64,000 nt of DNA from a virus, in IMG/VR virus record IMGVR_UViG_3300032092_000011, positions 32,001-96,000 of that record; one strand, 5' to 3'. The notes beneath the pieces are model-generated. The model was not told where the DNA came from and did no database searches. It saw nothing but the letters and a program-made list of their open reading frames with translations. Position 1 is the stretch's first letter. Each line of letters opens with the position of its first letter. Both the position numbers and the translations under genes were made by a program. Positions 1 to 64,000 of this stretch are shown here, one piece after another.

Positions 1-935
1 ATGTTGTTTACAGTAATGGGAGTATAGTAAACAATTAGTGTTGTTCTAGAAGTGACGCACACTCACCACTCATAGATGGGCCCCTAGAGACCTTTGAGAC
101 CTTGGGGCCCGAAGGGCTCTGTGATAGGGGCGGGCATCCTTTCCGGACCGGGAAAAAAACGGGCCCTGGGGAACATCAAAGTCCTATTAGGGCCCCTATA
201 GTAGTCCAAGTTACAATGGGGACGGGCCCCATCTGGTCATCGCGGATTCTCTCTGCGCTTCTAGTTCTTATTATAACGGTTTTTTATTAGGTTAGGGGTT
301 CTTTGGGCCCTCGGTCATGCTCTAAGGCTTGGGAGTGAATCTGGACGGACCGTGATAATGTGTGCACTTCTGTGAAAGTGTTTTGCTATATTGCTAATTA
401 TTAGTAGTGATCTGTAGTGAAAGTCATGACCCTTGACTCCTGGACCCCTGCATGTCTACGAATTCGGGCCCCAGTGTTTACCCAGGAAATTGGCGCCCAG
501 AGTCTGGGTACCGGTATACCCGCACCCTCTAGGACTCCGATGGCCTCTGAGCACCTGGACTCCCCATGTGCCTAGAAGCCTAGGCACCCTAGAGCCTCCC
601 CTATTCGGGCGTTCCGTATCCGCTCTTCTATTACTCCTATACCTATAGGACTAGAAGTGTCTATAACGGACCACTAGGTGCCTACCTTACCTACTGAGCC
701 TTCCTATGCGTCTATTAGCTCTATCTAAGCGGTTATTGGATTATTGGGCCGGCACGGGTAGATGACCACTGTGAGCTAGTGACCAGCTCACCACTAGGGT
801 AGTGGCACGCCGGGGTGCACTCTAGGGTGAAAAAGTGCACCTGGAGTGTCACCTGGAAGCACTCCGGCAAGTGCTCCAGGAAGTGTTCTGGGAGTGCACT
901 CCGGTAAGTGTTCCTGGAGTGATCACCGGGAGTGA
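1..935. other. GC-rich non-coding block with clustered GGGCCC palindromes and degenerate short repeats (possible origin or terminal/packaging region)
   Basis: No credible ORF; GGGCCC at 78,105,161,190,224,305,466; degenerate AGTG..CCGG/CCTGG repeats at about 812-933. Confidence 0.45.
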
Positions 936-1370
936 TTATGCTGCTACTAACTCTTCGTTTTTAACGAAAGCTTTACTTGCCCATGTTTTAGCACCTACTA
1001 GTGAATATTGACGTTGGTCATACAGGGCAGTATTTAACCAATAAGAGTTAATAGTTCCTACAGTTAAGTCCATTAAGATAGCTTCGTCGATAACTGGAAT
1101 CTGTTTTCCTTTTTTAGCAAATACAGTTAACCAAATATCTGTACCTTCTGGGTTAAATTGCACTGTTTGTAGGGCACCTTTCTTAAAACCACTAATAAGT
1201 GTCTCAGGGTGCTTCATATAATGTTCATTGTCAAAGTCTCTACTATCACTAATAGTTAAGAAACCGGCACGACATTTAGTGATAAAACGGAATTTACCAG
1301 CAGTGTAACCTGACATAAAGTTAGATACGTGGATGTCTTTTTTGTTCGCTAAGATAATTGAATTGGTCAT
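936..1370 (-). CDS. hypothetical early protein
   Basis: ORF track 936-1436; start moved to ATG 1370 (MTNSIIL) because the upstream part is the promoter motif. Confidence 0.75.
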   Translation of the reverse strand: MTNSIILANKKDIHVSNFMSGYTAGKFRFITKCRAGFLTISDSRDFDNEHYMKHPETLISGFKKGALQTVQFNPEGTDIWLTVFAKKGKQIPVIDEAILMDLTVGTINSYWLNTALYDQRQYSLVGAKTWASKAFVKNEELVAA

Positions 1371-1389
1371 GAGTGGATGTTTTAATGTT

Positions 1390-1433
1390 ATATGTAAATA
1401 TAAACAAAATTCTTCAAACGGTAAAACTTTTTT
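1390..1433 (-). promoter_or_regulatory. class I (early, Bacteroidota sigmaA-like) promoter
   Basis: AAAAGTTTTACCGTTTGAAGAATTTTGTTTATATTTACATAT; recurs about 12 times upstream of genes. Confidence 0.8.
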
Positions 1434-1459
1434 CAAAGTTTTTTCAAATTATTTTTCAT

Positions 1460-1486
1460 AAAAAAGGGTCCCTTTCGGGACCCTTT
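1460..1486 (-). terminator. intrinsic terminator
   Basis: AAAGGGTCCC-tttc-GGGACCCTTT hairpin with A/T tracts, downstream of the HTH gene. Confidence 0.75.
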
Positions 1487-1519
1487 AAATGTTACCATTA
1501 GGTTTTTCTGCGTTGAGTC

Positions 1520-1756
1520 TTAGATAGTGGTCAAGGCAACATTTACATTACGACCGCGACCGCGATCATAAGCGGCATTCATAATACGAGAATTCTCATA
1601 TTTGCCGTTAAGAACATCACTCACATGTGTTGAACTATAACCAGTTTTTTCAGCGATGATAGTTACATCACCGTGACGTTTACGTTGATTATAATTTGCT
1701 AATTTTTGGGTGTAGCTTAATTTGTTATAGCTACTTGGTCTGTTAGAATTAAACAT
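1520..1756 (-). CDS. small helix-turn-helix DNA-binding protein
   Basis: TIIAEKTGYSSTHVSDVLNGK LacI/XRE-type HTH; start moved to MFNSNRP, downstream of the class II promoter. Confidence 0.7.
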   Translation of the reverse strand: MFNSNRPSSYNKLSYTQKLANYNQRKRHGDVTIIAEKTGYSSTHVSDVLNGKYENSRIMNAAYDRGRGRNVNVALTTI

Positions 1757-1777
1757 ATATTTGTTGTTTTGTTGAAT

Positions 1778-1806
1778 ATTATATAGGGGCCCTAGGAAAA
1801 GTTTCA
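1778..1806 (-). promoter_or_regulatory. class II promoter TGAAAC-N17-TATAAT
   Basis: Exact motif with 17-nt spacer, found at 5 sites plus 1 variant. Confidence 0.7.
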
Positions 1807-1828
1807 CAAAAATATTTCACAAAATATT

Positions 1829-1863
1829 TTTTTATTTCATGGATTTTGTTTATATTTACATAT
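1829..1863 (+). promoter_or_regulatory. class I promoter variant
   Basis: TTTTGTTTATATTTACATAT core. Confidence 0.6.
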
Positions 1864-2081
1864 GAAAAATAACAAGATGACATAATGCGACTAACACTCA
1901 CAGGGACTAACCTCCCGACAAGGGTTCGAACCTCCCCGGTTCGCAGAGGGTATACTCCGACCTGTTCTTTTTTTTAAAAAGACCTAGATGAGGTGCGTCA
2001 ATATAAAATTAATCAATTTTCTTGACATGGTAAAATAAAGTTATTAACAAAAAATGTTCATAACTTTGTGAAAATAATGTG

Positions 2082-2125
2082 AAAAAAGTTTTACCGTTTG
2101 GAGAATTATGTTTATATTTACATAT
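2082..2125 (+). promoter_or_regulatory. class I early promoter
   Basis: AAAAGTTTTACCGTTTGGAGAATTATGTTTATATTTACATAT; inverted GTTATTAACA/TGTTCATAAC boxes at 2040-2064. Confidence 0.8.
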
Positions 2126-2143
2126 AACAAATTAGCAATAACA

Positions 2144-2383
2144 ATGATTAATCTTTCTATCCAGGACAAATTCGACGGTTTAAACAAAATTGGTGACTTA
2201 CGTAACGCTATCGGTCAAGAGTTCAGTTATAACTTCTCTTCTACTTGCCGTGCTAAACTACTTAGTGTTAGCGAAGATGGTAACCGTTGTACTTTTCAAG
2301 AAGTTGAAGCATATGGTCGTAAACCTAAGCCCGGTGTTGGTACCGCAGCTAGTTGGTTGATCTGGAACTCTATGTTCTTCTAA
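2144..2383 (+). CDS. hypothetical early protein
   Basis: ORF 2108-2383, start moved to MINLSIQ downstream of the promoter. Confidence 0.75.
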   Translation: MINLSIQDKFDGLNKIGDLRNAIGQEFSYNFSSTCRAKLLSVSEDGNRCTFQEVEAYGRKPKPGVGTAASWLIWNSMFF

Positions 2384-2384
2384 T

Positions 2385-2413
2385 TGAAACCTTTTCTAAA
2401 TCTCATATATAAT
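2385..2413 (+). promoter_or_regulatory. class II promoter TGAAAC-N17-TATAAT
   Basis: Exact motif upstream of the ORF at 2448. Confidence 0.7.
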
Positions 2414-2447
2414 AATAGTAATTTTTAACAAAATAAACCAAACAAAC

Positions 2448-3596
2448 ATGGCAACAATTACAACCCTTTCAAACCAACTAGTTGAGCAACGTAAACAGGA
2501 AACTCTTAATGCTCAATCAATCCGTAAAACAGTCCCTTTCCGCGACATTAACCTTATCGATGACAAAACTATCGAATATAAAGGTACACGTATCGGTATT
2601 ACTAATGGATGTTTTAAGTCTCTATTGAAACTTATCGGTATGTCAAACCAGTTCGCTAAGAACTTCGAGTCATTATTTAACTCTGAAGCTAAAGCAACTT
2701 TTATTAACCGTATCAAAGATGCTATGGCATCTAACACCGGTCGTCTTAATGAAGTTACATTGGTTCTTTCACCGTTCAATAAAACTATCATTGGTATCAC
2801 CCGTAAAGCAACTGATCTTATTTCTAATGAGCAGTTCTTGGGAGTAGCTGAACGTATTATTGATCGTCAAGGTTTCGATGTTACTAACTGGTCAGTAGAC
2901 CCTACAAGCGGTATCGTCCAAATCAATGCATTTAACCCTAAAGCTACTTTCGAAGTTAACGGACTTAGCGATGAGGTTTTCACTGGAGGTATTACTTTCC
3001 GTAACTCACCTCTTCAAGGCTTCCAAGTTCTTCCATATGTAAACCGTATGTGGTGTACTAATGGTTTAACCACTTCACTTGCTGAAGAAGCTTACACTCT
3101 TAACTCTCTAGATTCAGTAACTATGGAGAAGTTCTTCGAACAACTTAACGAACTTCGTAAGAACAATTTTGCTCCAGTAAGTTTTGCTGATCGTGTTCGT
3201 AAAGCATCTAACACTCCTGCTTCACTTAATGAGATGCGCCAAGCATATAACCTCATCAACAAACACGTAGAGGACCAAGCAGATCGTTGGATCCCACTTA
3301 ATGAGAACCTTTCTGCTTACAAACGCAATGGTTTTGAAAATATGACTGTTGACCAAATGAAGAATGCTAAATCTAATCAGTCTCTATGGTCAGTAGTAAA
3401 TGGTCTTACTCACTTTGCAACTCATGCTCCTGAATTGATCACTTCTAACGTACAAGGTTACGATCAAACTCAGATGATGGTTCAAGCTGGTAACATCTTT
3501 GGTAAGAATCGTTTCGATCACGAAAACGATATGCCAAATCCGTTCGGTAATGACGCTTTGAACAACACGCTTCAAATCGGTTCACTACTTAACTAA
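2448..3596 (+). CDS. DUF932/DUF945-like phage protein
   Basis: 382 aa; FRNS...YVNRMWCTNGL and SLWSVVNGLT motifs typical of the family. Confidence 0.6.
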   Translation: MATITTLSNQLVEQRKQETLNAQSIRKTVPFRDINLIDDKTIEYKGTRIGITNGCFKSLLKLIGMSNQFAKNFESLFNSEAKATFINRIKDAMASNTGRLNEVTLVLSPFNKTIIGITRKATDLISNEQFLGVAERIIDRQGFDVTNWSVDPTSGIVQINAFNPKATFEVNGLSDEVFTGGITFRNSPLQGFQVLPYVNRMWCTNGLTTSLAEEAYTLNSLDSVTMEKFFEQLNELRKNNFAPVSFADRVRKASNTPASLNEMRQAYNLINKHVEDQADRWIPLNENLSAYKRNGFENMTVDQMKNAKSNQSLWSVVNGLTHFATHAPELITSNVQGYDQTQMMVQAGNIFGKNRFDHENDMPNPFGNDALNNTLQIGSLLN

Positions 3597-3616
3597 GTTT
3601 TGTTTTAATTGTTATG

Positions 3617-3642
3617 AAAGGGTCCGCAAGGACCCTTTTTTT
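3617..3642 (+). terminator. intrinsic terminator
   Basis: AAAGGGTCC-gcaa-GGACCCTTT followed by a T-run. Confidence 0.85.
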
Positions 3643-3675
3643 ATGAAAAAAAATCAAAAAAAGTGAAAAAAAGTG

Positions 3676-3720
3676 AAAAAAAGTTTTACCGTTTGAGAAA
3701 TTTTGTTTATATTTACATAT
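3676..3720 (+). promoter_or_regulatory. class I early promoter with phased A-tracts upstream
   Basis: Consensus motif preceded by repeated GTGAAAAAAA units. Confidence 0.8.
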
Positions 3721-3743
3721 CATTAATCGTTAAAGCAATATTT

Positions 3744-3974
3744 ATGAACAAATTAACTAAATTTTCGCCGATCTACAACACAGCCTTTTGTGTATTCTTC
3801 ATTTGGGTAGCCTATAGTACCGCTGCTGGAACTATCCAACAATACATTAAATTCGCCGGAATCGATAACGAGATCGCTTTCTGTTGTGTTGCTATGATGT
3901 TGGGAGCTATGTATTTCTACTTATCTGTATCTGACATTTTCGACGTAATCAAACGTTACCTTCAGAACAAGTAA
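3744..3974 (+). CDS. small two-TM membrane protein
   Basis: Start moved to MNKLTKF; two hydrophobic segments. Confidence 0.7.
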   Translation: MNKLTKFSPIYNTAFCVFFIWVAYSTAAGTIQQYIKFAGIDNEIAFCCVAMMLGAMYFYLSVSDIFDVIKRYLQNK

Positions 3975-3977
3975 AAA

Positions 3978-4038
3978 TGTTAATAACTTTTTGCAAAAAA
4001 GTTTTACCGTTTGAGAAATTATAGTTATATTTACATAT
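3978..4038 (+). promoter_or_regulatory. class I early promoter with upstream TGTTAATAAC box
   Basis: TGTTAATAAC-TTTTTGC-AAAAAAGTTTTACCGTTTGAGAAATTATAGTTATATTTACATAT. Confidence 0.8.
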
Positions 4039-4057
4039 CATTTAAAACATCCACATA

Positions 4058-5161
4058 ATGACAAGAGAACAATTCACAATTTCCGAAACCGCAACAGGTT
4101 ACATGTTAACAGAAGTTAGCAATCACAGGCAAGAATTTATCGAGCCTAGCCACCCTAAATTTGAATGGGTTTCTAAGAACCTAGGCCGTATCGTAAATAT
4201 TACCGAAGCCGGTCGTTGGAATAGCCAAAAAGATTACGAAAACCTATATGGCAACCAACCTAAATCACGTGGTAACCAAGAGGTAGCCACAGTTAAACCA
4301 AAGGTGGAGGTTAAATTAACCAAATTGGACGATCTAGATATTAACCCAGACTTGTTCGTACCACTTCCTACCAATACTATCTTTGACAAATTTGTCTCAG
4401 CTGAAGGTGGTTTCCTTCCCGGTTCAAATATCATGGCAGCAGGAGCTCCAGGTATTGGTAAGACAACTGTTCTCTTAGACCTCATCTCTAAACTAGATCA
4501 GGCCGGTAAGAAATGTCTCTTTATCTCTGCCGAGATGAACCGAATCGACATGGCCCGTTATCTTAAGCGTTTCCCTCACTGGGGCCAGTTACCTATCCTA
4601 TTCTTATCCGACTACGAAGAGTGTCCGAAAGAGGCAATCGAAAAAATCCTAGATGAAGGTTGGGATATAGTCCTGACCGACTCTTATACCGAAGTAAACG
4701 ACACGGTAAAAGAAGAGTGTAACCTTTCTCGTGGTAAGGTGGAGAAGTGGTTCCTAAACCTAATGTCCAGTAACAACGACGGTCATAATGCGGCCCGTAA
4801 GCATACAACCTTTATTACGATCCTACAGCTATCTAAAGGCGGTAACTTCGTCGGGTCGAATAAACTAAAACACATGACTACCGCGATGATGAACCTGGCT
4901 TGGGACGGTTCAGAAAACTCCGGTCAGCGTTATATGGAGTTTACTAAGAACCGCGTCGGCCAAGTAAATAAGAAACTCTATTTCGGTCTCCAAAACGGAG
5001 TTAGCTTCGACGAGGCCAGATACCTACGAGACCTGTATAACGACGAGATAGTCGAAGCAGAACGCGCACAGTTAGGTAAAGAAGCCGATGCCTTCGACAG
5101 GCTATTCGGTATCGGGGTAGAGGAGATAGAAGAATCCGTAGAAGAGAGCATAGAAGCCTAA
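4058..5161 (+). CDS. RadA/Sms-like RecA-family ATPase (no Zn finger, no Lon domain)
   Basis: Walker A GAPGIGKT, FISAEM, Walker B VLTDS, GSNKLKHM and KNRVG motifs. Confidence 0.8.
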   Translation: MTREQFTISETATGYMLTEVSNHRQEFIEPSHPKFEWVSKNLGRIVNITEAGRWNSQKDYENLYGNQPKSRGNQEVATVKPKVEVKLTKLDDLDINPDLFVPLPTNTIFDKFVSAEGGFLPGSNIMAAGAPGIGKTTVLLDLISKLDQAGKKCLFISAEMNRIDMARYLKRFPHWGQLPILFLSDYEECPKEAIEKILDEGWDIVLTDSYTEVNDTVKEECNLSRGKVEKWFLNLMSSNNDGHNAARKHTTFITILQLSKGGNFVGSNKLKHMTTAMMNLAWDGSENSGQRYMEFTKNRVGQVNKKLYFGLQNGVSFDEARYLRDLYNDEIVEAERAQLGKEADAFDRLFGIGVEEIEESVEESIEA

Positions 5162-5760
5162 CCGACCGGTTAGAGCCTCCAGGTAATTTGGGCCCAGAGT
5201 GGATGCTGGGCCCTTACCTGTGTCTGGCGGCTGGTAGCCTGATGAGTCTCCGGGGTGATGGTCTGGGATGGTGTGCCGGCCACCACTGCGTGAATAATAG
5301 TCCCGGAAGGTGCAAACGCCGTGGTGGGGACCTCCGGCACTCACCGGGTAGTGGCAGGTTTCCGGAGTGTGATTGCGCACCCTTTGGTTTAAGGGAACCT
5401 AGAGGACTACCTTGCGGGCTTGAACACTATATATCATGTTCTTCTACGTACGCGCGCGTGTAGGGATGGTAGGATCTTAAGACCAGTAGGAGTCGGTTAT
5501 GGCCTGGAGGCTTGGAGGGTAGGGACGGGACTTGCAGGGCCTAGAACGGGACGGGTCTTATATCTATATGCTGTTCTTCTATATCTGGATGGGTTGGGTC
5601 TTTACTTATATCCTTATTGTGCTTGTAGTACTTATCTAGGTTTCTTTTATTCTTATTTAGAATTTTATTTATTATATTGGGTATTGGGGGCACGGGTGGT
5701 TCTGGCTCTCCGGTGCCTAGTGATAGAAAAAGGGAGCCGGTTAGGACTCCCTCTTGGTTG
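5162..5760. other. second GC-rich non-coding block at the convergence of transcription
   Basis: No credible ORF; GGGCCC at 5190 and 5208; CACTCACCGGG/CCGGAGTG motifs like those at 812-933. Confidence 0.45.
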
Positions 5761-5776
5761 TTGGGTTATCTGGGTT

Positions 5777-6037
5777 TTAGGCTTGCGCCTTAGGTACTAG
5801 GATTGCCGGGACTGGATCAACCGGAGTCCAAGTGCTTGGACGGGTTCTGGTTGGTGGTTCAATCTCGCCAGTCTCTTCGTTATTCACTGGTAGACCTACT
5901 ATCTCTGGTTGATAAACATATACATCATGATTTGGATGCGCTGCGACTAGTCTCTCTACACTTCCTGGATAATGCTGTATCTGGTAAGTTATACCATTAA
6001 TTTCTTCTTGTTGATTATAGATTATTGTATATGACAT
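5777..6037 (-). CDS. hypothetical protein
   Basis: 86-aa ORF co-directional with the upstream operon. Confidence 0.6.
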   Translation of the reverse strand: MSYTIIYNQQEEINGITYQIQHYPGSVERLVAAHPNHDVYVYQPEIVGLPVNNEETGEIEPPTRTRPSTWTPVDPVPAILVPKAQA

Positions 6038-6055
6038 TGTAATTCTTATTTAGAT

Positions 6056-6454
6056 TTAACCTTTAATTTCTACTAGTTTTAAACGGATTTCTTTTGGTAG
6101 TTCCGACCATGGAAGTTTAGTTAGTTCTTCGGTCTGGAAATCTTGGCCAAAACATCTCCATAACATTTGCTTACGTTCATCTAGGCCTCCGCGGTTCCAA
6201 AGCTCATTACCCCATCTTTTTAGCTCGGCTTCATAGATTTCGTTTTCAGGTACTCCAGCCTTGATTAGTTGACGGGTAAAATCTTCTTTAGCATCCTTTG
6301 ATTTAAACTTATATGCGTCAGTTGAGGTTTGTTTACCGTCCCTAGAGAACTGGTCGCGGAAGATTTCACCAGCCATTAGGGCATATCTTAATGAAATGGT
6401 TACTTCATTCTTGGCCTCGCTGACAAACTGTTCGTATAGTTTTACGTGTTTCAT
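6056..6454 (-). CDS. putative capsid-targeted internal protein (CTS-like tag)
   Basis: N-terminus MKHVKLYEQFVSE. Confidence 0.7.
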   Translation of the reverse strand: MKHVKLYEQFVSEAKNEVTISLRYALMAGEIFRDQFSRDGKQTSTDAYKFKSKDAKEDFTRQLIKAGVPENEIYEAELKRWGNELWNRGGLDERKQMLWRCFGQDFQTEELTKLPWSELPKEIRLKLVEIKG

Positions 6455-6455
6455 A

Positions 6456-6926
6456 TTACATTGACCTTTTTATTACTTCAAAAGTTATGTTTAATTCGTC
6501 TAGGAATGCTCTGGTATCTACATAGATTTGACCAACTCTGTCCTTCTCACCAGGATTATCACCATTCGTAATATCATAGATGGTTAAGAGTGTAGCATTT
6601 ACTGGCTCTCTACCTTGTAAATTAGCATCATTTAACCATTCTTGGCTTTGGTGTAATCTAAAGGTTGGACGATCAGGTTTATTACCATTTGGCTTTACAA
6701 CATGATATTGAACGTGCGTAAACATTGTTCCACCTTCAAAGCTTTCAATTCTCTTAGTTGCCTCTTCAGTGGTTTTTGAAGTTCTAAGCATGTATTTTTT
6801 TAGCCATTTCTCTGCAGTCTTTAAAGATTTTGAATCAGGACTAGCAGGTTTAAAGTTTCTACTAGTATATTCATTTAGCTGATCAGCTTGATTTGAAAAT
6901 TCTTCAAATAATTTTACGTATTTCAT
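6456..6926 (-). CDS. putative capsid-targeted internal protein (CTS-like tag)
   Basis: N-terminus MKYVKLFEEF...LNE. Confidence 0.7.
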   Translation of the reverse strand: MKYVKLFEEFSNQADQLNEYTSRNFKPASPDSKSLKTAEKWLKKYMLRTSKTTEEATKRIESFEGGTMFTHVQYHVVKPNGNKPDRPTFRLHQSQEWLNDANLQGREPVNATLLTIYDITNGDNPGEKDRVGQIYVDTRAFLDELNITFEVIKRSM

Positions 6927-6940
6927 GATTATGTGATTTT

Positions 6941-7312
6941 TTAGTCTTCTCTGTTATCTCTGTACCAGTATGCCCAATCTATAACCTCTTCAATAAACTC
7001 ATCTAAGCTCATTGCAACTTGGTCGCCAGCTGGGACTAGTCCATCTTCAAAGCTTGCGATCCATTTCTCTGCATCTTCGTCCCATTCGAAACCAATATAG
7101 TGGTCATCTACTTTGTGAACGACTATGATTGAATTTTTTGATGCAGTTACTTTTAGCTCTCTAAAGAAGGGTTTTATCTCAGATGCTGCATTTTTAAAAT
7201 CTTTATCTGAGTATGCGTTCTGATCTTCTACTGAAGTTTTATCTTCTGTGAAATAACCCTCATTTACTTCAGACTTCTTAATAAAACTTTCAAATAATTT
7301 TACGTGTTTCAT
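6941..7312 (-). CDS. putative capsid-targeted internal protein (CTS-like tag)
   Basis: N-terminus MKHVKLFESF...VNE. Confidence 0.7.
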   Translation of the reverse strand: MKHVKLFESFIKKSEVNEGYFTEDKTSVEDQNAYSDKDFKNAASEIKPFFRELKVTASKNSIIVVHKVDDHYIGFEWDEDAEKWIASFEDGLVPAGDQVAMSLDEFIEEVIDWAYWYRDNRED

Positions 7313-7346
7313 TGTTGATTAATTTTATTTTCTTTATTTATCACAA

Positions 7347-7373
7347 TAAAAAAGGGTCCTTGTGAGACCCTTT
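7347..7373 (-). terminator. intrinsic terminator
   Basis: AAAGGGTC..GACCCTTT hairpin with U-tract on the minus strand, after ferritin. Confidence 0.7.
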
Positions 7374-7394
7374 CTATTTCGGAAACTTTGTCTA

Positions 7395-7937
7395 TTATCC
7401 TAAGTACATTTCTTCAAAGTGAAGAATGTCTAGGCGCTTATCGACATCAATTAATTGTAATGCATTTAATAAGTCAGAGTATTCTGCAACTGATGCAGTT
7501 TGACCTTGTCTAAACTCTTGTAAGAAATCAAACGTTGCAATATCAATCGAGAATAACATTTGAGAATCTTTATTATACTTGGTAAAAAGATCGTACTCTA
7601 ATTTGTATGCTCCTTCAATAACTTCAGGTAGGTTAGCAAAATCAAAGGTTGTAGTAACCTTTGGAATTGTTGGAAGAGCGTTCCAATCTACAATATATTT
7701 TTGAATTTTCTGAGCATGCTCTAATTCATTCATTGATTCTTTTGCAAAGAACGCTGCTGCTTTTTCGTATCCTACGCCTTTACACCAATTAGATGCTGCA
7801 TTGTAGTAATAATGCGCAGTATATTCATCACCAATTCTATCGTTTAAAACTTTAACAACAGCATCAGCAAGAACTACAGGTTGAACCATTTTTGAATTTG
7901 CAGCTGGTACCACTGCTCCATTAGTTGCTTGTTTCAT
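7395..7937 (-). CDS. ftn: non-haem ferritin
   Basis: LNDRIGDEYTAHYYY, FFAKESMNELEHAQK and TFDFLQEF..Q..SVAE ferroxidase-centre pattern. Confidence 0.85.
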   Translation of the reverse strand: MKQATNGAVVPAANSKMVQPVVLADAVVKVLNDRIGDEYTAHYYYNAASNWCKGVGYEKAAAFFAKESMNELEHAQKIQKYIVDWNALPTIPKVTTTFDFANLPEVIEGAYKLEYDLFTKYNKDSQMLFSIDIATFDFLQEFRQGQTASVAEYSDLLNALQLIDVDKRLDILHFEEMYLG

Positions 7938-7972
7938 TGTATTTTACTATTTGATTTAATTATTTATCTCTT

Positions 7973-8533
7973 TTAATGTGGATGCTTAACAAGATTAGCC
8001 TTAATCTTAACAGAATCTCCTAACTCTTTGGCTAATTCTTTAATTAAATTGATATTATTAACATCATCATCAAAAAACGTAATATCAACATATCCTTGTT
8101 CGATGAACCATCTCATTGCCTCTTTTTTCTTTTCAGCAATAGTCCCATTTAATCTCATCTTTGGGTCATTAATTGCCCAAATGAATTCTCTTTTAACATG
8201 GAAGCCAACATGTTCTTTTAACCATGTGTAAACCATATCTTGGTCATCTCGTGCTGTAATAACTCCAATGGCATTTCCTCTTTTGTAGTTTTTTTCAAGA
8301 ATGTCTAATTGAGTTTGAATCATTCGTCCCGCCTTCATAATTTCTAGGCTTTTAAAATCATCAAAATTTAAGATATGATTCTTATTTTTTTGATAACCAT
8401 TGAATTCTTCTGGAGTCAATTCATGACATTCTCCAGTTCGAGCATCACAAACTCGAATCTTGGCGTCAGTAATTACTAACGTATCATCTAAGTCGAAAAT
8501 GAGAATTTTACTCTTTGAAAATGCTTCGTTCAT
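7973..8533 (-). CDS. HAD-superfamily phosphatase
   Basis: FDLDDT motif I, ITAR motif II, K motif III, FFDDD motif IV. Confidence 0.8.
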   Translation of the reverse strand: MNEAFSKSKILIFDLDDTLVITDAKIRVCDARTGECHELTPEEFNGYQKNKNHILNFDDFKSLEIMKAGRMIQTQLDILEKNYKRGNAIGVITARDDQDMVYTWLKEHVGFHVKREFIWAINDPKMRLNGTIAEKKKEAMRWFIEQGYVDITFFDDDVNNINLIKELAKELGDSVKIKANLVKHPH

Positions 8534-8687
8534 CGTAAATTATACACATTTTTGCTAATTTGTTTATATATTCATTAAAAATAGTGTAAAAATAAAAAAA
8601 GGTGGTCACAGAGAACCACCAGGCTAGAATATCTTTGAGTGAAATGATATATCAATCACATGAATTTTGTGTTTAACCTATCACACT

Positions 8688-9278
8688 TTACGATAACTCA
8701 CTATCTAATTGTTTATCAATTGTTTTGATTTTTTGGTTGTCTTGTCTTGCCATTTTTTGCAAAGTTCTTTTAATATCGTCATCTGCAAATTTAAGTAAAA
8801 CTTCAGTAGATTTAAATCTTGCTTCTAATTTTAGTTTAGAAACATATTTAGCAAGAGTTTCATTCTCTTCTCCAATTGAGTCCATCATTGTAATAATATC
8901 CTCTTCTTGAGCTTCTAAAAGATCAATTTGAGCATCATGTGTTGAATCACTTTTATGAGATTTTGGAGCAGTGCCTCTAGTATTATAATCATAAGCATCA
9001 TACTTAGATTCAAGTTCATCTTCAAATTGTTCAACTTGGTCTCCTTCGATTTTAAGTTTGCCAACCTTTACGCGAACTTCAACTAATTTTTCAGCTAATT
9101 TTCTTAGTTCTCTTTTCTTAAATGGATTTAGGACTAGTCCTTTAACAAAATCAAAGAATCCTTCACCGATTAAAGAATCTAATTCTTCCGGCGTATACTT
9201 TTCGCTAACATGTTGATGAAGATTGTTTACAAACTCCTTTCTTTCAAAATGTTCTTCAAATGTTTTAATTTTTTTCAT
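8688..9278 (-). CDS. coiled-coil protein with CTS-like tag
   Basis: N-terminus MKKIKTFEEHF. Confidence 0.65.
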   Translation of the reverse strand: MKKIKTFEEHFERKEFVNNLHQHVSEKYTPEELDSLIGEGFFDFVKGLVLNPFKKRELRKLAEKLVEVRVKVGKLKIEGDQVEQFEDELESKYDAYDYNTRGTAPKSHKSDSTHDAQIDLLEAQEEDIITMMDSIGEENETLAKYVSKLKLEARFKSTEVLLKFADDDIKRTLQKMARQDNQKIKTIDKQLDSELS

Positions 9279-9949
9279 TAGAATTCAGGTATACCACCAA
9301 TTTTTTTAGCTCTGTTTCTCCAAAGATTTAAAACCGTTTCTTTATCTTTTTGATCTAGTTCTTGCGTATTTAAATATCTATCTACTGTATTTATCATTTT
9401 CTCTCTGCGCTTTCTACTCTCAAATCTAAGACATTGTATATTTGCATCAACCTCTTTTGGAAGCATTAGATATTCCGTTTTTCCCATTAATCCACTCTCA
9501 ATCATGATTCTCAATATATCATCATTTTCAAAGGGTTTTCCATTTTTATAATTAGGACCATCTTGTGTTATATGTTCAATCTCATGTCGAATAACGCTAC
9601 ATAGATAATAATAGATTTCTTCCCAATATTCTGGCAACCAAGAAGGATCTACCATAAAATAGATTTGAATAAAAGGCGTTGTAGGATCTCCATCATCATC
9701 CTCATCTCTTCCATCTGCTCCAGTCTGATCAAGTATTTCAAATTTATCACCCTTAAAGTAAATATCGCAATAAATATCAAATTCTAAATCTTCTTCGATT
9801 TGGTCAAAATAAGAAGATTCTAACTTTCCATCTTTAAAGTCTTTTAACCAAAAAGAAAACGCCGAAGCTGCTATTCTCGATGAAAGTCGATCATAGTAAC
9901 TCCGGCGTCTAGATTTATTCTTATTGATATTATTTACATAGTCCATCAA
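9278..9949 (-). CDS. putative zinc metallopeptidase-fold protein
   Basis: IRHEIEHITQ plus downstream Y....KEVDA. Confidence 0.55.
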   Translation of the reverse strand: MMDYVNNINKNKSRRRSYYDRLSSRIAASAFSFWLKDFKDGKLESSYFDQIEEDLEFDIYCDIYFKGDKFEILDQTGADGRDEDDDGDPTTPFIQIYFMVDPSWLPEYWEEIYYYLCSVIRHEIEHITQDGPNYKNGKPFENDDILRIMIESGLMGKTEYLMLPKEVDANIQCLRFESRKRREKMINTVDRYLNTQELDQKDKETVLNLWRNRAKKIGGIPEF

Positions 9950-9957
9950 TAATTATA

Positions 9958-12900
9958 TTAGCAATCTAACTTTAGTTTCTCAATTTCTTGATAAAGTTCT
10001 TTAATTGCTTGAATTAAAATAGGAATTAATCCATCATAAATCACAGCTTTATATTCACTATTTGGTATATTTTTAACTAGATCAGGTACAATCTGTTCAA
10101 GCTCTTGTGCAATTACACCATAACTTAATTGTCCTGATTTATCTGGTGCCTTTCTAAGCATTTCTTCGCTCCAGTTATATGTAACACCATCAATACGCAT
10201 AATTAAATCTAACGCATTCTTAATAACCTCTATATTTGTCTTTAATCTAGCATCTGAAGAAATAGTTACATCAGAAAATGTTGGTGATGAATTAGTATTT
10301 ACATATTGGTTCATTGCCGACGCATAAACGTTTGAAGTTCCTGTTGGGCCTGTAGGACCTGTAGGACCTGTAGGACCTGTTGGACCAGGACCTCCATTAG
10401 AACCCGCAGGGCCGGTTGCACCTTGAGGACCAGTTGGGCCTGTAGGACCTGTAGGACCAGGACCTCCAGCTGAACCATCTCTACCAGTTGCACCTTGAGG
10501 ACCAGTTGGGCCTGTTGCTCCGGTTCCACCAGTTCCACCAGTAGGACCAGTTGCGCCTTGAGGACCAGTTGGGCCTGTAGGACCAGTTGCTCCTTGTGCT
10601 CCAGTCGAACCATTAGTACCATTAGTACCGGCAGGTCCAGTAGGACCAGTAGGACCTTGTCTACCTTGAGGACCTAGTGGGCCAGTTCCACCAGTCGCAC
10701 CAGTTGCTCCTTGAGCTCCAGTTCCTCCAGTTCCACCAGTCGGACCAGTTGCTCCTTGGGGACCGGTTGCTCCAGTTCCACCAGTTGAACCGGTAAAACC
10801 TTGAGGACCAATCGGGCCAGTAGGACCTGTTGGACCGGGACCTCCGGCTGAACCATCTCTACCAGTTGCACCTTGAAGACCAGTAGGACCTGTAGGACCA
10901 GTTGCTCCAGTTCCACCGGTTGGGCCTGTTGCGCCTTGAGGACCAATCGGGCCAGTAGGACCAGTTGCACCCTGTATACCAGTTGCACCAGTTCCACCAG
11001 TAGGACCTGTAAAACCTTGAGGACCAGTTGCTCCAGTTCCACCAGTCGAACCAGTTGCTCCTTGAGGTCCGGTTGAACCAGTATCTCCTTTAATACCAGT
11101 AGGACCTTGATTACCTTGAGGACCAGTTGCTCCTGTATTTCCAGTAATACCAGTAGGACCTTGATTACCTTGAGGACCAGTTGCTCCTGTATTTCCAGTA
11201 ATACCAGTAGGACCTTGATTACCTTGAGGACCTGTATTTCCTTGTAATCCAGTAGGACCTTGATTACCTTGAGGACCGGTTGGACCTTGACGACCTTGTG
11301 AACCAATTGGTCCAGTTGGTCCAGTTGGTCCAACTAAATTAATTGAAAGAAACCAAAGTTCTCCATCCCATTGATATAATCTTCCTGTATTTAAATCAAT
11401 ATAAGTTTGTCCAGCAAATTCTCCAAAACCAGATGGATCTCCATATCCTGATGTTGATCCATTAAATCCATTTGGTCCTGTTGCTCCAGTCCCACCATCG
11501 TTACCAGTTGGACCAGTTGGACCTTGTCTACCTTGTGCTCCAATAACTCCTTGCGGACCGGTAGGTCCTTGGTTACCTTGTGCTCCAGTAGTTCCTTGAA
11601 GACCAGTTGGACCTTGATTACCTTGTGCTCCAGTAGTTCCTTGTAATCCAGTAGGGCCTTGATTTCCTTGTGCTCCAGTAGTTCCTTGTAATCCAGTTGG
11701 GCCTTGGTTACCTTGAGCTCCAGTATTTCCTTGAGGTCCAATAGATCCTTGAATACCTTGAGATCCAATAGATCCTTGAATACCTTGAAGACCTTGAAGA
11801 CCGGTAGATCCTTGAATACCTTGAAGACCAGTAGATCCTTGAATACCTTGAAGACCAGTAGATCCTTGAATACCTTGAGCACCGGTATCACCCTTATCGC
11901 CAGTTGTTGTAAATGTTACAATTATATTTTCATTATCATTCCACGGGCCAGTTAAAGGTCCATCTACATAAGAAACTGGAATATCAAAATGATTTCCATG
12001 ATGAATATGTGATGCTGTAATAGCGTAAATTATATATGATGAGTTATTGCTCTCTTGTGTTAATTTAATATAACCTTTAACAGCACTTGTTGAATCATCA
12101 ATTGTTTGTAAAAAACTGCTAATATCTGTTGCAAGTCTATCGACACCTGAAATACCTAACAAAGTAGCAGCTCGAACATCATCACTAGTTATTAATATGT
12201 AACCGTCTGTTATATTTTCAATAAAAGTTTCGGTATCAAATCTATAATAAAAAGAAGCTCCACCAAAACTACCATCACGACCCTGATTACCTTGAGCTCC
12301 TACAGTTCCTTGTAAACCAGTCGGCCCTTGGTTACCTTGAGCTCCTACAGTTCCTTGTAAACCAGTCGGCCCTTGGTTACCTTGTGCTCCAGTAGTTCCT
12401 TGTAAACCGGTTGGACCTTGATTTCCTTGTAAACCAGTCGGTCCTTGATTACCCTGTGCTCCAGTAATTCCTTGTAAACCAGTCGGTCCTTGATTTCCTT
12501 GTGCTCCAGTAGTTCCTTGTAAACCAGTAATACCAGTCGGACCTTGATTACCTTGTGCTCCAGTAGTTCCTTGTAAACCAGTTGGACCTTGATTACCTTG
12601 TGCTCCAGTAGTTCCTTGTAATCCAGTTGGGCCTTGGTTACCTTGTGGACCAGTAATTCCTTGTAATCCAGTCGGTCCTTGGTTACCTTGTGGACCAGTA
12701 GGACCTTGACGGCCTTGAGAACCTGTAGCGCCTTGAGAGCCAGTAGCTCCAACCATATCAAATGAATAAACCCAAGTTTCTCCATCCCAAAAATATGCTC
12801 TACCAGTATTAATATCAATGTATGTCTGTCCATAAAAGTCTCCTTGTATTGAAGGAAGACCTTGAAAAGATAAAGTACCATTATATCCATTATTTCCTAT

Positions 12901-14334
12901 CGGACCCTGCACGCCCTGTGCTCCTGTATTTCCTTGATAACCAATAATACCTTGAAGACCCTGTGTTCCAACGGCACCTTGCGCTCCTGTTGCTCCTTGA
13001 TTTCCTTCAAGACCAGTAGGACCTTGACGACCTTGAGAACCCTGTACACCATCTATACCATCTCGACCCATGTCACCTTGAGGACCGGTAAATCCTTGGT
13101 CTCCTTGCCATCCCATCGAACCCATATCACCTTGAGGACCTGTCATACCCATGTCACCTTGAGGACCGGTAAATCCTTGGTCTCCTTGCCATCCCATCGA
13201 ACCCATGTCACCTTGAGGACCTGTCATACCCATGTCACCTTGAGGACCGGTAAATCCTTGGTCTCCTTGCCATCCCATCGGACCTATATCACCTTGAGGA
13301 CCTGTCATACCCATATCACCTTGAGGACCTGATGGACCTTGAATACCTGCAGCTCCTTGAACAGACATATCAGTAATATATGTCCATGAACCATTCCATA
13401 AATAGAGTGCTCCATAATCTGGATCTGTTTGGTCTAGCGCTCCTGCAACTAATCCAAATTGACCAATTGGGGTTTCAGTATATGATAATAAATTGTCTAA
13501 TGTATTAAATATTTGATGAATAATAAAACCTTGTCCACTAGCACCCTGAGAACCATCAGTACCACGATCACCTTGAGAACCTGCAGCACCTTGAGCACCG
13601 GTTGCTCCTTGAGCACCTGTTGCTCCTTGTGGACCTGTTGCTCCTTGAGCACCGTCATTTCCACCTTCACCCTGAATAGAAGGACCAGTAGGACCTTGAG
13701 GACCCCTAATATTTCCTTCTTGAAGCCAGTTATCTCCATCCCATTCATATAAATCGCCAGTATCAATGTCTATATACTGATCATTTCTAATAGGATTTGG
13801 GATAAGAACTGGTGTTTGAGGTATACCGCTTCCTGAATACCATTTAGAACCATCTTCTCCCGCAGCGCCTTGTACTCCCGCAGCGCCTTGTGTTCCTATA
13901 GAACCCTGTGCTCCTATTTCACCCTGTGCTCCTGTTGCTCCTTGTGCTCCATCTAATCCAGATCCACCTTCAAGAATTGTCCAAATACCGTTTCCTCCAT
14001 ATACTAAATTATATGCAGTGTATGGAACATCCATTGAAGAATATCCAATTGAATTGATATTAACACCATTTATAATTATATTAGCTGTTTCATCAGGATG
14101 CCTGATGATTTTAGGACCTCCATTGCTAATGACTCCATTAGGATCGCTAATAGAGAATGTCATTCCTGGTAAGAGTTTAATTCTACCAGATTGAACAGTT
14201 CTAGGAAGTCTAATATAAAAATCAGGACCGCCTGTTCCAGGCCCTAATATAAATTCTGAACTTGTTAATGGAAGGACATAATATGGTTGTCCACCTGTTG
14301 AAGTAATGGTACTAACATTAGTAAATGCTGACAT
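9958..14334 (-). CDS. collagen-like fibre protein with C-terminal peptidase S74 chaperone domain
   Basis: Long Gly-X-Y tracts; C-terminal SDARLKTNI...GVIAQE...LIQAIKEL. Confidence 0.85.
13070..13330 (-). repeat. 81-nt tandem repeat (about 3 copies) inside the collagen gene
   Basis: Encodes [27 protein letters not shown] three times, near-identical at DNA level. Confidence 0.8.
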
Positions 14335-14392
14335 TTAAAGTGACGTATTTTTGGTATCTTTACTATGTATCTATCCCTAAAAATAAGTTAAA

Positions 14393-14452
14393 AATTTAGA
14401 ATTATCCTAAATTCTAAATTGAGAATGCCTAAGACTAGTCTTAGGCATTCTC
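14393..14452. terminator. tandem hairpins including a perfect 32-bp palindrome
   Basis: GAGAATGCCTAAGACT|AGTCTTAGGCATTCTC at 14421-14452; 11-bp inverted repeat at 14393-14420. Confidence 0.55.
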
Positions 14453-14472
14453 TTTATACTAATTTTGTATTA

Positions 14473-17400
14473 TTAGTATGGACTTATAGTCGGCATATTA
14501 AATACAATAATATTAGGAACTTGTGAATTTGGGGGTAATTGAATCCAACCGCCTTGAGGATCAATACCACCAGAAATACAATTTGAACCAACATAATAGT
14601 TATCAACTGCATTTACATCATTCCATAATGATAAGTGTAATCCAGTTGGTGAGTGCATATAAACAGAATCTAATAAAATGCTTCTATCTTGAGTACCTAC
14701 TTGCGGTGCAGTTAAGATAAATCCACCACCTGAAACAATATCCATTGATGTTTGATGCAATATAATTCTATGTTTTATTGAACCGTTTTGAGTTTCTCTA
14801 ATAATCCATGAATTTAATGCTGCATAACCCGTACCTACGTCTGGTGTTGATTCTATATCATAGCCTTGATGATTAAGTTTTAGTGTTGATGATTTAGAAC
14901 TAATAGTTCCACTAATCAATCTAATAACTGAAGACCAACCTTGTGCTGTTGAAAATAATTCTAAATGACAATTATCAACGAATAAATCGGCATTTACAAC
15001 TTCAACAACAACGCCATCCATAAATCCAGAATCGCTGCAATCAACTTTAACATAAATATCATTTAATGATATTATCATTTCCGATCCATCGTTACCTTGA
15101 ATTAATCCTCTACCATTAACATATATTTTGCTTTGACTTCTTCCGCCTCCCTTTATTTTAAATTCAGCACCGTTGTTTATTTCGAATATACATGAAAGTT
15201 GACCACCTACTGCATTAATTCTTACATTTGGTGAAAGATTTAAAGCAACAGTACCGATAATATCGATTGGATTTGTAGCTGACATGCCGTAAATACCAGG
15301 ATTTACGTAAACTTCATATCTTGTAATACTATTTGTTATACAATATCCCATTGCTCCTTCAATAGTTGCCCATGGATTTGTAGGATCTCCTAATACAGCA
15401 GTACCATCGTTACCATTTGGATCAACATATAATATTTGATCGTATAATACTGAGAATCCAACTCCATTAGAACCTTGTGCTCCAGTTGGACCTTGGTTAC
15501 CTTGTGCACCACTAGTTCCATTAATACCTTGGAAACCTAAAGGACCTTGATTTCCTTGAGGACCCGCAATACCCTGAGCTCCGGTTGGACCTTGACGACC
15601 TTGAGAACCTTGAGCTCCCGTAGAACCTTGTGCGCCAATTGTATTAAATGAGAAATCCCAATTTCCACCATTCCAAGTATAAAAATCACCAGTTAATACA
15701 TCAATATATGTTTGACCTACAAATGATCCTATTACATTATTACTATTAGGATCTCCATTTCCAGAAAGTGTGCCACTAGCACCATTATCACCCTGTGATC
15801 CAGTGTTTCCTTGAGGACCAGTTGGACCTTGTACACCTTGTAAACCTTGAGGACCGGTTGGACCTTGTCTACCCTGTGCTCCCGTCGAACCAGTATCTCC
15901 TTGAGCTCCAGTCGGACCTTGACGACCTTGAGAACCTTGAGCTCCTGCAGAACCTTGAGCTCCAGTAGAACCTTGAGCTCCAGAACTACCAACAGAACCT
16001 TTAATATTTCCTTGAGGAATCCAGTTTGCTCCGTCCCATTCATAAACATCGCCATTGTCTAAATCTAACCAATGTTCTCCAATAATGAATATTCCTGGAT
16101 TGTATGCTCCTGGAGGTACTCCATTTTCAGAATACCACTTAATAACTTCACCAGTCGAACCTTGTGCTCCTGCAGAACCTTGTGCTCCAGTTGGACCTTG
16201 AATTCCTTGAATACCAGTTGAACCTTGCGGGCCATGATCTCCCTGGAATCCTTTTTCTCCTTGTGGACCCGTTAAACCCTGAGGACCTGTTGAACCTTGA
16301 ATACCAGTAGGTCCTTGATTTCCTTGAGGACCTGAAATACCTTGATTTCCTTGAGGACCTAAAGGACCTTGATTTCCTTGAGGACCTGCAACACCTTGAG
16401 AACCAGTTGGACCTTGAACTCCAGCTGCACCAACAACCGACATATCAGTAATATAAGTCCATTGCGCACCATCCCAAAGATATAATTTACCATAATCTGG
16501 ATCGCTTGGATCTAAACTTCCTGCAACTAAACCAAATTCTCCGGCCGGAGTTGAGGTATCTGATAATAAACTATTCAAATCATTATAGATTTGATTAATA
16601 TGGAATCCTTGACCAACATCACCTTGGAATCCTTGAGCTCCAATTGAACCTTGCGCTCCAGTTGGACCTTGGTTACCTTGGTTACCTTGAGCTCCAGTTG
16701 GACCTTGGTTACCTTGAGCTCCAGTTGCTCCTTGAAGACCGGTTGGACCTTGGTTACCTTGAGCTCCAGTTGCTCCTTGAAGACCGGTTGGACCTTGGTT
16801 ACCTTGTTGACCGGTTGGACCTTGGTTACCTTGAGCTCCAGTTGCTCCTTGAAGACCGGTTGGACCTTGGTTACCTTGAGAACCCTGTTGACCAGTTGGA
16901 CCTTGGTTACCTTGAGCTCCAGTTGCTCCTTGAAGACCGGTTGGACCTTGGTTACCTTGAGAACCCTGTTGTCCAGTCGGACCTTGATTTCCTTGAGCTC
17001 CAGTCGGACCTTGATTTCCTTGAGCTCCAGTCGGACCTTGATTTCCTTGAGAACCCTGAGGACCAGTAGGACCTTCAGTAGCACCTAACGTTGTAACAAT
17101 ATGTGAATAATCAGCAACACCCTCAGTATAAAACTTAATAGTTCTATTAGCATTATCATCATTTGTTGCAAATATTTCAACTAATACTTTATCAGTTGGG
17201 TCAACATATTTAGTTGTTATAAATAGATCTTGGTAAACATCAACAATTGTGGTTGCATTTGTGTCCCATCCAATTAAATGTGCATTCGTTGTTCCCCAAA
17301 CTTGTAAAACATTACCATTTGGATCAGTTCTTGATACTTTTACGTATACTTGAATATTATCATTTACCGATGCTTTTGTAAAGTGCATTTTAAATTGCTG

Positions 17401-19413
17401 AATTCCCGCCGGAACAAGCGCAACGCCTAATCCAACGGGTGTTAAGAATTTAGTTACTAATGCATCTGATTGTAGAGCAGTAAGATTCGTTGTAACAGTT
17501 TGTTGAGCTCCAGAAACTGGAATCGGAGATATTTCATTAATATCATTTGCTCCTCCTCCATTATTAACAAGAACAACCGACTCATTCATATAGAATGTTT
17601 GTCCGCTTGACGAACCTCTATCACCTTGGAATCCTTGAGGACCTTGATTTCCTTGAGGACCAGTAACTCCCTGCAATCCTGTTGAACCTTGTAAACCAGT
17701 TGGACCTTGATTTCCTTGTGCTCCAGTTGCTCCCTGTGCTCCAGTATCTCCTTGTGCTCCAGTATCTCCTTGAGGACCAGTTGGACCTTGATCACCTTGA
17801 GGTCCTGGAGTACCGGTTACAAACGATATGCTCCAAATATTATTTGAAAATACATCATAATATCCAGATCCTCCTGAAATAAACGTTAAAGCATAAAAAG
17901 CATATGTACCGTAAAAGCTAGAAGTTGTTATTTCGTAAGTTGCATAGCTATTAGCGTCTACAGTATTTGTTAGAATAACCTTAGTTCCGGCGGTAATTGA
18001 AGATAGAAAAGAAGTCTGATCACCGATTGGATTACCATTCACATCAATAGCCTCATTACTTACCAATAATTGAGCAAATCCAGCTAATGTATTACTAGGA
18101 CCACCATTAAAACGGTAATGTGTATTTGATGGATTTCCTCCTATGTAATAATGTAATGTTGTTGATGGAGAATCAATACCTGTATCTCCTTGAGGACCGG
18201 TTTCTCCTTGAGGACCAGTAGGTCCTTGATTTCCTTGATTTCCTTGTGCTCCAGTTGCTCCTTGAGATCCAATAGAACCTTGAGGACCTGTAGGACCTTG
18301 TACACCATCAGCACCTTGAACCGACATATCAGTAATATATTGCCATTGGGCACCATCCCATAAATAGAGTGCTCCATAATTTGGATCATTTTGCGGTAAA
18401 TTACCAGCAACTAAACCAAATTTACCAGGTTGTACATTCTGGCTTGGATTATCAGCTAATAGCAATTGTAGGTCATCATAGATAAAATCAATTTCAAAAC
18501 CATATCCAGTATCACCTTGACTACCTTGTGCTCCAACATTTCCTTGTGCTCCAACATTTCCTTGAGCTCCAGTCGAACCTTGAGGACCTGTTAGACCTTG
18601 AAGACCAGTTGGACCTTGGTTTCCTTGAAACCCAGTTGGACCTTGGTTTCCTTGTGCTCCTAATCCACCTTGAGCACCTACAGAACCTTGAACTCCAGTT
18701 GCTCCCTGCGCTCCAGTATCTCCTTGAGGACCCATTATTGAACCTTGAAGAATCCAGTTTCCATTCTGGAAAATATAAACATTTCCGCTATTAATTTCTA
18801 AATAGTGATCGTTTTCTTCATATGGCTGACCTGTATATACATTAATAGGCTGAGGTTGTATAATATCACTATACCATTTGCTTCCATCAGCACCGCCAAC
18901 ACCTTGAGAACCTACAGCTCCTTGATTACCTATAGAACCTTGAGCTCCTGTATTACCTTGAGCTCCTGTTGCACCAGTTGAACCTTGAGCTCCTGTATTA
19001 CCTTGAGCTCCTGCGGAACCTTGTGGTCCAGTTGGACCTTGTCTACCTTGATAGCCTTGAGTTCCTAAAGGTCCAGTTGCTCCTTGAGCACCAGTATTTC
19101 CTTGAGGACCAGTAGGACCGCCAGATGAAACTGATTCAACATTCCAAAAGTAATTACCGTTAATATCTTGTCTAAATACTAGTGTTTTACCAATATCTGA
19201 ATTAGACATTTCATATTGATCTTCGCCGGTTGCATTACCTCTAATGGCATAATTTTTAATCATTTCTCCAGCAAGAGCAAGATTATAGTCCATTTCTTCG
19301 TGTGTCAATGGACGATCAAAATCCGATGGAATTAATGGAATATAAAAACCATTAACGTCACGATGTTTACCGTGATCGAAACTGTATTCTGTGATTTTCT
19401 TTAATGTAGACAT
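14473..19413 (-). CDS. collagen-like fibre protein with globular (probably beta-helical) C-terminus
   Basis: Gly-X-Y tracts interrupted by knob modules shared with 9958-14334; [24 protein letters not shown] beta-helix entry motif; N-terminal [11 protein letters not shown]. Confidence 0.8.
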
Positions 19414-19421
19414 TAAACTGA

Positions 19422-19943
19422 TTAGTATGTTTTGTATGTATTATATAATTGAAGTATTTCTTCGATTGATGAATTAAACATCTGATGAATATATCCGCAG
19501 TCAATATATTCGCTTTGAGCTTTAATATATTCATCAAGATATAATTCATCATAAATTTTACGAACTTTATTAAGTGTTCTAGTGTATTCAGATAATTGTG
19601 AAAATTGCATTGCATTAATCTTATCCACATCTTTGGAAATCCAACCAGTGCCTTCTCTATATTCGATAAAACGATTAGCTCTATCAACACTAAAATTAAA
19701 ACTTCTTAATGAATATAAACATTGATCGATACAATTTCTTTCAACTGCTGTTCTAGTGGTAATTGGAGCTGTATTTTGTATATAGTCTCCAAGTTCATCC
19801 ATATTCATTTTCACAAGAGTTTTGGTTGAGTTTCTAAACTTGTTTTCTTTCAAAATCATGATTTCATTAACTTCTCCGCCAAATGCTCTAAAATTATCTA
19901 GGTAAATGTACGCTAGAACTAATGTGATTCTATCAACTATCAT
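19422..19943 (-). CDS. hypothetical protein
   Basis: 173-aa ORF in operon. Confidence 0.7.
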
Positions 19944-19944
19944 A

Positions 19945-20346
19945 TTATTTCACTCCCATATATTTAGTAAAGTAATAAATGATAATAGTACCTATTCCAG
20001 AAAGAAGACCCCATAAAATTTTTGTCGCAGTTGACTTAAATTTCATAAGTTCTTCATGTTCTCTTACCATTTTTTCATAATTATCCTCATCTTTTTCTTT
20101 TTCAATTCGAAAAGATGTGTTTTTATTCACAGCAACAACAATTCCATCATTTGGATTAAGTAGTTGTTTTTTAAGCTCGCGAATTTCATTTTTCATTTCA
20201 TTTTGATTTTCCATTAGGAGTCGAATTGCTGACTCTAATTGAATATACGATGGATCTTCCATCTTACGACGAAATGATTCAAAAGCCTTATATAAGCTCT
20301 CGATTAACTCTTTTGGTGACTGATTGTCTGGATTTTCTGGAAACAC
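19945..20346 (-). CDS. coiled-coil protein with C-terminal TM helix (holin-like?)
   Basis: ILWGLLSGIGTIIIYYF TM segment; GTG start. Confidence 0.6.
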   Translation of the reverse strand: MFPENPDNQSPKELIESLYKAFESFRRKMEDPSYIQLESAIRLLMENQNEMKNEIRELKKQLLNPNDGIVVAVNKNTSFRIEKEKDEDNYEKMVREHEELMKFKSTATKILWGLLSGIGTIIIYYFTKYMGVK

Positions 20347-20426
20347 GATAAGTCCTATTCTTTTTTTATCAGTTTATATATTCTTGACAAAAAAGAATAG
20401 GACCAGTTAAATGATATATACTTGGC

Positions 20427-20873
20427 TTAATTGTTAGAATCTGAACCGTCTAAATTGGCTCCTACAGCATAGTGTGCCATATATTCTTCACGGCTCATAG
20501 CATGTTGAGATGCTAAATGTGCAATTTGATCGCGATCAAAATTAGGATCTGGAGTTGGAACTTGAACATTTGAAGTTCCAATGTTTTTAACAGACCAAAG
20601 TCCATAAGTTAAAACTTGTGGATTTCCAGCATTAGGATTAGTTACAATAACATCATCTTCAATGCCTTCTTGTAATTTATGAAAATTTTGGCTTGCTTGT
20701 GTAATATAGTTTTCAGCTTTTGCAATATGGTCTTGAATCCAACCTGGAATATCAAATTCCATAGTACCAATTTTACCTTGCAACTCGGTGGCCGCATCAA
20801 TAATAGCCTTTAAACTATTATGTGCCATTGAAACTTCATGGTCTCCAGCTTCTTTAATAAGTTTTTTACTCAT
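20427..20873 (-). CDS. putative virion protein
   Basis: MSKKLIKEA leader; DHEVSMA...WIQDHIAKA; late-type GATATATA upstream. Confidence 0.6.
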   Translation of the reverse strand: MSKKLIKEAGDHEVSMAHNSLKAIIDAATELQGKIGTMEFDIPGWIQDHIAKAENYITQASQNFHKLQEGIEDDVIVTNPNAGNPQVLTYGLWSVKNIGTSNVQVPTPDPNFDRDQIAHLASQHAMSREEYMAHYAVGANLDGSDSNN

Positions 20874-20906
20874 CGGAATTGTATAATTTTTCTATTCTAT
20901 ATATCT

Positions 20907-21476
20907 TTATTGGAAAAGTTCCTTCAGATCATAGTCATCGATGGTCTTTTTAAGAGCTTGAATATAATGAGGTGCTTCAGCATAGCTAGCAGAAAGATAT
21001 TGATAATATGCTTCTTCAGAATTTATACTACCTAAATAACGAGCTTGGTAAAATGCATAATCATAAACTGATTCTCTCCAAGTATTATAATATGCATGGT
21101 TATTTTGAGTACCAGATGATGTTGTAACTCTAGCTCGAGCCTCTTTCATGCCAAATAGATTATTGTTCTCACGAAAGATGTGGCTTTTCCAGTGACCAGT
21201 TTCAACCATCGATTGAGCTAATGGAATCCATGGATATTTGATATTTAAATCTTTCATCATCATGACGAGTTTATCCTTGGTAAAAACATCATGTTGTTTG
21301 ATTTCTATCACTCTCTCCATATCAGACATTCCCTCTAAAGCCTTCATTTTACCACGTTGATAGGAAATGTACATTGTTAAACAATATGCTGTCGTGATGA
21401 TTGTAAATACACGTAAATAAGCCTTGAAACTTATTTTTTCGTGGATAATCTTTGATTTATTGTAACGATATAACAT
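20907..21476 (-). CDS. membrane-anchored glucosaminidase (GH73/FlgJ-like peptidoglycan hydrolase)
   Basis: AQSMVETGH, NNLFGMK and YA motifs; N-terminal TM; start moved to MLYRY. Confidence 0.8.
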   Translation of the reverse strand: MLYRYNKSKIIHEKISFKAYLRVFTIITTAYCLTMYISYQRGKMKALEGMSDMERVIEIKQHDVFTKDKLVMMMKDLNIKYPWIPLAQSMVETGHWKSHIFRENNNLFGMKEARARVTTSSGTQNNHAYYNTWRESVYDYAFYQARYLGSINSEEAYYQYLSASYAEAPHYIQALKKTIDDYDLKELFQ

Positions 21477-21495
21477 AATCTTATTTTTGTTTACA

Positions 21496-21538
21496 ATGTA
21501 AATATAAACAAAATTTTTCAAACGGTAAAACTTTTTTT
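21496..21538 (-). promoter_or_regulatory. class I early promoter
   Basis: AAAAGTTTTACCGTTTGAAAAATTTTGTTTATATTTACAT. Confidence 0.8.
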
Positions 21539-21603
21539 GAAAAAAAGTGAAAAAAAGTGAAAAAAGTTTAGAGAGCAAAGTCAAGTGCTGACCCGGCGTA
21601 CCT

Positions 21604-21933
21604 TCATTTGCTCTCTACTTGTTCGTCTTTACGACGCAAATAAAAGTATAAGCCAAAAAATGATGCTGATCCTAGGTAAAATATTCCAGACGTCATCCAA
21701 TAAGAATTTGTCCATTGCATTACAGTATAAAAAGCTGCGTCGAAACCCAGGGGGTTCAGAAAGGTCGCTATCACCAAGGCAGCAGTTGCTCGATTCTTTT
21801 TGATTATTTTTCTCACGTTGTATACTGTCTCCGTCCATATTATTAGGTTGTGATTTGTTGACCATAGTCGACAATCTATATATCTTTTAAAAGAAAAAAG
21901 CACCTTGTTTCCAAAGTGCTTTAATTTTTTCAT
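21604..21933 (-). CDS. small membrane protein
   Basis: Hydrophobic segments ATAALVIATFLNPLGFD and GIFYLGSASFFGLYFY; start uncertain. Confidence 0.6.
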   Translation of the reverse strand: MKKLKHFGNKVLFSFKRYIDCRLWSTNHNLIIWTETVYNVRKIIKKNRATAALVIATFLNPLGFDAAFYTVMQWTNSYWMTSGIFYLGSASFFGLYFYLRRKDEQVESK

Positions 21934-22130
21934 GCTGGACCTCCAACTCCGAAATAGACCCACCAATCTGACTCATCGTTTTCATCGATGTGAAAATACG
22001 AAAGATAGTCAATATTCTCATGGAGACTATTTTCTAAACTTTCTAATTTCTCGCACACAGACTTTACCGGGTTTGTCTTACTGGGATCATTTTCAGAAGG
22101 ACGTAACAGCTCTTCTGATAAATGTTCCAT
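21930..22130 (-). CDS. hypothetical protein
   Basis: 66-aa acidic ORF overlapping the next start (ATGA). Confidence 0.5.
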   Translation of the reverse strand: MEHLSEELLRPSENDPSKTNPVKSVCEKLESLENSLHENIDYLSYFHIDENDESDWWVYFGVGGPA

Positions 22131-22227
22131 AGTGCTGAAAAATGATGTTTTTGGTGTGAAGTAGAATTACTTCTCAATCTATATATTATAATAATACTAA
22201 AATGTTTACTCTTTAGAGTGAAATATT

Positions 22228-22650
22228 TTAATTTTGTTGTGTTATCTTACTGTTAACATAATCAGTCAAATCTTTAACACTTCCTCTAAATGCTCTAATA
22301 TCTACTAATCTTTTATCTTCACCTGGATCTCCAACAAATGTATCAGAATCTTTAGATTCATTAAGATTATTCATAATGATAATTTCAACATCTAATGGAC
22401 TAAATGTGTTTGATAAAATACCAATGTCTTCTAAATTGGCTCTAACTTGTTTTGCTGCTTTTTCAGCATCTTTTCCAATAAGAGTTTTATGTTTCTTTAA
22501 AGCATCTTCAATTTCACGAAGTGCTTCTTTTGGAATATAATTAACATGAAGTTGTGCAGTACTATCTAGCGCATCTAAAATATTCTTTGCAATCTTAGAA
22601 AGATTAGCAGCCTCATTTACATGTTGTTCGTATAACTTAATATGCTTCAT
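22228..22650 (-). CDS. putative capsid-targeted internal protein
   Basis: MKHIKLYEQHVNE; internal LNE. Confidence 0.7.
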   Translation of the reverse strand: MKHIKLYEQHVNEAANLSKIAKNILDALDSTAQLHVNYIPKEALREIEDALKKHKTLIGKDAEKAAKQVRANLEDIGILSNTFSPLDVEIIIMNNLNESKDSDTFVGDPGEDKRLVDIRAFRGSVKDLTDYVNSKITQQN

Positions 22651-22654
22651 GTTA

Positions 22655-23155
22655 TTATTTTATTTGTTGAATAGTATATTCAATTAGTTCTAGCGCTGGT
22701 TTTTCTAAATCTTTATCCATTTTAAAGATAGCGCGTTTATTAAAGGGTTCAAAGTTCATATCAAAATACTTCTTAGCAGCAATAAAGATATCTGCAACTT
22801 TTTTTGCTATACCCTTTGGATCTGCTTTAAGTTCATCAATAGTGAGTGTTATGGTATCACCGATAGATTTACGATAGAGTTTCACACCTTTATCATCTTC
22901 AGAACCACACCCTACTTTAACATAAAGCTTATTATCACGGTTTGAATGCTCAATAACTATAAGAACATTACTAGGTAATCCGAGGTAATTCAAGTACTTA
23001 CCCCCAAATACTTCACCTGAATAGTAAATGTAATTTGTGCCGTGATGATTATTTATAATTTCTGGGTTTCTTCCATTCCAAAGAGCAGCATTAATAGTCA
23101 ATCTTTCTGCTTTTTCTTCGTTAATAAAATGTTCGAATAACTTAATATGCTTCAT
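22655..23155 (-). CDS. putative capsid-targeted internal protein
   Basis: MKHIKLFEHFINE. Confidence 0.7.
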   Translation of the reverse strand: MKHIKLFEHFINEEKAERLTINAALWNGRNPEIINNHHGTNYIYYSGEVFGGKYLNYLGLPSNVLIVIEHSNRDNKLYVKVGCGSEDDKGVKLYRKSIGDTITLTIDELKADPKGIAKKVADIFIAAKKYFDMNFEPFNKRAIFKMDKDLEKPALELIEYTIQQIK

Positions 23156-23159
23156 GTTA

Positions 23160-23750
23160 TTATTTTAATTTTTTATCATGACCGCCATCTCTAACTTCTT
23201 TGGCTAAATCCTTGTCAGCTTTACCCCAAGTTCCATCACCTTTAGTAAGGAATGAATTTACTCGAGCATAACCCCATTGCTGTTGATTAGCTCCAGGTCT
23301 GTGGCCTGTTTTCCAAGCTGCCATACCACGTCTCATTACTGCTCTAAGAATTCCAATTGGAACTCCGGTCTCTTCAGATTTATTCTTTAAACCAGTTTCA
23401 ATAGCATCATCATCAATAGGACTTCTATCAGTTGATTGTTCTACTTCCTCGACGATTCTTGAAATTTCTACACTAGTATATTCAAAAGCCTCATCCTTCT
23501 TATCACCGTATAATTCATGATAAGTTTTAGTATGTTTAGATGTTTTTACCTTTCCTTTTTCTCTAGCCTCTTCATCTCCAGGTAATTCTTTATAGGCTTT
23601 TGGATTATCATCATCCATTTCAGCCTGTTTCTTCATCTGTTCTTTCTTATCCTCTTCAGTTTCATCATCTAATCCAGTCATATAAGGGTCTGGACCGCGC
23701 TTTTTATCAGCTTCAATAACGTATTGTTCGTATAGTTTAATGAATTTCAT
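23160..23750 (-). CDS. CTS-tagged protein with DUF5824-like C-terminal domain
   Basis: MKFIKLYEQYVIE; RGMAAWKTGHRPGANQQQWGYARVNSF. Confidence 0.65.
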   Translation of the reverse strand: MKFIKLYEQYVIEADKKRGPDPYMTGLDDETEEDKKEQMKKQAEMDDDNPKAYKELPGDEEAREKGKVKTSKHTKTYHELYGDKKDEAFEYTSVEISRIVEEVEQSTDRSPIDDDAIETGLKNKSEETGVPIGILRAVMRRGMAAWKTGHRPGANQQQWGYARVNSFLTKGDGTWGKADKDLAKEVRDGGHDKKLK

Positions 23751-23759
23751 TATAAACAA

Positions 23760-25316
23760 TTAGTTTTTTGGCCATAAAAATACTGTTCCTGGATCGCCAA
23801 ATTGGCCATACCAACCGCATTTATCTAAGAATTTAGCAAGATCTTTATGTATTCCTTGTGGATATTTAGATCCACCATGATAATAGTTAAACATATCATC
23901 TTTAGCATTTGGCATTAATTTACCTTCACTACCACCTAACCAAATACCGCCTTCTTCGCCATCAAATTCTTCAGAAGTTTTTACAAAACTAAGGCCATAT
24001 TTATCACGCATTGTAGTCATCATTTCATCTCTTGTTAAGATTTTAGCTTCATTAACTTTAGATTCAAAAGCTTTATCTTTTTTAGGAGCAGGAAGAATAT
24101 CACCGGGTTGAGGTAATTTATCATATTGTTTTAACCAATTCTCCTCAAGCATCATACCAAACATTCCATGGAATCTTTTATCTGGAACCTTTGAAGTATC
24201 AGGAAAACTTGACATGATTACTTTATTAACATTAATAACGTAGATTTCATCGGCTTTAGTATCAATTGCATAAGTTACTAAAGTTTTTTCGTAATCTTTA
24301 GCCTTAAACATTGCTTCATTAACAAACATCTCTTCATTCCAAACTACCATTCCACCAGCATCTTCAATATGAATTTTTGCTCTAGGATATTCTCTACGTA
24401 ATGCTTCAAATTCAGCAGGTAAAATTTCTTTAGTTTTAATATCAATTCTTTGACCTACTACTTTTTTATTCTCAATAGCAACTAGTGACCAAGGACCAGA
24501 ACCTCCAGCCTTAACACCTCTCATCATTTTTGCCCACGATGTAGTTGCTTCTTCAAATATACCATTAGATGCTAAATCAAAAAGAATTTCAGCAATCTTT
24601 TTAGCCTTTGAGCCTTTATGGCCATAACCGCTTACAGTTTCTTCTGCTTCATCTTTGGTCATATCACCAAGTTCCCATGGATCATATTCTCCTAATAAAT
24701 CTTGAAGAATTGCTTTTGCTTCTTTTTCTTCAGCAGATTCATTAACAAATGATTCTTCAATTTTCTTAGCAGCTAATTTAGAATCTTTCTTAGAAACATT
24801 ATCTAAGTAAGAACCATCTCCCCACCAAGCAACAACTGCTTCAGTATCTGCTGTAGAATGAAAACCTGATCCAGCTTTATAGATTGCAATTTCTTTGCAT
24901 TTACCTGATGCAATCTTCTCTTTAGTAAATAACATTGCGTCTTTCTCAGATTTAAACTTTTTAGCAGCACGAACTCCATCGGAATAATGTACTTCAAAAG
25001 CTTCGGTTATGAATGATTCTTCAATATAGCTCCAAACTTCTCCATCTAATTCACCAGCACTTAAACCTTCTCCATCAAATGAACCAGAATTTAATTCTTT
25101 ATCATCTCCGTCATAAATGGTCCACCAAATGTCATCACCATCATTGTCTATTTCAAGCCTTCTTTCTTCACCATCTTCATCATAATATTTAGAAGCTAGT
25201 TTGCCTTTTACATCCCAACCATCTCTTTTTAAATCAGATAAAACTGACGACCATGATGAACTACCAACTCTAGCGGCTTCACCAATAAAATGTTCAAATA
25301 ATCTTACTTTTTTCAT
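23760..25316 (-). CDS. CTS-tagged multidomain protein, probable protease-cleaved polyprotein
   Basis: MKKVRLFEHFIGE; internal EESFITE, EESFVNE, FEE, EEMFVNE and FESKVNE linkers. Confidence 0.65.
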   Translation of the reverse strand: MKKVRLFEHFIGEAARVGSSSWSSVLSDLKRDGWDVKGKLASKYYDEDGEERRLEIDNDGDDIWWTIYDGDDKELNSGSFDGEGLSAGELDGEVWSYIEESFITEAFEVHYSDGVRAAKKFKSEKDAMLFTKEKIASGKCKEIAIYKAGSGFHSTADTEAVVAWWGDGSYLDNVSKKDSKLAAKKIEESFVNESAEEKEAKAILQDLLGEYDPWELGDMTKDEAEETVSGYGHKGSKAKKIAEILFDLASNGIFEEATTSWAKMMRGVKAGGSGPWSLVAIENKKVVGQRIDIKTKEILPAEFEALRREYPRAKIHIEDAGGMVVWNEEMFVNEAMFKAKDYEKTLVTYAIDTKADEIYVINVNKVIMSSFPDTSKVPDKRFHGMFGMMLEENWLKQYDKLPQPGDILPAPKKDKAFESKVNEAKILTRDEMMTTMRDKYGLSFVKTSEEFDGEEGGIWLGGSEGKLMPNAKDDMFNYYHGGSKYPQGIHKDLAKFLDKCGWYGQFGDPGTVFLWPKN

Positions 25317-25344
25317 TGTTTAACTATATTTTATAGTCTATATA

Positions 25345-25797
25345 TTACTTTGATAAAAGATAATCTAAAACTATGCTCCAATCTTTGAAATTAGGCTGTC
25401 CAAATTGAATCCATTCACCTTTAAATTCTGCGGCGCCATTATTTGGTCGATCATCAATAAGATAATCACCAATGCAAAGGTCTTTACGATGAGAAAGGAT
25501 TAAACGTTTATGTGCATATTTACCAAGATGTTGTTGAACCCATCTGCGCTTTGCACTGAAAGCACTTACGTTGCTCCAAGGAGCAGTGCTTAAGAAATAA
25601 ATGTCGTATTTGTCCCAAAGTGTCTTGATAGCTTCAATGGCTCCAGGCATTGGATCTGGATCATCAAATAGATGTTTATCAATCGAAGTTAATTTACCTA
25701 GTTTTGAAACAGCATCGGCGCCATGGCGCTTAATAGCATGATTTTCTAGGTCGACCATGACTCCGTCAAGGTCAATATACAGGATTTTCTTATTCAT
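25345..25797 (-). CDS. 5'(3')-deoxyribonucleotidase (NT5C-type HAD)
   Basis: YIDLDGVMVD, STAPW, KRRWV, GDYLIDDRP. Confidence 0.85.
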   Translation of the reverse strand: MNKKILYIDLDGVMVDLENHAIKRHGADAVSKLGKLTSIDKHLFDDPDPMPGAIEAIKTLWDKYDIYFLSTAPWSNVSAFSAKRRWVQQHLGKYAHKRLILSHRKDLCIGDYLIDDRPNNGAAEFKGEWIQFGQPNFKDWSIVLDYLLSK

Positions 25798-25798
25798 A

Positions 25799-26014
25799 TT
25801 ATCGTTCTAAAATTACAAATGTACCAAAATGTTTATCAAAAACTTGAACTAAATGTTCATAATCACCAGCAATCATTTCTCCAATTATTTGATCTTTATT
25901 TAAACCGAGTTGGCTTGCTAATCTGGTCGCAGTTCCCATTAAGAAGAATGCGTTTCCTTGAGGACCAGTAAGATCGATAATAATTTCTGAAGATTGTTGT
26001 TTTTCTCTAATCAT
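25799..26014 (-). CDS. conserved phage hypothetical protein
   Basis: IDLTGPQGNAFFLMG...GDYEHLVQVFD..FG. Confidence 0.7.
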   Translation of the reverse strand: MIREKQQSSEIIIDLTGPQGNAFFLMGTATRLASQLGLNKDQIIGEMIAGDYEHLVQVFDKHFGTFVILER

Positions 26015-26032
26015 ATTCTTTTCTAATTAATG

Positions 26033-26103
26033 ATATGTAAATATAAACAATTTTCTTTAAATGGTAAAACTTTTTTCACCATTTTCAAAAAAAGTTATTA
26101 ACA
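26033..26103 (-). promoter_or_regulatory. class I promoter with TGTTAATAAC box
   Basis: Consensus variant plus box at 26094-26103. Confidence 0.75.
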
Positions 26104-26111
26104 TTTTTAAA

Positions 26112-26411
26112 TTAATCACCAGAATCAATATGATATGCATCACCGCAGTGAATACATTCATGTCTGTGATAACAATTACTTATTGTTTTAGAAACATATT
26201 CATGAGTACATGGCGTTCCGTCTGGTCGTAGTTTAACTTCTCCAGTTGGTCGACCAAACATGTATTGGCTTCCACAGTTTCCACATCCCAAGGTATGAGT
26301 TTCTTTATCATACCCAGAATAAATGCGACAATATCTTTCTTGTTCTGGTTTTACTGGAACTCTTTTGGTTCCATTGCAAACGGGACAGGTTCCCTTTAGA
26401 TTCGTATTCAT
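26112..26411 (-). CDS. zinc-binding (CxxC) protein
   Basis: CPVCNG, CGNCG, CTH and CIHCG. Confidence 0.7.
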   Translation of the reverse strand: MNTNLKGTCPVCNGTKRVPVKPEQERYCRIYSGYDKETHTLGCGNCGSQYMFGRPTGEVKLRPDGTPCTHEYVSKTISNCYHRHECIHCGDAYHIDSGD

Positions 26412-26422
26412 ATTGATTAATT

Positions 26423-26464
26423 TATGTAAATATAATCAATTTCCATGAAACGAAAAAACTTTTA
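26423..26464 (-). promoter_or_regulatory. class I promoter variant
   Basis: AAAAGTTTTTTCGTTTCATGGAAATTGATTATATTTACATA. Confidence 0.65.
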
Positions 26465-26474
26465 GTGAATTATT

Positions 26475-27209
26475 TTAAGAAATTTTATTCTTGTCTGGAA
26501 CTGACATTTCTTTGATCCATTTCTTACCGATCGGATTCTCAACTGGTTTATGTGCTGATTTGCCAATAATGCGTTCCATTTCACTAACTGTACTATTATC
26601 GCTTCCTGAATTATCAACAATAAACATTTTATTCTTAAAGAAGTTTTGAAAACGACCTAGATTTTGTTGAACTTCTTTCCACATAGATTCAACCATTTCT
26701 GGAGCTAGTGTTCTCTGGCGCATCATATTTCTTTCCTGTGCCACTTCTAGAGAAGTATTTACAAAAATCATATGAACATCATACCCAAAATCTTTCAACA
26801 TAGTAGCCCATCCTGTGATTTTATCATAGTCCTTACCAGTACCATCAATAATCATGCCTAAACGACCATTAATATACGCATCCATTCGGTGCTTAGTAAC
26901 ATTCTTAGCCTTGTCTCTAAGTTTCATTACCTCATCCCAAGTTGTTGCATCATTTTTATAATCACCTAGTTTCGAGGCTTCATAACCCATTCTTTCAAGT
27001 TCATATTGAAATGCAAGATCTGAATTAATTAATTTTAGGCCAGTGCTCATTGAAAGAGTTGAGGTTGAGTCCTCTCTAAAGCCAAAAATTTGATTAACCA
27101 CATAAGATTTACCTGAACCTGGTCCACCAGCCATAAAATAGGCTTTTAGGATCCCTGGATCGTGAACTCCTTCACTAATAAACTGTTCAAATAATTTTAT
27201 ATGTTTCAT
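26475..27209 (-). CDS. CTS-tagged P-loop kinase (zeta-toxin/AAA_33/PNK-kinase-like)
   Basis: MKHIKLFEQFISE; FMAGGPGSGKS; IIDGTG; VNTSLEVAQERN..RQR lid. Confidence 0.75.
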   Translation of the reverse strand: MKHIKLFEQFISEGVHDPGILKAYFMAGGPGSGKSYVVNQIFGFREDSTSTLSMSTGLKLINSDLAFQYELERMGYEASKLGDYKNDATTWDEVMKLRDKAKNVTKHRMDAYINGRLGMIIDGTGKDYDKITGWATMLKDFGYDVHMIFVNTSLEVAQERNMMRQRTLAPEMVESMWKEVQQNLGRFQNFFKNKMFIVDNSGSDNSTVSEMERIIGKSAHKPVENPIGKKWIKEMSVPDKNKIS

Positions 27210-27210
27210 A

Positions 27211-27768
27211 TTAATATTCAAATGGAGGTGTTCCGTAATCAGAGTGTTTTACAGCATACCACATGCTAGCAGGACCTTGAATATACCACCAACCACGATC
27301 AGAATCTACCAGTTGATATTCACCTTTTAATTTAACATCTTTAAAACCACCTCTAGAGAAGTTTTTTGTTACTGGAACTCCATCGTCCCAAGTTTTATTA
27401 GTTGATTGAGCTTTAAAAGTTGTACCATCAAATTTACCTAGAAAAACTTTAGCATCATATCCATCAGCTTGCTCATCTTTTGCAAATTGATTAACTGCAC
27501 TTTCATTAGCTTCATTTACAGATTCTTTAACTGCAGCCTTGGCAAGTTTACCTAAATCTTGGTATTTGATGCCATATTTCATCAAACCATCTTCATCAGC
27601 ATACATATCTAAGAATTCTTCCATGCCTTTAACATCACCAGCACTAATTAGTTCATAGTATTCATCCTGTAATTCAGGATCTTCAGGCATCCATTTATCA
27701 ATGTTACCTAACGCATTTTGGATTTTGTCTTCATTAACGAAGCTTTCAAATAATTTTACCTTTTTCAT
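27211..27768 (-). CDS. CTS-tagged two-domain protein
   Basis: MKKVKLFESFVNE; internal KESVNEANES linker. Confidence 0.7.
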   Translation of the reverse strand: MKKVKLFESFVNEDKIQNALGNIDKWMPEDPELQDEYYELISAGDVKGMEEFLDMYADEDGLMKYGIKYQDLGKLAKAAVKESVNEANESAVNQFAKDEQADGYDAKVFLGKFDGTTFKAQSTNKTWDDGVPVTKNFSRGGFKDVKLKGEYQLVDSDRGWWYIQGPASMWYAVKHSDYGTPPFEY

Positions 27769-27775
27769 ATACTAT

Positions 27776-28075
27776 TTATTCTAATTCTAAGTTATCAATA
27801 TCACCGCGCTTAATTGCATCTAGTTGTGTCTTAATTTCATGAACTCTCCATTCATAGTCAAAAACTTCATCAGCATTACAGCGACCGCCTTTATGTGCCT
27901 TTTTGATGACTGATAACTCCTTCTTGGCACGTTGTAATTCTTTTTCTAATGCCTCTTGAATAGCATGATTTTTATCAATGGTAACAAGTGAGGGCTGCTG
28001 AGGTTTCTTTTCTTCTTTCGTAACTTGGATTCCAAAGTCGCTAAAGATGTACTGGGCCATTTCAAAACGTGTCAT
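27776..28075 (-). CDS. hypothetical coiled-coil protein
   Basis: ORF track 27776-28102; start uncertain. Confidence 0.6.
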   Translation of the reverse strand: MTRFEMAQYIFSDFGIQVTKEEKKPQQPSLVTIDKNHAIQEALEKELQRAKKELSVIKKAHKGGRCNADEVFDYEWRVHEIKTQLDAIKRGDIDNLELE

Positions 28076-28106
28076 AGTGGTAGAGTTTTTATTTTCCAAC
28101 AACTCT

Positions 28107-30080
28107 TTATTTATTCACTTCTAAGTCTTTAAAATATTCGTCTTTTAAAATATTATTAGAATCTACTAAGGTTACCATTGATCCAGCGTGGTGGGGTTGC
28201 CCTTCATCATGAACTAGGACTTTTTTGCCCGCACTAATTCCAAGCCACATGTGGTCCCCAGCTCCGCAAATTAAGTAATCTGCCCAATGCAGCGCATTCC
28301 AAACATGTCCCCAATTCCCATCAATACGAATGGCATCTTTCAGGGTCATTCCAACACTCAGGATGTCTCGACCCATGCGCTTATGTATATCAATAATCTC
28401 TTGCCAAGCATCTAAACTAAGTGAACTGCCTTGATTTGAGACAACTACATATCGATTCTGTGTTGGTCTAGAAACAGCTCTCAGAGTTACAAATTGTAGC
28501 CTCTCTTCAACTTTAACGCCTAATTGTTTACCAACTTCCTCTAACCAATCACCATCGGTTAGGTTAATCTCCTGTGTCATATCAATTTCAGGTTTCCAAA
28601 TGCTCCATTCAGTAGGCCACATAGGAGCAACTTTTGCCTTACGAGTATACCAACCCCAGTTAATTATATCATGAAAGGCTGATCGGAGCCAAACCTTACC
28701 CAGACCCTTCTCAATGCTCCATTGTGCAATGGCTTCGACGGCTGCAAGTGTTGCGCCAAGGGTTTCGTTCTTGAGTTCTAATAGAACATGTGCACCTTTT
28801 AAATATGGTGCATGTCGCTCTTCTCGATCCTCCCATTTTACCGTAATTGATGCGTCCTCTCGAAGTGGTAGTGCAATTCTAGTTTGGCGTTCATCTGAAA
28901 GTAAAATTGTTCCACCCTCTTCATTACCTAGACTCCATTTGATCTCACACTCTCGATCCGAGAGGTTAGTAACAATTGGACCATTGTGCCATTCAATACT
29001 CAATTGATGTGGTGGCTGCTCTACTGCGTCTCTACTAGGTTTTTCTTGTAATAGGTCATGATATGTTAATGATAACTGTTGACGAAATCTAATGTTATCC
29101 TCACCATTTATTGGTTTAGGACTAGGGCATCCGCAGTTTAAACGGTCATGTAGTGTAAATACATCGGCATCTAGGTTTCCGGTCATTGGAGTAAAAATGC
29201 CCTCATATTGGTCTCGGTATGACCGAAGCGGCAATGCAATCATGCGAACTCCATAGGCCATGGCTTGTCGGCATTGGAAAGGGTCAATGTCTTGGATGGT
29301 GGTGTGCAGCATTATGTCGGCAACTCGAAGCCACTTCCAGACATCTACTTGCTCTCCCCAGGCGATGACATTCGGTGGCAGGGCCAGTAGGTCGACCTGG
29401 TGGCCCATGGGTCCGACCATGTGAAACTGGTATTTATCACCTTGGGTTTCCCAGAATTTTTGGGCTATGCTTAGGAAATAGTCCTGGTTATTGGCCTCGG
29501 TGAAGGGGCCGATATTTACGATATGTTTTTTCTCACCTGAAATTTTAAAATCTCCTAAAATCTCCTGAGTGCTCATAGACTCTGAAGAATCTTCAACATC
29601 AATAGGAAATTGGATTAGAAATAGGGGCGACCTCATCAGAGCAAATTGATTCTCGACTTGGTCTAATGAATGTAGATAGAAAGCATCTGGTTCCCACTGT
29701 TTTCTGCAAATTGCGTCAGCCGCCGAAGTGTGCGAAGTTTCTACTATTCTCCAATTCTTTTGAGGGTCATAAATCCAATCATATAAGTTTTTTGGCATAA
29801 CTGGTTCTAGATTCTCTGGCATTTCCTCAAAGTGGATAATATCAGGTTGAACATCTAGTAGGAACCCTGTTAATTCATTAGGAGTACCAAGAGTCAGGAA
29901 ATGGTTATTATCAACCAATTCCATTACTTTATCCCTGTGTAAGCTCGGTGTTTTGGTCCACTCAACAATATACACATCATGTGAATCTTTTTTCATTTCA
30001 ACTATTCTTCGCATCAGCATTGTAGTTGCTGGCGACATTTCTAATCTCGGAATGATATAAACTATTTTTAAACTATTCAT
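28107..30080 (-). CDS. multi-domain glycosyltransferase (GT-B/GT4-like N-half, GT9/heptosyltransferase-like C-half), divergent
   Basis: PDIIHFEEMPE, NIGPFTEANNQ, AMAYG; TLGATLA; WHNGP; LHWADYLI. Confidence 0.6.
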   Translation of the reverse strand: MNSLKIVYIIPRLEMSPATTMLMRRIVEMKKDSHDVYIVEWTKTPSLHRDKVMELVDNNHFLTLGTPNELTGFLLDVQPDIIHFEEMPENLEPVMPKNLYDWIYDPQKNWRIVETSHTSAADAICRKQWEPDAFYLHSLDQVENQFALMRSPLFLIQFPIDVEDSSESMSTQEILGDFKISGEKKHIVNIGPFTEANNQDYFLSIAQKFWETQGDKYQFHMVGPMGHQVDLLALPPNVIAWGEQVDVWKWLRVADIMLHTTIQDIDPFQCRQAMAYGVRMIALPLRSYRDQYEGIFTPMTGNLDADVFTLHDRLNCGCPSPKPINGEDNIRFRQQLSLTYHDLLQEKPSRDAVEQPPHQLSIEWHNGPIVTNLSDRECEIKWSLGNEEGGTILLSDERQTRIALPLREDASITVKWEDREERHAPYLKGAHVLLELKNETLGATLAAVEAIAQWSIEKGLGKVWLRSAFHDIINWGWYTRKAKVAPMWPTEWSIWKPEIDMTQEINLTDGDWLEEVGKQLGVKVEERLQFVTLRAVSRPTQNRYVVVSNQGSSLSLDAWQEIIDIHKRMGRDILSVGMTLKDAIRIDGNWGHVWNALHWADYLICGAGDHMWLGISAGKKVLVHDEGQPHHAGSMVTLVDSNNILKDEYFKDLEVNK

Positions 30081-30501
30081 AGCTTTCTAATATTTGCTTA
30101 ATTTCTTGTTTAGTTTCTTCAATAACCCGGTATACCGAATTAATTCTGGTTGTCTTAAACCTAAATTTATAAATGTAATTATTATATTGTCCTTTTACTG
30201 AAAGTTCACAAAAAACAGTATAACGTGGTTTCTTTTTTAATAAAAATTCGGCCAAATCAGTTTTAATAATTTGAGATTTAGCCTTACCAGTTAGAGCGTA
30301 ATCAACCGTCACATAAGCAGATAGGTCTAGATACTGGTTGTCATATTCCATAAAATCATATCTTCTTTTGACACCATTTGTTAAAAGAAACATCTCATAA
30401 GCAACAAAAGCACTTCCTTGTTGGACGTGCTTAAGAGTGTTGCTTTCTAATTCTTTTGAAATATATGGTCTTGGAATATTAATTAGATTTTCAAGAATCA
30501 T
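30073..30501 (-). CDS. hypothetical protein
   Basis: 142-aa ORF in operon. Confidence 0.7.
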   Translation of the reverse strand: MILENLINIPRPYISKELESNTLKHVQQGSAFVAYEMFLLTNGVKRRYDFMEYDNQYLDLSAYVTVDYALTGKAKSQIIKTDLAEFLLKKKPRYTVFCELSVKGQYNNYIYKFRFKTTRINSVYRVIEETKQEIKQILESYE

Positions 30502-30503
30502 AC

Positions 30504-31229
30504 TTATTTTCTTTTAAGATAAAAACCATTTTGATCCTGATCTTTATCAAAATCAACAATTATAGATCTTTTTGTCTTATTAGAATTAACTAATCCCTCG
30601 CTAGATTCCTGATTTGACTGTTCAATAATATCAACTAAATCTGGTAAACTTTCAGAAGATTCAATGCTTTTTTCAACTGATTGAAAATCTTCTTCGGTTG
30701 GCTGAACATTTTTAATTTCTTCTTGTAAATCATCGTATGAATTTACAACATTTCGCATGTCCTCAATCGATTCTTCCAGAGGATATTCAGGAGTTTTAGT
30801 ATCAGGTTTAATATAATCTACTAATGATTTAATAAATCCTAGTGCTACAAGTGGTAAGATAGCACCAGAAACAAACGCAAGAATACGCTTTTGATACAAT
30901 GGATCTTCTTCAATTAAATTAAAAAGTTGAGACCATGTTTCATAATTCTGAATATTCTTAAATGCATAATACATGTTTCCTTGCATCTGCATTAATGTAA
31001 TCGTAATGAATAATGCCCATACTAATGTTTTATTCATTTTATCTAAAACAATTAATGATGCTAGTGATGCTGCTGCACCAAGCTCAAAGGCTATAGCCAA
31101 TGTTACTGCTAACCAATACGGGTTTGATAATTCAAAAAAGTCAACTACGTGAATGGTAGAAATAACACTAACCATTAAATATAATGATACAAAAGTACCA
31201 ATAATAAATTTACTCGTTAGGTTCTTCAT
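30504..31229 (-). CDS. multi-pass membrane protein
   Basis: Four hydrophobic helices followed by an acidic tail. Confidence 0.75.
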   Translation of the reverse strand: MKNLTSKFIIGTFVSLYLMVSVISTIHVVDFFELSNPYWLAVTLAIAFELGAAASLASLIVLDKMNKTLVWALFITITLMQMQGNMYYAFKNIQNYETWSQLFNLIEEDPLYQKRILAFVSGAILPLVALGFIKSLVDYIKPDTKTPEYPLEESIEDMRNVVNSYDDLQEEIKNVQPTEEDFQSVEKSIESSESLPDLVDIIEQSNQESSEGLVNSNKTKRSIIVDFDKDQDQNGFYLKRK

Positions 31230-31413
31230 CTTTATTTTCCTTTTGGTTTTTATACGGAAGCCATTGATTAACTACTTCAGCTCGATCTTCGCAGCCGCAA
31301 TCCTCGTATCCCGCTAATTTTGCTATAGAATCAGCAAGTTTGGCGATCCCTATTTTTTTATTAAAATTTAATAGGGTATCGCCAAATCCACGTTCTTCTT
31401 TTTCAATTGCCAT
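31210..31413 (-). CDS. small CGC-motif phage protein
   Basis: GFGDT...GI...CGCEDRAEVVNQW. Confidence 0.65.
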   Translation of the reverse strand: MAIEKEERGFGDTLLNFNKKIGIAKLADSIAKLAGYEDCGCEDRAEVVNQWLPYKNQKENKDEEPNE

Positions 31414-31703
31414 TATTTAGATGACTCTAATTTTTGTAATTCTTTATCAATTTCAGTCTGACGTGTTACATCAAGCAACTTACGATCAGTTGATTGAATC
31501 ATACGCTTTTCAGATTTTAAACCTTCGATTTTAAGATCTTTAGAACTTGGCAAAGAATCAATTACTGCTTTTTGAGCTTGAAACTCTTTTTTAACTTTAG
31601 TAATTTCAGAATCAATAGAGCATGCTTTTAACCATGTCATGATAACTAATGCTAAAATTAGTTTAGTTCCGTGTTTTTCTAAAAATAAATTAAATTTTTC
31701 CAT
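31413..31703 (-). CDS. membrane-anchored coiled-coil protein
   Basis: LILALVIMTWLKAC hydrophobic N-terminus. Confidence 0.65.
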   Translation of the reverse strand: MEKFNLFLEKHGTKLILALVIMTWLKACSIDSEITKVKKEFQAQKAVIDSLPSSKDLKIEGLKSEKRMIQSTDRKLLDVTRQTEIDKELQKLESSK

Positions 31704-31726
31704 GATTTTACTTTTTATATTATATT

Positions 31727-32473
31727 CTATATATTTTGCATAGATTGTTTAAACTCGGCAAGTCTCTTTTGAAACTCAGCGAAATAGTATTTTATGTCTT
31801 TTTCTGTCAATGTGAATATCTGCGGACATTCATCAATCTCATTAGCAATCCAAATTTCAGCGCCCATTGGTCGAATTCCAGTTCTTTCCCAAAATGCAAC
31901 GAAATAGGCTGCGGCCTGTAGATAATAATCTTGAATCCAATCATCTTTCTTAGGCTTTCGGCTATTTTTATAGTCAATAATAAGTACTCTTTGATTTATC
32001 AATCTTGAAACATTATCGACTGTTCCAGCATATCCACCACCCTTAATAGACCATAAGAATTTTTCAGCGGCTAAAACCTCTTCAATCTTATCAAAAAACT
32101 GATCATGATTGTTCCAAAACTTCATAAAGAATTTTAAGCCTTCTTCAATGAATTCTACATCAAATTTCTTGATTTCTCGATCTTTATATAAAACCTTTCT
32201 TAATTCACCTAGTCTTTCCTCTTTAGAACCCTTTATTTGCTTGTATAATTCTATAAGACGGTGCATAACAGTTCCCCTGTTTGCTGAAAGTGTTGAGATT
32301 CTATTAGCCTCTTCTTCTCCAACTCTCTGTCTCCATGAATCTAAACCAGACTGATCACTGGTTCCACCAAGAACCGTGGTTACAGACGGAAAGAGGCCAA
32401 GAATTTCTTTGCCTCTTTTGACTTGGTAAAACCTTTTACCCTTTATTTCAACTCGTTTGATTGTTTCACTCAT
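31727..32473 (-). CDS. PD-(D/E)XK exonuclease (Cas4/lambda-exo-like phage exonuclease)
   Basis: PSVTTVL, RGTVMHRLIE, YAGTVD, IIDYK, YYLQAAAY. Confidence 0.85.
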   Translation of the reverse strand: MSETIKRVEIKGKRFYQVKRGKEILGLFPSVTTVLGGTSDQSGLDSWRQRVGEEEANRISTLSANRGTVMHRLIELYKQIKGSKEERLGELRKVLYKDREIKKFDVEFIEEGLKFFMKFWNNHDQFFDKIEEVLAAEKFLWSIKGGGYAGTVDNVSRLINQRVLIIDYKNSRKPKKDDWIQDYYLQAAAYFVAFWERTGIRPMGAEIWIANEIDECPQIFTLTEKDIKYYFAEFQKRLAEFKQSMQNI

Positions 32474-32474
32474 A

Positions 32475-32915
32475 CTATACTATTTTGTCCCATGGTACAA
32501 ACTTAACGATTGCCCAACCTGCAACAGAATATGCACTGGTCATAAATGATGCAGTTAAAAAGGATCCAAAATTAGCATAATCAGTTTCTGGATAGAGAAT
32601 CACAAGATACGAACTTGTACCTTCAATTTTACGGATATCTGGATATAAAACATCAGATAATCCATATTTCATTAAAATATTACTAATTGGACTTAAGGCT
32701 TGAATCACTAGAGATTGTTGTAGTAATTCTGGTTGTTTTAATTCTTCGTCATCTAAATTAATAACTGCATAAACTCTACCGATCCAATCTACTCTCAATC
32801 CTTGTTCGAATAGAGTAGGCTCAATTCCTTTAACAGCCTTATAAGCTTTAAATAATAAAATAAGTTCTTTTACAAAGTACCACCAGTACCTTACTAAATT
32901 AATTGGATTCCACAT
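32475..32915 (-). CDS. hypothetical membrane-associated protein
   Basis: LRVDWIGRVYAVINL; hydrophobic C-terminus. Confidence 0.7.
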   Translation of the reverse strand: MWNPINLVRYWWYFVKELILLFKAYKAVKGIEPTLFEQGLRVDWIGRVYAVINLDDEELKQPELLQQSLVIQALSPISNILMKYGLSDVLYPDIRKIEGTSSYLVILYPETDYANFGSFLTASFMTSAYSVAGWAIVKFVPWDKIV

Positions 32916-33192
32916 ATTCTAATTTGGTTTTCAGATTTTGTAAACTCTGAACACCGTGTAAACGATCGATCGGCTCGCCATCTTTAAATATTATAATCGT
33001 AGGAATATTCCTAATATTGTATTTAGATGCCATATCAAATGCCACATCAATGTCCACGCGATGAACTTTTACTTTACTTATATACTCTTCTTCAAATTTG
33101 TTTAAAGATGGTTCTAAAGCTCTACATGGTTGGCACCACTCAGCTCCAAATTTAACAAAATGAATACCCTTGTCTTCAAATTCCTGCGTCAT
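32899..33192 (-). CDS. trxA: thioredoxin
   Basis: FGAEWCQPC, NIRNIPT, FKDG. Confidence 0.9.
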   Translation of the reverse strand: MTQEFEDKGIHFVKFGAEWCQPCRALEPSLNKFEEEYISKVKVHRVDIDVAFDMASKYNIRNIPTIIIFKDGEPIDRLHGVQSLQNLKTKLEYVESN

Positions 33193-33518
33193 TTTATTTC
33201 TAATTTTATTTGTTTATTTGTATTGAACCATCCATTCTCTTGGTTAGCCTCATCAATTTCTCCAGATTCTAAAGATCCAGTATATTGAAGAGTAGAAGAA
33301 TCATAATACACTTGATTCGGACCTTCAACCAAAAGATGAACTGGATGTTCGTAATAAGAATCGTCATTAATAATTTCTTTAAAATTATTTGACAAATATT
33401 CTAAAAATGCCTTTTCTGTTTTTCCTTTAAATTCTGGAAAATCAACTGAATCTAATTCTACTGGCAATGTTGTTACTTTAATAACGCGTTCTTGCGTTCT
33501 TCTTACTGTTAACTTCAT
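33189..33518 (-). CDS. hypothetical protein
   Basis: 109-aa ORF with coupled start/stop. Confidence 0.7.
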   Translation of the reverse strand: MKLTVRRTQERVIKVTTLPVELDSVDFPEFKGKTEKAFLEYLSNNFKEIINDDSYYEHPVHLLVEGPNQVYYDSSTLQYTGSLESGEIDEANQENGWFNTNKQIKLEIK

Positions 33519-33521
33519 AGA

Positions 33522-33689
33522 TTATTTATTTGGTGTAAAAAACCATAGCAGAAGGTATGGTGCGCCTAATCCTGGAATAAAAACAAATGCAAATCTCCAA
33601 AAAATAGGATCAATACTAGTGTATTCACCTAAACCCTCACATACTCCACCGATATAACCATCCTTTGAATTTCTATAAAATTTGCGCAT
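33522..33689 (-). CDS. pspC: PspC-domain membrane protein (missing from the ORF track)
   Basis: Manual translation MRKFYRNSKDGYIGGVCEGLGEYTSIDPIFWRFAFVFIPGLGAPYLLLWFFTPNK; GGVCxGL signature. Confidence 0.85.
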   Translation of the reverse strand: MRKFYRNSKDGYIGGVCEGLGEYTSIDPIFWRFAFVFIPGLGAPYLLLWFFTPNK

Positions 33690-33933
33690 ATTTAACTATA
33701 ACTAAAATTATTACTATTATCATAATTGCTATGAAAGAATAAGCTCCCATTTTTTCAAAAAACTCAACTTGATCCTTTCTTCGACCTTGGTAATCTCTAG
33801 AATATTGAAATCTTTCAATATCTTCTACTGCCTTTTTCTTACATTTTGGATTTTCACAAAGATAGATTTCTCCAAGGTCTGGTTCAAAACCTATTTTCTT
33901 AACGGCTTTTTTATTACAATTAAAGCATTCCAT
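33673..33933 (-). CDS. small Zn-finger/TM protein
   Basis: CFNC...CENPKC and a C-terminal TM. Confidence 0.6.
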   Translation of the reverse strand: MECFNCNKKAVKKIGFEPDLGEIYLCENPKCKKKAVEDIERFQYSRDYQGRRKDQVEFFEKMGAYSFIAIMIIVIILVIVKYAQIL

Positions 33934-33943
33934 ATTATTATTG

Positions 33944-34156
33944 TTAGTAAACTATAAAATCTTTAAATTCTTCTCCATACTTTTCAAGATAAAACTTTTT
34001 AAAAGCTTTTTCATAAAGAAAAGCTTTAGCTTGATGTGGTGGTAGCGGATTTTTAATTAATTCATTAGTAACATAACTTTGGACTTCTTGATGAATTCCA
34101 TAGTTATATGCTTGGAATAGAATTGCTTCTATATGTTTTCCATCATTAATTGGCAT
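33944..34156 (-). CDS. hypothetical protein
   Basis: ORF track 33944-34186; likely start MPIND. Confidence 0.6.
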   Translation of the reverse strand: MPINDGKHIEAILFQAYNYGIHQEVQSYVTNELIKNPLPPHQAKAFLYEKAFKKFYLEKYGEEFKDFIVY

Positions 34157-34337
34157 CGCGCATTTTTTGTTTTTGTTTAATAACATGCTCTTTCAATTTT
34201 CCAGTCCATTCATGGAATTTTTCAATTGCATTATTACTATTTACTTGAACACATTTAAAAGTTTCGCCATCCTTTCTAATGAGAATTAAATCATCAGATA
34301 GTTCAATTTGGTAGCCGAGTTCGAGATTGTTAACCAT
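34146..34337 (-). CDS. hypothetical protein
   Basis: 63-aa ORF. Confidence 0.6.
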   Translation of the reverse strand: MVNNLELGYQIELSDDLILIRKDGETFKCVQVNSNNAIEKFHEWTGKLKEHVIKQKQKMRDAN

Positions 34338-34376
34338 ACTTATTTTATTTTAAATTTTGATTTTGTTTACTAAAAA

Positions 34377-34658
34377 TTAAATAGCTTCAGTCAAGCTAAG
34401 TGGAGCAGAAATAAGACTAATTTTACCATCTTCTCTTAAATGTACTTTAGTGCGGTTGATTTTGACAACTTTAAAGGTTTTACCAGCAGCTTGCGGATGG
34501 TTTACTTTAACAGTCATACCAACTTCAAGAGAACGTTTAACCATACGAGCATCTTGGCGGCGGCGCATTTTAATAATGTCAATAAGATCTGCATTTAACT
34601 GTGAAAGTTCGGCAGTAGAAAGGGTGTTGATTTGAGAAAGGATTTGTGAGTAGTTCAT
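34377..34658 (-). CDS. small early protein with SH3/KOW-like C-terminus
   Basis: LEVGMTVKV...VVKINRTKV; own class I promoter. Confidence 0.7.
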   Translation of the reverse strand: MNYSQILSQINTLSTAELSQLNADLIDIIKMRRRQDARMVKRSLEVGMTVKVNHPQAAGKTFKVVKINRTKVHLREDGKISLISAPLSLTEAI

Positions 34659-34680
34659 TTTGTTATTGTTTTAATTAATG

Positions 34681-34741
34681 ATATGTAAATATAACTATAA
34701 TTTTTCAAACGGTAAAACTTTTTTCAAAAAAGTTATTAACA
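34681..34741 (-). promoter_or_regulatory. class I promoter with TGTTAATAAC box
   Basis: TGTTAATAACTTTTTGAAAAAAGTTTTACCGTTTGAAAAATTATAGTTATATTTACATAT. Confidence 0.8.
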
Positions 34742-35173
34742 TTATGCAGCTTGTTTCTGCAAAGACTTTCTCCAATAAGGTAACAATTTATCATGAATGG
34801 ACTTACCAGCAGAAGAATAGGTAGAAATACCTAATTTCCAAAGATAGAAATCAATATCCCAACCGCTATCAACAACACCAGCATCAGCCAACCAACGAAG
34901 AGCTGTACGTTCATTACCAGCTCCTAAAGCAATGGTCTTTTTAACAGACTCGTTAAAAGCTTCAACAGCTTTAGCTTCGGCTACAGCTTCAGCTTCAGCA
35001 TTCTCTTTGCATACTTCAGCAAAACGAGCAAAATCAGCCTCAAGATCCTCTAAGGACATAGAATCATAATCGATACCACGGGGACGAAAACCATAAGCAT
35101 CTTTATGGAAGTCAGAATAGATTTGAATCATTTCTTCACGTGGAGTAAGTTTTGTAAGTTCTGAAGTTGTCAT
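34742..35173 (-). CDS. conserved T4-like phage early protein
   Basis: YSDFHKDAYGFRPR...IALGAGNERTALRW. Confidence 0.7.
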   Translation of the reverse strand: MTTSELTKLTPREEMIQIYSDFHKDAYGFRPRGIDYDSMSLEDLEADFARFAEVCKENAEAEAVAEAKAVEAFNESVKKTIALGAGNERTALRWLADAGVVDSGWDIDFYLWKLGISTYSSAGKSIHDKLLPYWRKSLQKQAA

Positions 35174-35193
35174 AATGTTATTGTTAATTTGTT

Positions 35194-35236
35194 ATATGTA
35201 AATATAAACAATTTTCTCCAAACGGTAAAACTTTTT
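35194..35236 (-). promoter_or_regulatory. class I early promoter
   Basis: AAAAGTTTTACCGTTTGGAGAAAATTGTTTATATTTACATAT. Confidence 0.8.
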
Positions 35237-35246
35237 CACTTTATTT

Positions 35247-35849
35247 TTAAAAATTTTTTAAAAAATTTATAGGTTCTTGACGACCAATATTATAGGATGG
35301 AATATTAACCTCTTCTCGTTCAGGATGCCATTGAACCCCCATGATAGTTTTATCAGGATTAATAAATCCTTCTACTGTGTAATCTAATGAATAATGTGAT
35401 GGTATCAATTTTCGACCGATAATTGCACAGTGTTGATGGTGTCTAGAATTTACAATGAATGTCTCTCCATTCTTAATATTCTTTACCCAATGAAATTGAG
35501 ATAATCTTTCATTATGGCATTCATCATCAGCAAATTGATCGATTAGATGGTTTTCTAAAACTCGTTCATTTAAGTTTTCTACAGTTCCACCAAAATGTAT
35601 GTTGATAAGTTGCATGCCTCGACAAATACCTAAAACTTTATATCCTCCTTCGATTGCTTGTTTTAGCCATTCAAACTCTAATTCGTCTCTAACTTTATTA
35701 ATTCCAATATCTGGCCCACCAGACAAAATTAGGGTCCCATCAACTTTATCTCCAGCTGATAGGACCCTGTATTCAATTTTGTTTGCAGCCAACCATTCAA
35801 TATAATTCTTAAGTTCAATAATTCCTTTAGGTGGTGCGATATTTACCAT
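35247..35849 (-). CDS. class I glutamine amidotransferase / peptidase C26 (PuuD-like)
   Basis: LSGGPDI, GICRGMQ, VNSRHHQ, GVQWHPE. Confidence 0.9.
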   Translation of the reverse strand: MVNIAPPKGIIELKNYIEWLAANKIEYRVLSAGDKVDGTLILSGGPDIGINKVRDELEFEWLKQAIEGGYKVLGICRGMQLINIHFGGTVENLNERVLENHLIDQFADDECHNERLSQFHWVKNIKNGETFIVNSRHHQHCAIIGRKLIPSHYSLDYTVEGFINPDKTIMGVQWHPEREEVNIPSYNIGRQEPINFLKNF

Positions 35850-35853
35850 GGTT

Positions 35854-36081
35854 CTACTTTTTCCAAGTTAATTTACCATCAACATGAATTTCTAAAATCT
35901 TAGATGCATCCTGTGAATTTAGAAGTGTGTTGACATATTTACTAGGATATTTAATCTTATCATAATCAACCGCATGTGTTTCAAATATAACCCTGACGAC
36001 TGAACCGCCTGGTTTGACTGAAAGATGATTAGTTCTCATCTCATCAGTTGGTTGATATAATTTTTTAAACTGTTCGTCCAT
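35854..36081 (-). CDS. hypothetical protein
   Basis: 75-aa ORF. Confidence 0.65.
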   Translation of the reverse strand: MDEQFKKLYQPTDEMRTNHLSVKPGGSVVRVIFETHAVDYDKIKYPSKYVNTLLNSQDASKILEIHVDGKLTWKK

Positions 36082-37369
36082 TTTCGTATACGTGTTTTAT
36101 AACTGGGAATCGAAGTGAATAACCACCATTTTGGTTTTGGCTCTCTTCAAAATACTGAACTGTGATTGTTTTACCAATGATTTCTCCAGGACTTGTGTAA
36201 TAATGTCTACGTTGTTCTTGACTAAATCCACTACCAACCTGAACTCGACAACCTTTATGTTCAATTACAACATTTCGCAACATGATTTCTTCAACCTCTT
36301 TACCATCAACAATTACTCGGTGAGGACCCATATCAACATCAACAACAACGTATTCTTCATCAAAGAATTGTTTAACTTTCATAATATCGTTGCTACGTTT
36401 TCCTTGGTATGCTGCATCTTTACGGAGCATTAAGCCTTCCCATTTGTTTTGAGTTGCAACTGCAAGGTGTTGTTGAAATTCTTCTTCAGTATCAACTTTA
36501 ACTTGCTCAAGTGGAGTAACAAAATCTAGTTCTCCAGCATAATTTTCAAACCAAGCTTTCATATTTGCTTGGCGTTCACTAAAAGTACGAACTGAAGATT
36601 GTGAACTAAATTCGCCAATCGTTAGCATATCAAATACAACAAATCTTGGTCGACGAATGGTATGATTTTTGCGTTTGATTTCCTTCATGATACCTTGGAA
36701 ATCTTCATTTCCGTTCTCATCCATGATACAAATTTCACCATCAAGAACCAAACTTTGTGGAATTCGACTTAATTCTTGTTGAATAACTCCAAGGGTTTCG
36801 AATTCATTTCCAGCGCGTGAGTAGAATTTTACTTCTCCGTTAGGCTGCATAATACAAATACAACGACAACCATCTAATTTACGACTTACGAACCACCTGT
36901 CTGACCACTTTACTTTCTTCTTTGTATCATTATTATAAGTCGCAGCTAGTGCAACCTCGAATGTCGGAATACATCCAGGAATCACTTTATTAATCATTGA
37001 TGTAGTTGATCGAGTTTTAAGGTTTCGATCAAGAATCATCCAAATTATCTCTTCGAATTCAGCATTTTCGCTAACAAACGTATTAACAGCTTGAATGGCG
37101 GAGTGGCCAGTGATATTACGATCACAGAGATCATCCAAAAGACTAAAAATATTAGTATAGTTGTTTTGTAGACCACGTAGGTCGTTGCGTTTTTGACAAT
37201 TTTTTGAAGTGACATAATATTGTTTAAAAGGCGAGTAAGTATACTCTAGAGCCTTAACAACTTCAGGATATTGAGAAAACTCTTTAATAACTGCAAGTTT
37301 GTCAGTGTTAGAGTTTGTCTGGTTTGATTTGTTTACAAAGTCCTGTAGTAGTTGTAACGTTTTTTCCAT
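36065..37369 (-). CDS. lig: ATP-dependent DNA ligase
   Basis: KLDGCR, LDGE, FDML, WEGLMLRK, VGSGFS, SLRFP; start moved to MEKTL. Confidence 0.95.
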   Translation of the reverse strand: MEKTLQLLQDFVNKSNQTNSNTDKLAVIKEFSQYPEVVKALEYTYSPFKQYYVTSKNCQKRNDLRGLQNNYTNIFSLLDDLCDRNITGHSAIQAVNTFVSENAEFEEIIWMILDRNLKTRSTTSMINKVIPGCIPTFEVALAATYNNDTKKKVKWSDRWFVSRKLDGCRCICIMQPNGEVKFYSRAGNEFETLGVIQQELSRIPQSLVLDGEICIMDENGNEDFQGIMKEIKRKNHTIRRPRFVVFDMLTIGEFSSQSSVRTFSERQANMKAWFENYAGELDFVTPLEQVKVDTEEEFQQHLAVATQNKWEGLMLRKDAAYQGKRSNDIMKVKQFFDEEYVVVDVDMGPHRVIVDGKEVEEIMLRNVVIEHKGCRVQVGSGFSQEQRRHYYTSPGEIIGKTITVQYFEESQNQNGGYSLRFPVIKHVYENGRTV

Positions 37370-37406
37370 ATTTATTTTATTTGATAATTTCAATTTGTTT
37401 AATTTG

Positions 37407-37477
37407 ATATGTAAATATAAACAAAAAACCCGACATAAAAAAATGTCGGGTGAAATATTTTCAAAAAGTTATTAACA
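37407..37477 (-). promoter_or_regulatory. class I promoter variant with internal hairpin and TGTTAATAAC box
   Basis: TTGTTTATATTTACATAT core; CCCGACAT/ATGTCGGG inverted repeat at 37428-37450. Confidence 0.65.
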
Positions 37478-37705
37478 TTATGCCTTTAAGTACTTCTCAG
37501 GTTCTCTAATAATATATTCTTCGGAGCTACCTTCAAATCGGCCAAAAATCTTGTTTCCTTCGATTTTAGTGATTTCTACCGGCTTTACAACTTTAATATT
37601 CTCTTTAGCCTTAGGATCCCATTCCATACCGTGCCAATTATAAGTTTTACCAACCTTAAATTTACCTTCATTAATGAAGCTTTCAAATAGTCTAACCTTT
37701 TTCAT
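37478..37705 (-). CDS. CTS-tagged small protein
   Basis: MKKVRLFESFINE. Confidence 0.7.
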   Translation of the reverse strand: MKKVRLFESFINEGKFKVGKTYNWHGMEWDPKAKENIKVVKPVEITKIEGNKIFGRFEGSSEEYIIREPEKYLKA

Positions 37706-37706
37706 A

Positions 37707-37946
37707 TTAATCTTTTAATGATAAAATTTTCATGTCCAATTGTAACATTTGATTCTTTAAATGATTCTTTTGGATCTTTAATTGTGTGATTGCCATTTTA
37801 ACTGGGTCTGGATCTTCATCCTTTCCCATATCTCTTAATGATTGTTCTAAATCTTGAAGTTGACTTCTAACATCTGTTATCTTTTGAGATAATTCAGATC
37901 TATCATTCTCAAGTATAAATTCCTCAAATAATCTAACAGATTTCAT
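37707..37946 (-). CDS. CTS-tagged small coiled-coil protein
   Basis: MKSVRLFEEFILE. Confidence 0.7.
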   Translation of the reverse strand: MKSVRLFEEFILENDRSELSQKITDVRSQLQDLEQSLRDMGKDEDPDPVKMAITQLKIQKNHLKNQMLQLDMKILSLKD

Positions 37947-38506
37947 TAAATCTCTAATTTAATTTTTTCGCCATTTGGTTGACTATAAACTATATATTCT
38001 GGATTAACTTGAAATTCCGTACCCTTTAACATATCAACATATTTCTGACCAAGACCCTTTTTAATATATGCGATTGTCATGTGTGGATGGTAATCAGGAT
38101 ATGAGTTAGTATGTGGTAATTTACAAAGTGCATCATTACAAGCATGCAAGAAGTTATTGCCTTCTTCCGTATAACCAACATCAAATTTTAAAACATCATA
38201 TTGATTTTCAAAAAGAGATGCATTATGTAATTTTAATTTGTCATATTGAAATTGACTAACAATTTCTTTAATATCATCAACCGTTACTTCTTTGTGTAAA
38301 CCGTATAAAAGTGTACAATGTGGCTCATCTTCTAAACCATAAGTTCTGTCTTCATCTTCGGTATAAAGATGATCTGGATTTATTGCGTCATGAATTTTAT
38401 TAATTTGAGAAAAACCAAAATATAACATAACACAACCATAGTCATAAGAATCTCCTTTCTTTTCATCGATTGCGATGAATTCTTCAAATAATTTTATATG
38501 TTTCAT
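37946..38506 (-). CDS. CTS-tagged 2H phosphoesterase (T4 gp57B/Acb1-like)
   Basis: MKHIKLFEEF; two HxT motifs PHCTLLY and YPDYHPHMTIAY. Confidence 0.8.
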   Translation of the reverse strand: MKHIKLFEEFIAIDEKKGDSYDYGCVMLYFGFSQINKIHDAINPDHLYTEDEDRTYGLEDEPHCTLLYGLHKEVTVDDIKEIVSQFQYDKLKLHNASLFENQYDVLKFDVGYTEEGNNFLHACNDALCKLPHTNSYPDYHPHMTIAYIKKGLGQKYVDMLKGTEFQVNPEYIVYSQPNGEKIKLEI

Positions 38507-38907
38507 ATCTTTACAAGATTTACTTTAATTTTAGTTTCACCAAGAGCCCATGCCGTCATTAATCGATGGTGACCATCATAGATTGATATTCCATCTGAAA
38601 ATTGAACTACATTAATTATTGGTAATTTACCAGGCTCAGCAATCATTCTTTTTACTTTATTGGCCTGAATATTTGGTTGAGTTATTTGAATATCTTTTAC
38701 ATTTACTGATTTAACTTTTGCATCTTTTTGGTTAGATTCAAATGCCTCAATCACTTCACTCCAAGTATGCTTGCTTTTATCAAAAACACCATCAATTTTT
38801 TTGGCATCTTCAAAGGTTGCACCCTTTGGCAAATCATCAATTTTTTGATTTGCTAATTCAACCTTTGATTCGTTAATAAATTGCTCAAATAACCTTACGA
38901 ATTTCAT
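38503..38907 (-). CDS. CTS-tagged ParB/Srx-like domain protein
   Basis: MKFVRLFEQFINE; ITQPNI...IYDGHHRL. Confidence 0.75.
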   Translation of the reverse strand: MKFVRLFEQFINESKVELANQKIDDLPKGATFEDAKKIDGVFDKSKHTWSEVIEAFESNQKDAKVKSVNVKDIQITQPNIQANKVKRMIAEPGKLPIINVVQFSDGISIYDGHHRLMTAWALGETKIKVNLVKI

Positions 38908-39644
38908 TATTTCTTTGGTTCTTTTTTATCATAATATTCCCAAACCTCATCTAATTGTTTAGGATCTACTAACCAACTTTCCCACCAGCCACCTCCAACT
39001 TCTTCAACAAGAGATCCGTCTTTTAATTTACGATATTCTTTCTCGTGAACTGTAATTTTAAAAGTTTTAGGTATAAATGGTAATGATTTAATATATTGAA
39101 ATGAACCGACCTTTTCATCACTGCCTTCGGTGATAGAAACGCCATTTCCAGTAAATCCATAATCTTTTCCTTCAGGTACAAATACGATTGCATTCAGATA
39201 GTAAGGTTTACCATCTTTACCCTGTTTAAATACAGAACTAAGTCTTTTATTTTGAAATGTTCCAGTTCCTTCTTCAGCATCTTCATAAACTGAGCAATCT
39301 GACCATTCATCATCAGTACATTCAATACCTTCACCAAGAGGCTCTTGTGCCAACATCTTTTTAATAGTATCAACAATTGCTCCAGCCGTAAAAGGCGCTG
39401 AAGCTCCAGATTGACCTGATTGTCCAAATTTATCAACAAGTGCTTCAATTTCTGGTACAAATTCGGCTATTAAAAGATTTTTACCTTCTTTTTCTGCTTT
39501 ATCTAAAAGTCTCTTTAATTCAGGATATTTAGATTCATTAAGAGATTCAACTTGAATCATCTTAATTCCTTCATGCAGAACTTTAACCAATTCCATCCTA
39601 ATAGAATCCGTTAAAAACTCTTCAAATAATTTTATCTTTTTCAT
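38907..39644 (-). CDS. CTS-tagged hypothetical protein
   Basis: MKKIKLFEEF; internal VESLNES. Confidence 0.7.
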   Translation of the reverse strand: MKKIKLFEEFLTDSIRMELVKVLHEGIKMIQVESLNESKYPELKRLLDKAEKEGKNLLIAEFVPEIEALVDKFGQSGQSGASAPFTAGAIVDTIKKMLAQEPLGEGIECTDDEWSDCSVYEDAEEGTGTFQNKRLSSVFKQGKDGKPYYLNAIVFVPEGKDYGFTGNGVSITEGSDEKVGSFQYIKSLPFIPKTFKITVHEKEYRKLKDGSLVEEVGGGWWESWLVDPKQLDEVWEYYDKKEPKK

Positions 39645-39654
39645 ATACTATATA

Positions 39655-41373
39655 TTATTGTAACATTTTGATACGCCCCTTGACTGATGGTGGCATCTTA
39701 CCAACTAGGCTTCGGAAACAAGCATCTAAAACATATGTTACAGCCCAATCATCTTTACTTCTGACTGATCGACCAACACCTTGTAAAAAACTAACTGAAG
39801 TTTTCCAATCATACCAATCTGGAACTTGTGTCATTTTGGCTTTAATATGTGGAGATCCTAATGATGGATATGGTACTTTAAAAAAGACCTGGAATCGACT
39901 AATATCATCTTTTAAGTCTAGACCTTCTAAAATTGATGGTCCAATTAATATACCATTCTCTGAATTTTTAAACTTATCTAGGGCATCAGCCTTTGATTTA
40001 GAGTCAACATAACTAATTAATCGATGTTTCCATTTACTCGACTCTAGAATCTTCTGAGTAAACTCGTATGAACCTGTGTGAATTACACCTCGATGTTCAT
40101 TGTGTTTAGATAGAACTTTATCTAAAATTTCAAGTACGCTGCCAAAGTTCTTGTCCTTCTCGCGCATTGACATTTTAAATTTATTTACAAATACAATTGG
40201 TGATTTATCATAATTAAAATCGTTGTTCAATCGGATAAATCGGGCATTCTCAATTCCCATAATCCTCATGTAACTGGCCGGATCGCCGATTGTTGCACTC
40301 ATGAAAACTTTAAAATCAGCCTTTTTATGTAAATGTTTCTTAATTAACCATTGTTCTTCAATACATGTAAATTCAGCCTCTTCCGCCATTTGATTTGCTA
40401 CCATTTTGTCAACTCCAACTTGCTGCAAAATTTCAATATAATCTTCAAATTTACAATGCATGTCCTTGATTCGATCAAATGAAGTAAAAGCAGATTGCCA
40501 GTCCTTTGGAACTGAAGAGTCACCAAATCTTTTCTTAGCAGTATTCTTAACATCTTTACCAATTGCCAAATAAATTTCAAAGAATTTCTTCAATTCTTCC
40601 ATTGTCATTAGTAGTTCTGGTTTATTAGTTGATTTTAAGAGTGTATAGAATATTGACTCAAGTTTATTCTTTGTGATATGTGGTTTATTAAAAGCCCATC
40701 TAGCCAAGAATTGATTTAAAGTTTGAATTCTGGTTAAAATAGTTTTATCAATCTTTGGACTAAAATGATTCTGTACAATCTCATCAATTTTATGCGCCTC
40801 ATCAAAGAATGCAAAATCTCGTTGTTCAAATGGAGATCCACCTTCTTCGGCTCTTTTATCTTCAACATAGTTGCGTTGAATCAGCCAAAAACTATAATTT
40901 AATAGTGCAATTCGGCTATTAATTGCCTTATCTCTAGCATTTAAATATCCACAGTTTGAATAACACGATAACTCTTTGGCCTTTTCGTAACTCATGCCCT
41001 TTAATCGACAATCACCAAGGCTGAATGGTAATCCATTCACCGAACAATCATAATTGTCAACTCCTTTCACTGAACCCCAGGGTAACTTTAACCTATATAA
41101 GTCCGATTCGTATTGGTCCTGTAAGCTTAGATCACTAGTAATTAAGTAACCTTTCTTACCTAACTCAATTAGAACCAAACTAGTAGCCATGGCAATGATT
41201 GATTTACCAGTTCCAGTCGGAGCATCAATTACAATAGTGCCTTCTGAATCTTCAAAATATGCTTGACAAATGGCTTCAACAGTTTCTCTTTGCCCAGTCC
41301 TAAATTGAAAATCGGGCCCAAGTAGGCCCTTCTCCAATATTTTATCTAATGTTTGTTTTATTTGCTCTTGCAC
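39655..41373 (-). CDS. DinG/XPD-family SF2 helicase
   Basis: FRTGQ, APTGTGKS, Cys cluster, DEAH, MSAT, EGLD, KVPYP, QGVGRSVR. Confidence 0.9.
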   Translation of the reverse strand: MQEQIKQTLDKILEKGLLGPDFQFRTGQRETVEAICQAYFEDSEGTIVIDAPTGTGKSIIAMATSLVLIELGKKGYLITSDLSLQDQYESDLYRLKLPWGSVKGVDNYDCSVNGLPFSLGDCRLKGMSYEKAKELSCYSNCGYLNARDKAINSRIALLNYSFWLIQRNYVEDKRAEEGGSPFEQRDFAFFDEAHKIDEIVQNHFSPKIDKTILTRIQTLNQFLARWAFNKPHITKNKLESIFYTLLKSTNKPELLMTMEELKKFFEIYLAIGKDVKNTAKKRFGDSSVPKDWQSAFTSFDRIKDMHCKFEDYIEILQQVGVDKMVANQMAEEAEFTCIEEQWLIKKHLHKKADFKVFMSATIGDPASYMRIMGIENARFIRLNNDFNYDKSPIVFVNKFKMSMREKDKNFGSVLEILDKVLSKHNEHRGVIHTGSYEFTQKILESSKWKHRLISYVDSKSKADALDKFKNSENGILIGPSILEGLDLKDDISRFQVFFKVPYPSLGSPHIKAKMTQVPDWYDWKTSVSFLQGVGRSVRSKDDWAVTYVLDACFRSLVGKMPPSVKGRIKMLQ

Positions 41374-42236
41374 TTAATATCTTTTAAATGTTGAATCCAA
41401 TCTTCTAATTTATGTGTGGGTTTCCAATCTAATAATTCTTCAGTATCAGATGGAAACTCTTGACTTGTAAATCTTTCGCCACGTCTAGTAGGTATTAATT
41501 TATATGGAGTTCCAAACAATTGTGCAACTTCTAGAATTGTTATATTTTTACCAGATCTAAGATGCCATTCATGGCAAAGATCTTTATTAGCAACTTTAAT
41601 TAAACCACTAACAACATCATTAACATGTGTAAAATCTCGGCTTTGACTTCCTGGTTCAACAACTGTCAATTCTTCATTGTTCATAAATTGACGTTCAAAA
41701 ATGCCAATCACAGTCGAATAATCGCCTTGCATAATTTGGCCAGGACCATAAACATTAAAGAAGTAACATATTTCATATTTTAAACCAAACCAGTCACCGT
41801 AGTTTTTAATTAATTCAACCATTTTAGCCTTACACCATGAATATGGAGAAAGGTTTTCATCTTTACCTCCATTTCCAAATTTAGATGAGGATGCTGAATA
41901 AATTAGTTTAGCTCTCCATTCTCGACATAAATTAATAATGATTGGTGTTCCTGTTAAAATAGTACGTTGAACATAGTCAATATCATCAAATGATTTAACT
42001 ATTCTAGAATATTCACCGAAATGATAGACAATATCAAAACTTTGGTTTCGAAAAATATGGTCAGCTTCCCATGTATGGCCTCGATAATATTCAACCCCAG
42101 ATACATGATTCTCTTGTTTTCCAGTAAAATAATTATCTAATACAGTAATTTGAGAATCTGGATATTGAGCCCTTAAGGCTTTTATTAAGTTACTACCAAT
42201 AAATCCAGCTCCGCCGGTAATAAGTATTTTATTCAT
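41358..42236 (-). CDS. NAD-dependent sugar epimerase/dehydratase
   Basis: TGGAGFIG, SASSS, PYSWCK, FNVYGP, RDFTHV. Confidence 0.9.
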   Translation of the reverse strand: MNKILITGGAGFIGSNLIKALRAQYPDSQITVLDNYFTGKQENHVSGVEYYRGHTWEADHIFRNQSFDIVYHFGEYSRIVKSFDDIDYVQRTILTGTPIIINLCREWRAKLIYSASSSKFGNGGKDENLSPYSWCKAKMVELIKNYGDWFGLKYEICYFFNVYGPGQIMQGDYSTVIGIFERQFMNNEELTVVEPGSQSRDFTHVNDVVSGLIKVANKDLCHEWHLRSGKNITILEVAQLFGTPYKLIPTRRGERFTSQEFPSDTEELLDWKPTHKLEDWIQHLKDIKCKSK

Positions 42237-42255
42237 ATAAACATATTGGCATTTG

Positions 42256-42329
42256 TGATCCCGTCAGGATTCGAACCTGAGACCTACTGCTTAGAAGGCA
42301 GTTGCTCTATCCAGCTGAGCTACGAGACC
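42256..42329 (-). tRNA. tRNA-Arg(UCU)
   Basis: Cloverleaf; ACTGC-CTTCTAA-GCAGT. Confidence 0.95.
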
Positions 42330-42364
42330 ATTTTGTAAAAATACATTATCGTTCTCTAACGAGT

Positions 42365-42652
42365 TTATTTTTTATTCTTTACAGGATCGCAACCGTTTTT
42401 GATTGTGTCCATTAATCTTGACTCTAATTTGTCTAATCTTGAATCTAATTGAGAATGTGTATTACTCTCTAATTCATCTACTCTGCGATTAATATCGTTT
42501 CGAAGGTCTTCAATTTCAAGATATAAATCTTGACTTGTGCGTTCTAATTCTTTTTCTGTTTTTCGTGCCTTAAAGAATCCAACAACAGCAACTACTGCTA
42601 ATGCAATAACCACCACCGATGACATCCCTAAAACAAATGATGTTGTTTCCAT
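42365..42652 (-). CDS. TM plus coiled-coil protein embedded between tRNAs
   Basis: N-terminal TM; flanked by a 13-bp inverted repeat. Confidence 0.75.
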   Translation of the reverse strand: METTSFVLGMSSVVVIALAVVAVVGFFKARKTEKELERTSQDLYLEIEDLRNDINRRVDELESNTHSQLDSRLDKLESRLMDTIKNGCDPVKNKK

Positions 42653-42690
42653 AATCTTTATGTTTTTTTATGTCAAAGAACGATAATGTG

Positions 42691-42763
42691 AGCTTCCGAC
42701 AGGAATCGAACCTGCAACCTATTGATTACAAATCAATTGCTCTACCTATTGAGCTACAGAAGC
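42691..42763 (-). tRNA. tRNA-Thr(UGU)
   Basis: ATTGA-TTTGTAA-TCAAT. Confidence 0.95.
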
Positions 42764-42792
42764 ATAAATATATAATAACATATTATATATTC

Positions 42793-43242
42793 TTAATAAT
42801 GAAGGTCGATGAAAAGAAGGTCTTGCTCGTCTTCGTAAAAGACTGGTGACCAAGCTGGATGGTATTGTTCTAAAAGCTTAGAATCTTTTAGGTCTTGTAT
42901 ATATTGTTCTGGATCTTCGATTCCAGGATATTCAGGTTCTTCTCCATTTTTGCGTTTCTCAACTTCTTCCCTCATCTTGATATTTAATTCTTCAGCTTCA
43001 TAGAATGCATATCCTTTTTTTGGATAAACTCCCCATCCTTCTGCTTTGGTTCCAGGTGGATAAGTTCCTCCATCTGAAGTTTGCATACCAGAAATATCAA
43101 TGCCTTCAAAATACTTATCTTCTACACGTTGAATCATAATCTTAGCGGTCAATGGAATGTTACGTTCTTCAATAAATTCAAGTAAATCTTGAACTGTCAT
43201 TCCTTGACTTTCAATTATTTCATTTTTACCAATTATCCTCAT
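42793..43242 (-). CDS. hypothetical protein
   Basis: 149-aa ORF. Confidence 0.7.
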   Translation of the reverse strand: MRIIGKNEIIESQGMTVQDLLEFIEERNIPLTAKIMIQRVEDKYFEGIDISGMQTSDGGTYPPGTKAEGWGVYPKKGYAFYEAEELNIKMREEVEKRKNGEEPEYPGIEDPEQYIQDLKDSKLLEQYHPAWSPVFYEDEQDLLFIDLHY

Positions 43243-43258
43243 TAGAATTAAATATTTG

Positions 43259-43341
43259 TACCTCAGGAGAGACTCGAACTCTCAATGTCTTACGACGCTA
43301 GATCCTAAGTCTAGTGTGTCTACCAATTCCACCACCAAGGC
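43259..43341 (-). tRNA. tRNA-Leu(UAG)
   Basis: CTAGA-CTTAGGA-TCTAG; long variable arm. Confidence 0.95.
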
Positions 43342-43345
43342 AAGT

Positions 43346-43407
43346 TACGGGATGCTGTTTTGCTTTTTCCAATAAAAGTTTGTAAATTTGCTGAAAGCAT
43401 CCCTGTA
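43346..43407 (-). ncRNA. CAGCAAA-scaffold ncRNA, copy 1 (hairpin cargo)
   Basis: GGGATGC-TTTCAGCAAAT-...CTTTT attgga AAAAG...AAAACA-GCATCCC. Confidence 0.6.
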
Positions 43408-43419
43408 TTGTGGCGCTAA

Positions 43420-43632
43420 TTACTTAGCGGAAGGTGCCAATGTAGTTGGAGAAACACCAGGAGCAGCAGGATCAACTGTTACAGTTGAATCTGTTGATGT
43501 AGAATCAGTTACTACAGCAGTAGAATCAACAGCAGTTGAATCTGAACCAGTTGTAGCAGTTCCGCTACCATTACCACAAGATGTCAATCCAATTACCATT
43601 GCGATTGCGAAAAGAAAAGTGTACTTTTTCAT
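43420..43632 (-). CDS. small Thr/Ser-rich lipoprotein
   Basis: MKK + hydrophobic + LTSC lipobox; DST repeats. Confidence 0.8.
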   Translation of the reverse strand: MKKYTFLFAIAMVIGLTSCGNGSGTATTGSDSTAVDSTAVVTDSTSTDSTVTVDPAAPGVSPTTLAPSAK

Positions 43633-43660
43633 GTTTTTGTTATTTTTTGTTTATTTGATA

Positions 43661-43689
43661 ATTATATAGGGTACTTAATCTTTGTTTCA
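43661..43689 (-). promoter_or_regulatory. class II promoter TGAAAC-N17-TATAAT
   Basis: Exact motif; upstream of the lipoprotein and the distal tRNA cluster. Confidence 0.7.
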
Positions 43690-43692
43690 AGT

Positions 43693-44055
43693 TTATTTAG
43701 AAACTTTTTTGAACTCTAAGAATTCAGTTGCCATTACAGCATCTCTATAAGTTTTCATTGCCGACTTAAAACTAACAGGCCGGCCTGATTTAGTTACAAG
43801 ATGCGTAAATCCACCTAAATGATAATCTTCATTAGGAGACCAAATAAGATAATAATGCTTCTTAATTCTATTTTTAGAATTAAGTTCATATGCTGGAGCC
43901 AAAGATCCAGTTCTCCAATCTTCTTTAAGAACGTTAATACTTTCGGCAAGTGCAACATGCTTTGGTAGGCCAGGACCATAATTGGCCTCAGTCCTTTGAT
44001 ACTCTATTAGAATATCCATTTTACCAATTTTAATGTGTTCGATTTTTCTACTCAT
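43693..44055 (-). CDS. hypothetical protein
   Basis: ORF track 43693-44073; likely start MSRKI. Confidence 0.65.
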   Translation of the reverse strand: MSRKIEHIKIGKMDILIEYQRTEANYGPGLPKHVALAESINVLKEDWRTGSLAPAYELNSKNRIKKHYYLIWSPNEDYHLGGFTHLVTKSGRPVSFKSAMKTYRDAVMATEFLEFKKVSK

Positions 44056-44066
44056 AATTTTATTAT

Positions 44067-44270
44067 TTACCAAGAATCCTCATCTGTTAAATCTAACTCA
44101 AGTTTAGTTAAGTGATTGTATACTTTAATAGAAGATCCCATACCGTACGAAGTAACTGACCATGTCATTAGGCCATATTCTCCGAACAGATCTTTAATCT
44201 TTTTAGCCCATTCATCAAATTTGGACTATTGTTCGTCGGATAATTCGATTTGTATTACTTTATTTGACAT
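44067..44270 (-). pseudogene. 67-codon phage gene with an in-frame TAG at codon 15
   Basis: MSNKVIQIELSDEQ*SKFDEWAKKIKDLFGEYG...ELDLTDEDSW fills the gap exactly; TAG at 44226-44228. Confidence 0.65.
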
Positions 44271-44937
44271 AAGCTTTTCTAAATAACATTACAACATCCA
44301 TAGCATCTTCAATTGCATTGTGTGTTACCACATCTCCTAATCCGGCACGTTCTTTACAAAGGCTAAGTCCAGGAGCGCAATCATCATTTTGCCAATCAAT
44401 AAATAGGACAGATGGATCTAGAGTTCGGCCACGAGCTTTTAAACATTGCTTCCATCTTGGTAACCTTTCTAAAAACTTGTTATCAAAGTTGGCAAAGTTC
44501 TTACCAGCTGCATTAAAGTAAAAAGGTTTCATTTTGGAAGTTAAAGCTGGATATGATTTACCATTAACGATTTCAAAATGACCGGTTGGATCGTATTTAC
44601 CATCTAGTGCACCATTATCATATAGGAATTGAAAGATTCTCTTTGCTACATCTTCTTCATAAAGATATTCACGACCAGTTCGTTGCTCAATTTCTTTACG
44701 TTCTTCATCAGTTCTAGCCAATTTGTATTCTAAAATGTCGGCAATTAGTTGACGATTCATATTAATCGCAAAGATTTCACCTTCAATTCTTTCACGAATA
44801 ATGGCAATTTCTAGTTTTGGTAATTCTTCAATTGGTTTAATATCAATAGTATCTTCTACTACTAATCCAATTGATAATGTCTGTGTTGATTCGTTATCGA
44901 TTCCGGTGGTTTCGATATCAATGCTTACGTATTTCAT
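44260..44937 (-). CDS. DEDDh 3'-5' exonuclease
   Basis: SIDIETTG, GKNFANFD, HNAIEDA. Confidence 0.85.
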   Translation of the reverse strand: MKYVSIDIETTGIDNESTQTLSIGLVVEDTIDIKPIEELPKLEIAIIRERIEGEIFAINMNRQLIADILEYKLARTDEERKEIEQRTGREYLYEEDVAKRIFQFLYDNGALDGKYDPTGHFEIVNGKSYPALTSKMKPFYFNAAGKNFANFDNKFLERLPRWKQCLKARGRTLDPSVLFIDWQNDDCAPGLSLCKERAGLGDVVTHNAIEDAMDVVMLFRKAYVK

Positions 44938-45527
44938 ATTAAAAATTTTAAGATTTCTTCTTTAACACCGCTCTGTTTGATTCCTTCTCGATTACGAGGA
45001 GTATGAACAAAATTTGTTAATCCTGGCTTTTTATCACTACTATCTTTAGAAGCAAATCGATCGCCTAAGAATTTAACACTCATATCTAAATCATCAATGG
45101 CAACCCAATGTGTAATTTCTGGGTGATTTTCAACCCAATGATTGATTTCCATGCTACGTTCTAGTTCTAATTCAGCTCTAAAACGAAAACCAGACCATTC
45201 GCTTGGATACAGGTCTTTAAACATATCAGTCGTTGCAATTGGAGCCTTAATAATACCTTGATTTAAGTAGTATTCTCCTAATTCTTGTAAATTAGCATGC
45301 AATCTCCAATCAGAACTAACTACAATTTCAGCTCCAGTTTGTTCTAAAATTTCATTTAAGATTTTAATTGCTTTTTTATCAAAATTATCGAATCTGTATT
45401 CGACTGGCATTTCACGAGTAGTCATGGATAGTTTCCTACCACCCCATTCCTTTTGCTTTTTGAAGCGACCGCCCCAATTATCAGCAAGGCAAATTACGCC
45501 ATCGTTATCTAAAAATACAATTTTCAT
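44934..45527 (-). CDS. HAD phosphatase (Swiss-Army-knife RNA-repair-like)
   Basis: FLDNDGV, IVVSSDWR, WVAIDD. Confidence 0.8.
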   Translation of the reverse strand: MKIVFLDNDGVICLADNWGGRFKKQKEWGGRKLSMTTREMPVEYRFDNFDKKAIKILNEILEQTGAEIVVSSDWRLHANLQELGEYYLNQGIIKAPIATTDMFKDLYPSEWSGFRFRAELELERSMEINHWVENHPEITHWVAIDDLDMSVKFLGDRFASKDSSDKKPGLTNFVHTPRNREGIKQSGVKEEILKFLI

Positions 45528-45560
45528 AAGTATTATATGTTTGTTTCGGAAAAAGTTTAT

Positions 45561-45588
45561 AAAAAAACCCTGACGAAGTCAGGGTTTT
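45561..45588 (-). terminator. intrinsic terminator
   Basis: AAAACCCTGAC-gaa-GTCAGGGTTTT with a 7-U tract on the minus strand. Confidence 0.85.
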
Positions 45589-45609
45589 ATATGTAGATTT
45601 TAAATGTGA

Positions 45610-46644
45610 TTAATGATCTGCATTTTCGCCTTCTTCGCCTTTTGGCTTAATAAGTGCTTCGATTACGGCAATGATTGCCAGGTATTTTGCGGTTGCTGTA
45701 ATAAAATGAACAACTGTACCGATTCCAGGAATTACGCTGAGAATTGCTCCTTCTGCTGCATGTTTTACTTGATATTCAGCAACAACACCGATGATTGATG
45801 CTAATACAGCAAATTCATAAGGTCCTGGTGCTCCAGCAAGCTGAGTTGCATAGAATGAGAATTTATTAAGTGCTCCACCTGCAACTTTTTCTGCTGCTTG
45901 TTTAACTTTATCTAAAAGGCTAAATGGAGGAATATGGTGCATCTTATGAGCGATTGCAGAAACAAATGGAATTCCTCCACCCTCTTCAACAATATCAGTA
46001 AAATCAACTGTTCCATTAAGAATGGCTTCATTTAGTGAATGTACTATAGCTAATTCAAAACTTTCATTAGATTTATCATCTTCTTTAGCAGCTTCCATAC
46101 CAGCTTTAGTTGCTTGTGAAACGAAACCAGACAGAGCCCAAGTTTTCATTGCTTTAGCAGAAGCACCTAATTGTTTTACCTCTTCAATTAAAGCATTTTT
46201 AGTTTTTTCTCCAGCACTATCGATTTTTTCTTTAATAACTTTACCTGCCTTTCCTGCTTCAGCTTTATAATAACTAGCTGCGCCATTCCATGCTGATTCA
46301 ATTGCTTCTTTAATTTTGGTTGCAATTAATTTAACAACGCTTACAATATTTCCGCCTAATTTAATGATTTTTTCTTGAGCATCGGAAAGAGCATTTTTAC
46401 CTTTAGTTTTAACAACATCTACCGCATTGTCAAATTTGGCTTTCATTTTAGCAACTAAACTTTCTTCATTAATAGTTTCAATAAAAGCTGTATCGAAAAG
46501 ACCAGATTCAATAATAATTTGAGCTTCATTTAGAAAAGGCTTTACATCATTGAATTGAGAGATAATATTAAATAAAAGTTCTCTACGAGATTCTACCAAA
46601 GTGCTATGATTAACAAATTGGTTATAAGACATTAATTGGCTCAC
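45610..46644 (-). CDS. helical Ala-rich putative virion/ejection protein with variant CTS
   Basis: GTG start SQLMSYNQFVN...LVES; internal LNE/INE; hydrophobic C-terminal helices. Confidence 0.65.
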   Translation of the reverse strand: MSQLMSYNQFVNHSTLVESRRELLFNIISQFNDVKPFLNEAQIIIESGLFDTAFIETINEESLVAKMKAKFDNAVDVVKTKGKNALSDAQEKIIKLGGNIVSVVKLIATKIKEAIESAWNGAASYYKAEAGKAGKVIKEKIDSAGEKTKNALIEEVKQLGASAKAMKTWALSGFVSQATKAGMEAAKEDDKSNESFELAIVHSLNEAILNGTVDFTDIVEEGGGIPFVSAIAHKMHHIPPFSLLDKVKQAAEKVAGGALNKFSFYATQLAGAPGPYEFAVLASIIGVVAEYQVKHAAEGAILSVIPGIGTVVHFITATAKYLAIIAVIEALIKPKGEEGENADH

Positions 46645-46693
46645 AGTAATTTACACAATTTTTATTTCTTTATATATTTCTAATATAAAATTG

Positions 46694-46766
46694 AGCGGAA
46701 GACGAGATTCGAACTCGCGACCCCAACCTTGGCAAGGTTGTGCTCTACCAGCTGAGCTACTTCCGC
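46694..46766 (-). tRNA. tRNA-Gly(GCC)
   Basis: CAACC-TTGCCAA-GGTTG. Confidence 0.95.
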
Positions 46767-46771
46767 ATTAT

Positions 46772-46858
46772 GGGTAGGATCAGACGTGTTCTGCATAGCA
46801 GGTCTGCCTACCGAGACCTCGTCGTTAACTTTCGTCAGAGCGTACCGAGACACTAGGT
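46772..46858 (-). ncRNA. candidate structured RNA
   Basis: GC-rich; GGTAGG/CCTACC, CAGAC/GTCTG and CTGC/GCAG stems; GAAA tetraloop hairpin. Confidence 0.4.
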
Positions 46859-46867
46859 AAAAATAAC

Positions 46868-46986
46868 AGGATGGGTTTTGTACGTGCTCTACCAACTGAG
46901 CTACTGGTCCCGAGAGATCAGGCCGGACTCGAACCGACGACCACGAGGTTAACAGCCTAGATTTTATTATTTGCAGTAACCATCCT
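46868..46986 (-). ncRNA. CAGCAAA-scaffold ncRNA, copy 2, carrying a circularly permuted tRNA-Asn(GUU)
   Basis: AGGATGG-TTACTGCAAAT...AGG CTGTTAA CCTCG TGGTC GTCGG TTCGAGT CCGGC CTGATCT ctcg GGACCAG TA GCTC AGTTGGTA GAGC A CG...AAAAC-CCATCCT. Confidence 0.85.
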
Positions 46987-46990
46987 TATT

Positions 46991-47956
46991 TTATATCTCA
47001 TTATATGATTCTTCTAATATTAAATTAATTTCATCAAATAATTCCTTATATTTTTCTTTAATCCCATTAAAATGATCTAAATCCGCTAATAATCTTAACA
47101 AAATAGAAATCCTAACATGCGGGTTATCATAAAGAAATTTCTTGCCCCAAATATGCTGTATCTCATCTTCTATTTTAAGACTCTCTTCGCTAGAACTAAT
47201 GTTAGGAATCCATCTTTTATTCCAAATCATTTCTTCCATATAGAGACATGCTCTATAAACATTTGGTTTAATAGTTCCATAGGATATTCCTAATTTTCTA
47301 GCTATAACAGGTAATAATCTTTGTTCAATAAAAAGAGAACTTCTTCTTTCAATTTTTTCATCATCTATTTCTTTATTGTATGATATTATCTTAATAGATT
47401 CGTCATACCAATTATCTATAAGTTCTCTTGTTCGATTTTTAAAATGAAGAATTGCAGCGTTTAATGGCCAATAATTCCAATTAAATCGATTAATATCTTC
47501 AAGATCTAGCCAATTAGAAGGATCATGGTACATGTTGTATTTTGAATCAGTATCAAAATTCTCTTTATGAAAGACATGGAAATCGTAACCCTTATCAATT
47601 AGATTTTTACCTTTAATCCATAAGTCAGTATCGAAGATACAAAACTCATTATACATTTTAGATAATTCTCTTGCTACAAATATTTTTGAAAAACTCCAAT
47701 ATCTAGATGCTTTATCTTTATGAGGCATTCTTGTTAATAAATGTAAATCGATTCCATCATATTCTTCAAATATCTTGTATTTTAAAATAGAATCTAAATG
47801 CTCTTGATTTGCAATTAACCGCATTGGACCATAATTTTCTTTCCAATATAAAACAGAGACAAGTTGTATTAAAACGTTGATTGCATCGTATTTATTATCT
47901 TTAATCTCTCTAAATTTATTTTCAAATTTATAATAAACATGATAGCCTCTAATCAT
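46991..47956 (-). CDS. putative nucleotide-sugar transferase (DUF6734-like)
   Basis: WSFSKI, FDTD (DxD), NAAI, IEQRLL, HIWG. Confidence 0.55.
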   Translation of the reverse strand: MIRGYHVYYKFENKFREIKDNKYDAINVLIQLVSVLYWKENYGPMRLIANQEHLDSILKYKIFEEYDGIDLHLLTRMPHKDKASRYWSFSKIFVARELSKMYNEFCIFDTDLWIKGKNLIDKGYDFHVFHKENFDTDSKYNMYHDPSNWLDLEDINRFNWNYWPLNAAILHFKNRTRELIDNWYDESIKIISYNKEIDDEKIERRSSLFIEQRLLPVIARKLGISYGTIKPNVYRACLYMEEMIWNKRWIPNISSSEESLKIEDEIQHIWGKKFLYDNPHVRISILLRLLADLDHFNGIKEKYKELFDEINLILEESYNEI

Positions 47957-47974
47957 TGTTCTATAATATATTTC

Positions 47975-48106
47975 GGATTCCTGTTATATGGACCAGCGCG
48001 TTTACCAATTTCGCCACCCTTCAGATTATTTATTCGATTGTTGAAGGGGTAGGACTCGAACCTACAGTATACCGGTTTCTTTCCTTAATTTTGCTGTAAG
48101 GAATCC
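47975..48106 (-). ncRNA. CAGCAAA-scaffold ncRNA, copy 3, carrying a permuted tRNA (Leu-type D-loop)
   Basis: GGATTCC-TTACAGCAAAA...ACCGG TATACT GTAGG TTCGAGT CCTAC CCCTTCA [18 nt] TGAAGGG TGGCGAAATTGGTAAACGC G CTGGT...AACA-GGAATCC. Confidence 0.8.
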
Positions 48107-48109
48107 ATT

Positions 48110-48186
48110 TGGCGGCTCGTACGGGACTCGAACCCGTGACCTTCGCCGTGACAGGGCGACATTGTAACCAACTCTACTAACGAGCC
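48110..48186 (-). tRNA. tRNA-Asp(GUC), CCA encoded
   Basis: TCGCC-CTGTCAC-GGCGA. Confidence 0.95.
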
Positions 48187-48192
48187 AAATAG

Positions 48193-48266
48193 TAGACAAT
48201 GATGGACTCGAACCATCGACCTCCTCGGTATCAGCGAGGCGCTCTAACCAACTGAGCTAAATGTCT
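48193..48266 (-). tRNA. tRNA-Ile(GAU)
   Basis: CCTCG-CTGATAC-CGAGG. Confidence 0.95.
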
Positions 48267-48386
48267 AAATATGAGAGGTCTCCGATGCCTCCTCTCGCGG
48301 TGGATATTTAATGACGTTTTGTATAATGCTGTATCAGCAAGTCGCAAGTTCCACTTATACGTCAAACTCGAATCGGTATTAAGGTG

Positions 48387-48458
48387 TAGCCCGTACGAGA
48401 ATCGAACTCGTCTCTCATCCGTGAAAGGGATGCGTCCTAACCGATAGACTAACGGGCC
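48387..48458 (-). tRNA. tRNA-Glu(UUC)
   Basis: CATCC-CTTTCAC-GGATG. Confidence 0.95.
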
Positions 48459-48465
48459 AAATTTG

Positions 48466-48537
48466 CTCCCCGGGTAGGATTTGAACCTACGACCACACGA
48501 TTAACAGTCGCGTGCTCTACCACTGAGCTACCGAGGA
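48466..48537 (-). tRNA. tRNA-Asn(GUU)
   Basis: CGCGA-CTGTTAA-TCGTG. Confidence 0.95.
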
Positions 48538-48547
48538 ATAAAATAAA

Positions 48548-48730
48548 TCTTCCATGCGCATTAACATGGTCAAGAAGTAACCGATGGTTTGTTCCCCATC
48601 GCCTGATGCCGTGCACAGCAGAGCAGGGTCTCCTACATAGCAACTCGGGGCATGATTACTCTCAATAAAGGTTGCGATCCTGCGAGAGCCGAGTTCCCTT
48701 TCAACGGTGCTAATCCGTCCTATGTGAGAT
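48548..48730 (-). ncRNA. candidate ~185-nt multi-stem ncRNA
   Basis: GC-rich spacer; ACATAG/CTATGT, AACTCGG/CCGAGTT, CTCTC/GAGAG, CGATGG/CCATCG and CCATG/CATGG stems. Confidence 0.55.
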
Positions 48731-48737
48731 TTATTCG

Positions 48738-48811
48738 TGGAGGATATCGGATTCGAACCGATGACCCCTTGCGTGCAAGGCAAGTGCTCTAGCCAACTGA
48801 GCTAATCCCCC
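48738..48811 (-). tRNA. tRNA-Ala(UGC)
   Basis: CTTGC-CTTGCAC-GCAAG. Confidence 0.95.
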
Positions 48812-48874
48812 GAAAAGAGTTAGGATCTGAGTCTTACGATACCTAGGATTCTTCTGCTCCATCCATACTCTCTT

Positions 48875-48950
<76 letters not shown>

Positions 48951-48958
48951 ATATATTG

Positions 48959-49029
48959 TTGTCCCCGAAGGATTCGAACCTCCACTAGATGGACCAAAAC
49001 CATCTGTCCTGCCATTAGACGAGAGGACA
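48959..49029 (-). tRNA. tRNA-Gln(UUG)
   Basis: GATGG-TTTTGGT-CCATC. Confidence 0.95.
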
Positions 49030-49035
49030 AGATAC

Positions 49036-49093
49036 TGGATGCGCTTGTGTCAAAGTTAAAGTTTGATTTTGTAAAATTTGCTGCATGCATCCA
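49036..49093 (-). ncRNA. CAGCAAA-scaffold ncRNA, copy 4 (anticodon-like hairpin cargo)
   Basis: TGGATGC-ATGCAGCAAAT-...TCAAA CTTTAAC TTTGA...-GCATCCA. Confidence 0.65.
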
Positions 49094-49099
49094 AAATTC

Positions 49100-49432
49100 T
49101 TATTGCTCTTCCGATATGTCAAAGATCGATTTGCCTTTTTTAGTCATAAAGATAATGTCTTCACCATTAGCATCTTCAACCCAATCAATTAGTCCATCTT
49201 CTTTCATTTGGTCTAATTCTTGATTAAATCTTGCTTTAAAAAAAGCATATTCAAATTGCTCTTCAGTCATTTGAAATTCTTCTCCTTTTGTAAAACATTC
49301 GAAGAATATTTCAGAAATAGATTCAACTAAATATTCAGGAGTTGGATCTTCTTCTTGCAATGTTGGTTTAAGTAATTCAACAACATTTTCAGCTTCAACT
49401 CTGACTTTCTGTGGCCAATTTGTTTTTTCCAT
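49100..49432 (-). CDS. acidic hypothetical protein (winged-helix-like C-terminus)
   Basis: GLIDW...IFMTKKG. Confidence 0.7.
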   Translation of the reverse strand: MEKTNWPQKVRVEAENVVELLKPTLQEEDPTPEYLVESISEIFFECFTKGEEFQMTEEQFEYAFFKARFNQELDQMKEDGLIDWVEDANGEDIIFMTKKGKSIFDISEEQ

Positions 49433-49434
49433 TG

Positions 49435-49701
49435 TTATTTTATAATGAATACTCGATAAGGTTTCATGAGTGTCAATTTAGAACCATCTGAATTGTAGTA
49501 CCAAATAGAATCTTCATTCTGACCATAAATTGTATCAGTGTACGCGATTGCTGGTCTAAGTTCTTCTGTAACATTAATCTCAGTCAAGCCAACTTGACGC
49601 TCGATTCTAGTTGGAACCATTCCTTCAATCTTGTACTTATATTCTTTACCTTTACATGAAAAGAAAAGAATTGATAAACCTATTGCATAAATTACTTTCA
49701 T
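49435..49701 (-). CDS. small lipoprotein
   Basis: Start moved to MKVIYAIGLSILFFSC (the upstream part overlaps a tRNA). Confidence 0.75.
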   Translation of the reverse strand: MKVIYAIGLSILFFSCKGKEYKYKIEGMVPTRIERQVGLTEINVTEELRPAIAYTDTIYGQNEDSIWYYNSDGSKLTLMKPYRVFIIK

Positions 49702-49713
49702 CTTATAAAATTT

Positions 49714-49802
49714 TGGTACTCGAGGCGGGAATCGAACCCGCACGAACCTTACGGTCCATCAGATTTTAAGTCTGACGTGTCTACCTATTCCACCACCCGA
49801 GC
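49714..49802 (-). tRNA. tRNA-Leu(UAA), CCA encoded
   Basis: TCAGA-CTTAAAA-TCTGA; long variable arm. Confidence 0.95.
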
Positions 49803-49842
49803 ATGTTTAAGTATCTTCAATAACTTTAAGAACGTTACATCT

Positions 49843-49871
49843 ATTATATCTGATGAAATCAGATTGTTTCA
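49843..49871 (-). promoter_or_regulatory. class II promoter TGAAAC-N17-TATAAT for the middle tRNA cluster
   Basis: Exact motif about 40 nt upstream of tRNA-Leu(UAA). Confidence 0.7.
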
Positions 49872-49886
49872 TAACATGTTATTGAA

Positions 49887-52800
49887 TTATCCGCAATAAA
49901 GATAACCGTAGATTCCAGTTGCCTTACCTTCACTATCAAAAGTACAATCTTCCATACATTTACCCAATGTAAATGAATTTATAGTTTGTCTTTCCTCGTA
50001 TTGAGGTGTTCCATTGTCAAATCCAATAATGACATATTCAACTGGTTGTTTCATTGCGTATCCTGGTACGTCAGAAGAACATAGTAAATCTCCTTTTAGA
50101 ACTGGACCATTTTGGTTACATACTTTTATACCTTGTAATCCTGTTTTAGCATCGAATGAATCTCCTAATGAAGCAACTCTCCATATACTTTTTTGATTTC
50201 TGTCCGCCAATGGTATTTTATTTCCAAATGAATCTCTATATTGATAATCTTTTTCTGAAGTATCTTTTCCATTTATTAAGAATCTATCTAATGGACTTTC
50301 CTGTATAGAAAAATCAACTTCTTGCCATAAAATACCAACAATTGCCGGGTCTTTTGCAGAAGATGCTTTAACTAATTCATTGTTTCCATCTAATTTAACA
50401 AGATCTCCAACTTCTAATATAACATCATTTCTTTTAGTATATTGGTGAGACAATGTTGTTGCTATTGCTTCTCCATATGGTTGCTCACGAGGATCTGTAC
50501 CTCCTCTGTAATTTACATAGTCATCTGCGAGTAATTCAAAATCTTGTTGATATTGAATAAAATTAGTTTTCGTTGATTCAAAATCAGTTTTAAAAGCACC
50601 AAATCTTGTAGTTCCAATGTACGCATCATTTCTCATTTTAAGCATTTGACGTGCACCTAATTCCGGATCTTCAACGATGTCAACTTCAAAGAAATCATTC
50701 ATTGGACTTCCGCCTACCGTAGCACCTGAAGTAATATCAATATCTCCTTTAAATGCTGCGGTACCGTCTGGTGCAATATAGAAGTTTTTAGCATTGATTG
50801 CACCTAGATCTAAGTTAATACCCATACCAGCCGTAGAATAAGTATTCCATGCTGATGTGTGATTTGCTGGGAAGTTACCATTCTTAATTATACCAGTAGT
50901 TATCTTTCCACCATCAATAGTAGTGGATGTTGTTAAAAACTGAGAAGTATCTGGAGCTGGACCTTGTGGACCTGTGGCTCCCTGAATAGATTTTGCAAAA
51001 CTTTGAGTTTTAGTAAAGCTAAAACTTGCACCATTTGCTCTTTTTCCAGAAATCGTGTATGTTATCGATGCTGTATTAGCTGTCATATTATTATGATCGC
51101 CAATCGTTGCATAATTACCGCTATCAGTAATACTTCCCGGAGTAATTGAACTACCTGTTCTTGTTAAAGTCCATCTACTAGCAGAGGTTCCTGATCCATC
51201 ATAAATTAATTCAGTAGCTCCTTCATATAATCTTATGGTAGTTCCTGAACCAGTATAAGTAACAACACCAGCACTAGTTGTAGGTAAAGTATGCGCTTCA
51301 TTACTAAGAATTACTGTCATACCATCAGTACCAGGTGCTCCATCGATACCATTAACGCCATCAACTCCGTCTCTACCATTAACGCCATCAACTCCGTCTC
51401 TACCATTAGTACCATTAGTACCATTAGCACCATTAGTACCATTAGTTCCTGGTTTAATTCCAGACATTGTGATTTGGTCACGTGCTAAAACTGTACCTGT
51501 TGTACCGCCTTCTCTAATCTGTACTTCTATTTTGTCAGGCATACTGTCAAAACTAGATTGTGGAGTATATGTGTATGTTGTAGAAGTACCATTTTGAACA
51601 GATACATCATTTTTAAAGAATTGATAATATACAGTTCCGCTTGTATTTAAAGCAGCTGCAGTAATTGTAGTGCTTGTAGGAGATGGAGTTGTTCCAGAAG
51701 TATTATATACAAATACCTGATCTACACAAGTTAGGTTTACAGCTCTTGCATTTGCTCCAGCTGCACCGTCTGCTCCGTCTGCACCGTCAACACCATTAGC
51801 ACCTTGAATAGATTTTGCAAAACTTTGAGTTTTAGTAAAGCTAAAGCTTGTACCATTTGCTCTTTTTCCAGTAATAGCATACACTATAGAAGCTACGTTA
51901 GCAGTCATGTTGCTGTGATCGCCAATCGTTGCATAATTACCGCTATCAGTAATACTTCCCGGAGTAATTGAACTCCCTGTTCTTGTTAAAGTCCATTTAC
52001 CAGCGGTAGAACCAGATCCATCATAGACTAATTCAGTAGCGCCTTCATATAATCTTATAGTAGTTCCTGAACCAGCATATGTAACTGTTCCTGTGTTTGT
52101 TGTTGGCAGAGTATGTGCTTCATTACTAAGAATTACTGTCATACCATCAGTACCAGGTGCTCCATCGATACCATTAACGCCATCAACTCCGTCTCTACCA
52201 TCAGTACCATCAGTACCATTAGTTCCTGGTTTAATTCCAGACATTGTGATTTGGTCACGTGCTAAAACTGTGCCTGTTGTACCGCCTTCTCTAATCTGTA
52301 CTTCTATCTTGTCAGGCATGCTAGCAAAACTAGATTGTGGAGTATATGTGTATGTTGATGCTGTCCCATTTTGAACAGATACATCATTTTTAAAGAATTG
52401 ATAATATACAGTTCCGCTTGTATTTAAAGCAGCGGCTGTTATTACTGAACTAACTGGTGAAGGATTTGTTCCGGACGCATCATATACAAATACCTGATCT
52501 ACGCAAGTTAGGTTTACGGCTCTTGCATTTGCTCCAGCTGAACCGTCTGCTCCGTCTGCTCCGTCAACACCGTCAGCTCCTTTGACTAAAACCCAATTAT
52601 AAAGTGATGAATCTGTTGAATCAGCTTCGGTAAAATCAGTATAAGTTCCCATATACTCTCTACCAGTCGGATCGCTTACGCTAAAATCAATAATTTGATT
52701 GCTGCCATTTTTATTTGCATATGCAATATGTAAATATGAAGTTTGTCCATCAACACCATTAACACCAGGAAGACCATTCTCACCATTAGCTCCATCAGCA

Positions 52801-54854
52801 CCTTTAACTAATTGCCATTTCCATAAAGTACTTCCAGATGGTGCATCAGCAGCGGTTGTATCAACATAAGTACCTATGTATAATTTTCCGGCTGCGTTTT
52901 GACTAAAGCCTCCTCCAGAAGCATTGTCAGCATATGCAATGTGAAAATACGTTGAAACACCATCAGCGCCAGGAGCACCAGGAAGACCATCTGCACCGTC
53001 TAAACCATTAGTACCTGGGGCACCTTGTGGGCCAGGAGCTCCATCTACACCATTAGTACCAGCAGGACCTTGTGGACCGGCAGAAAAACTAACAGCTCCA
53101 TTAAATGCAACTTGTCCATCGATAATAGAGAATGGAGTTAATAATTGTCCATTTGGACCTCCAGTAGATACTTTAAAAGAATCTGCTGTAAATGAAATTG
53201 AACTACCTGTTTCATCAGCTCCTAATCTCATTCCAGCAACATTACCATCAGCATTTACTTCTAGAGTATATTGTGCATTTACTTTATTAGTAAGAGCATT
53301 AATATCAGCACTCATTGATTGAGTTACTCCAGCAGTTTGTTCTTCTAATTCTGCTATTAAATTAGTTGTTGAAGTTACAGTTGCTTGATTAGCAGTTGCA
53401 ATTGCTGAATCAATAACTGTTTTAAGAGCAGAAGACTGGCTAAAACCAGTTATTGATCCATTATCTATTGTATATTGTGCTTCTAGTGTATTTAATCTAG
53501 TTACAGTTGCTCCATCACCATTACTTAAAGAAGCAATCTCTTCACTAATATTTGTTAATGCCTCTGCTCTAATAGCAGCTTCTCCAGCAATTGCTTCAGC
53601 AATATCAACTTCGAATTGCGTACCTAAATTAGTAACTGAAAGAGCAACGGCTTCATTAGCAGTTGTTAATGCGGATATTGAACTTTCAACTCCTGCAATT
53701 GCCTGTGTTCTTAAAAGATTTTGATTATCTTCTAGGTCTGTTAAATCACTTGCAAATGAAGCACTTAAATTAGTTACTGCTTGTGCAGTTGCTGAATTAG
53801 CATCATTTAACGTAGTCAATGTTTGATTTATACTGGAAATTGCTGATGTTCTTGCTTGAGTTTCAATTCCTAAAAGTCGTGCTCTTTCAGCAGCTTCTTC
53901 AGCAATAGCACTAACTCTTTCAGCAGCTTCTGCTTCTAAATCTTCAATTGTTGCTAATCCAGTTAAATCAGCACCTGGAATTGAACTTACAGCACTTTGA
54001 ATTGCTGATGTTCTAGCCAATACTTCAGCTGCTAGAGCATTTTGTCTTGCTAATGCTTCAGTTGAAATTGCTCCAGTAATTTCACTAGTAAAAGATGTGC
54101 TTAAATCCGTAACTGATTGCGCAGTTGCTTCATTAGCATTAGATAGTGAAGTTAAAGTTTGATTAATATCTGAAATTGCAGATATTCTTAATGCTGCTTC
54201 AGAACTAACAGCAGCTTCAATTTCAGCTTCAAAAGAAGTATTTATATTATTTACTGTTTCGGCAAGAGCTTCATTAGCATTAGATAATGAAGTTATAGTT
54301 TGATTTATATTTGAAATTGCAGCTGTTCTTGCTAATGTTTCAGCGCCAACTGCTGTTTCAATTTCAGCTTCAAAAGAAGTATTTATATTATTTACAGTTT
54401 GTGCGAGTGCTGAATTTGAATTAGCTAATGTTGTTAATTGACTAGTTACGCTTGTTAATGCTTGTGTTCTAGCTGTTGTTTCTAAACCAATAACTCGGGC
54501 TCTTTCAGCTGCTTCTTCTAATAATCTACTATTAGTAACTAATTCATTACCATTAACTTGCATATTACCATTAGCCATGCTAATTGAATTTGATCCAAGA
54601 TAGATTGTGCTGTTACTTAAGTAAATATCTCTAAATCTTAGAGTTGGCGTACCTAAATCATGAATTTCATTTTGATCAGGTATAATACTAAATGCAACTT
54701 GTCCATTAAAAGACGAACCAGTCCCGCCTTCAAAACCATCAAGTAGTTCAGAAATTTCAGTAAGTTGCTGATTAATTGCAGCAAAATTATCGTTAAGCGT
54801 TTTACGCGAATCTTTTATACCATCGGTTCCTAGTAGTGGTGTTATTGAAGCCAT
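49887..54854 (-). CDS. mosaic tail fibre / host-specificity protein
   Basis: Coiled-coil repeats; lambda J/DUF1983-like YTLEVNADGNVAGMRLG..FTADSF; HIAYA..GTY repeats; collagen linkers; C-terminal NQNGPVLKGDLLCSSDVPGYAMKQ chaperone-like domain. Confidence 0.8.
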   Translation of the reverse strand: MASITPLLGTDGIKDSRKTLNDNFAAINQQLTEISELLDGFEGGTGSSFNGQVAFSIIPDQNEIHDLGTPTLRFRDIYLSNSTIYLGSNSISMANGNMQVNGNELVTNSRLLEEAAERARVIGLETTARTQALTSVTSQLTTLANSNSALAQTVNNINTSFEAEIETAVGAETLARTAAISNINQTITSLSNANEALAETVNNINTSFEAEIEAAVSSEAALRISAISDINQTLTSLSNANEATAQSVTDLSTSFTSEITGAISTEALARQNALAAEVLARTSAIQSAVSSIPGADLTGLATIEDLEAEAAERVSAIAEEAAERARLLGIETQARTSAISSINQTLTTLNDANSATAQAVTNLSASFASDLTDLEDNQNLLRTQAIAGVESSISALTTANEAVALSVTNLGTQFEVDIAEAIAGEAAIRAEALTNISEEIASLSNGDGATVTRLNTLEAQYTIDNGSITGFSQSSALKTVIDSAIATANQATVTSTTNLIAELEEQTAGVTQSMSADINALTNKVNAQYTLEVNADGNVAGMRLGADETGSSISFTADSFKVSTGGPNGQLLTPFSIIDGQVAFNGAVSFSAGPQGPAGTNGVDGAPGPQGAPGTNGLDGADGLPGAPGADGVSTYFHIAYADNASGGGFSQNAAGKLYIGTYVDTTAADAPSGSTLWKWQLVKGADGANGENGLPGVNGVDGQTSYLHIAYANKNGSNQIIDFSVSDPTGREYMGTYTDFTEADSTDSSLYNWVLVKGADGVDGADGADGSAGANARAVNLTCVDQVFVYDASGTNPSPVSSVITAAALNTSGTVYYQFFKNDVSVQNGTASTYTYTPQSSFASMPDKIEVQIREGGTTGTVLARDQITMSGIKPGTNGTDGTDGRDGVDGVNGIDGAPGTDGMTVILSNEAHTLPTTNTGTVTYAGSGTTIRLYEGATELVYDGSGSTAGKWTLTRTGSSITPGSITDSGNYATIGDHSNMTANVASIVYAITGKRANGTSFSFTKTQSFAKSIQGANGVDGADGADGAAGANARAVNLTCVDQVFVYNTSGTTPSPTSTTITAAALNTSGTVYYQFFKNDVSVQNGTSTTYTYTPQSSFDSMPDKIEVQIREGGTTGTVLARDQITMSGIKPGTNGTNGANGTNGTNGRDGVDGVNGRDGVDGVNGIDGAPGTDGMTVILSNEAHTLPTTSAGVVTYTGSGTTIRLYEGATELIYDGSGTSASRWTLTRTGSSITPGSITDSGNYATIGDHNNMTANTASITYTISGKRANGASFSFTKTQSFAKSIQGATGPQGPAPDTSQFLTTSTTIDGGKITTGIIKNGNFPANHTSAWNTYSTAGMGINLDLGAINAKNFYIAPDGTAAFKGDIDITSGATVGGSPMNDFFEVDIVEDPELGARQMLKMRNDAYIGTTRFGAFKTDFESTKTNFIQYQQDFELLADDYVNYRGGTDPREQPYGEAIATTLSHQYTKRNDVILEVGDLVKLDGNNELVKASSAKDPAIVGILWQEVDFSIQESPLDRFLINGKDTSEKDYQYRDSFGNKIPLADRNQKSIWRVASLGDSFDAKTGLQGIKVCNQNGPVLKGDLLCSSDVPGYAMKQPVEYVIIGFDNGTPQYEERQTINSFTLGKCMEDCTFDSEGKATGIYGYLYCG
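50984..52570 (-). repeat. internal tandem duplication (~0.8 kb, 2 copies) in the fibre gene
   Basis: GANARAVNLTCVDQVFVY...KTQSFAKSIQG block repeated with high DNA identity. Confidence 0.85.
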
Positions 54855-54905
54855 TTCTTAGTTATTTTATATTTTAAATATCGTATTATATATTTAGTTT
54901 TTTTG

Positions 54906-54990
54906 CGGAAGCTACAGGATTCGAACCTGTGGGACCGTGAAGTCCGCCACTTTAGCAAAGTGGCACGATAGACCGCTCTGACAAACTTCC
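54906..54990 (-). tRNA. tRNA-Ser(GCU)
   Basis: CCACT-TTGCTAA-AGTGG; long variable arm. Confidence 0.93.
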
Positions 54991-54992
54991 AA

Positions 54993-55069
54993 TGGGGTGA
55001 CCAGTGGGGATCGAACCCACGACAACTAGAACCACAATCTAGTGCTCTACCAACTGAGCTATGGCCACC
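54993..55069 (-). tRNA. tRNA-His(GUG), G-1 and CCA encoded
   Basis: CTAGA-TTGTGGT-TCTAG. Confidence 0.95.
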
Positions 55070-55074
55070 ATGTG

Positions 55075-55149
55075 TTGCGAGACCGGGACTCGAACCCGGA
55101 ACTTCGGCTTATGAGACCGACGAGATAACCATTTTCTACGCATCTCGCA
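55075..55149 (-). tRNA. tRNA-Met(CAU)
   Basis: TCGGT-CTCATAA-GCCGA. Confidence 0.88.
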
Positions 55150-55156
55150 ATATAAT

Positions 55157-55286
55157 AAAAAGAGGTTTCGGGTCTTTCAGGGTTACTGATTATTAATGTT
55201 AAGGAGATGGGTGCACTGTCTACTCTAAACCCTTTTTCGACCTTTTTCCATCTAATTAATAATTACAGCTTCACTACCTCTTTTTT
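55157..55286 (-). ncRNA. candidate rod-shaped ncRNA with internal bubbles (6S-like shape)
   Basis: Nested stems AAAAGAGGT/ACCTCTTTT, ATTATTAAT/ATTAATAAT and AGATGG/CCATCT. Confidence 0.5.
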
Positions 55287-55287
55287 G

Positions 55288-55359
55288 TAGTCAATAAAGG
55301 ATTCGAACCCTTATCTCTTGATCCGTAGTCAAGTGTTCTATCCGTTGAACTAATCGACT
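55288..55359 (-). tRNA. tRNA-Arg(ACG)
   Basis: CTTGA-CTACGGA-TCAAG. Confidence 0.95.
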
Positions 55360-55367
55360 AAATTATG

Positions 55368-55441
55368 TGGACCAGCCTGGGCTCGAACCAGGGACCTACG
55401 CATTATGAGTGCGGTGCTCTAACCAACTGAGCTACAAGTCC
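55368..55441 (-). tRNA. tRNA(CAU), probably Ile2 (lysidine)
   Basis: CGCA-CTCATAA-TGCG; Ile-type body GGACTTG..CTGGTCCA; third CAU tRNA in the window. Confidence 0.8.
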
Positions 55442-55447
55442 ATTTTG

Positions 55448-55518
55448 CACGGGTGGAGAGATTCGAACTCCCATCGACGGTTTTGGAGACCGGAATGCTA
55501 CCATTGCACCACACCCGT
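55448..55518 (-). tRNA. tRNA-Trp(CCA)
   Basis: CGGT-CTCCAAA-ACCG. Confidence 0.93.
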
Positions 55519-55521
55519 AAA

Positions 55522-55659
55522 TTAAGGAAAAGAGAAGATGGTTCAGTGGACATCTCTTTTTACAATCGGCTTTACTTTGGTTTATACCTGCAAACTCCGA
55601 TAATAACGATCAGTATAAACTCTTGAATCATAGTTATTATCATTCCCCGATTAACCTTA
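55522..55659 (-). ncRNA. candidate multi-stem ncRNA
   Basis: TAAGG/CCTTA, AATCGG/CCGATT, GATAATAAC/GTTATTATC and AGATG/CATCT stems. Confidence 0.5.
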
Positions 55660-55660
55660 G

Positions 55661-55742
55661 TGCCTGCAGAAGGACTCGAACCTCCGAACCCGTAAGGGAG
55701 CTGATTTACAGTCAGCTGCAATTGCCGCTATGCGATACAGGC
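55661..55742 (-). tRNA. tRNA-Tyr(GUA)
   Basis: GCTGA-CTGTAAA-TCAGC. Confidence 0.95.
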
Positions 55743-55814
55743 AAATTCCAATTTTGATGGGCTCATCTGATAATATGTTTCAATTACCCAGCACTTGAGA
55801 TTGGGAACTCCTAG

Positions 55815-55889
55815 TACATCTTGAAGGATTCGAACCTCCGACCCTCTCGGTGTAAACGAGATGCTCTAAACCAACTGAGCTAAAGATGC
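55815..55889 (-). tRNA. tRNA-Val(UAC)
   Basis: TCTCG-TTTACAC-CGAGA. Confidence 0.95.
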
Positions 55890-55894
55890 ATGGC

Positions 55895-55988
55895 GCTTCA
55901 TATTATTCACAATTGATAATCATATTGGATTATCCACTCAAACTTACGACAGCTTTTAACTGAGAGATCGTAAGATTGTGTATGAAGC
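55895..55988 (-). ncRNA. candidate structured spacer RNA
   Basis: GCTTCATA/TATGAAGC closing helix; CTTACGA/TCGTAAG and GATAATC/GATTATC stems. Confidence 0.5.
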
Positions 55989-55993
55989 ATGTG

Positions 55994-56067
55994 TGACCCC
56001 GACAAGATTCGAACTTGTGACTCCCTCATTAAAAGTGAGGTGCTCTAGCCAACTGAGCTACGAGGTC
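55994..56067 (-). tRNA. tRNA-Lys(UUU)
   Basis: CCTCA-CTTTTAA-TGAGG. Confidence 0.95.
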
Positions 56068-56161
56068 AAATTTCGTCTTTTCCTTACCGCTTACTATTCA
56101 CATTGCCAGTCCGAAGTTACTGTCGGATGCTTACTTCTTTCGAAGAGTCAATAGTACATTG

Positions 56162-56233
56162 AGCAGGTAGAGAGAATCGAACTCTCATCTCCAGATTGGA
56201 AGTCTGGAGTAATAGCCGTTATACGATACCTGC
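56162..56233 (-). tRNA. tRNA-Gly(UCC)
   Basis: CCAGA-CTTCCAA-TCTGG. Confidence 0.95.
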
Positions 56234-56239
56234 TTGTTG

Positions 56240-56315
56240 TCGGATAGGCAAGATTCGAACTTGCGTGCTCTGCATCCCAAATGCAGCGAGATAAACCTAA
56301 CTCCTCTACTATCCG
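56240..56315 (-). tRNA. tRNA-Pro(UGG)
   Basis: CTGCA-TTTGGGA-TGCAG. Confidence 0.93.
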
Positions 56316-56324
56316 TTTATTTTG

Positions 56325-56397
56325 TGGTGCGGGGCAGGATCGAACTGCCGACACCAGGATTTTCAGTCCTGTGCTCTACCTACTGAGCTACCGCACC
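56325..56397 (-). tRNA. tRNA-Phe(GAA)
   Basis: CAGGA-CTGAAAA-TCCTG. Confidence 0.95.
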
Positions 56398-56403
56398 AAG
56401 TTG

Positions 56404-56473
56404 AGTACAAGGTTGGAATCGAACCAACTCCGCAGATTTTGCAGACCTGCTGGCCTCCAAGACCAACTCGTAC
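56404..56473 (-). tRNA. tRNA-Cys(GCA)
   Basis: GCAGG-TCTGCAAAA-TCTGC region with GCA anticodon; short D-arm. Confidence 0.88.
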
Positions 56474-56486
56474 TTTTTTTGCCAAT

Positions 56487-56498
56487 ATGTCAAAGAAC
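56487..56498 (-). promoter_or_regulatory. boxA-like antitermination element
   Basis: GTTCTTTGACAT just before the first tRNA; identical copy at 42670-42681. Confidence 0.6.
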
Positions 56499-56516
56499 TC
56501 TTGTTCCTAAAACTTT

Positions 56517-56560
56517 ATGCTAATATAAACAAAAAGTTTCAAATAAAAAAATATTTCAAA
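56517..56560 (-). promoter_or_regulatory. class I promoter variant for the tRNA array
   Basis: TTTTTATTTGAAACTTTTTGTTTATATTAGCAT. Confidence 0.55.
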
Positions 56561-56583
56561 AACTTTTTCACTTTCACCTAAAT

Positions 56584-56615
56584 AAAAAAAGCTCGACTTT
56601 TAACGGTCGAGCTTT
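56584..56615 (-). terminator. attenuator terminator hairpin
   Basis: AAAGCTCGAC-cgttaaaa-GTCGAGCTTTTTTT. Confidence 0.9.
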
Positions 56616-56644
56616 CTTGTTAGGATATATGAATATTCAAACTG

Positions 56645-56737
56645 TTACAAGAGAGCCCGCCCACGATCACATGCGCCATACGGTTTAACGCTAAACCATA
56701 AATTCATGTTTTCGATATGTTGCCCTATTCGTTGCAT
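56645..56737 (-). CDS. leader (attenuator) peptide of the tRNA operon (missing from the ORF track)
   Basis: MQRIGQHIENMNLWFSVKPYGACDRGRALL*; its 3' end pairs 14/16 with the terminator 5' arm. Confidence 0.85.
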   Translation of the reverse strand: MQRIGQHIENMNLWFSVKPYGACDRGRALL

Positions 56738-56757
56738 TAGTTTGTTATTTTTGTAGT

Positions 56758-56786
56758 ATTATAATCTATATATCGGTATTGTTTCA
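56758..56786 (-). promoter_or_regulatory. class II promoter TGAAAC-N17-TATAAT (with embedded GATATATA) for the leader
   Basis: Exact motif about 20 nt upstream of the leader ATG. Confidence 0.7.
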
Positions 56787-56790
56787 AAAA

Positions 56791-57009
56791 TTATTGATTT
56801 TTATCAAATTTTTTACAATCAATTTTTCCTACTTCCTGATAAGCTTGAAATAAGAGTGTTAAAGCTTCATCGACTTTGGTCGAAACTTCTTTCTCTAGCT
56901 TACATACTGGATGCTGTAATATATGGTCATCTATTGTACTCATAATTACATGAAGTCGATCCAGCATTTCATGATAATGAAATTTATCTAATTTATCTTT
57001 TACACTCAT
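56791..57009 (-). CDS. conserved hypothetical protein
   Basis: DKFHYHEMLDR...HILQHP. Confidence 0.7.
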   Translation of the reverse strand: MSVKDKLDKFHYHEMLDRLHVIMSTIDDHILQHPVCKLEKEVSTKVDEALTLLFQAYQEVGKIDCKKFDKNQ

Positions 57010-57704
57010 ATAAATGAATCTAGTGTTACTATTTTAAGACCGCATAATTTATCGCAAATTTCTCTAGAAAAATCTTGATCTGATTGATAGTGAATTCCGC
57101 CTTGTACTCTAGTGTGTGCAACTTTATCACAAAACTCTGCAATTTTTTCTGCATGTTCTGGATATTTTTGACCAAGAATAGAAGCAATCATATATGAATC
57201 AAGAGCATGTCCACTTGGGTACGATGCAGTTGCAGCATTAGTCGGGCAAACTTGAAACATTCCAATTCCTAAAGGTCTTGCTAATTGCCATGGTCTTGCT
57301 CTATTATAATAATTCTTTAATTTATAAAGAAGAGGATCTGTAAAATCTGCGATTTTCTTTATTAAATCTTCATTGTCATCTAAACCTAACTCTTCTAGAA
57401 ATTCGCCAATCACTTCATTAATATCTTTTTCAACATCTTCAATTAACTCAATATCTTTATCAGTTAAATTATTTTGTTGTTTTAAAATGCTTTGTAATTC
57501 TTCAGCAGCTTCTGGACTTGAATTCTTTGGAAAAGGCTTGTTAAAGAATTCTTCTAAGATTCCTTTTTCACGACACATCTTCATAACAAGAGGTTCTTCT
57601 TCAACCATATATGTTTTACGATGTTTTAATGCTTCATTACCATAACCAAGCATATCAATTTGGTTAAAGTCAGCAAACTCATTATATGATTTAATTTTTG
57701 CCAT
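57006..57704 (-). CDS. PAP2-superfamily acid phosphatase with variant CTS
   Basis: K..YNRARP, SYPSGH, RVQGGIHYQSD; N-terminus MAKIKSYNEF. Confidence 0.85.
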   Translation of the reverse strand: MAKIKSYNEFADFNQIDMLGYGNEALKHRKTYMVEEEPLVMKMCREKGILEEFFNKPFPKNSSPEAAEELQSILKQQNNLTDKDIELIEDVEKDINEVIGEFLEELGLDDNEDLIKKIADFTDPLLYKLKNYYNRARPWQLARPLGIGMFQVCPTNAATASYPSGHALDSYMIASILGQKYPEHAEKIAEFCDKVAHTRVQGGIHYQSDQDFSREICDKLCGLKIVTLDSFI

Positions 57705-58200
57705 TTTTAATCTTCTTTGTTATTTTTTTAAGACCTTCGTTCATAATACGATTCTGCTCTGTTAAAGTTTCATCAATTTGAATAATTGTTCGTTGCGATG
57801 ATTCCATTTTAAGAACCCTTTCATCTCCTTCAGAACCTTCATCTATTATATTAGTTTTTTGAAGATTTGTTTTATTTGGTACCTTACAATTTGCTGCAGT
57901 TCTTTGTAAATCTTCAATCATTTTTAAAATTTCTTGCTCTCTTTGAAATACTCTATCAGTGCATTCAATTTGTGTTTCTTGAACTCGTAGATTAAGGTCT
58001 GACACTTCTTTTCTAAGTTGATTAATCTCATTAGCCTTTTCGGTTAATTGAGTCTTTAGCTCAGTATCGTCATACGTTAGTGAAGAAACTATTTTGGGAC
58101 CAACTGTAATAAAAGTTATTGACAATAATAAAATACACAAGGCCAGTATTCTCTGACCCTGTGTAAACTTACTTAATATTTGTGATATGTACTTAAACAT
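57691..58200 (-). CDS. TM plus coiled-coil protein (i-spanin-like position)
   Basis: N-terminal TM and long coiled coil, coupled to the putative endolysin. Confidence 0.6.
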   Translation of the reverse strand: MFKYISQILSKFTQGQRILALCILLLSITFITVGPKIVSSLTYDDTELKTQLTEKANEINQLRKEVSDLNLRVQETQIECTDRVFQREQEILKMIEDLQRTAANCKVPNKTNLQKTNIIDEGSEGDERVLKMESSQRTIIQIDETLTEQNRIMNEGLKKITKKIKNGKN

Positions 58201-58790
58201 TATTTAATATCACTTGATTCAATCAATGTATAAGTGAATGACTTACCATGGATTGCAGCTGCTTTTCTACAAATTGCCATAAATGATTCAAAATCTGCAG
58301 CTTTTTTAAATACTTGACATCCTTCTGACCAGTTTTCAACATAAGTCGAATCAGCGCCAGCTTTGTGAATATTAATACCGAAGATACCTTCTTGAATTTT
58401 AGACTCATCATAAGTCATATCTCTATTTGGATCACGATAAACTTTTACGGGTTTTTGTTGCTTAAGAGCTTCATATTTACCTTGGTGTAAACCTAAAGTA
58501 TGCGAACCTCTATATTGACCTTCAACTAATCTAGCAACACCAGCAGCATTATGATATTCTTTAACACCTTTAGTTCCTGGATCTGTTGTACAAGGCCAGA
58601 AATGGAATTTCCATGCGCCGCCTTCTTTATATGAAACAGTCATAATGTCATCAAATACATTGGTAACTTTATTTCCCGTAGCTGAATTTCTAACTCCTAC
58701 GATATTAACATCGAAATCTTTGGCACCTTCAAACCACGCATATCCTTTTGCTTTTACCGCGGCTTCGATTTGTTCTCTTGTGTAACTCAT
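58200..58790 (-). CDS. putative endolysin (L,D-transpeptidase-like His/Cys fold)
   Basis: TTDPG, GINIHKAG...WSEGCQV. Confidence 0.7.
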   Translation of the reverse strand: MSYTREQIEAAVKAKGYAWFEGAKDFDVNIVGVRNSATGNKVTNVFDDIMTVSYKEGGAWKFHFWPCTTDPGTKGVKEYHNAAGVARLVEGQYRGSHTLGLHQGKYEALKQQKPVKVYRDPNRDMTYDESKIQEGIFGINIHKAGADSTYVENWSEGCQVFKKAADFESFMAICRKAAAIHGKSFTYTLIESSDIK

Positions 58791-58827
58791 AACTAATTAT
58801 TATTTTTATTTTAGGATATTTATTCTT

Positions 58828-59235
58828 TTATATTGTTGAATAATTAAGCATTGTATTAGACCCAGAATCTACAATTTTAAGTCCTTCATTTCGGTCAATA
58901 AATAACCATTCACAATCAGTTAAATCAAATTTATTTAGATGGTCAATAACTTCTGATACTTCAAAACACGAACATGAGTAAATATCAAATTGAAACATTG
59001 CTGGATCTTGTTTATCCCAAACATGTATTGCAGCATGTGATGTTGCTAATGTTACTGTTCCGGTAATTCCTTCATTTCCAGGTTCATCTACATAAACAGA
59101 AGTTGGACCTGCAACTACTACCATTCTTACTTTTTTAACTAGTTCTCTAAACCAATTGTTTAAAACTTCTTCTGATTTTGGTGGGTTTTTCATGTGACCT
59201 TTTACTAAAAGGTGTAAATGATTTGGCGTAAACAT
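58828..59235 (-). CDS. speD: S-adenosylmethionine decarboxylase proenzyme
   Basis: GITGTVTLATSHAAIHVW...FDIYSC; TSH self-cleavage site. Confidence 0.85.
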   Translation of the reverse strand: MFTPNHLHLLVKGHMKNPPKSEEVLNNWFRELVKKVRMVVVAGPTSVYVDEPGNEGITGTVTLATSHAAIHVWDKQDPAMFQFDIYSCSCFEVSEVIDHLNKFDLTDCEWLFIDRNEGLKIVDSGSNTMLNYSTI

Positions 59236-59284
59236 AAATGCTATACTAAGTTTTCTTTTATATATTTGTCGACGTAGTATGATA

Positions 59285-59737
59285 TTATTGATGTTTGATT
59301 ATCTGATTTACTGCATTTAAGAATAACCAATCTTCGACATTTTCTAATTTACATAAAAAATTATATTCATACACGTATGCATCATGTTCTTCCTTTTTCT
59401 CTGTTAATTTAATCTTAGCTCTCCAAACATATAGGTGGTATGATTCGTGAACCAGGATGGCCGCAATATTATTAATTGAATTCATATTCATATCTCTAAC
59501 AGTGATTGCTATTGTACTCGGAAGTTTCGTCGTTGAATGGTCACCAATAATAAATTCAACCTCTTTACAATGGTCAATTAATAATTTATAAGCATTTGAA
59601 TCTTTCTCTTTAATTAGAGAAATGGCTGAATCTACCTTAGATTTCCAGCCATCTCCAACATCATCGATTTTGATTTGTCCAAAAAGAGTATTTGTGATTA
59701 ATAAGAATACGAATATTAAGGCATTTTGGTAACGCAT
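59285..59737 (-). CDS. secreted HExxH metallopeptidase-like protein
   Basis: Signal peptide ending FGQ; ILVHESYH...EE..AY. Confidence 0.65.
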   Translation of the reverse strand: MRYQNALIFVFLLITNTLFGQIKIDDVGDGWKSKVDSAISLIKEKDSNAYKLLIDHCKEVEFIIGDHSTTKLPSTIAITVRDMNMNSINNIAAILVHESYHLYVWRAKIKLTEKKEEHDAYVYEYNFLCKLENVEDWLFLNAVNQIIKHQ

Positions 59738-60168
59738 TGTTCAATAGCTCTTTTTAACGCGTTTGATACTGTCATTTTTGAGAATGGAACTTTACCATCA
59801 ACGAGTTCAATCATTACTGCTCGAACTTCAGTTTCAGACTCTCCAAATCCTTCATATTTTTGGCCTTTATAATAGAATCTAACACCAACTTGAGTTACTT
59901 GATTAGTTTTTTCAACTCCTGCAATTCTAATAGTTGTTTTAGGAATTCCAAAATAAAATACTTCAATTTTAACTGGTTCCCCTTTTTCTGACAAACAATA
60001 TTTTGCTGATAACATGTCTTCAGCAATTTGCTCAATACCAAATTTAATATCTCTATTGCCAAGTTCTCTTAATTTTGCAGTTGAATAAACTGTGTCTATT
60101 TTAACACATTCTTGCGAGAATACAAAAACTGGCATTAAAAATAATATAATTAATAATAAATTTTTCAT
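59716..60168 (-). CDS. secreted protein
   Basis: Signal peptide ending FSQ. Confidence 0.7.
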   Translation of the reverse strand: MKNLLLIILFLMPVFVFSQECVKIDTVYSTAKLRELGNRDIKFGIEQIAEDMLSAKYCLSEKGEPVKIEVFYFGIPKTTIRIAGVEKTNQVTQVGVRFYYKGQKYEGFGESETEVRAVMIELVDGKVPFSKMTVSNALKRAIEQCVTKMP

Positions 60169-61922
60169 TAGTTAGCGAATCCTGTTTTTATCAGATAGAA
60201 CGTTGAAGAACCACCTGCTGTTGGGTTAGTTAAAGTTACAGTTTGAGTACCTGGATATGTTGCAGACAAATTAGATGTTGATGTGTTTATAATACTCCAT
60301 TCGGTATTTGTAAATAATCTATATGACGGTACTGTAAACGCGTTTCCATTAATTCTTTTATAGATTAAATAAACATCAGATATTGTTAAATTAGAATTTC
60401 CATTGGTATTCATTCTATAATAATCTTTAGCATTAAATGTTTGTGATAATACCTTTTGATTAAATATTGCTGCGTCAGCTGTGCTAGGTGCTGAAAAAGT
60501 TAAACCATCAATAGTTACTTGAAAATCATAACTAGCAATATCTAATGAAGTTGAAATTGTAAATACTCCAGAACTATTAGTATTATATGTTTGTAATAAC
60601 GTATATGTTGATCCTGCTTTTGTTTTATAATATAACTTAACAGTGATATTTTGAACACCAATTCCTTCAGAATTATAAATAGTTCCTGAATAAGTAAATG
60701 GGGTTGGATAATTTACAGTTGCAACAACTGGGGTTCTTGTTGAACTAACACATCCAGTTGATGAATTTCTAGCTTGTACGTAATAAGTTGTAGTTGCTGA
60801 AATACTGGGTGTTGTAAATGATAGCGTTCCAGATCCACCAGATAAAACGTTACCTCCAGTTGCATTAGCATACCAATCTGCAGTAATTCCAGTTCCAGTG
60901 GTTGCTGATAATGATACTGTTCCAGCAAGAGTTCTACTTCCATCAACTCCAGTCGGCGCAGATGGTGAAGTTGCAGGACTACATGCAATTTGATGAGTAA
61001 CAAAACCTGTATAAAATTGAGTAAATGTTTGATTTGCTGGATCTGTCCATGTACCAAACTCAACTACATATCCACCGACACTTGAAAAATTACCATCACG
61101 TAAATCATTCCAGTTGCTATTTCCGTTCCATTTAGTTACAGCATGGTCTTCTCCAATTGAACCATCTGAATTATTAGGTTCTCCACCAGCCCATGCTGAA
61201 TATCGACCGGGTGCTGTTGTTCCAGTGGATCCGTATGACCATGTTGTTGCATTAGTAACAGAAGTAGATGCAGTCCAAATAACAGTTCCAGTTTCTGGTC
61301 CAGCATCAATTCTCCAAGATCCTTCTTGAGTTGCATCAGATAAAGCTATCCAAATATTACTTACAGGTACATTTGCAAAGATAAAATTCTGTTCATCAGC
61401 ATCCATGATATTTGCTAAATATCCAGTTTGACCTTTAAATGTTTGGGCAGCAGCTGCACTTTTTGCAGAAGAATAAGATACTGCACCGGTGATTGGTCGA
61501 TAAAAGTGACCATTTGATGGTAAGTAAAAATATCCAGTTGGATTTTCGGTTGCAGTTACTGCAATATAAAGATTTCCTGGAACTGAACCAGTATTTACTC
61601 TTAATGAAGCTAATACAGTATTAATATTTGATTGGGTACCAGTAAAACTAATTCTAGTAAAATTAGATGTTATGTTATAACCAGTACTTGCTGATACACC
61701 AGAAGTAGTATTAAATCGCAAAGTTGTTCCAGCTGGAGGATTTACTAATCCAACAGTAACTAATAAAGTTGTAGTTGAATTAAATCCAGAAACAGAAAAG
61801 CCAGAAGCGCTTTGATTTGAAGTACTTTGATTGTATGAAGTTGCTGACGGACTTGTAACACTTTGTGTAAATCCATCTAATGTTAATAAAACACATGTTA
61901 GAAATATTAATAATCTTTTCAT
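60168..61922 (-). CDS. secreted adhesin-like protein (C-type lectin, Ig-like and dockerin-like domains)
   Basis: Signal peptide; NGHFY...GYLANI...EQNFI...WAGGEPNN...WNDL...YVVEF; TTTYYVQA...RTPVVATV. Confidence 0.75.
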   Translation of the reverse strand: MKRLLIFLTCVLLTLDGFTQSVTSPSATSYNQSTSNQSASGFSVSGFNSTTTLLVTVGLVNPPAGTTLRFNTTSGVSASTGYNITSNFTRISFTGTQSNINTVLASLRVNTGSVPGNLYIAVTATENPTGYFYLPSNGHFYRPITGAVSYSSAKSAAAAQTFKGQTGYLANIMDADEQNFIFANVPVSNIWIALSDATQEGSWRIDAGPETGTVIWTASTSVTNATTWSYGSTGTTAPGRYSAWAGGEPNNSDGSIGEDHAVTKWNGNSNWNDLRDGNFSSVGGYVVEFGTWTDPANQTFTQFYTGFVTHQIACSPATSPSAPTGVDGSRTLAGTVSLSATTGTGITADWYANATGGNVLSGGSGTLSFTTPSISATTTYYVQARNSSTGCVSSTRTPVVATVNYPTPFTYSGTIYNSEGIGVQNITVKLYYKTKAGSTYTLLQTYNTNSSGVFTISTSLDIASYDFQVTIDGLTFSAPSTADAAIFNQKVLSQTFNAKDYYRMNTNGNSNLTISDVYLIYKRINGNAFTVPSYRLFTNTEWSIINTSTSNLSATYPGTQTVTLTNPTAGGSSTFYLIKTGFAN

Positions 61923-63505
61923 TACAATAACATTCTAGTTCCCATCATCACTGTATAATTTAGGGCAGCATCTTTAATAGCCCAAGCTCCACCAACATTA
62001 ATATTTATTTTAAATCTTTTTGTGATACCGACATTAGTTCCAATGATAGGTAAAACTACATGAGGTGATTTTAATAATATATCGTTATAATAACTAACAT
62101 ATGGGGCGTAAACATAGAGTAACATTGTTTTAACTGCGATTCTCTTATTTACATTCCAATCATGCATTCCTCCGGCAATTACGGCAGTTCCAATAAAAGG
62201 TTCTCCATAAACTTGACCAGAAGAAGCTGTTAACATATAAACAAGCTTCATATTTTTAGGCTTATTAAGCGTCCACATCTGTCCTAACGCTAATGTTCCA
62301 TAAAGAGTTGGCTTAGCTTCAAATCCAATTGTTACTGAAGTTGAAATTAGGTCAATTCTTTTTGGTTTCATAAATGCATAGAATCCTGTAATATTTGGAC
62401 CTCTAAGTGCAGAAGTGTAATCAGCATTTATACCCCAACTTCTTCTACCATCCCATCTCATTGATGTTAAACCACCTGTAACTTTACCACCGTAAGTAAC
62501 ATCAGAATTCTTAAAGTTGAACCCAACAAAATCACTACTTGCTAAAATTGAAGGTCTATTTCCATTTTTTGCGCCAGCTCCCGCTGCTTTATTATTTCCA
62601 CCAGAACTTCCACTACCATCTCCAGAAGAAGATCCAATTGAATTTACTGAGCTTCCAACTAAGTTTGTTTTCCCTTCGCTTTCTGATCCAGTTGTTCCTG
62701 TTTCTTGAGAATTTCCTTGGCCCGAACCATTGCCTGTTCCAGTTCCATTCCCGCCTGAACCAGTATTGCCGCTATTCTGACCTGATCCGTTGTTGGTTGT
62801 TGATCCTGTAGTTCCTGAGCCTTGCGAACCAGATCCGGTTGAACTCGAACCTTGCGAACTTGTGCCGGTTGAACTTGATCCTGTGGTTCCTGAACTTTGC
62901 GAACTTGTGCCGGTTGAACTTGATCCGCCCTGTGTGCCATTTTGGTTTCCCTGTCCATTATTAGATCCAGTGCTACTTGAGTTATTGCCAGTCCCGCTAC
63001 CATTGCTAGAACCACTAGACACATTATTGTTACTATTGTTTCCATTTGATTGGTTATTTTTATTACCACCTTTAGATCCAGAACTAGAATTTCCACCGGT
63101 AGAAGTTTGCATACTACCAACACTTCCACCCAGCATATTACTAGTTCCAGTTGCCATATCTGCTAATGATGATAATGAGTTAACAATACCTAAAAAATTA
63201 ATAGCAGAACTTTGAGCAACTGTTACAGCAGCTGGCATACCAACAACGCTAGCACATGGATTATTATTACCAAACGATGAAAAAACACCTTGCGCCCAAG
63301 ACTCGAACGTTCCACTGTAAAAGTCTCCTGGCGCAAATGTTCTAATTTGTCCGTAATATGTTACAGTAACTCCATTAGAAGGTACCGATATTGTTTTTAT
63401 TGCTCCAGTACATGGATCAGTGTATGAATATGAAATTGTCTGTCCATAAGATACTCCTGAAAATAACAAGAAAAACAAGAAGATGATAAGATTTTTAACA
63501 TACAT
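61922..63505 (-). CDS. secreted protein with G/S/N-rich linker and C-terminal outer-membrane beta-barrel-like domain
   Basis: Signal peptide; YSYTDPC; low-complexity GSSSTG repeats; amphipathic beta strands. Confidence 0.65.
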   Translation of the reverse strand: MYVKNLIIFLFFLLFSGVSYGQTISYSYTDPCTGAIKTISVPSNGVTVTYYGQIRTFAPGDFYSGTFESWAQGVFSSFGNNNPCASVVGMPAAVTVAQSSAINFLGIVNSLSSLADMATGTSNMLGGSVGSMQTSTGGNSSSGSKGGNKNNQSNGNNSNNNVSSGSSNGSGTGNNSSSTGSNNGQGNQNGTQGGSSSTGTSSQSSGTTGSSSTGTSSQGSSSTGSGSQGSGTTGSTTNNGSGQNSGNTGSGGNGTGTGNGSGQGNSQETGTTGSESEGKTNLVGSSVNSIGSSSGDGSGSSGGNNKAAGAGAKNGNRPSILASSDFVGFNFKNSDVTYGGKVTGGLTSMRWDGRRSWGINADYTSALRGPNITGFYAFMKPKRIDLISTSVTIGFEAKPTLYGTLALGQMWTLNKPKNMKLVYMLTASSGQVYGEPFIGTAVIAGGMHDWNVNKRIAVKTMLLYVYAPYVSYYNDILLKSPHVVLPIIGTNVGITKRFKININVGGAWAIKDAALNYTVMMGTRMLL

Positions 63506-63506
63506 T

Positions 63507-64000
63507 TTATGATTTAAAGATTCCTTTTTTAATCATACGACTTACAATTCTTGCTGCGGCTGTTTCTAGTGACTTCTTAGTTGTAATACCAATATGAGAT
63601 TGATTGAATTTAATTTCACTATCGTCAATTCCATCTAGAATTGAAACAGTTTTAACCGTTTTAGCCTCTCCTAATCCAGATCCGACTAAAACTTCTCCAG
63701 TCTCAGCATCAACAAAGCGAACTTGAAGACCTAAACGCGTAATTTGTGTTGTTTGAGATTGTCCATTAATTTTTACAACCTCATCATCAGATACTGAAAA
63801 GTCATATACCTCAATATAAACAAAGTATTTAGCAAGTTTAATTTTACCCTTGCCATCCATTGTATTTTCAGTAAATCCTTTTGCTGATGCTTTAAATTGG
63901 TTAATCATTCTTTCTTTGATTTCCAATTTATCTTCAGTAAATACGAATCGGTTTGTATATTCTAAATATTCTAATACAATATTAGTTACACCAAGACCAA
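63507..64000 (-). CDS. CsgG/HfaB-family protein (5' end beyond the window)
   Basis: Frame open to the window edge: GLGVTNIVLEYLEYTNRFVFTEDK...LQVRFVDAETGEV..GSG.G. Confidence 0.75.
   Translation of the reverse strand, partial: GLGVTNIVLEYLEYTNRFVFTEDKLEIKERMINQFKASAKGFTENTMDGKGKIKLAKYFVYIEVYDFSVSDDEVVKINGQSQTTQITRLGLQVRFVDAETGEVLVGSGLGEAKTVKTVSILDGIDDSEIKFNQSHIGITTKKSLETAAARIVSRMIKKGIFKS

Follow-up and report, generated by a model that had tools for sequence, protein, structure and literature searches.

The attenuators of amino-acid operons, such as trpL, hisL and the multivalent leaders of thr and ilvGMEDA in enterobacteria, combine a short translated leader ORF with an intrinsic terminator and with mutually exclusive pairings between four RNA segments (1:2, 2:3 and 3:4); a ribosome that terminates at their stop codon hides segment 2. 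The genes regulated in this way encode biosynthetic enzymes, and the classical leaders contain runs of a single codon. In the pyrBI and pyrE attenuators, read-through is set by the closeness of the ribosome to the polymerase in a leader ORF that runs through the terminator, which the ribosome melts. In rRNA operons, BoxA-dependent antitermination (NusB/NusE) serves long untranslated arrays of stable RNA. The purpose and expression of phage tRNA genes have been debated for decades. Ideas put forward for them include codon compensation, replacement of a decaying host tRNA pool and escape from anticodon nucleases (PMC10264068). For Flavobacterium, leader-peptide attenuation has been proposed for amino-acid operons, and translation initiation is independent of Shine-Dalgarno motifs (PMC9723704). 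The literature that we searched contains no description of leader-peptide control of tRNA genes, in agreement with the first-pass annotation of this DNA, which knew of no such system.

Here we describe a cassette of about 200 nt from a phage of Bacteroidota that is probably a trp-type, translation-coupled transcription attenuator gating the phage tRNA genes. It has in common with the leaders of amino-acid operons the short ORF, the exclusive 2:3 and 3:4 pairings, a putative 1:2 pairing, the intrinsic terminator and a stop codon placed for masking of segment 2. It differs from them in that the genes it would regulate encode tRNAs, in that its ORF, free of single-codon runs, covers 19 amino acids with roughly one codon apiece, chosen among those read by phage tRNAs, and in that it belongs to a Bacteroidota phage and has a BoxA behind the terminator. 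This BoxA is the same 18-mer as in the rRNA operons and likewise precedes a long untranslated stable-RNA array, but it is phage-borne, lies behind a terminator and a leader ORF, and is a putative binding site of Nus factors. As in the pyr leaders, read-through would depend on how closely the ribosome follows the polymerase, whereas here the ORF stops 26-29 nt before the terminator.

Layout of the locus, host setting and promoter-like sites

The window is a 64,000-nt stretch of a 109.8-kb phage genome (IMG/VR record IMGVR_UViG_3300032092_000011, positions 32,001 to 96,000); its own locus is labeled WIN and other loci carry L-numbers. On the minus strand, a promoter-like site is followed by a 30-codon ORF, a 26-29-nt spacer, a terminator, about 85 nt of further sequence, a BoxA-type 18-mer and a tRNA-Cys gene (Table 1). 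The coordinates and sequences from which the first-pass annotation had started (ORF, diverse stretch, promoter-like site, 14/16 pairing and terminator) were all correct on recheck. The tRNA array that it had placed behind the terminator was also borne out: tRNA-Cys at 56473 opens a tightly packed block of 13 tRNA genes reaching to 54905, and the window holds 25 tRNA genes. Upstream of the leader are genes for an endolysin-like protein, a spanin-like protein, a PAP2 phosphatase and a functionally uncharacterized 72-residue protein. Between the first and second tRNA blocks lies a gene for a 1655-residue protein (49887-54854, minus strand) that contains two long duplications within its sequence as well as collagen-like Gly-X-Y runs and is probably a tail fibre.

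Table 1 Features of the leader region and tRNA array, and leader ORFs of the second group of unrelated loci. Positions are those of the window unless a locus is named.
Feature	Position	Strand	Remarks
Promoter-like site TTGAAAC-N17-TATAAT	56758..56787	-	Putative function
Leader ORF, 30 codons + TAA stop	56645..56737	-	ATG at 56737, stop 56647-56645
Segment 1: 5' UTR, start codon, codons 1-5	56722..56746	-	MFE structures; weak covariation
Central 9-bp hairpin, codons 13-20	56679..56700	-	MFE folds, consensus pairs
Segment 2: last codons + stop codon	56646..56662	-	Complementary to terminator 5' arm
Segment 3: terminator 5' arm (56618..56606) + two bases upstream, one downstream	56605..56620	-	
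Segment 4: terminator 3' arm + U run	56584..56597	-	
BoxA-type 18-mer	56482..56499	-	Identical to 16S-23S spacer BoxA of Bacteroidota rRNA operons
First tRNA block, 13 genes, Cys to Ser	54905..56473	-	ARAGORN and Rfam
Further tRNA blocks	49802..48110 and 46766..46693		ARAGORN and Rfam
Distal three tRNAs	43341..42255		ARAGORN and Rfam
Second-group leader ORFs, 35-36 codons	L156:10593-10697; L164:6700-6807; L168:2947-3051; L184:4669-4776; L194:1627-1731		

The 18-mer, which was absent from the first-pass account of the locus, is an exact match to a sequence of the 16S-23S spacer of Bacteroidota rRNA operons, and by the BoxA consensus we take it to be a BoxA-containing antitermination sequence. 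It occurs in more than 120 bacterial contigs, nearly all of them from Bacteroidota, and maps between the spacer tRNA and the 23S rRNA in the five loci checked. Since the rRNA-spacer match is almost confined to Bacteroidota, the host is a member of this group, in which initiation of translation proceeds without Shine-Dalgarno sequences. A Shine-Dalgarno-like motif precedes 6 of the 107 long ORFs of the genome, 102 of which lie on one strand, and the start context of the leader ORF is A-rich, as is typical of Bacteroidota. The 18-mer is also carried by more than 110 contigs of uncultured phages in IMG/VR, in many cases immediately 5' of tRNAs or other structured RNAs; many of the carriers are human-gut contigs. 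A tRNA starts within 80 nt after it in 20 of 86 distinct phage contexts, as against a single case of a tRNA after it in 120 bacterial loci, which makes the cassette a phage feature. An 11-nt BoxA core is found at 42671-42681 (minus strand) as well, just after the tRNA-Thr of the distal group.

Homologous loci were retrieved through the 72-residue neighbour, and scans with its alignment gave 130 loci. A tRNA array directly behind this gene is restricted to the closest relatives (at least 68% identity), and all of those with enough downstream sequence carry the leader ORF, except L004. In this 71%-identical relative a single tRNA (L004:3248-3320) comes right after the 72-residue gene; ARAGORN calls it tRNA-Pyl (CUA anticodon, amber-suppressor type), and a TTGAAAC-N18-TATAAT site with a very short ORF follows. 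The leader ORF is present in five homologous loci, each time between the 72-residue gene and tRNA-Cys, in four to five distinct variants (WIN, L001, L064, and L058 and L057). The BoxA 18-mer is invariant among them and lies 3' of the terminator, just before tRNA-Cys.

The TTGAAAC-N17-TATAAT site is the top sigma-70-type match within 6 kb (11 of 12 positions), and with spacers of 14-20 nt the motif occurs three times in the window, where 0.07 are expected. TGAAAC as a fixed -35 element was set aside, as the spacing differs between WIN and L064 (17 nt) and L001 and L058 (26 nt). The 18-nt core of the promoter-like site (56774..56757) is identical across the homologous loci (alignment A2) except for L057, with one change inside the TATAAT hexamer, and it recurs with two to four mismatches before at least five other minus-strand genes. 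The core ATATATAGAnTATAAnA lies 15-35 nt 5' of the start codons of several such genes (window 31735, 25346 and 20905; genome 109565 and 15367) and may mark a phage-specific promoter class, differing from the TAnnTTTG type of the host. In the stretch 43420-43690 (minus strand), a second TTGAAAC-N17-TATAAT site precedes a 70-residue Thr/Ser-rich, lipoprotein-like ORF whose end lies directly in front of the distal tRNA-Leu(UAG). The diverse stretch of the main leader lacks only Thr.

Between the terminator and BoxA, no host promoter of the Bacteroidota type (TAnnTTTG) was recognized by eye. In L001, L064 and L058 the distance from the terminator to tRNA-Cys is only 35-55 nt, including BoxA, and contains no conserved promoter. 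Because the invariant BoxA fills this gap, the nearest promoter of the array in these loci is the one before the leader; three of the four lineages have no further promoter-like site between the terminator and the tRNA genes. WIN alone has an insert of about 60 nt between the terminator and BoxA, with a further TTGAAAC-type motif (56543..56512, minus strand), a possible bypass promoter of the tRNA array.

Coding selection and alternative pairings of the leader

Comparison of the homologous sequences indicates that the leader ORF is under coding selection. Its indels (-3 and +6 nt) are all in frame and its replacements are mostly synonymous, including a three-base change between the Arg codons CGG and AGA, and dN/dS is 0.19-0.36, as compared with 0.13-0.31 for the neighbouring gene. 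The leader dS is lower than that of the neighbour, suggesting an added constraint at the RNA level.

The terminator (56618..56584) consists of a 13-bp hairpin and a U run, with a free energy of -16.6 kcal/mol, and its stem shows two compensatory double changes among the homologues. The ORF tail (56662..56647) can alternatively pair with 56620..56605, with an RNAduplex energy of -17.0 kcal/mol that nearly equals the value of the terminator hairpin; a 2:3 pairing of this strength has P=0.002 relative to random genome windows. At the homologous place the pairing amounts to about -18 kcal/mol in L001, -14.1 kcal/mol in L058 and -9.5 kcal/mol in L064. When the unrelated leaders L134, L148 and L193 (described below) are included with these three loci and WIN, the energies range from -9.5 to about -18 kcal/mol and the P values from 0.0006 to 0.036. 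Exchanging tails and arms between leaders gave weaker pairs than the native combinations (P=0.0004, for rows that are not independent of one another). Column-wise covariation of the 2:3 helix among the five sequences of the family was no better than in shuffles.

In transcripts cut before the 3' arm of the terminator, the 2:3 helix is the MFE structure, and it vanishes when the A site of a ribosome is placed on the last 7-13 codons (codons 24-31 in WIN). For WIN, L001 and L058, the truncated transcript also adopts the 2:3 helix when no ribosome is placed on it. Equilibrium folding of the full transcript under a ribosome mask gave no switch in WIN, L064 or L058, the terminator having a probability of about 0.96 at every ribosome position. 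Given that the terminator is always favoured at equilibrium, a switch would have to be kinetic, as it is in the classical trp leader. The first-pass annotation had proposed the geometry of the trp and his attenuators, to be checked by folding with and without a ribosome footprint. Selection on the ORF and 2:3 pairing in the family and in three unrelated leaders agree with this geometry, and a switch appears in the folds of truncated transcripts but not at full-transcript equilibrium. The spacing between the stop codon and the terminator is 26-30 nt in the WIN family, despite ORF tails that differ by 2 to 8 codons, and 24-36 nt outside it. Segment 2 ends 9-13 nt before the stop codon in L001 and L058, so that a terminating ribosome would leave this segment partly uncovered.

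In the fold of the full-length leader, the terminator is accompanied by a long imperfect hairpin that spans the ORF and in which segment 1 pairs with the 3' end of the ORF. This 1:2 pairing is present in the full-length MFE folds and is clear in L064, L148 and L193. The central 9-bp hairpin forms the apex and may act as a pause hairpin; all five sequences retain its pairs, apart from one that is broken in L057, and L058 shows wobble changes. Together with the reduced dS, the conservation of this hairpin and the folding z-scores (-4.85 for the 201-nt region and -2.9 for the ORF alone) could fit a structured non-coding RNA, either an sRNA or an element for the processing of tRNA precursors, in which the open frame is incidental. 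We regard this as very improbable, since every indel is in frame, the changes are mostly synonymous (even the three-base Arg-to-Arg change), much of the z-score stems from the terminator, and a search of the region against Rfam returned the tRNAs only.

A wider survey of phages started from the 86 distinct contexts of the BoxA 18-mer in IMG/VR contigs. Fourteen of them have a terminator at most 220 nt upstream, each with a 22-38-codon ORF ending shortly before it, and they fall into two groups. The search for short ORFs upstream of phage tRNA arrays that the first-pass annotation had suggested did recover the same layout in three unrelated uncultured phage contigs. In these, the first group (L134, L148 and L193), the sequences are unrelated to WIN, yet the ORF tail repeats the sequence of the 3' arm of its terminator (with a 9-nt identity in L148), giving 2:3 pairings of -12.9 to -16.8 kcal/mol. 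In L148 and L193, segment 1 moreover resembles segment 3, which completes the 1:2, 2:3 and 3:4 design, and the promoters are of the textbook Bacteroidota form (TTG-N19-TAnnTTTG). The second group, the leader ORFs of which are listed in Table 1, retains the ORF, the terminator, BoxA and the tRNA array. A search for an antiterminator in this group yielded none that was convincing (2:3 pairings of only -5 to -8 kcal/mol, P 0.08-0.37); the tails pair instead with the region of the start codon. The reading frame is kept in the second group, with dN/dS values of about 1 or above.

The main rival reading takes the ORF for an ordinary small-protein gene that has a promoter and a leaky terminator of its own and lies before the tRNA genes by chance. 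The array would then be expressed from a different start or through constitutive read-through, and the complementarity would be without function. We consider this unlikely. The tail matches the terminator arm in seven of seven leaders (the WIN family plus L134, L148 and L193) although their sequences differ, and in three lineages BoxA lies 3' of the terminator with no promoter in between. The codon adaptation of the leader is very poor (2nd percentile), unlike that of a highly expressed protein gene, and its codons fit the phage tRNA set (see below). Values of dN/dS near 1 or above with a maintained frame, as in the second group, do not suit a folded protein. Nor was a wider family of the peptide found: Pfam (E up to 10) and PHROGs gave no family match, and a profile search of 1.84 billion protein representatives returned only two true leader peptides, so that the family looks narrow by sequence, confined to its clade. 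In the cultured-phage collection, DNA and protein searches found no relatives of the region, of the neighbouring gene or of any leader peptide, and the matches of the 30-residue peptide were at chance level (E of 2 or more). On the other hand, a small-protein gene would account for the protein-like dN/dS of the WIN family, for the 14 invariant positions of the peptide alignment (A3), for a pattern (His near position 7, Trp-x-Phe and Ser-Arg-Ala-Leu/Phe) that weakly links the WIN family to the other leaders, for the second group without an antiterminator and for the predominance of the terminator at equilibrium.

Residue diversity and codon choice

Codons 6-25 of the leader specify 19 different amino acids, Thr alone being missing, and this diversity exceeds chance. 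A scan of all six frames of the genome, with 76,026 stop-free windows of 20 codons, found 18 or 19 different residues in the leader ORF only; the real genes of the phage have at most 17 per 20 codons, and none of 2 million random peptides drawn at phage residue frequencies contained 19. For uniform usage, the chance had been put at about 4e-6 in the first-pass annotation, and our independent calculation gave 4.4e-6. The L064 peptide, which differs from that of WIN by 10 replacements and one deletion, nevertheless has the identical set of 19 residues within 20 codons (P 0.005 to 0.0007 under random replacement). A near-complete amino-acid set is not a conserved property: the best 20-codon windows of L058 and L057 contain 16 and 15 different residues, respectively, both without Glu, Arg and Thr, and the other leaders contain 15-17, placing them in the top 2-6% of short ORFs. 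Of the two features expected to be conserved together, the 2:3 pairing is found in the whole family, and maximal diversity is lost in L058 and L057.

The codons of the WIN leader were also compared with the phage tRNA set. Of the 22 proximal phage tRNAs, 21 have a codon that they can read among codons 1-25, as against none of the three distal tRNAs (Thr, Arg-UCU and Leu-UAG), with a joint P of about 0.004 when the peptide is fixed and synonymous codons are redrawn from phage usage. Windows of real genes match on average 11 of the 22 proximal tRNAs, and 17 at most. Both Gly tRNAs (via rare codons), both Ile types and the sole Ser tRNA (via AGC) are among those matched; the Val match relies on U:U wobble only. 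All second-group leaders are devoid of Asp, Glu and Gly, and exactly these three tRNAs are missing from the contiguous arrays behind L156, L168 and L184. A strict match between leader residues and all tRNA isotypes of a locus was not found; the correspondence is restricted to the contiguous array behind the leader and does not occur in every phage. L134 has no Cys or Arg codon, though both tRNAs are in its array, and an L057-type leader with 17 residues has no Glu codon although tRNA-Glu is present among the 12 tRNA genes found on its contig, which is partial (estimated 21% complete). The leader therefore appears to tend to sample the codons of its own tRNA set, which in the WIN phage is nearly complete. 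Sensing of practically all tRNAs, as first envisaged, is supported insofar as the diversity is beyond chance and kept in L064; it falls short in that the codons fit the proximal phage tRNAs rather than all tRNAs, and in that L058 and L057 are less diverse.

The peptide is more conserved than a pure codon sampler would need, which fits a nascent-peptide arrest leader working on the TnaC/SecM principle. Conserved Trp-Phe and Arg-Ala residues would then stall the ribosome on one signal, the ribosome held there would decide between terminator and antiterminator, and the diversity would be a by-product. Nearly all leaders have Trp followed by an aromatic residue (adjacent or one position later) at positions 14-20, presumably resembling the Trp-Phe core of TnaC, and Ser-Arg-Ala-Leu/Phe recurs near the C terminus. 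These systems and ours have in common a short leader in which a Trp-aromatic motif is conserved and behind which termination is decided. The leaders differ from them in having an intrinsic rather than a Rho-dependent terminator, no match to a Pfam leader family (E up to 10), no C-terminal Pro, which together with Trp and Asp at fixed spacing marks the Tna leader family, and a distance from Trp to the stop codon that varies from 12 to 21 residues. Moreover, arrest on one signal leaves unexplained the 19-residue set retained in L064 and the codon match to phage tRNAs, and residues of the second group change freely. An arrest leader thus seems quite unlikely to us.

A proposed attenuator of phage tRNA genes

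We return to the trp-type attenuator as the favoured reading. The anatomy of the locus, the coding selection, the alternative pairings, the identity of BoxA and the codon match make up the demonstrated part of this model. We infer that the ORF is translated in vivo, and likewise the switch itself, its direction and its trigger. From the phage promoter, a short transcript would be made, the first 90 nt of which would be the translated leader ORF. Segment 2 would pair either with segment 1, at the 5' end of the ORF, or with segment 3, the 5' arm of the terminator. If translation proceeds smoothly to the stop codon, the ribosome would cover segment 2, the 3:4 terminator would form and the polymerase would halt before the tRNA genes. 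If the ribosome lags within roughly codons 1-22, segment 2 would be free to capture segment 3, no terminator would form and the polymerase would read through. It would then reach the host-type BoxA, presumably be made termination-resistant as in rRNA operons, and transcribe the untranslated tRNA array. With about one codon per amino acid, read by the proximal tRNAs of the phage, the signal would be slow decoding of any such codon, and the leader would act as a supply sensor for the tRNA set under its control. With one codon per amino acid, the gain would be lower than that of classical leaders with their codon runs.

As a more tentative generalization, which we hold to be possible but not the likelier outcome, phages of Bacteroidota might run a tRNA-supply homeostat, in which the leader has one codon per array tRNA, any slow codon turns the array on and BoxA carries the polymerase through it. 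It could be triggered when the host tRNA pool decays in the course of infection or, by conjecture, when anticodon nucleases of the host cleave tRNAs. Such a homeostat would be the first known attenuator acting on tRNA genes, and the first designed for simultaneous sensing of many tRNAs.

If the attenuator operates as proposed, a cis-acting sensor would couple transcription of the array to decoding speed, such that phage tRNAs would be made on demand, and the cassette would offer a direct read-out of the tRNAs that limit infection. It could double as a natural biosensor of translation stress, small and easily tested with reporters in Flavobacterium or Bacteroides. Leader-peptide attenuation would then extend from amino-acid biosynthesis to stable-RNA genes, with a "one codon each" design.
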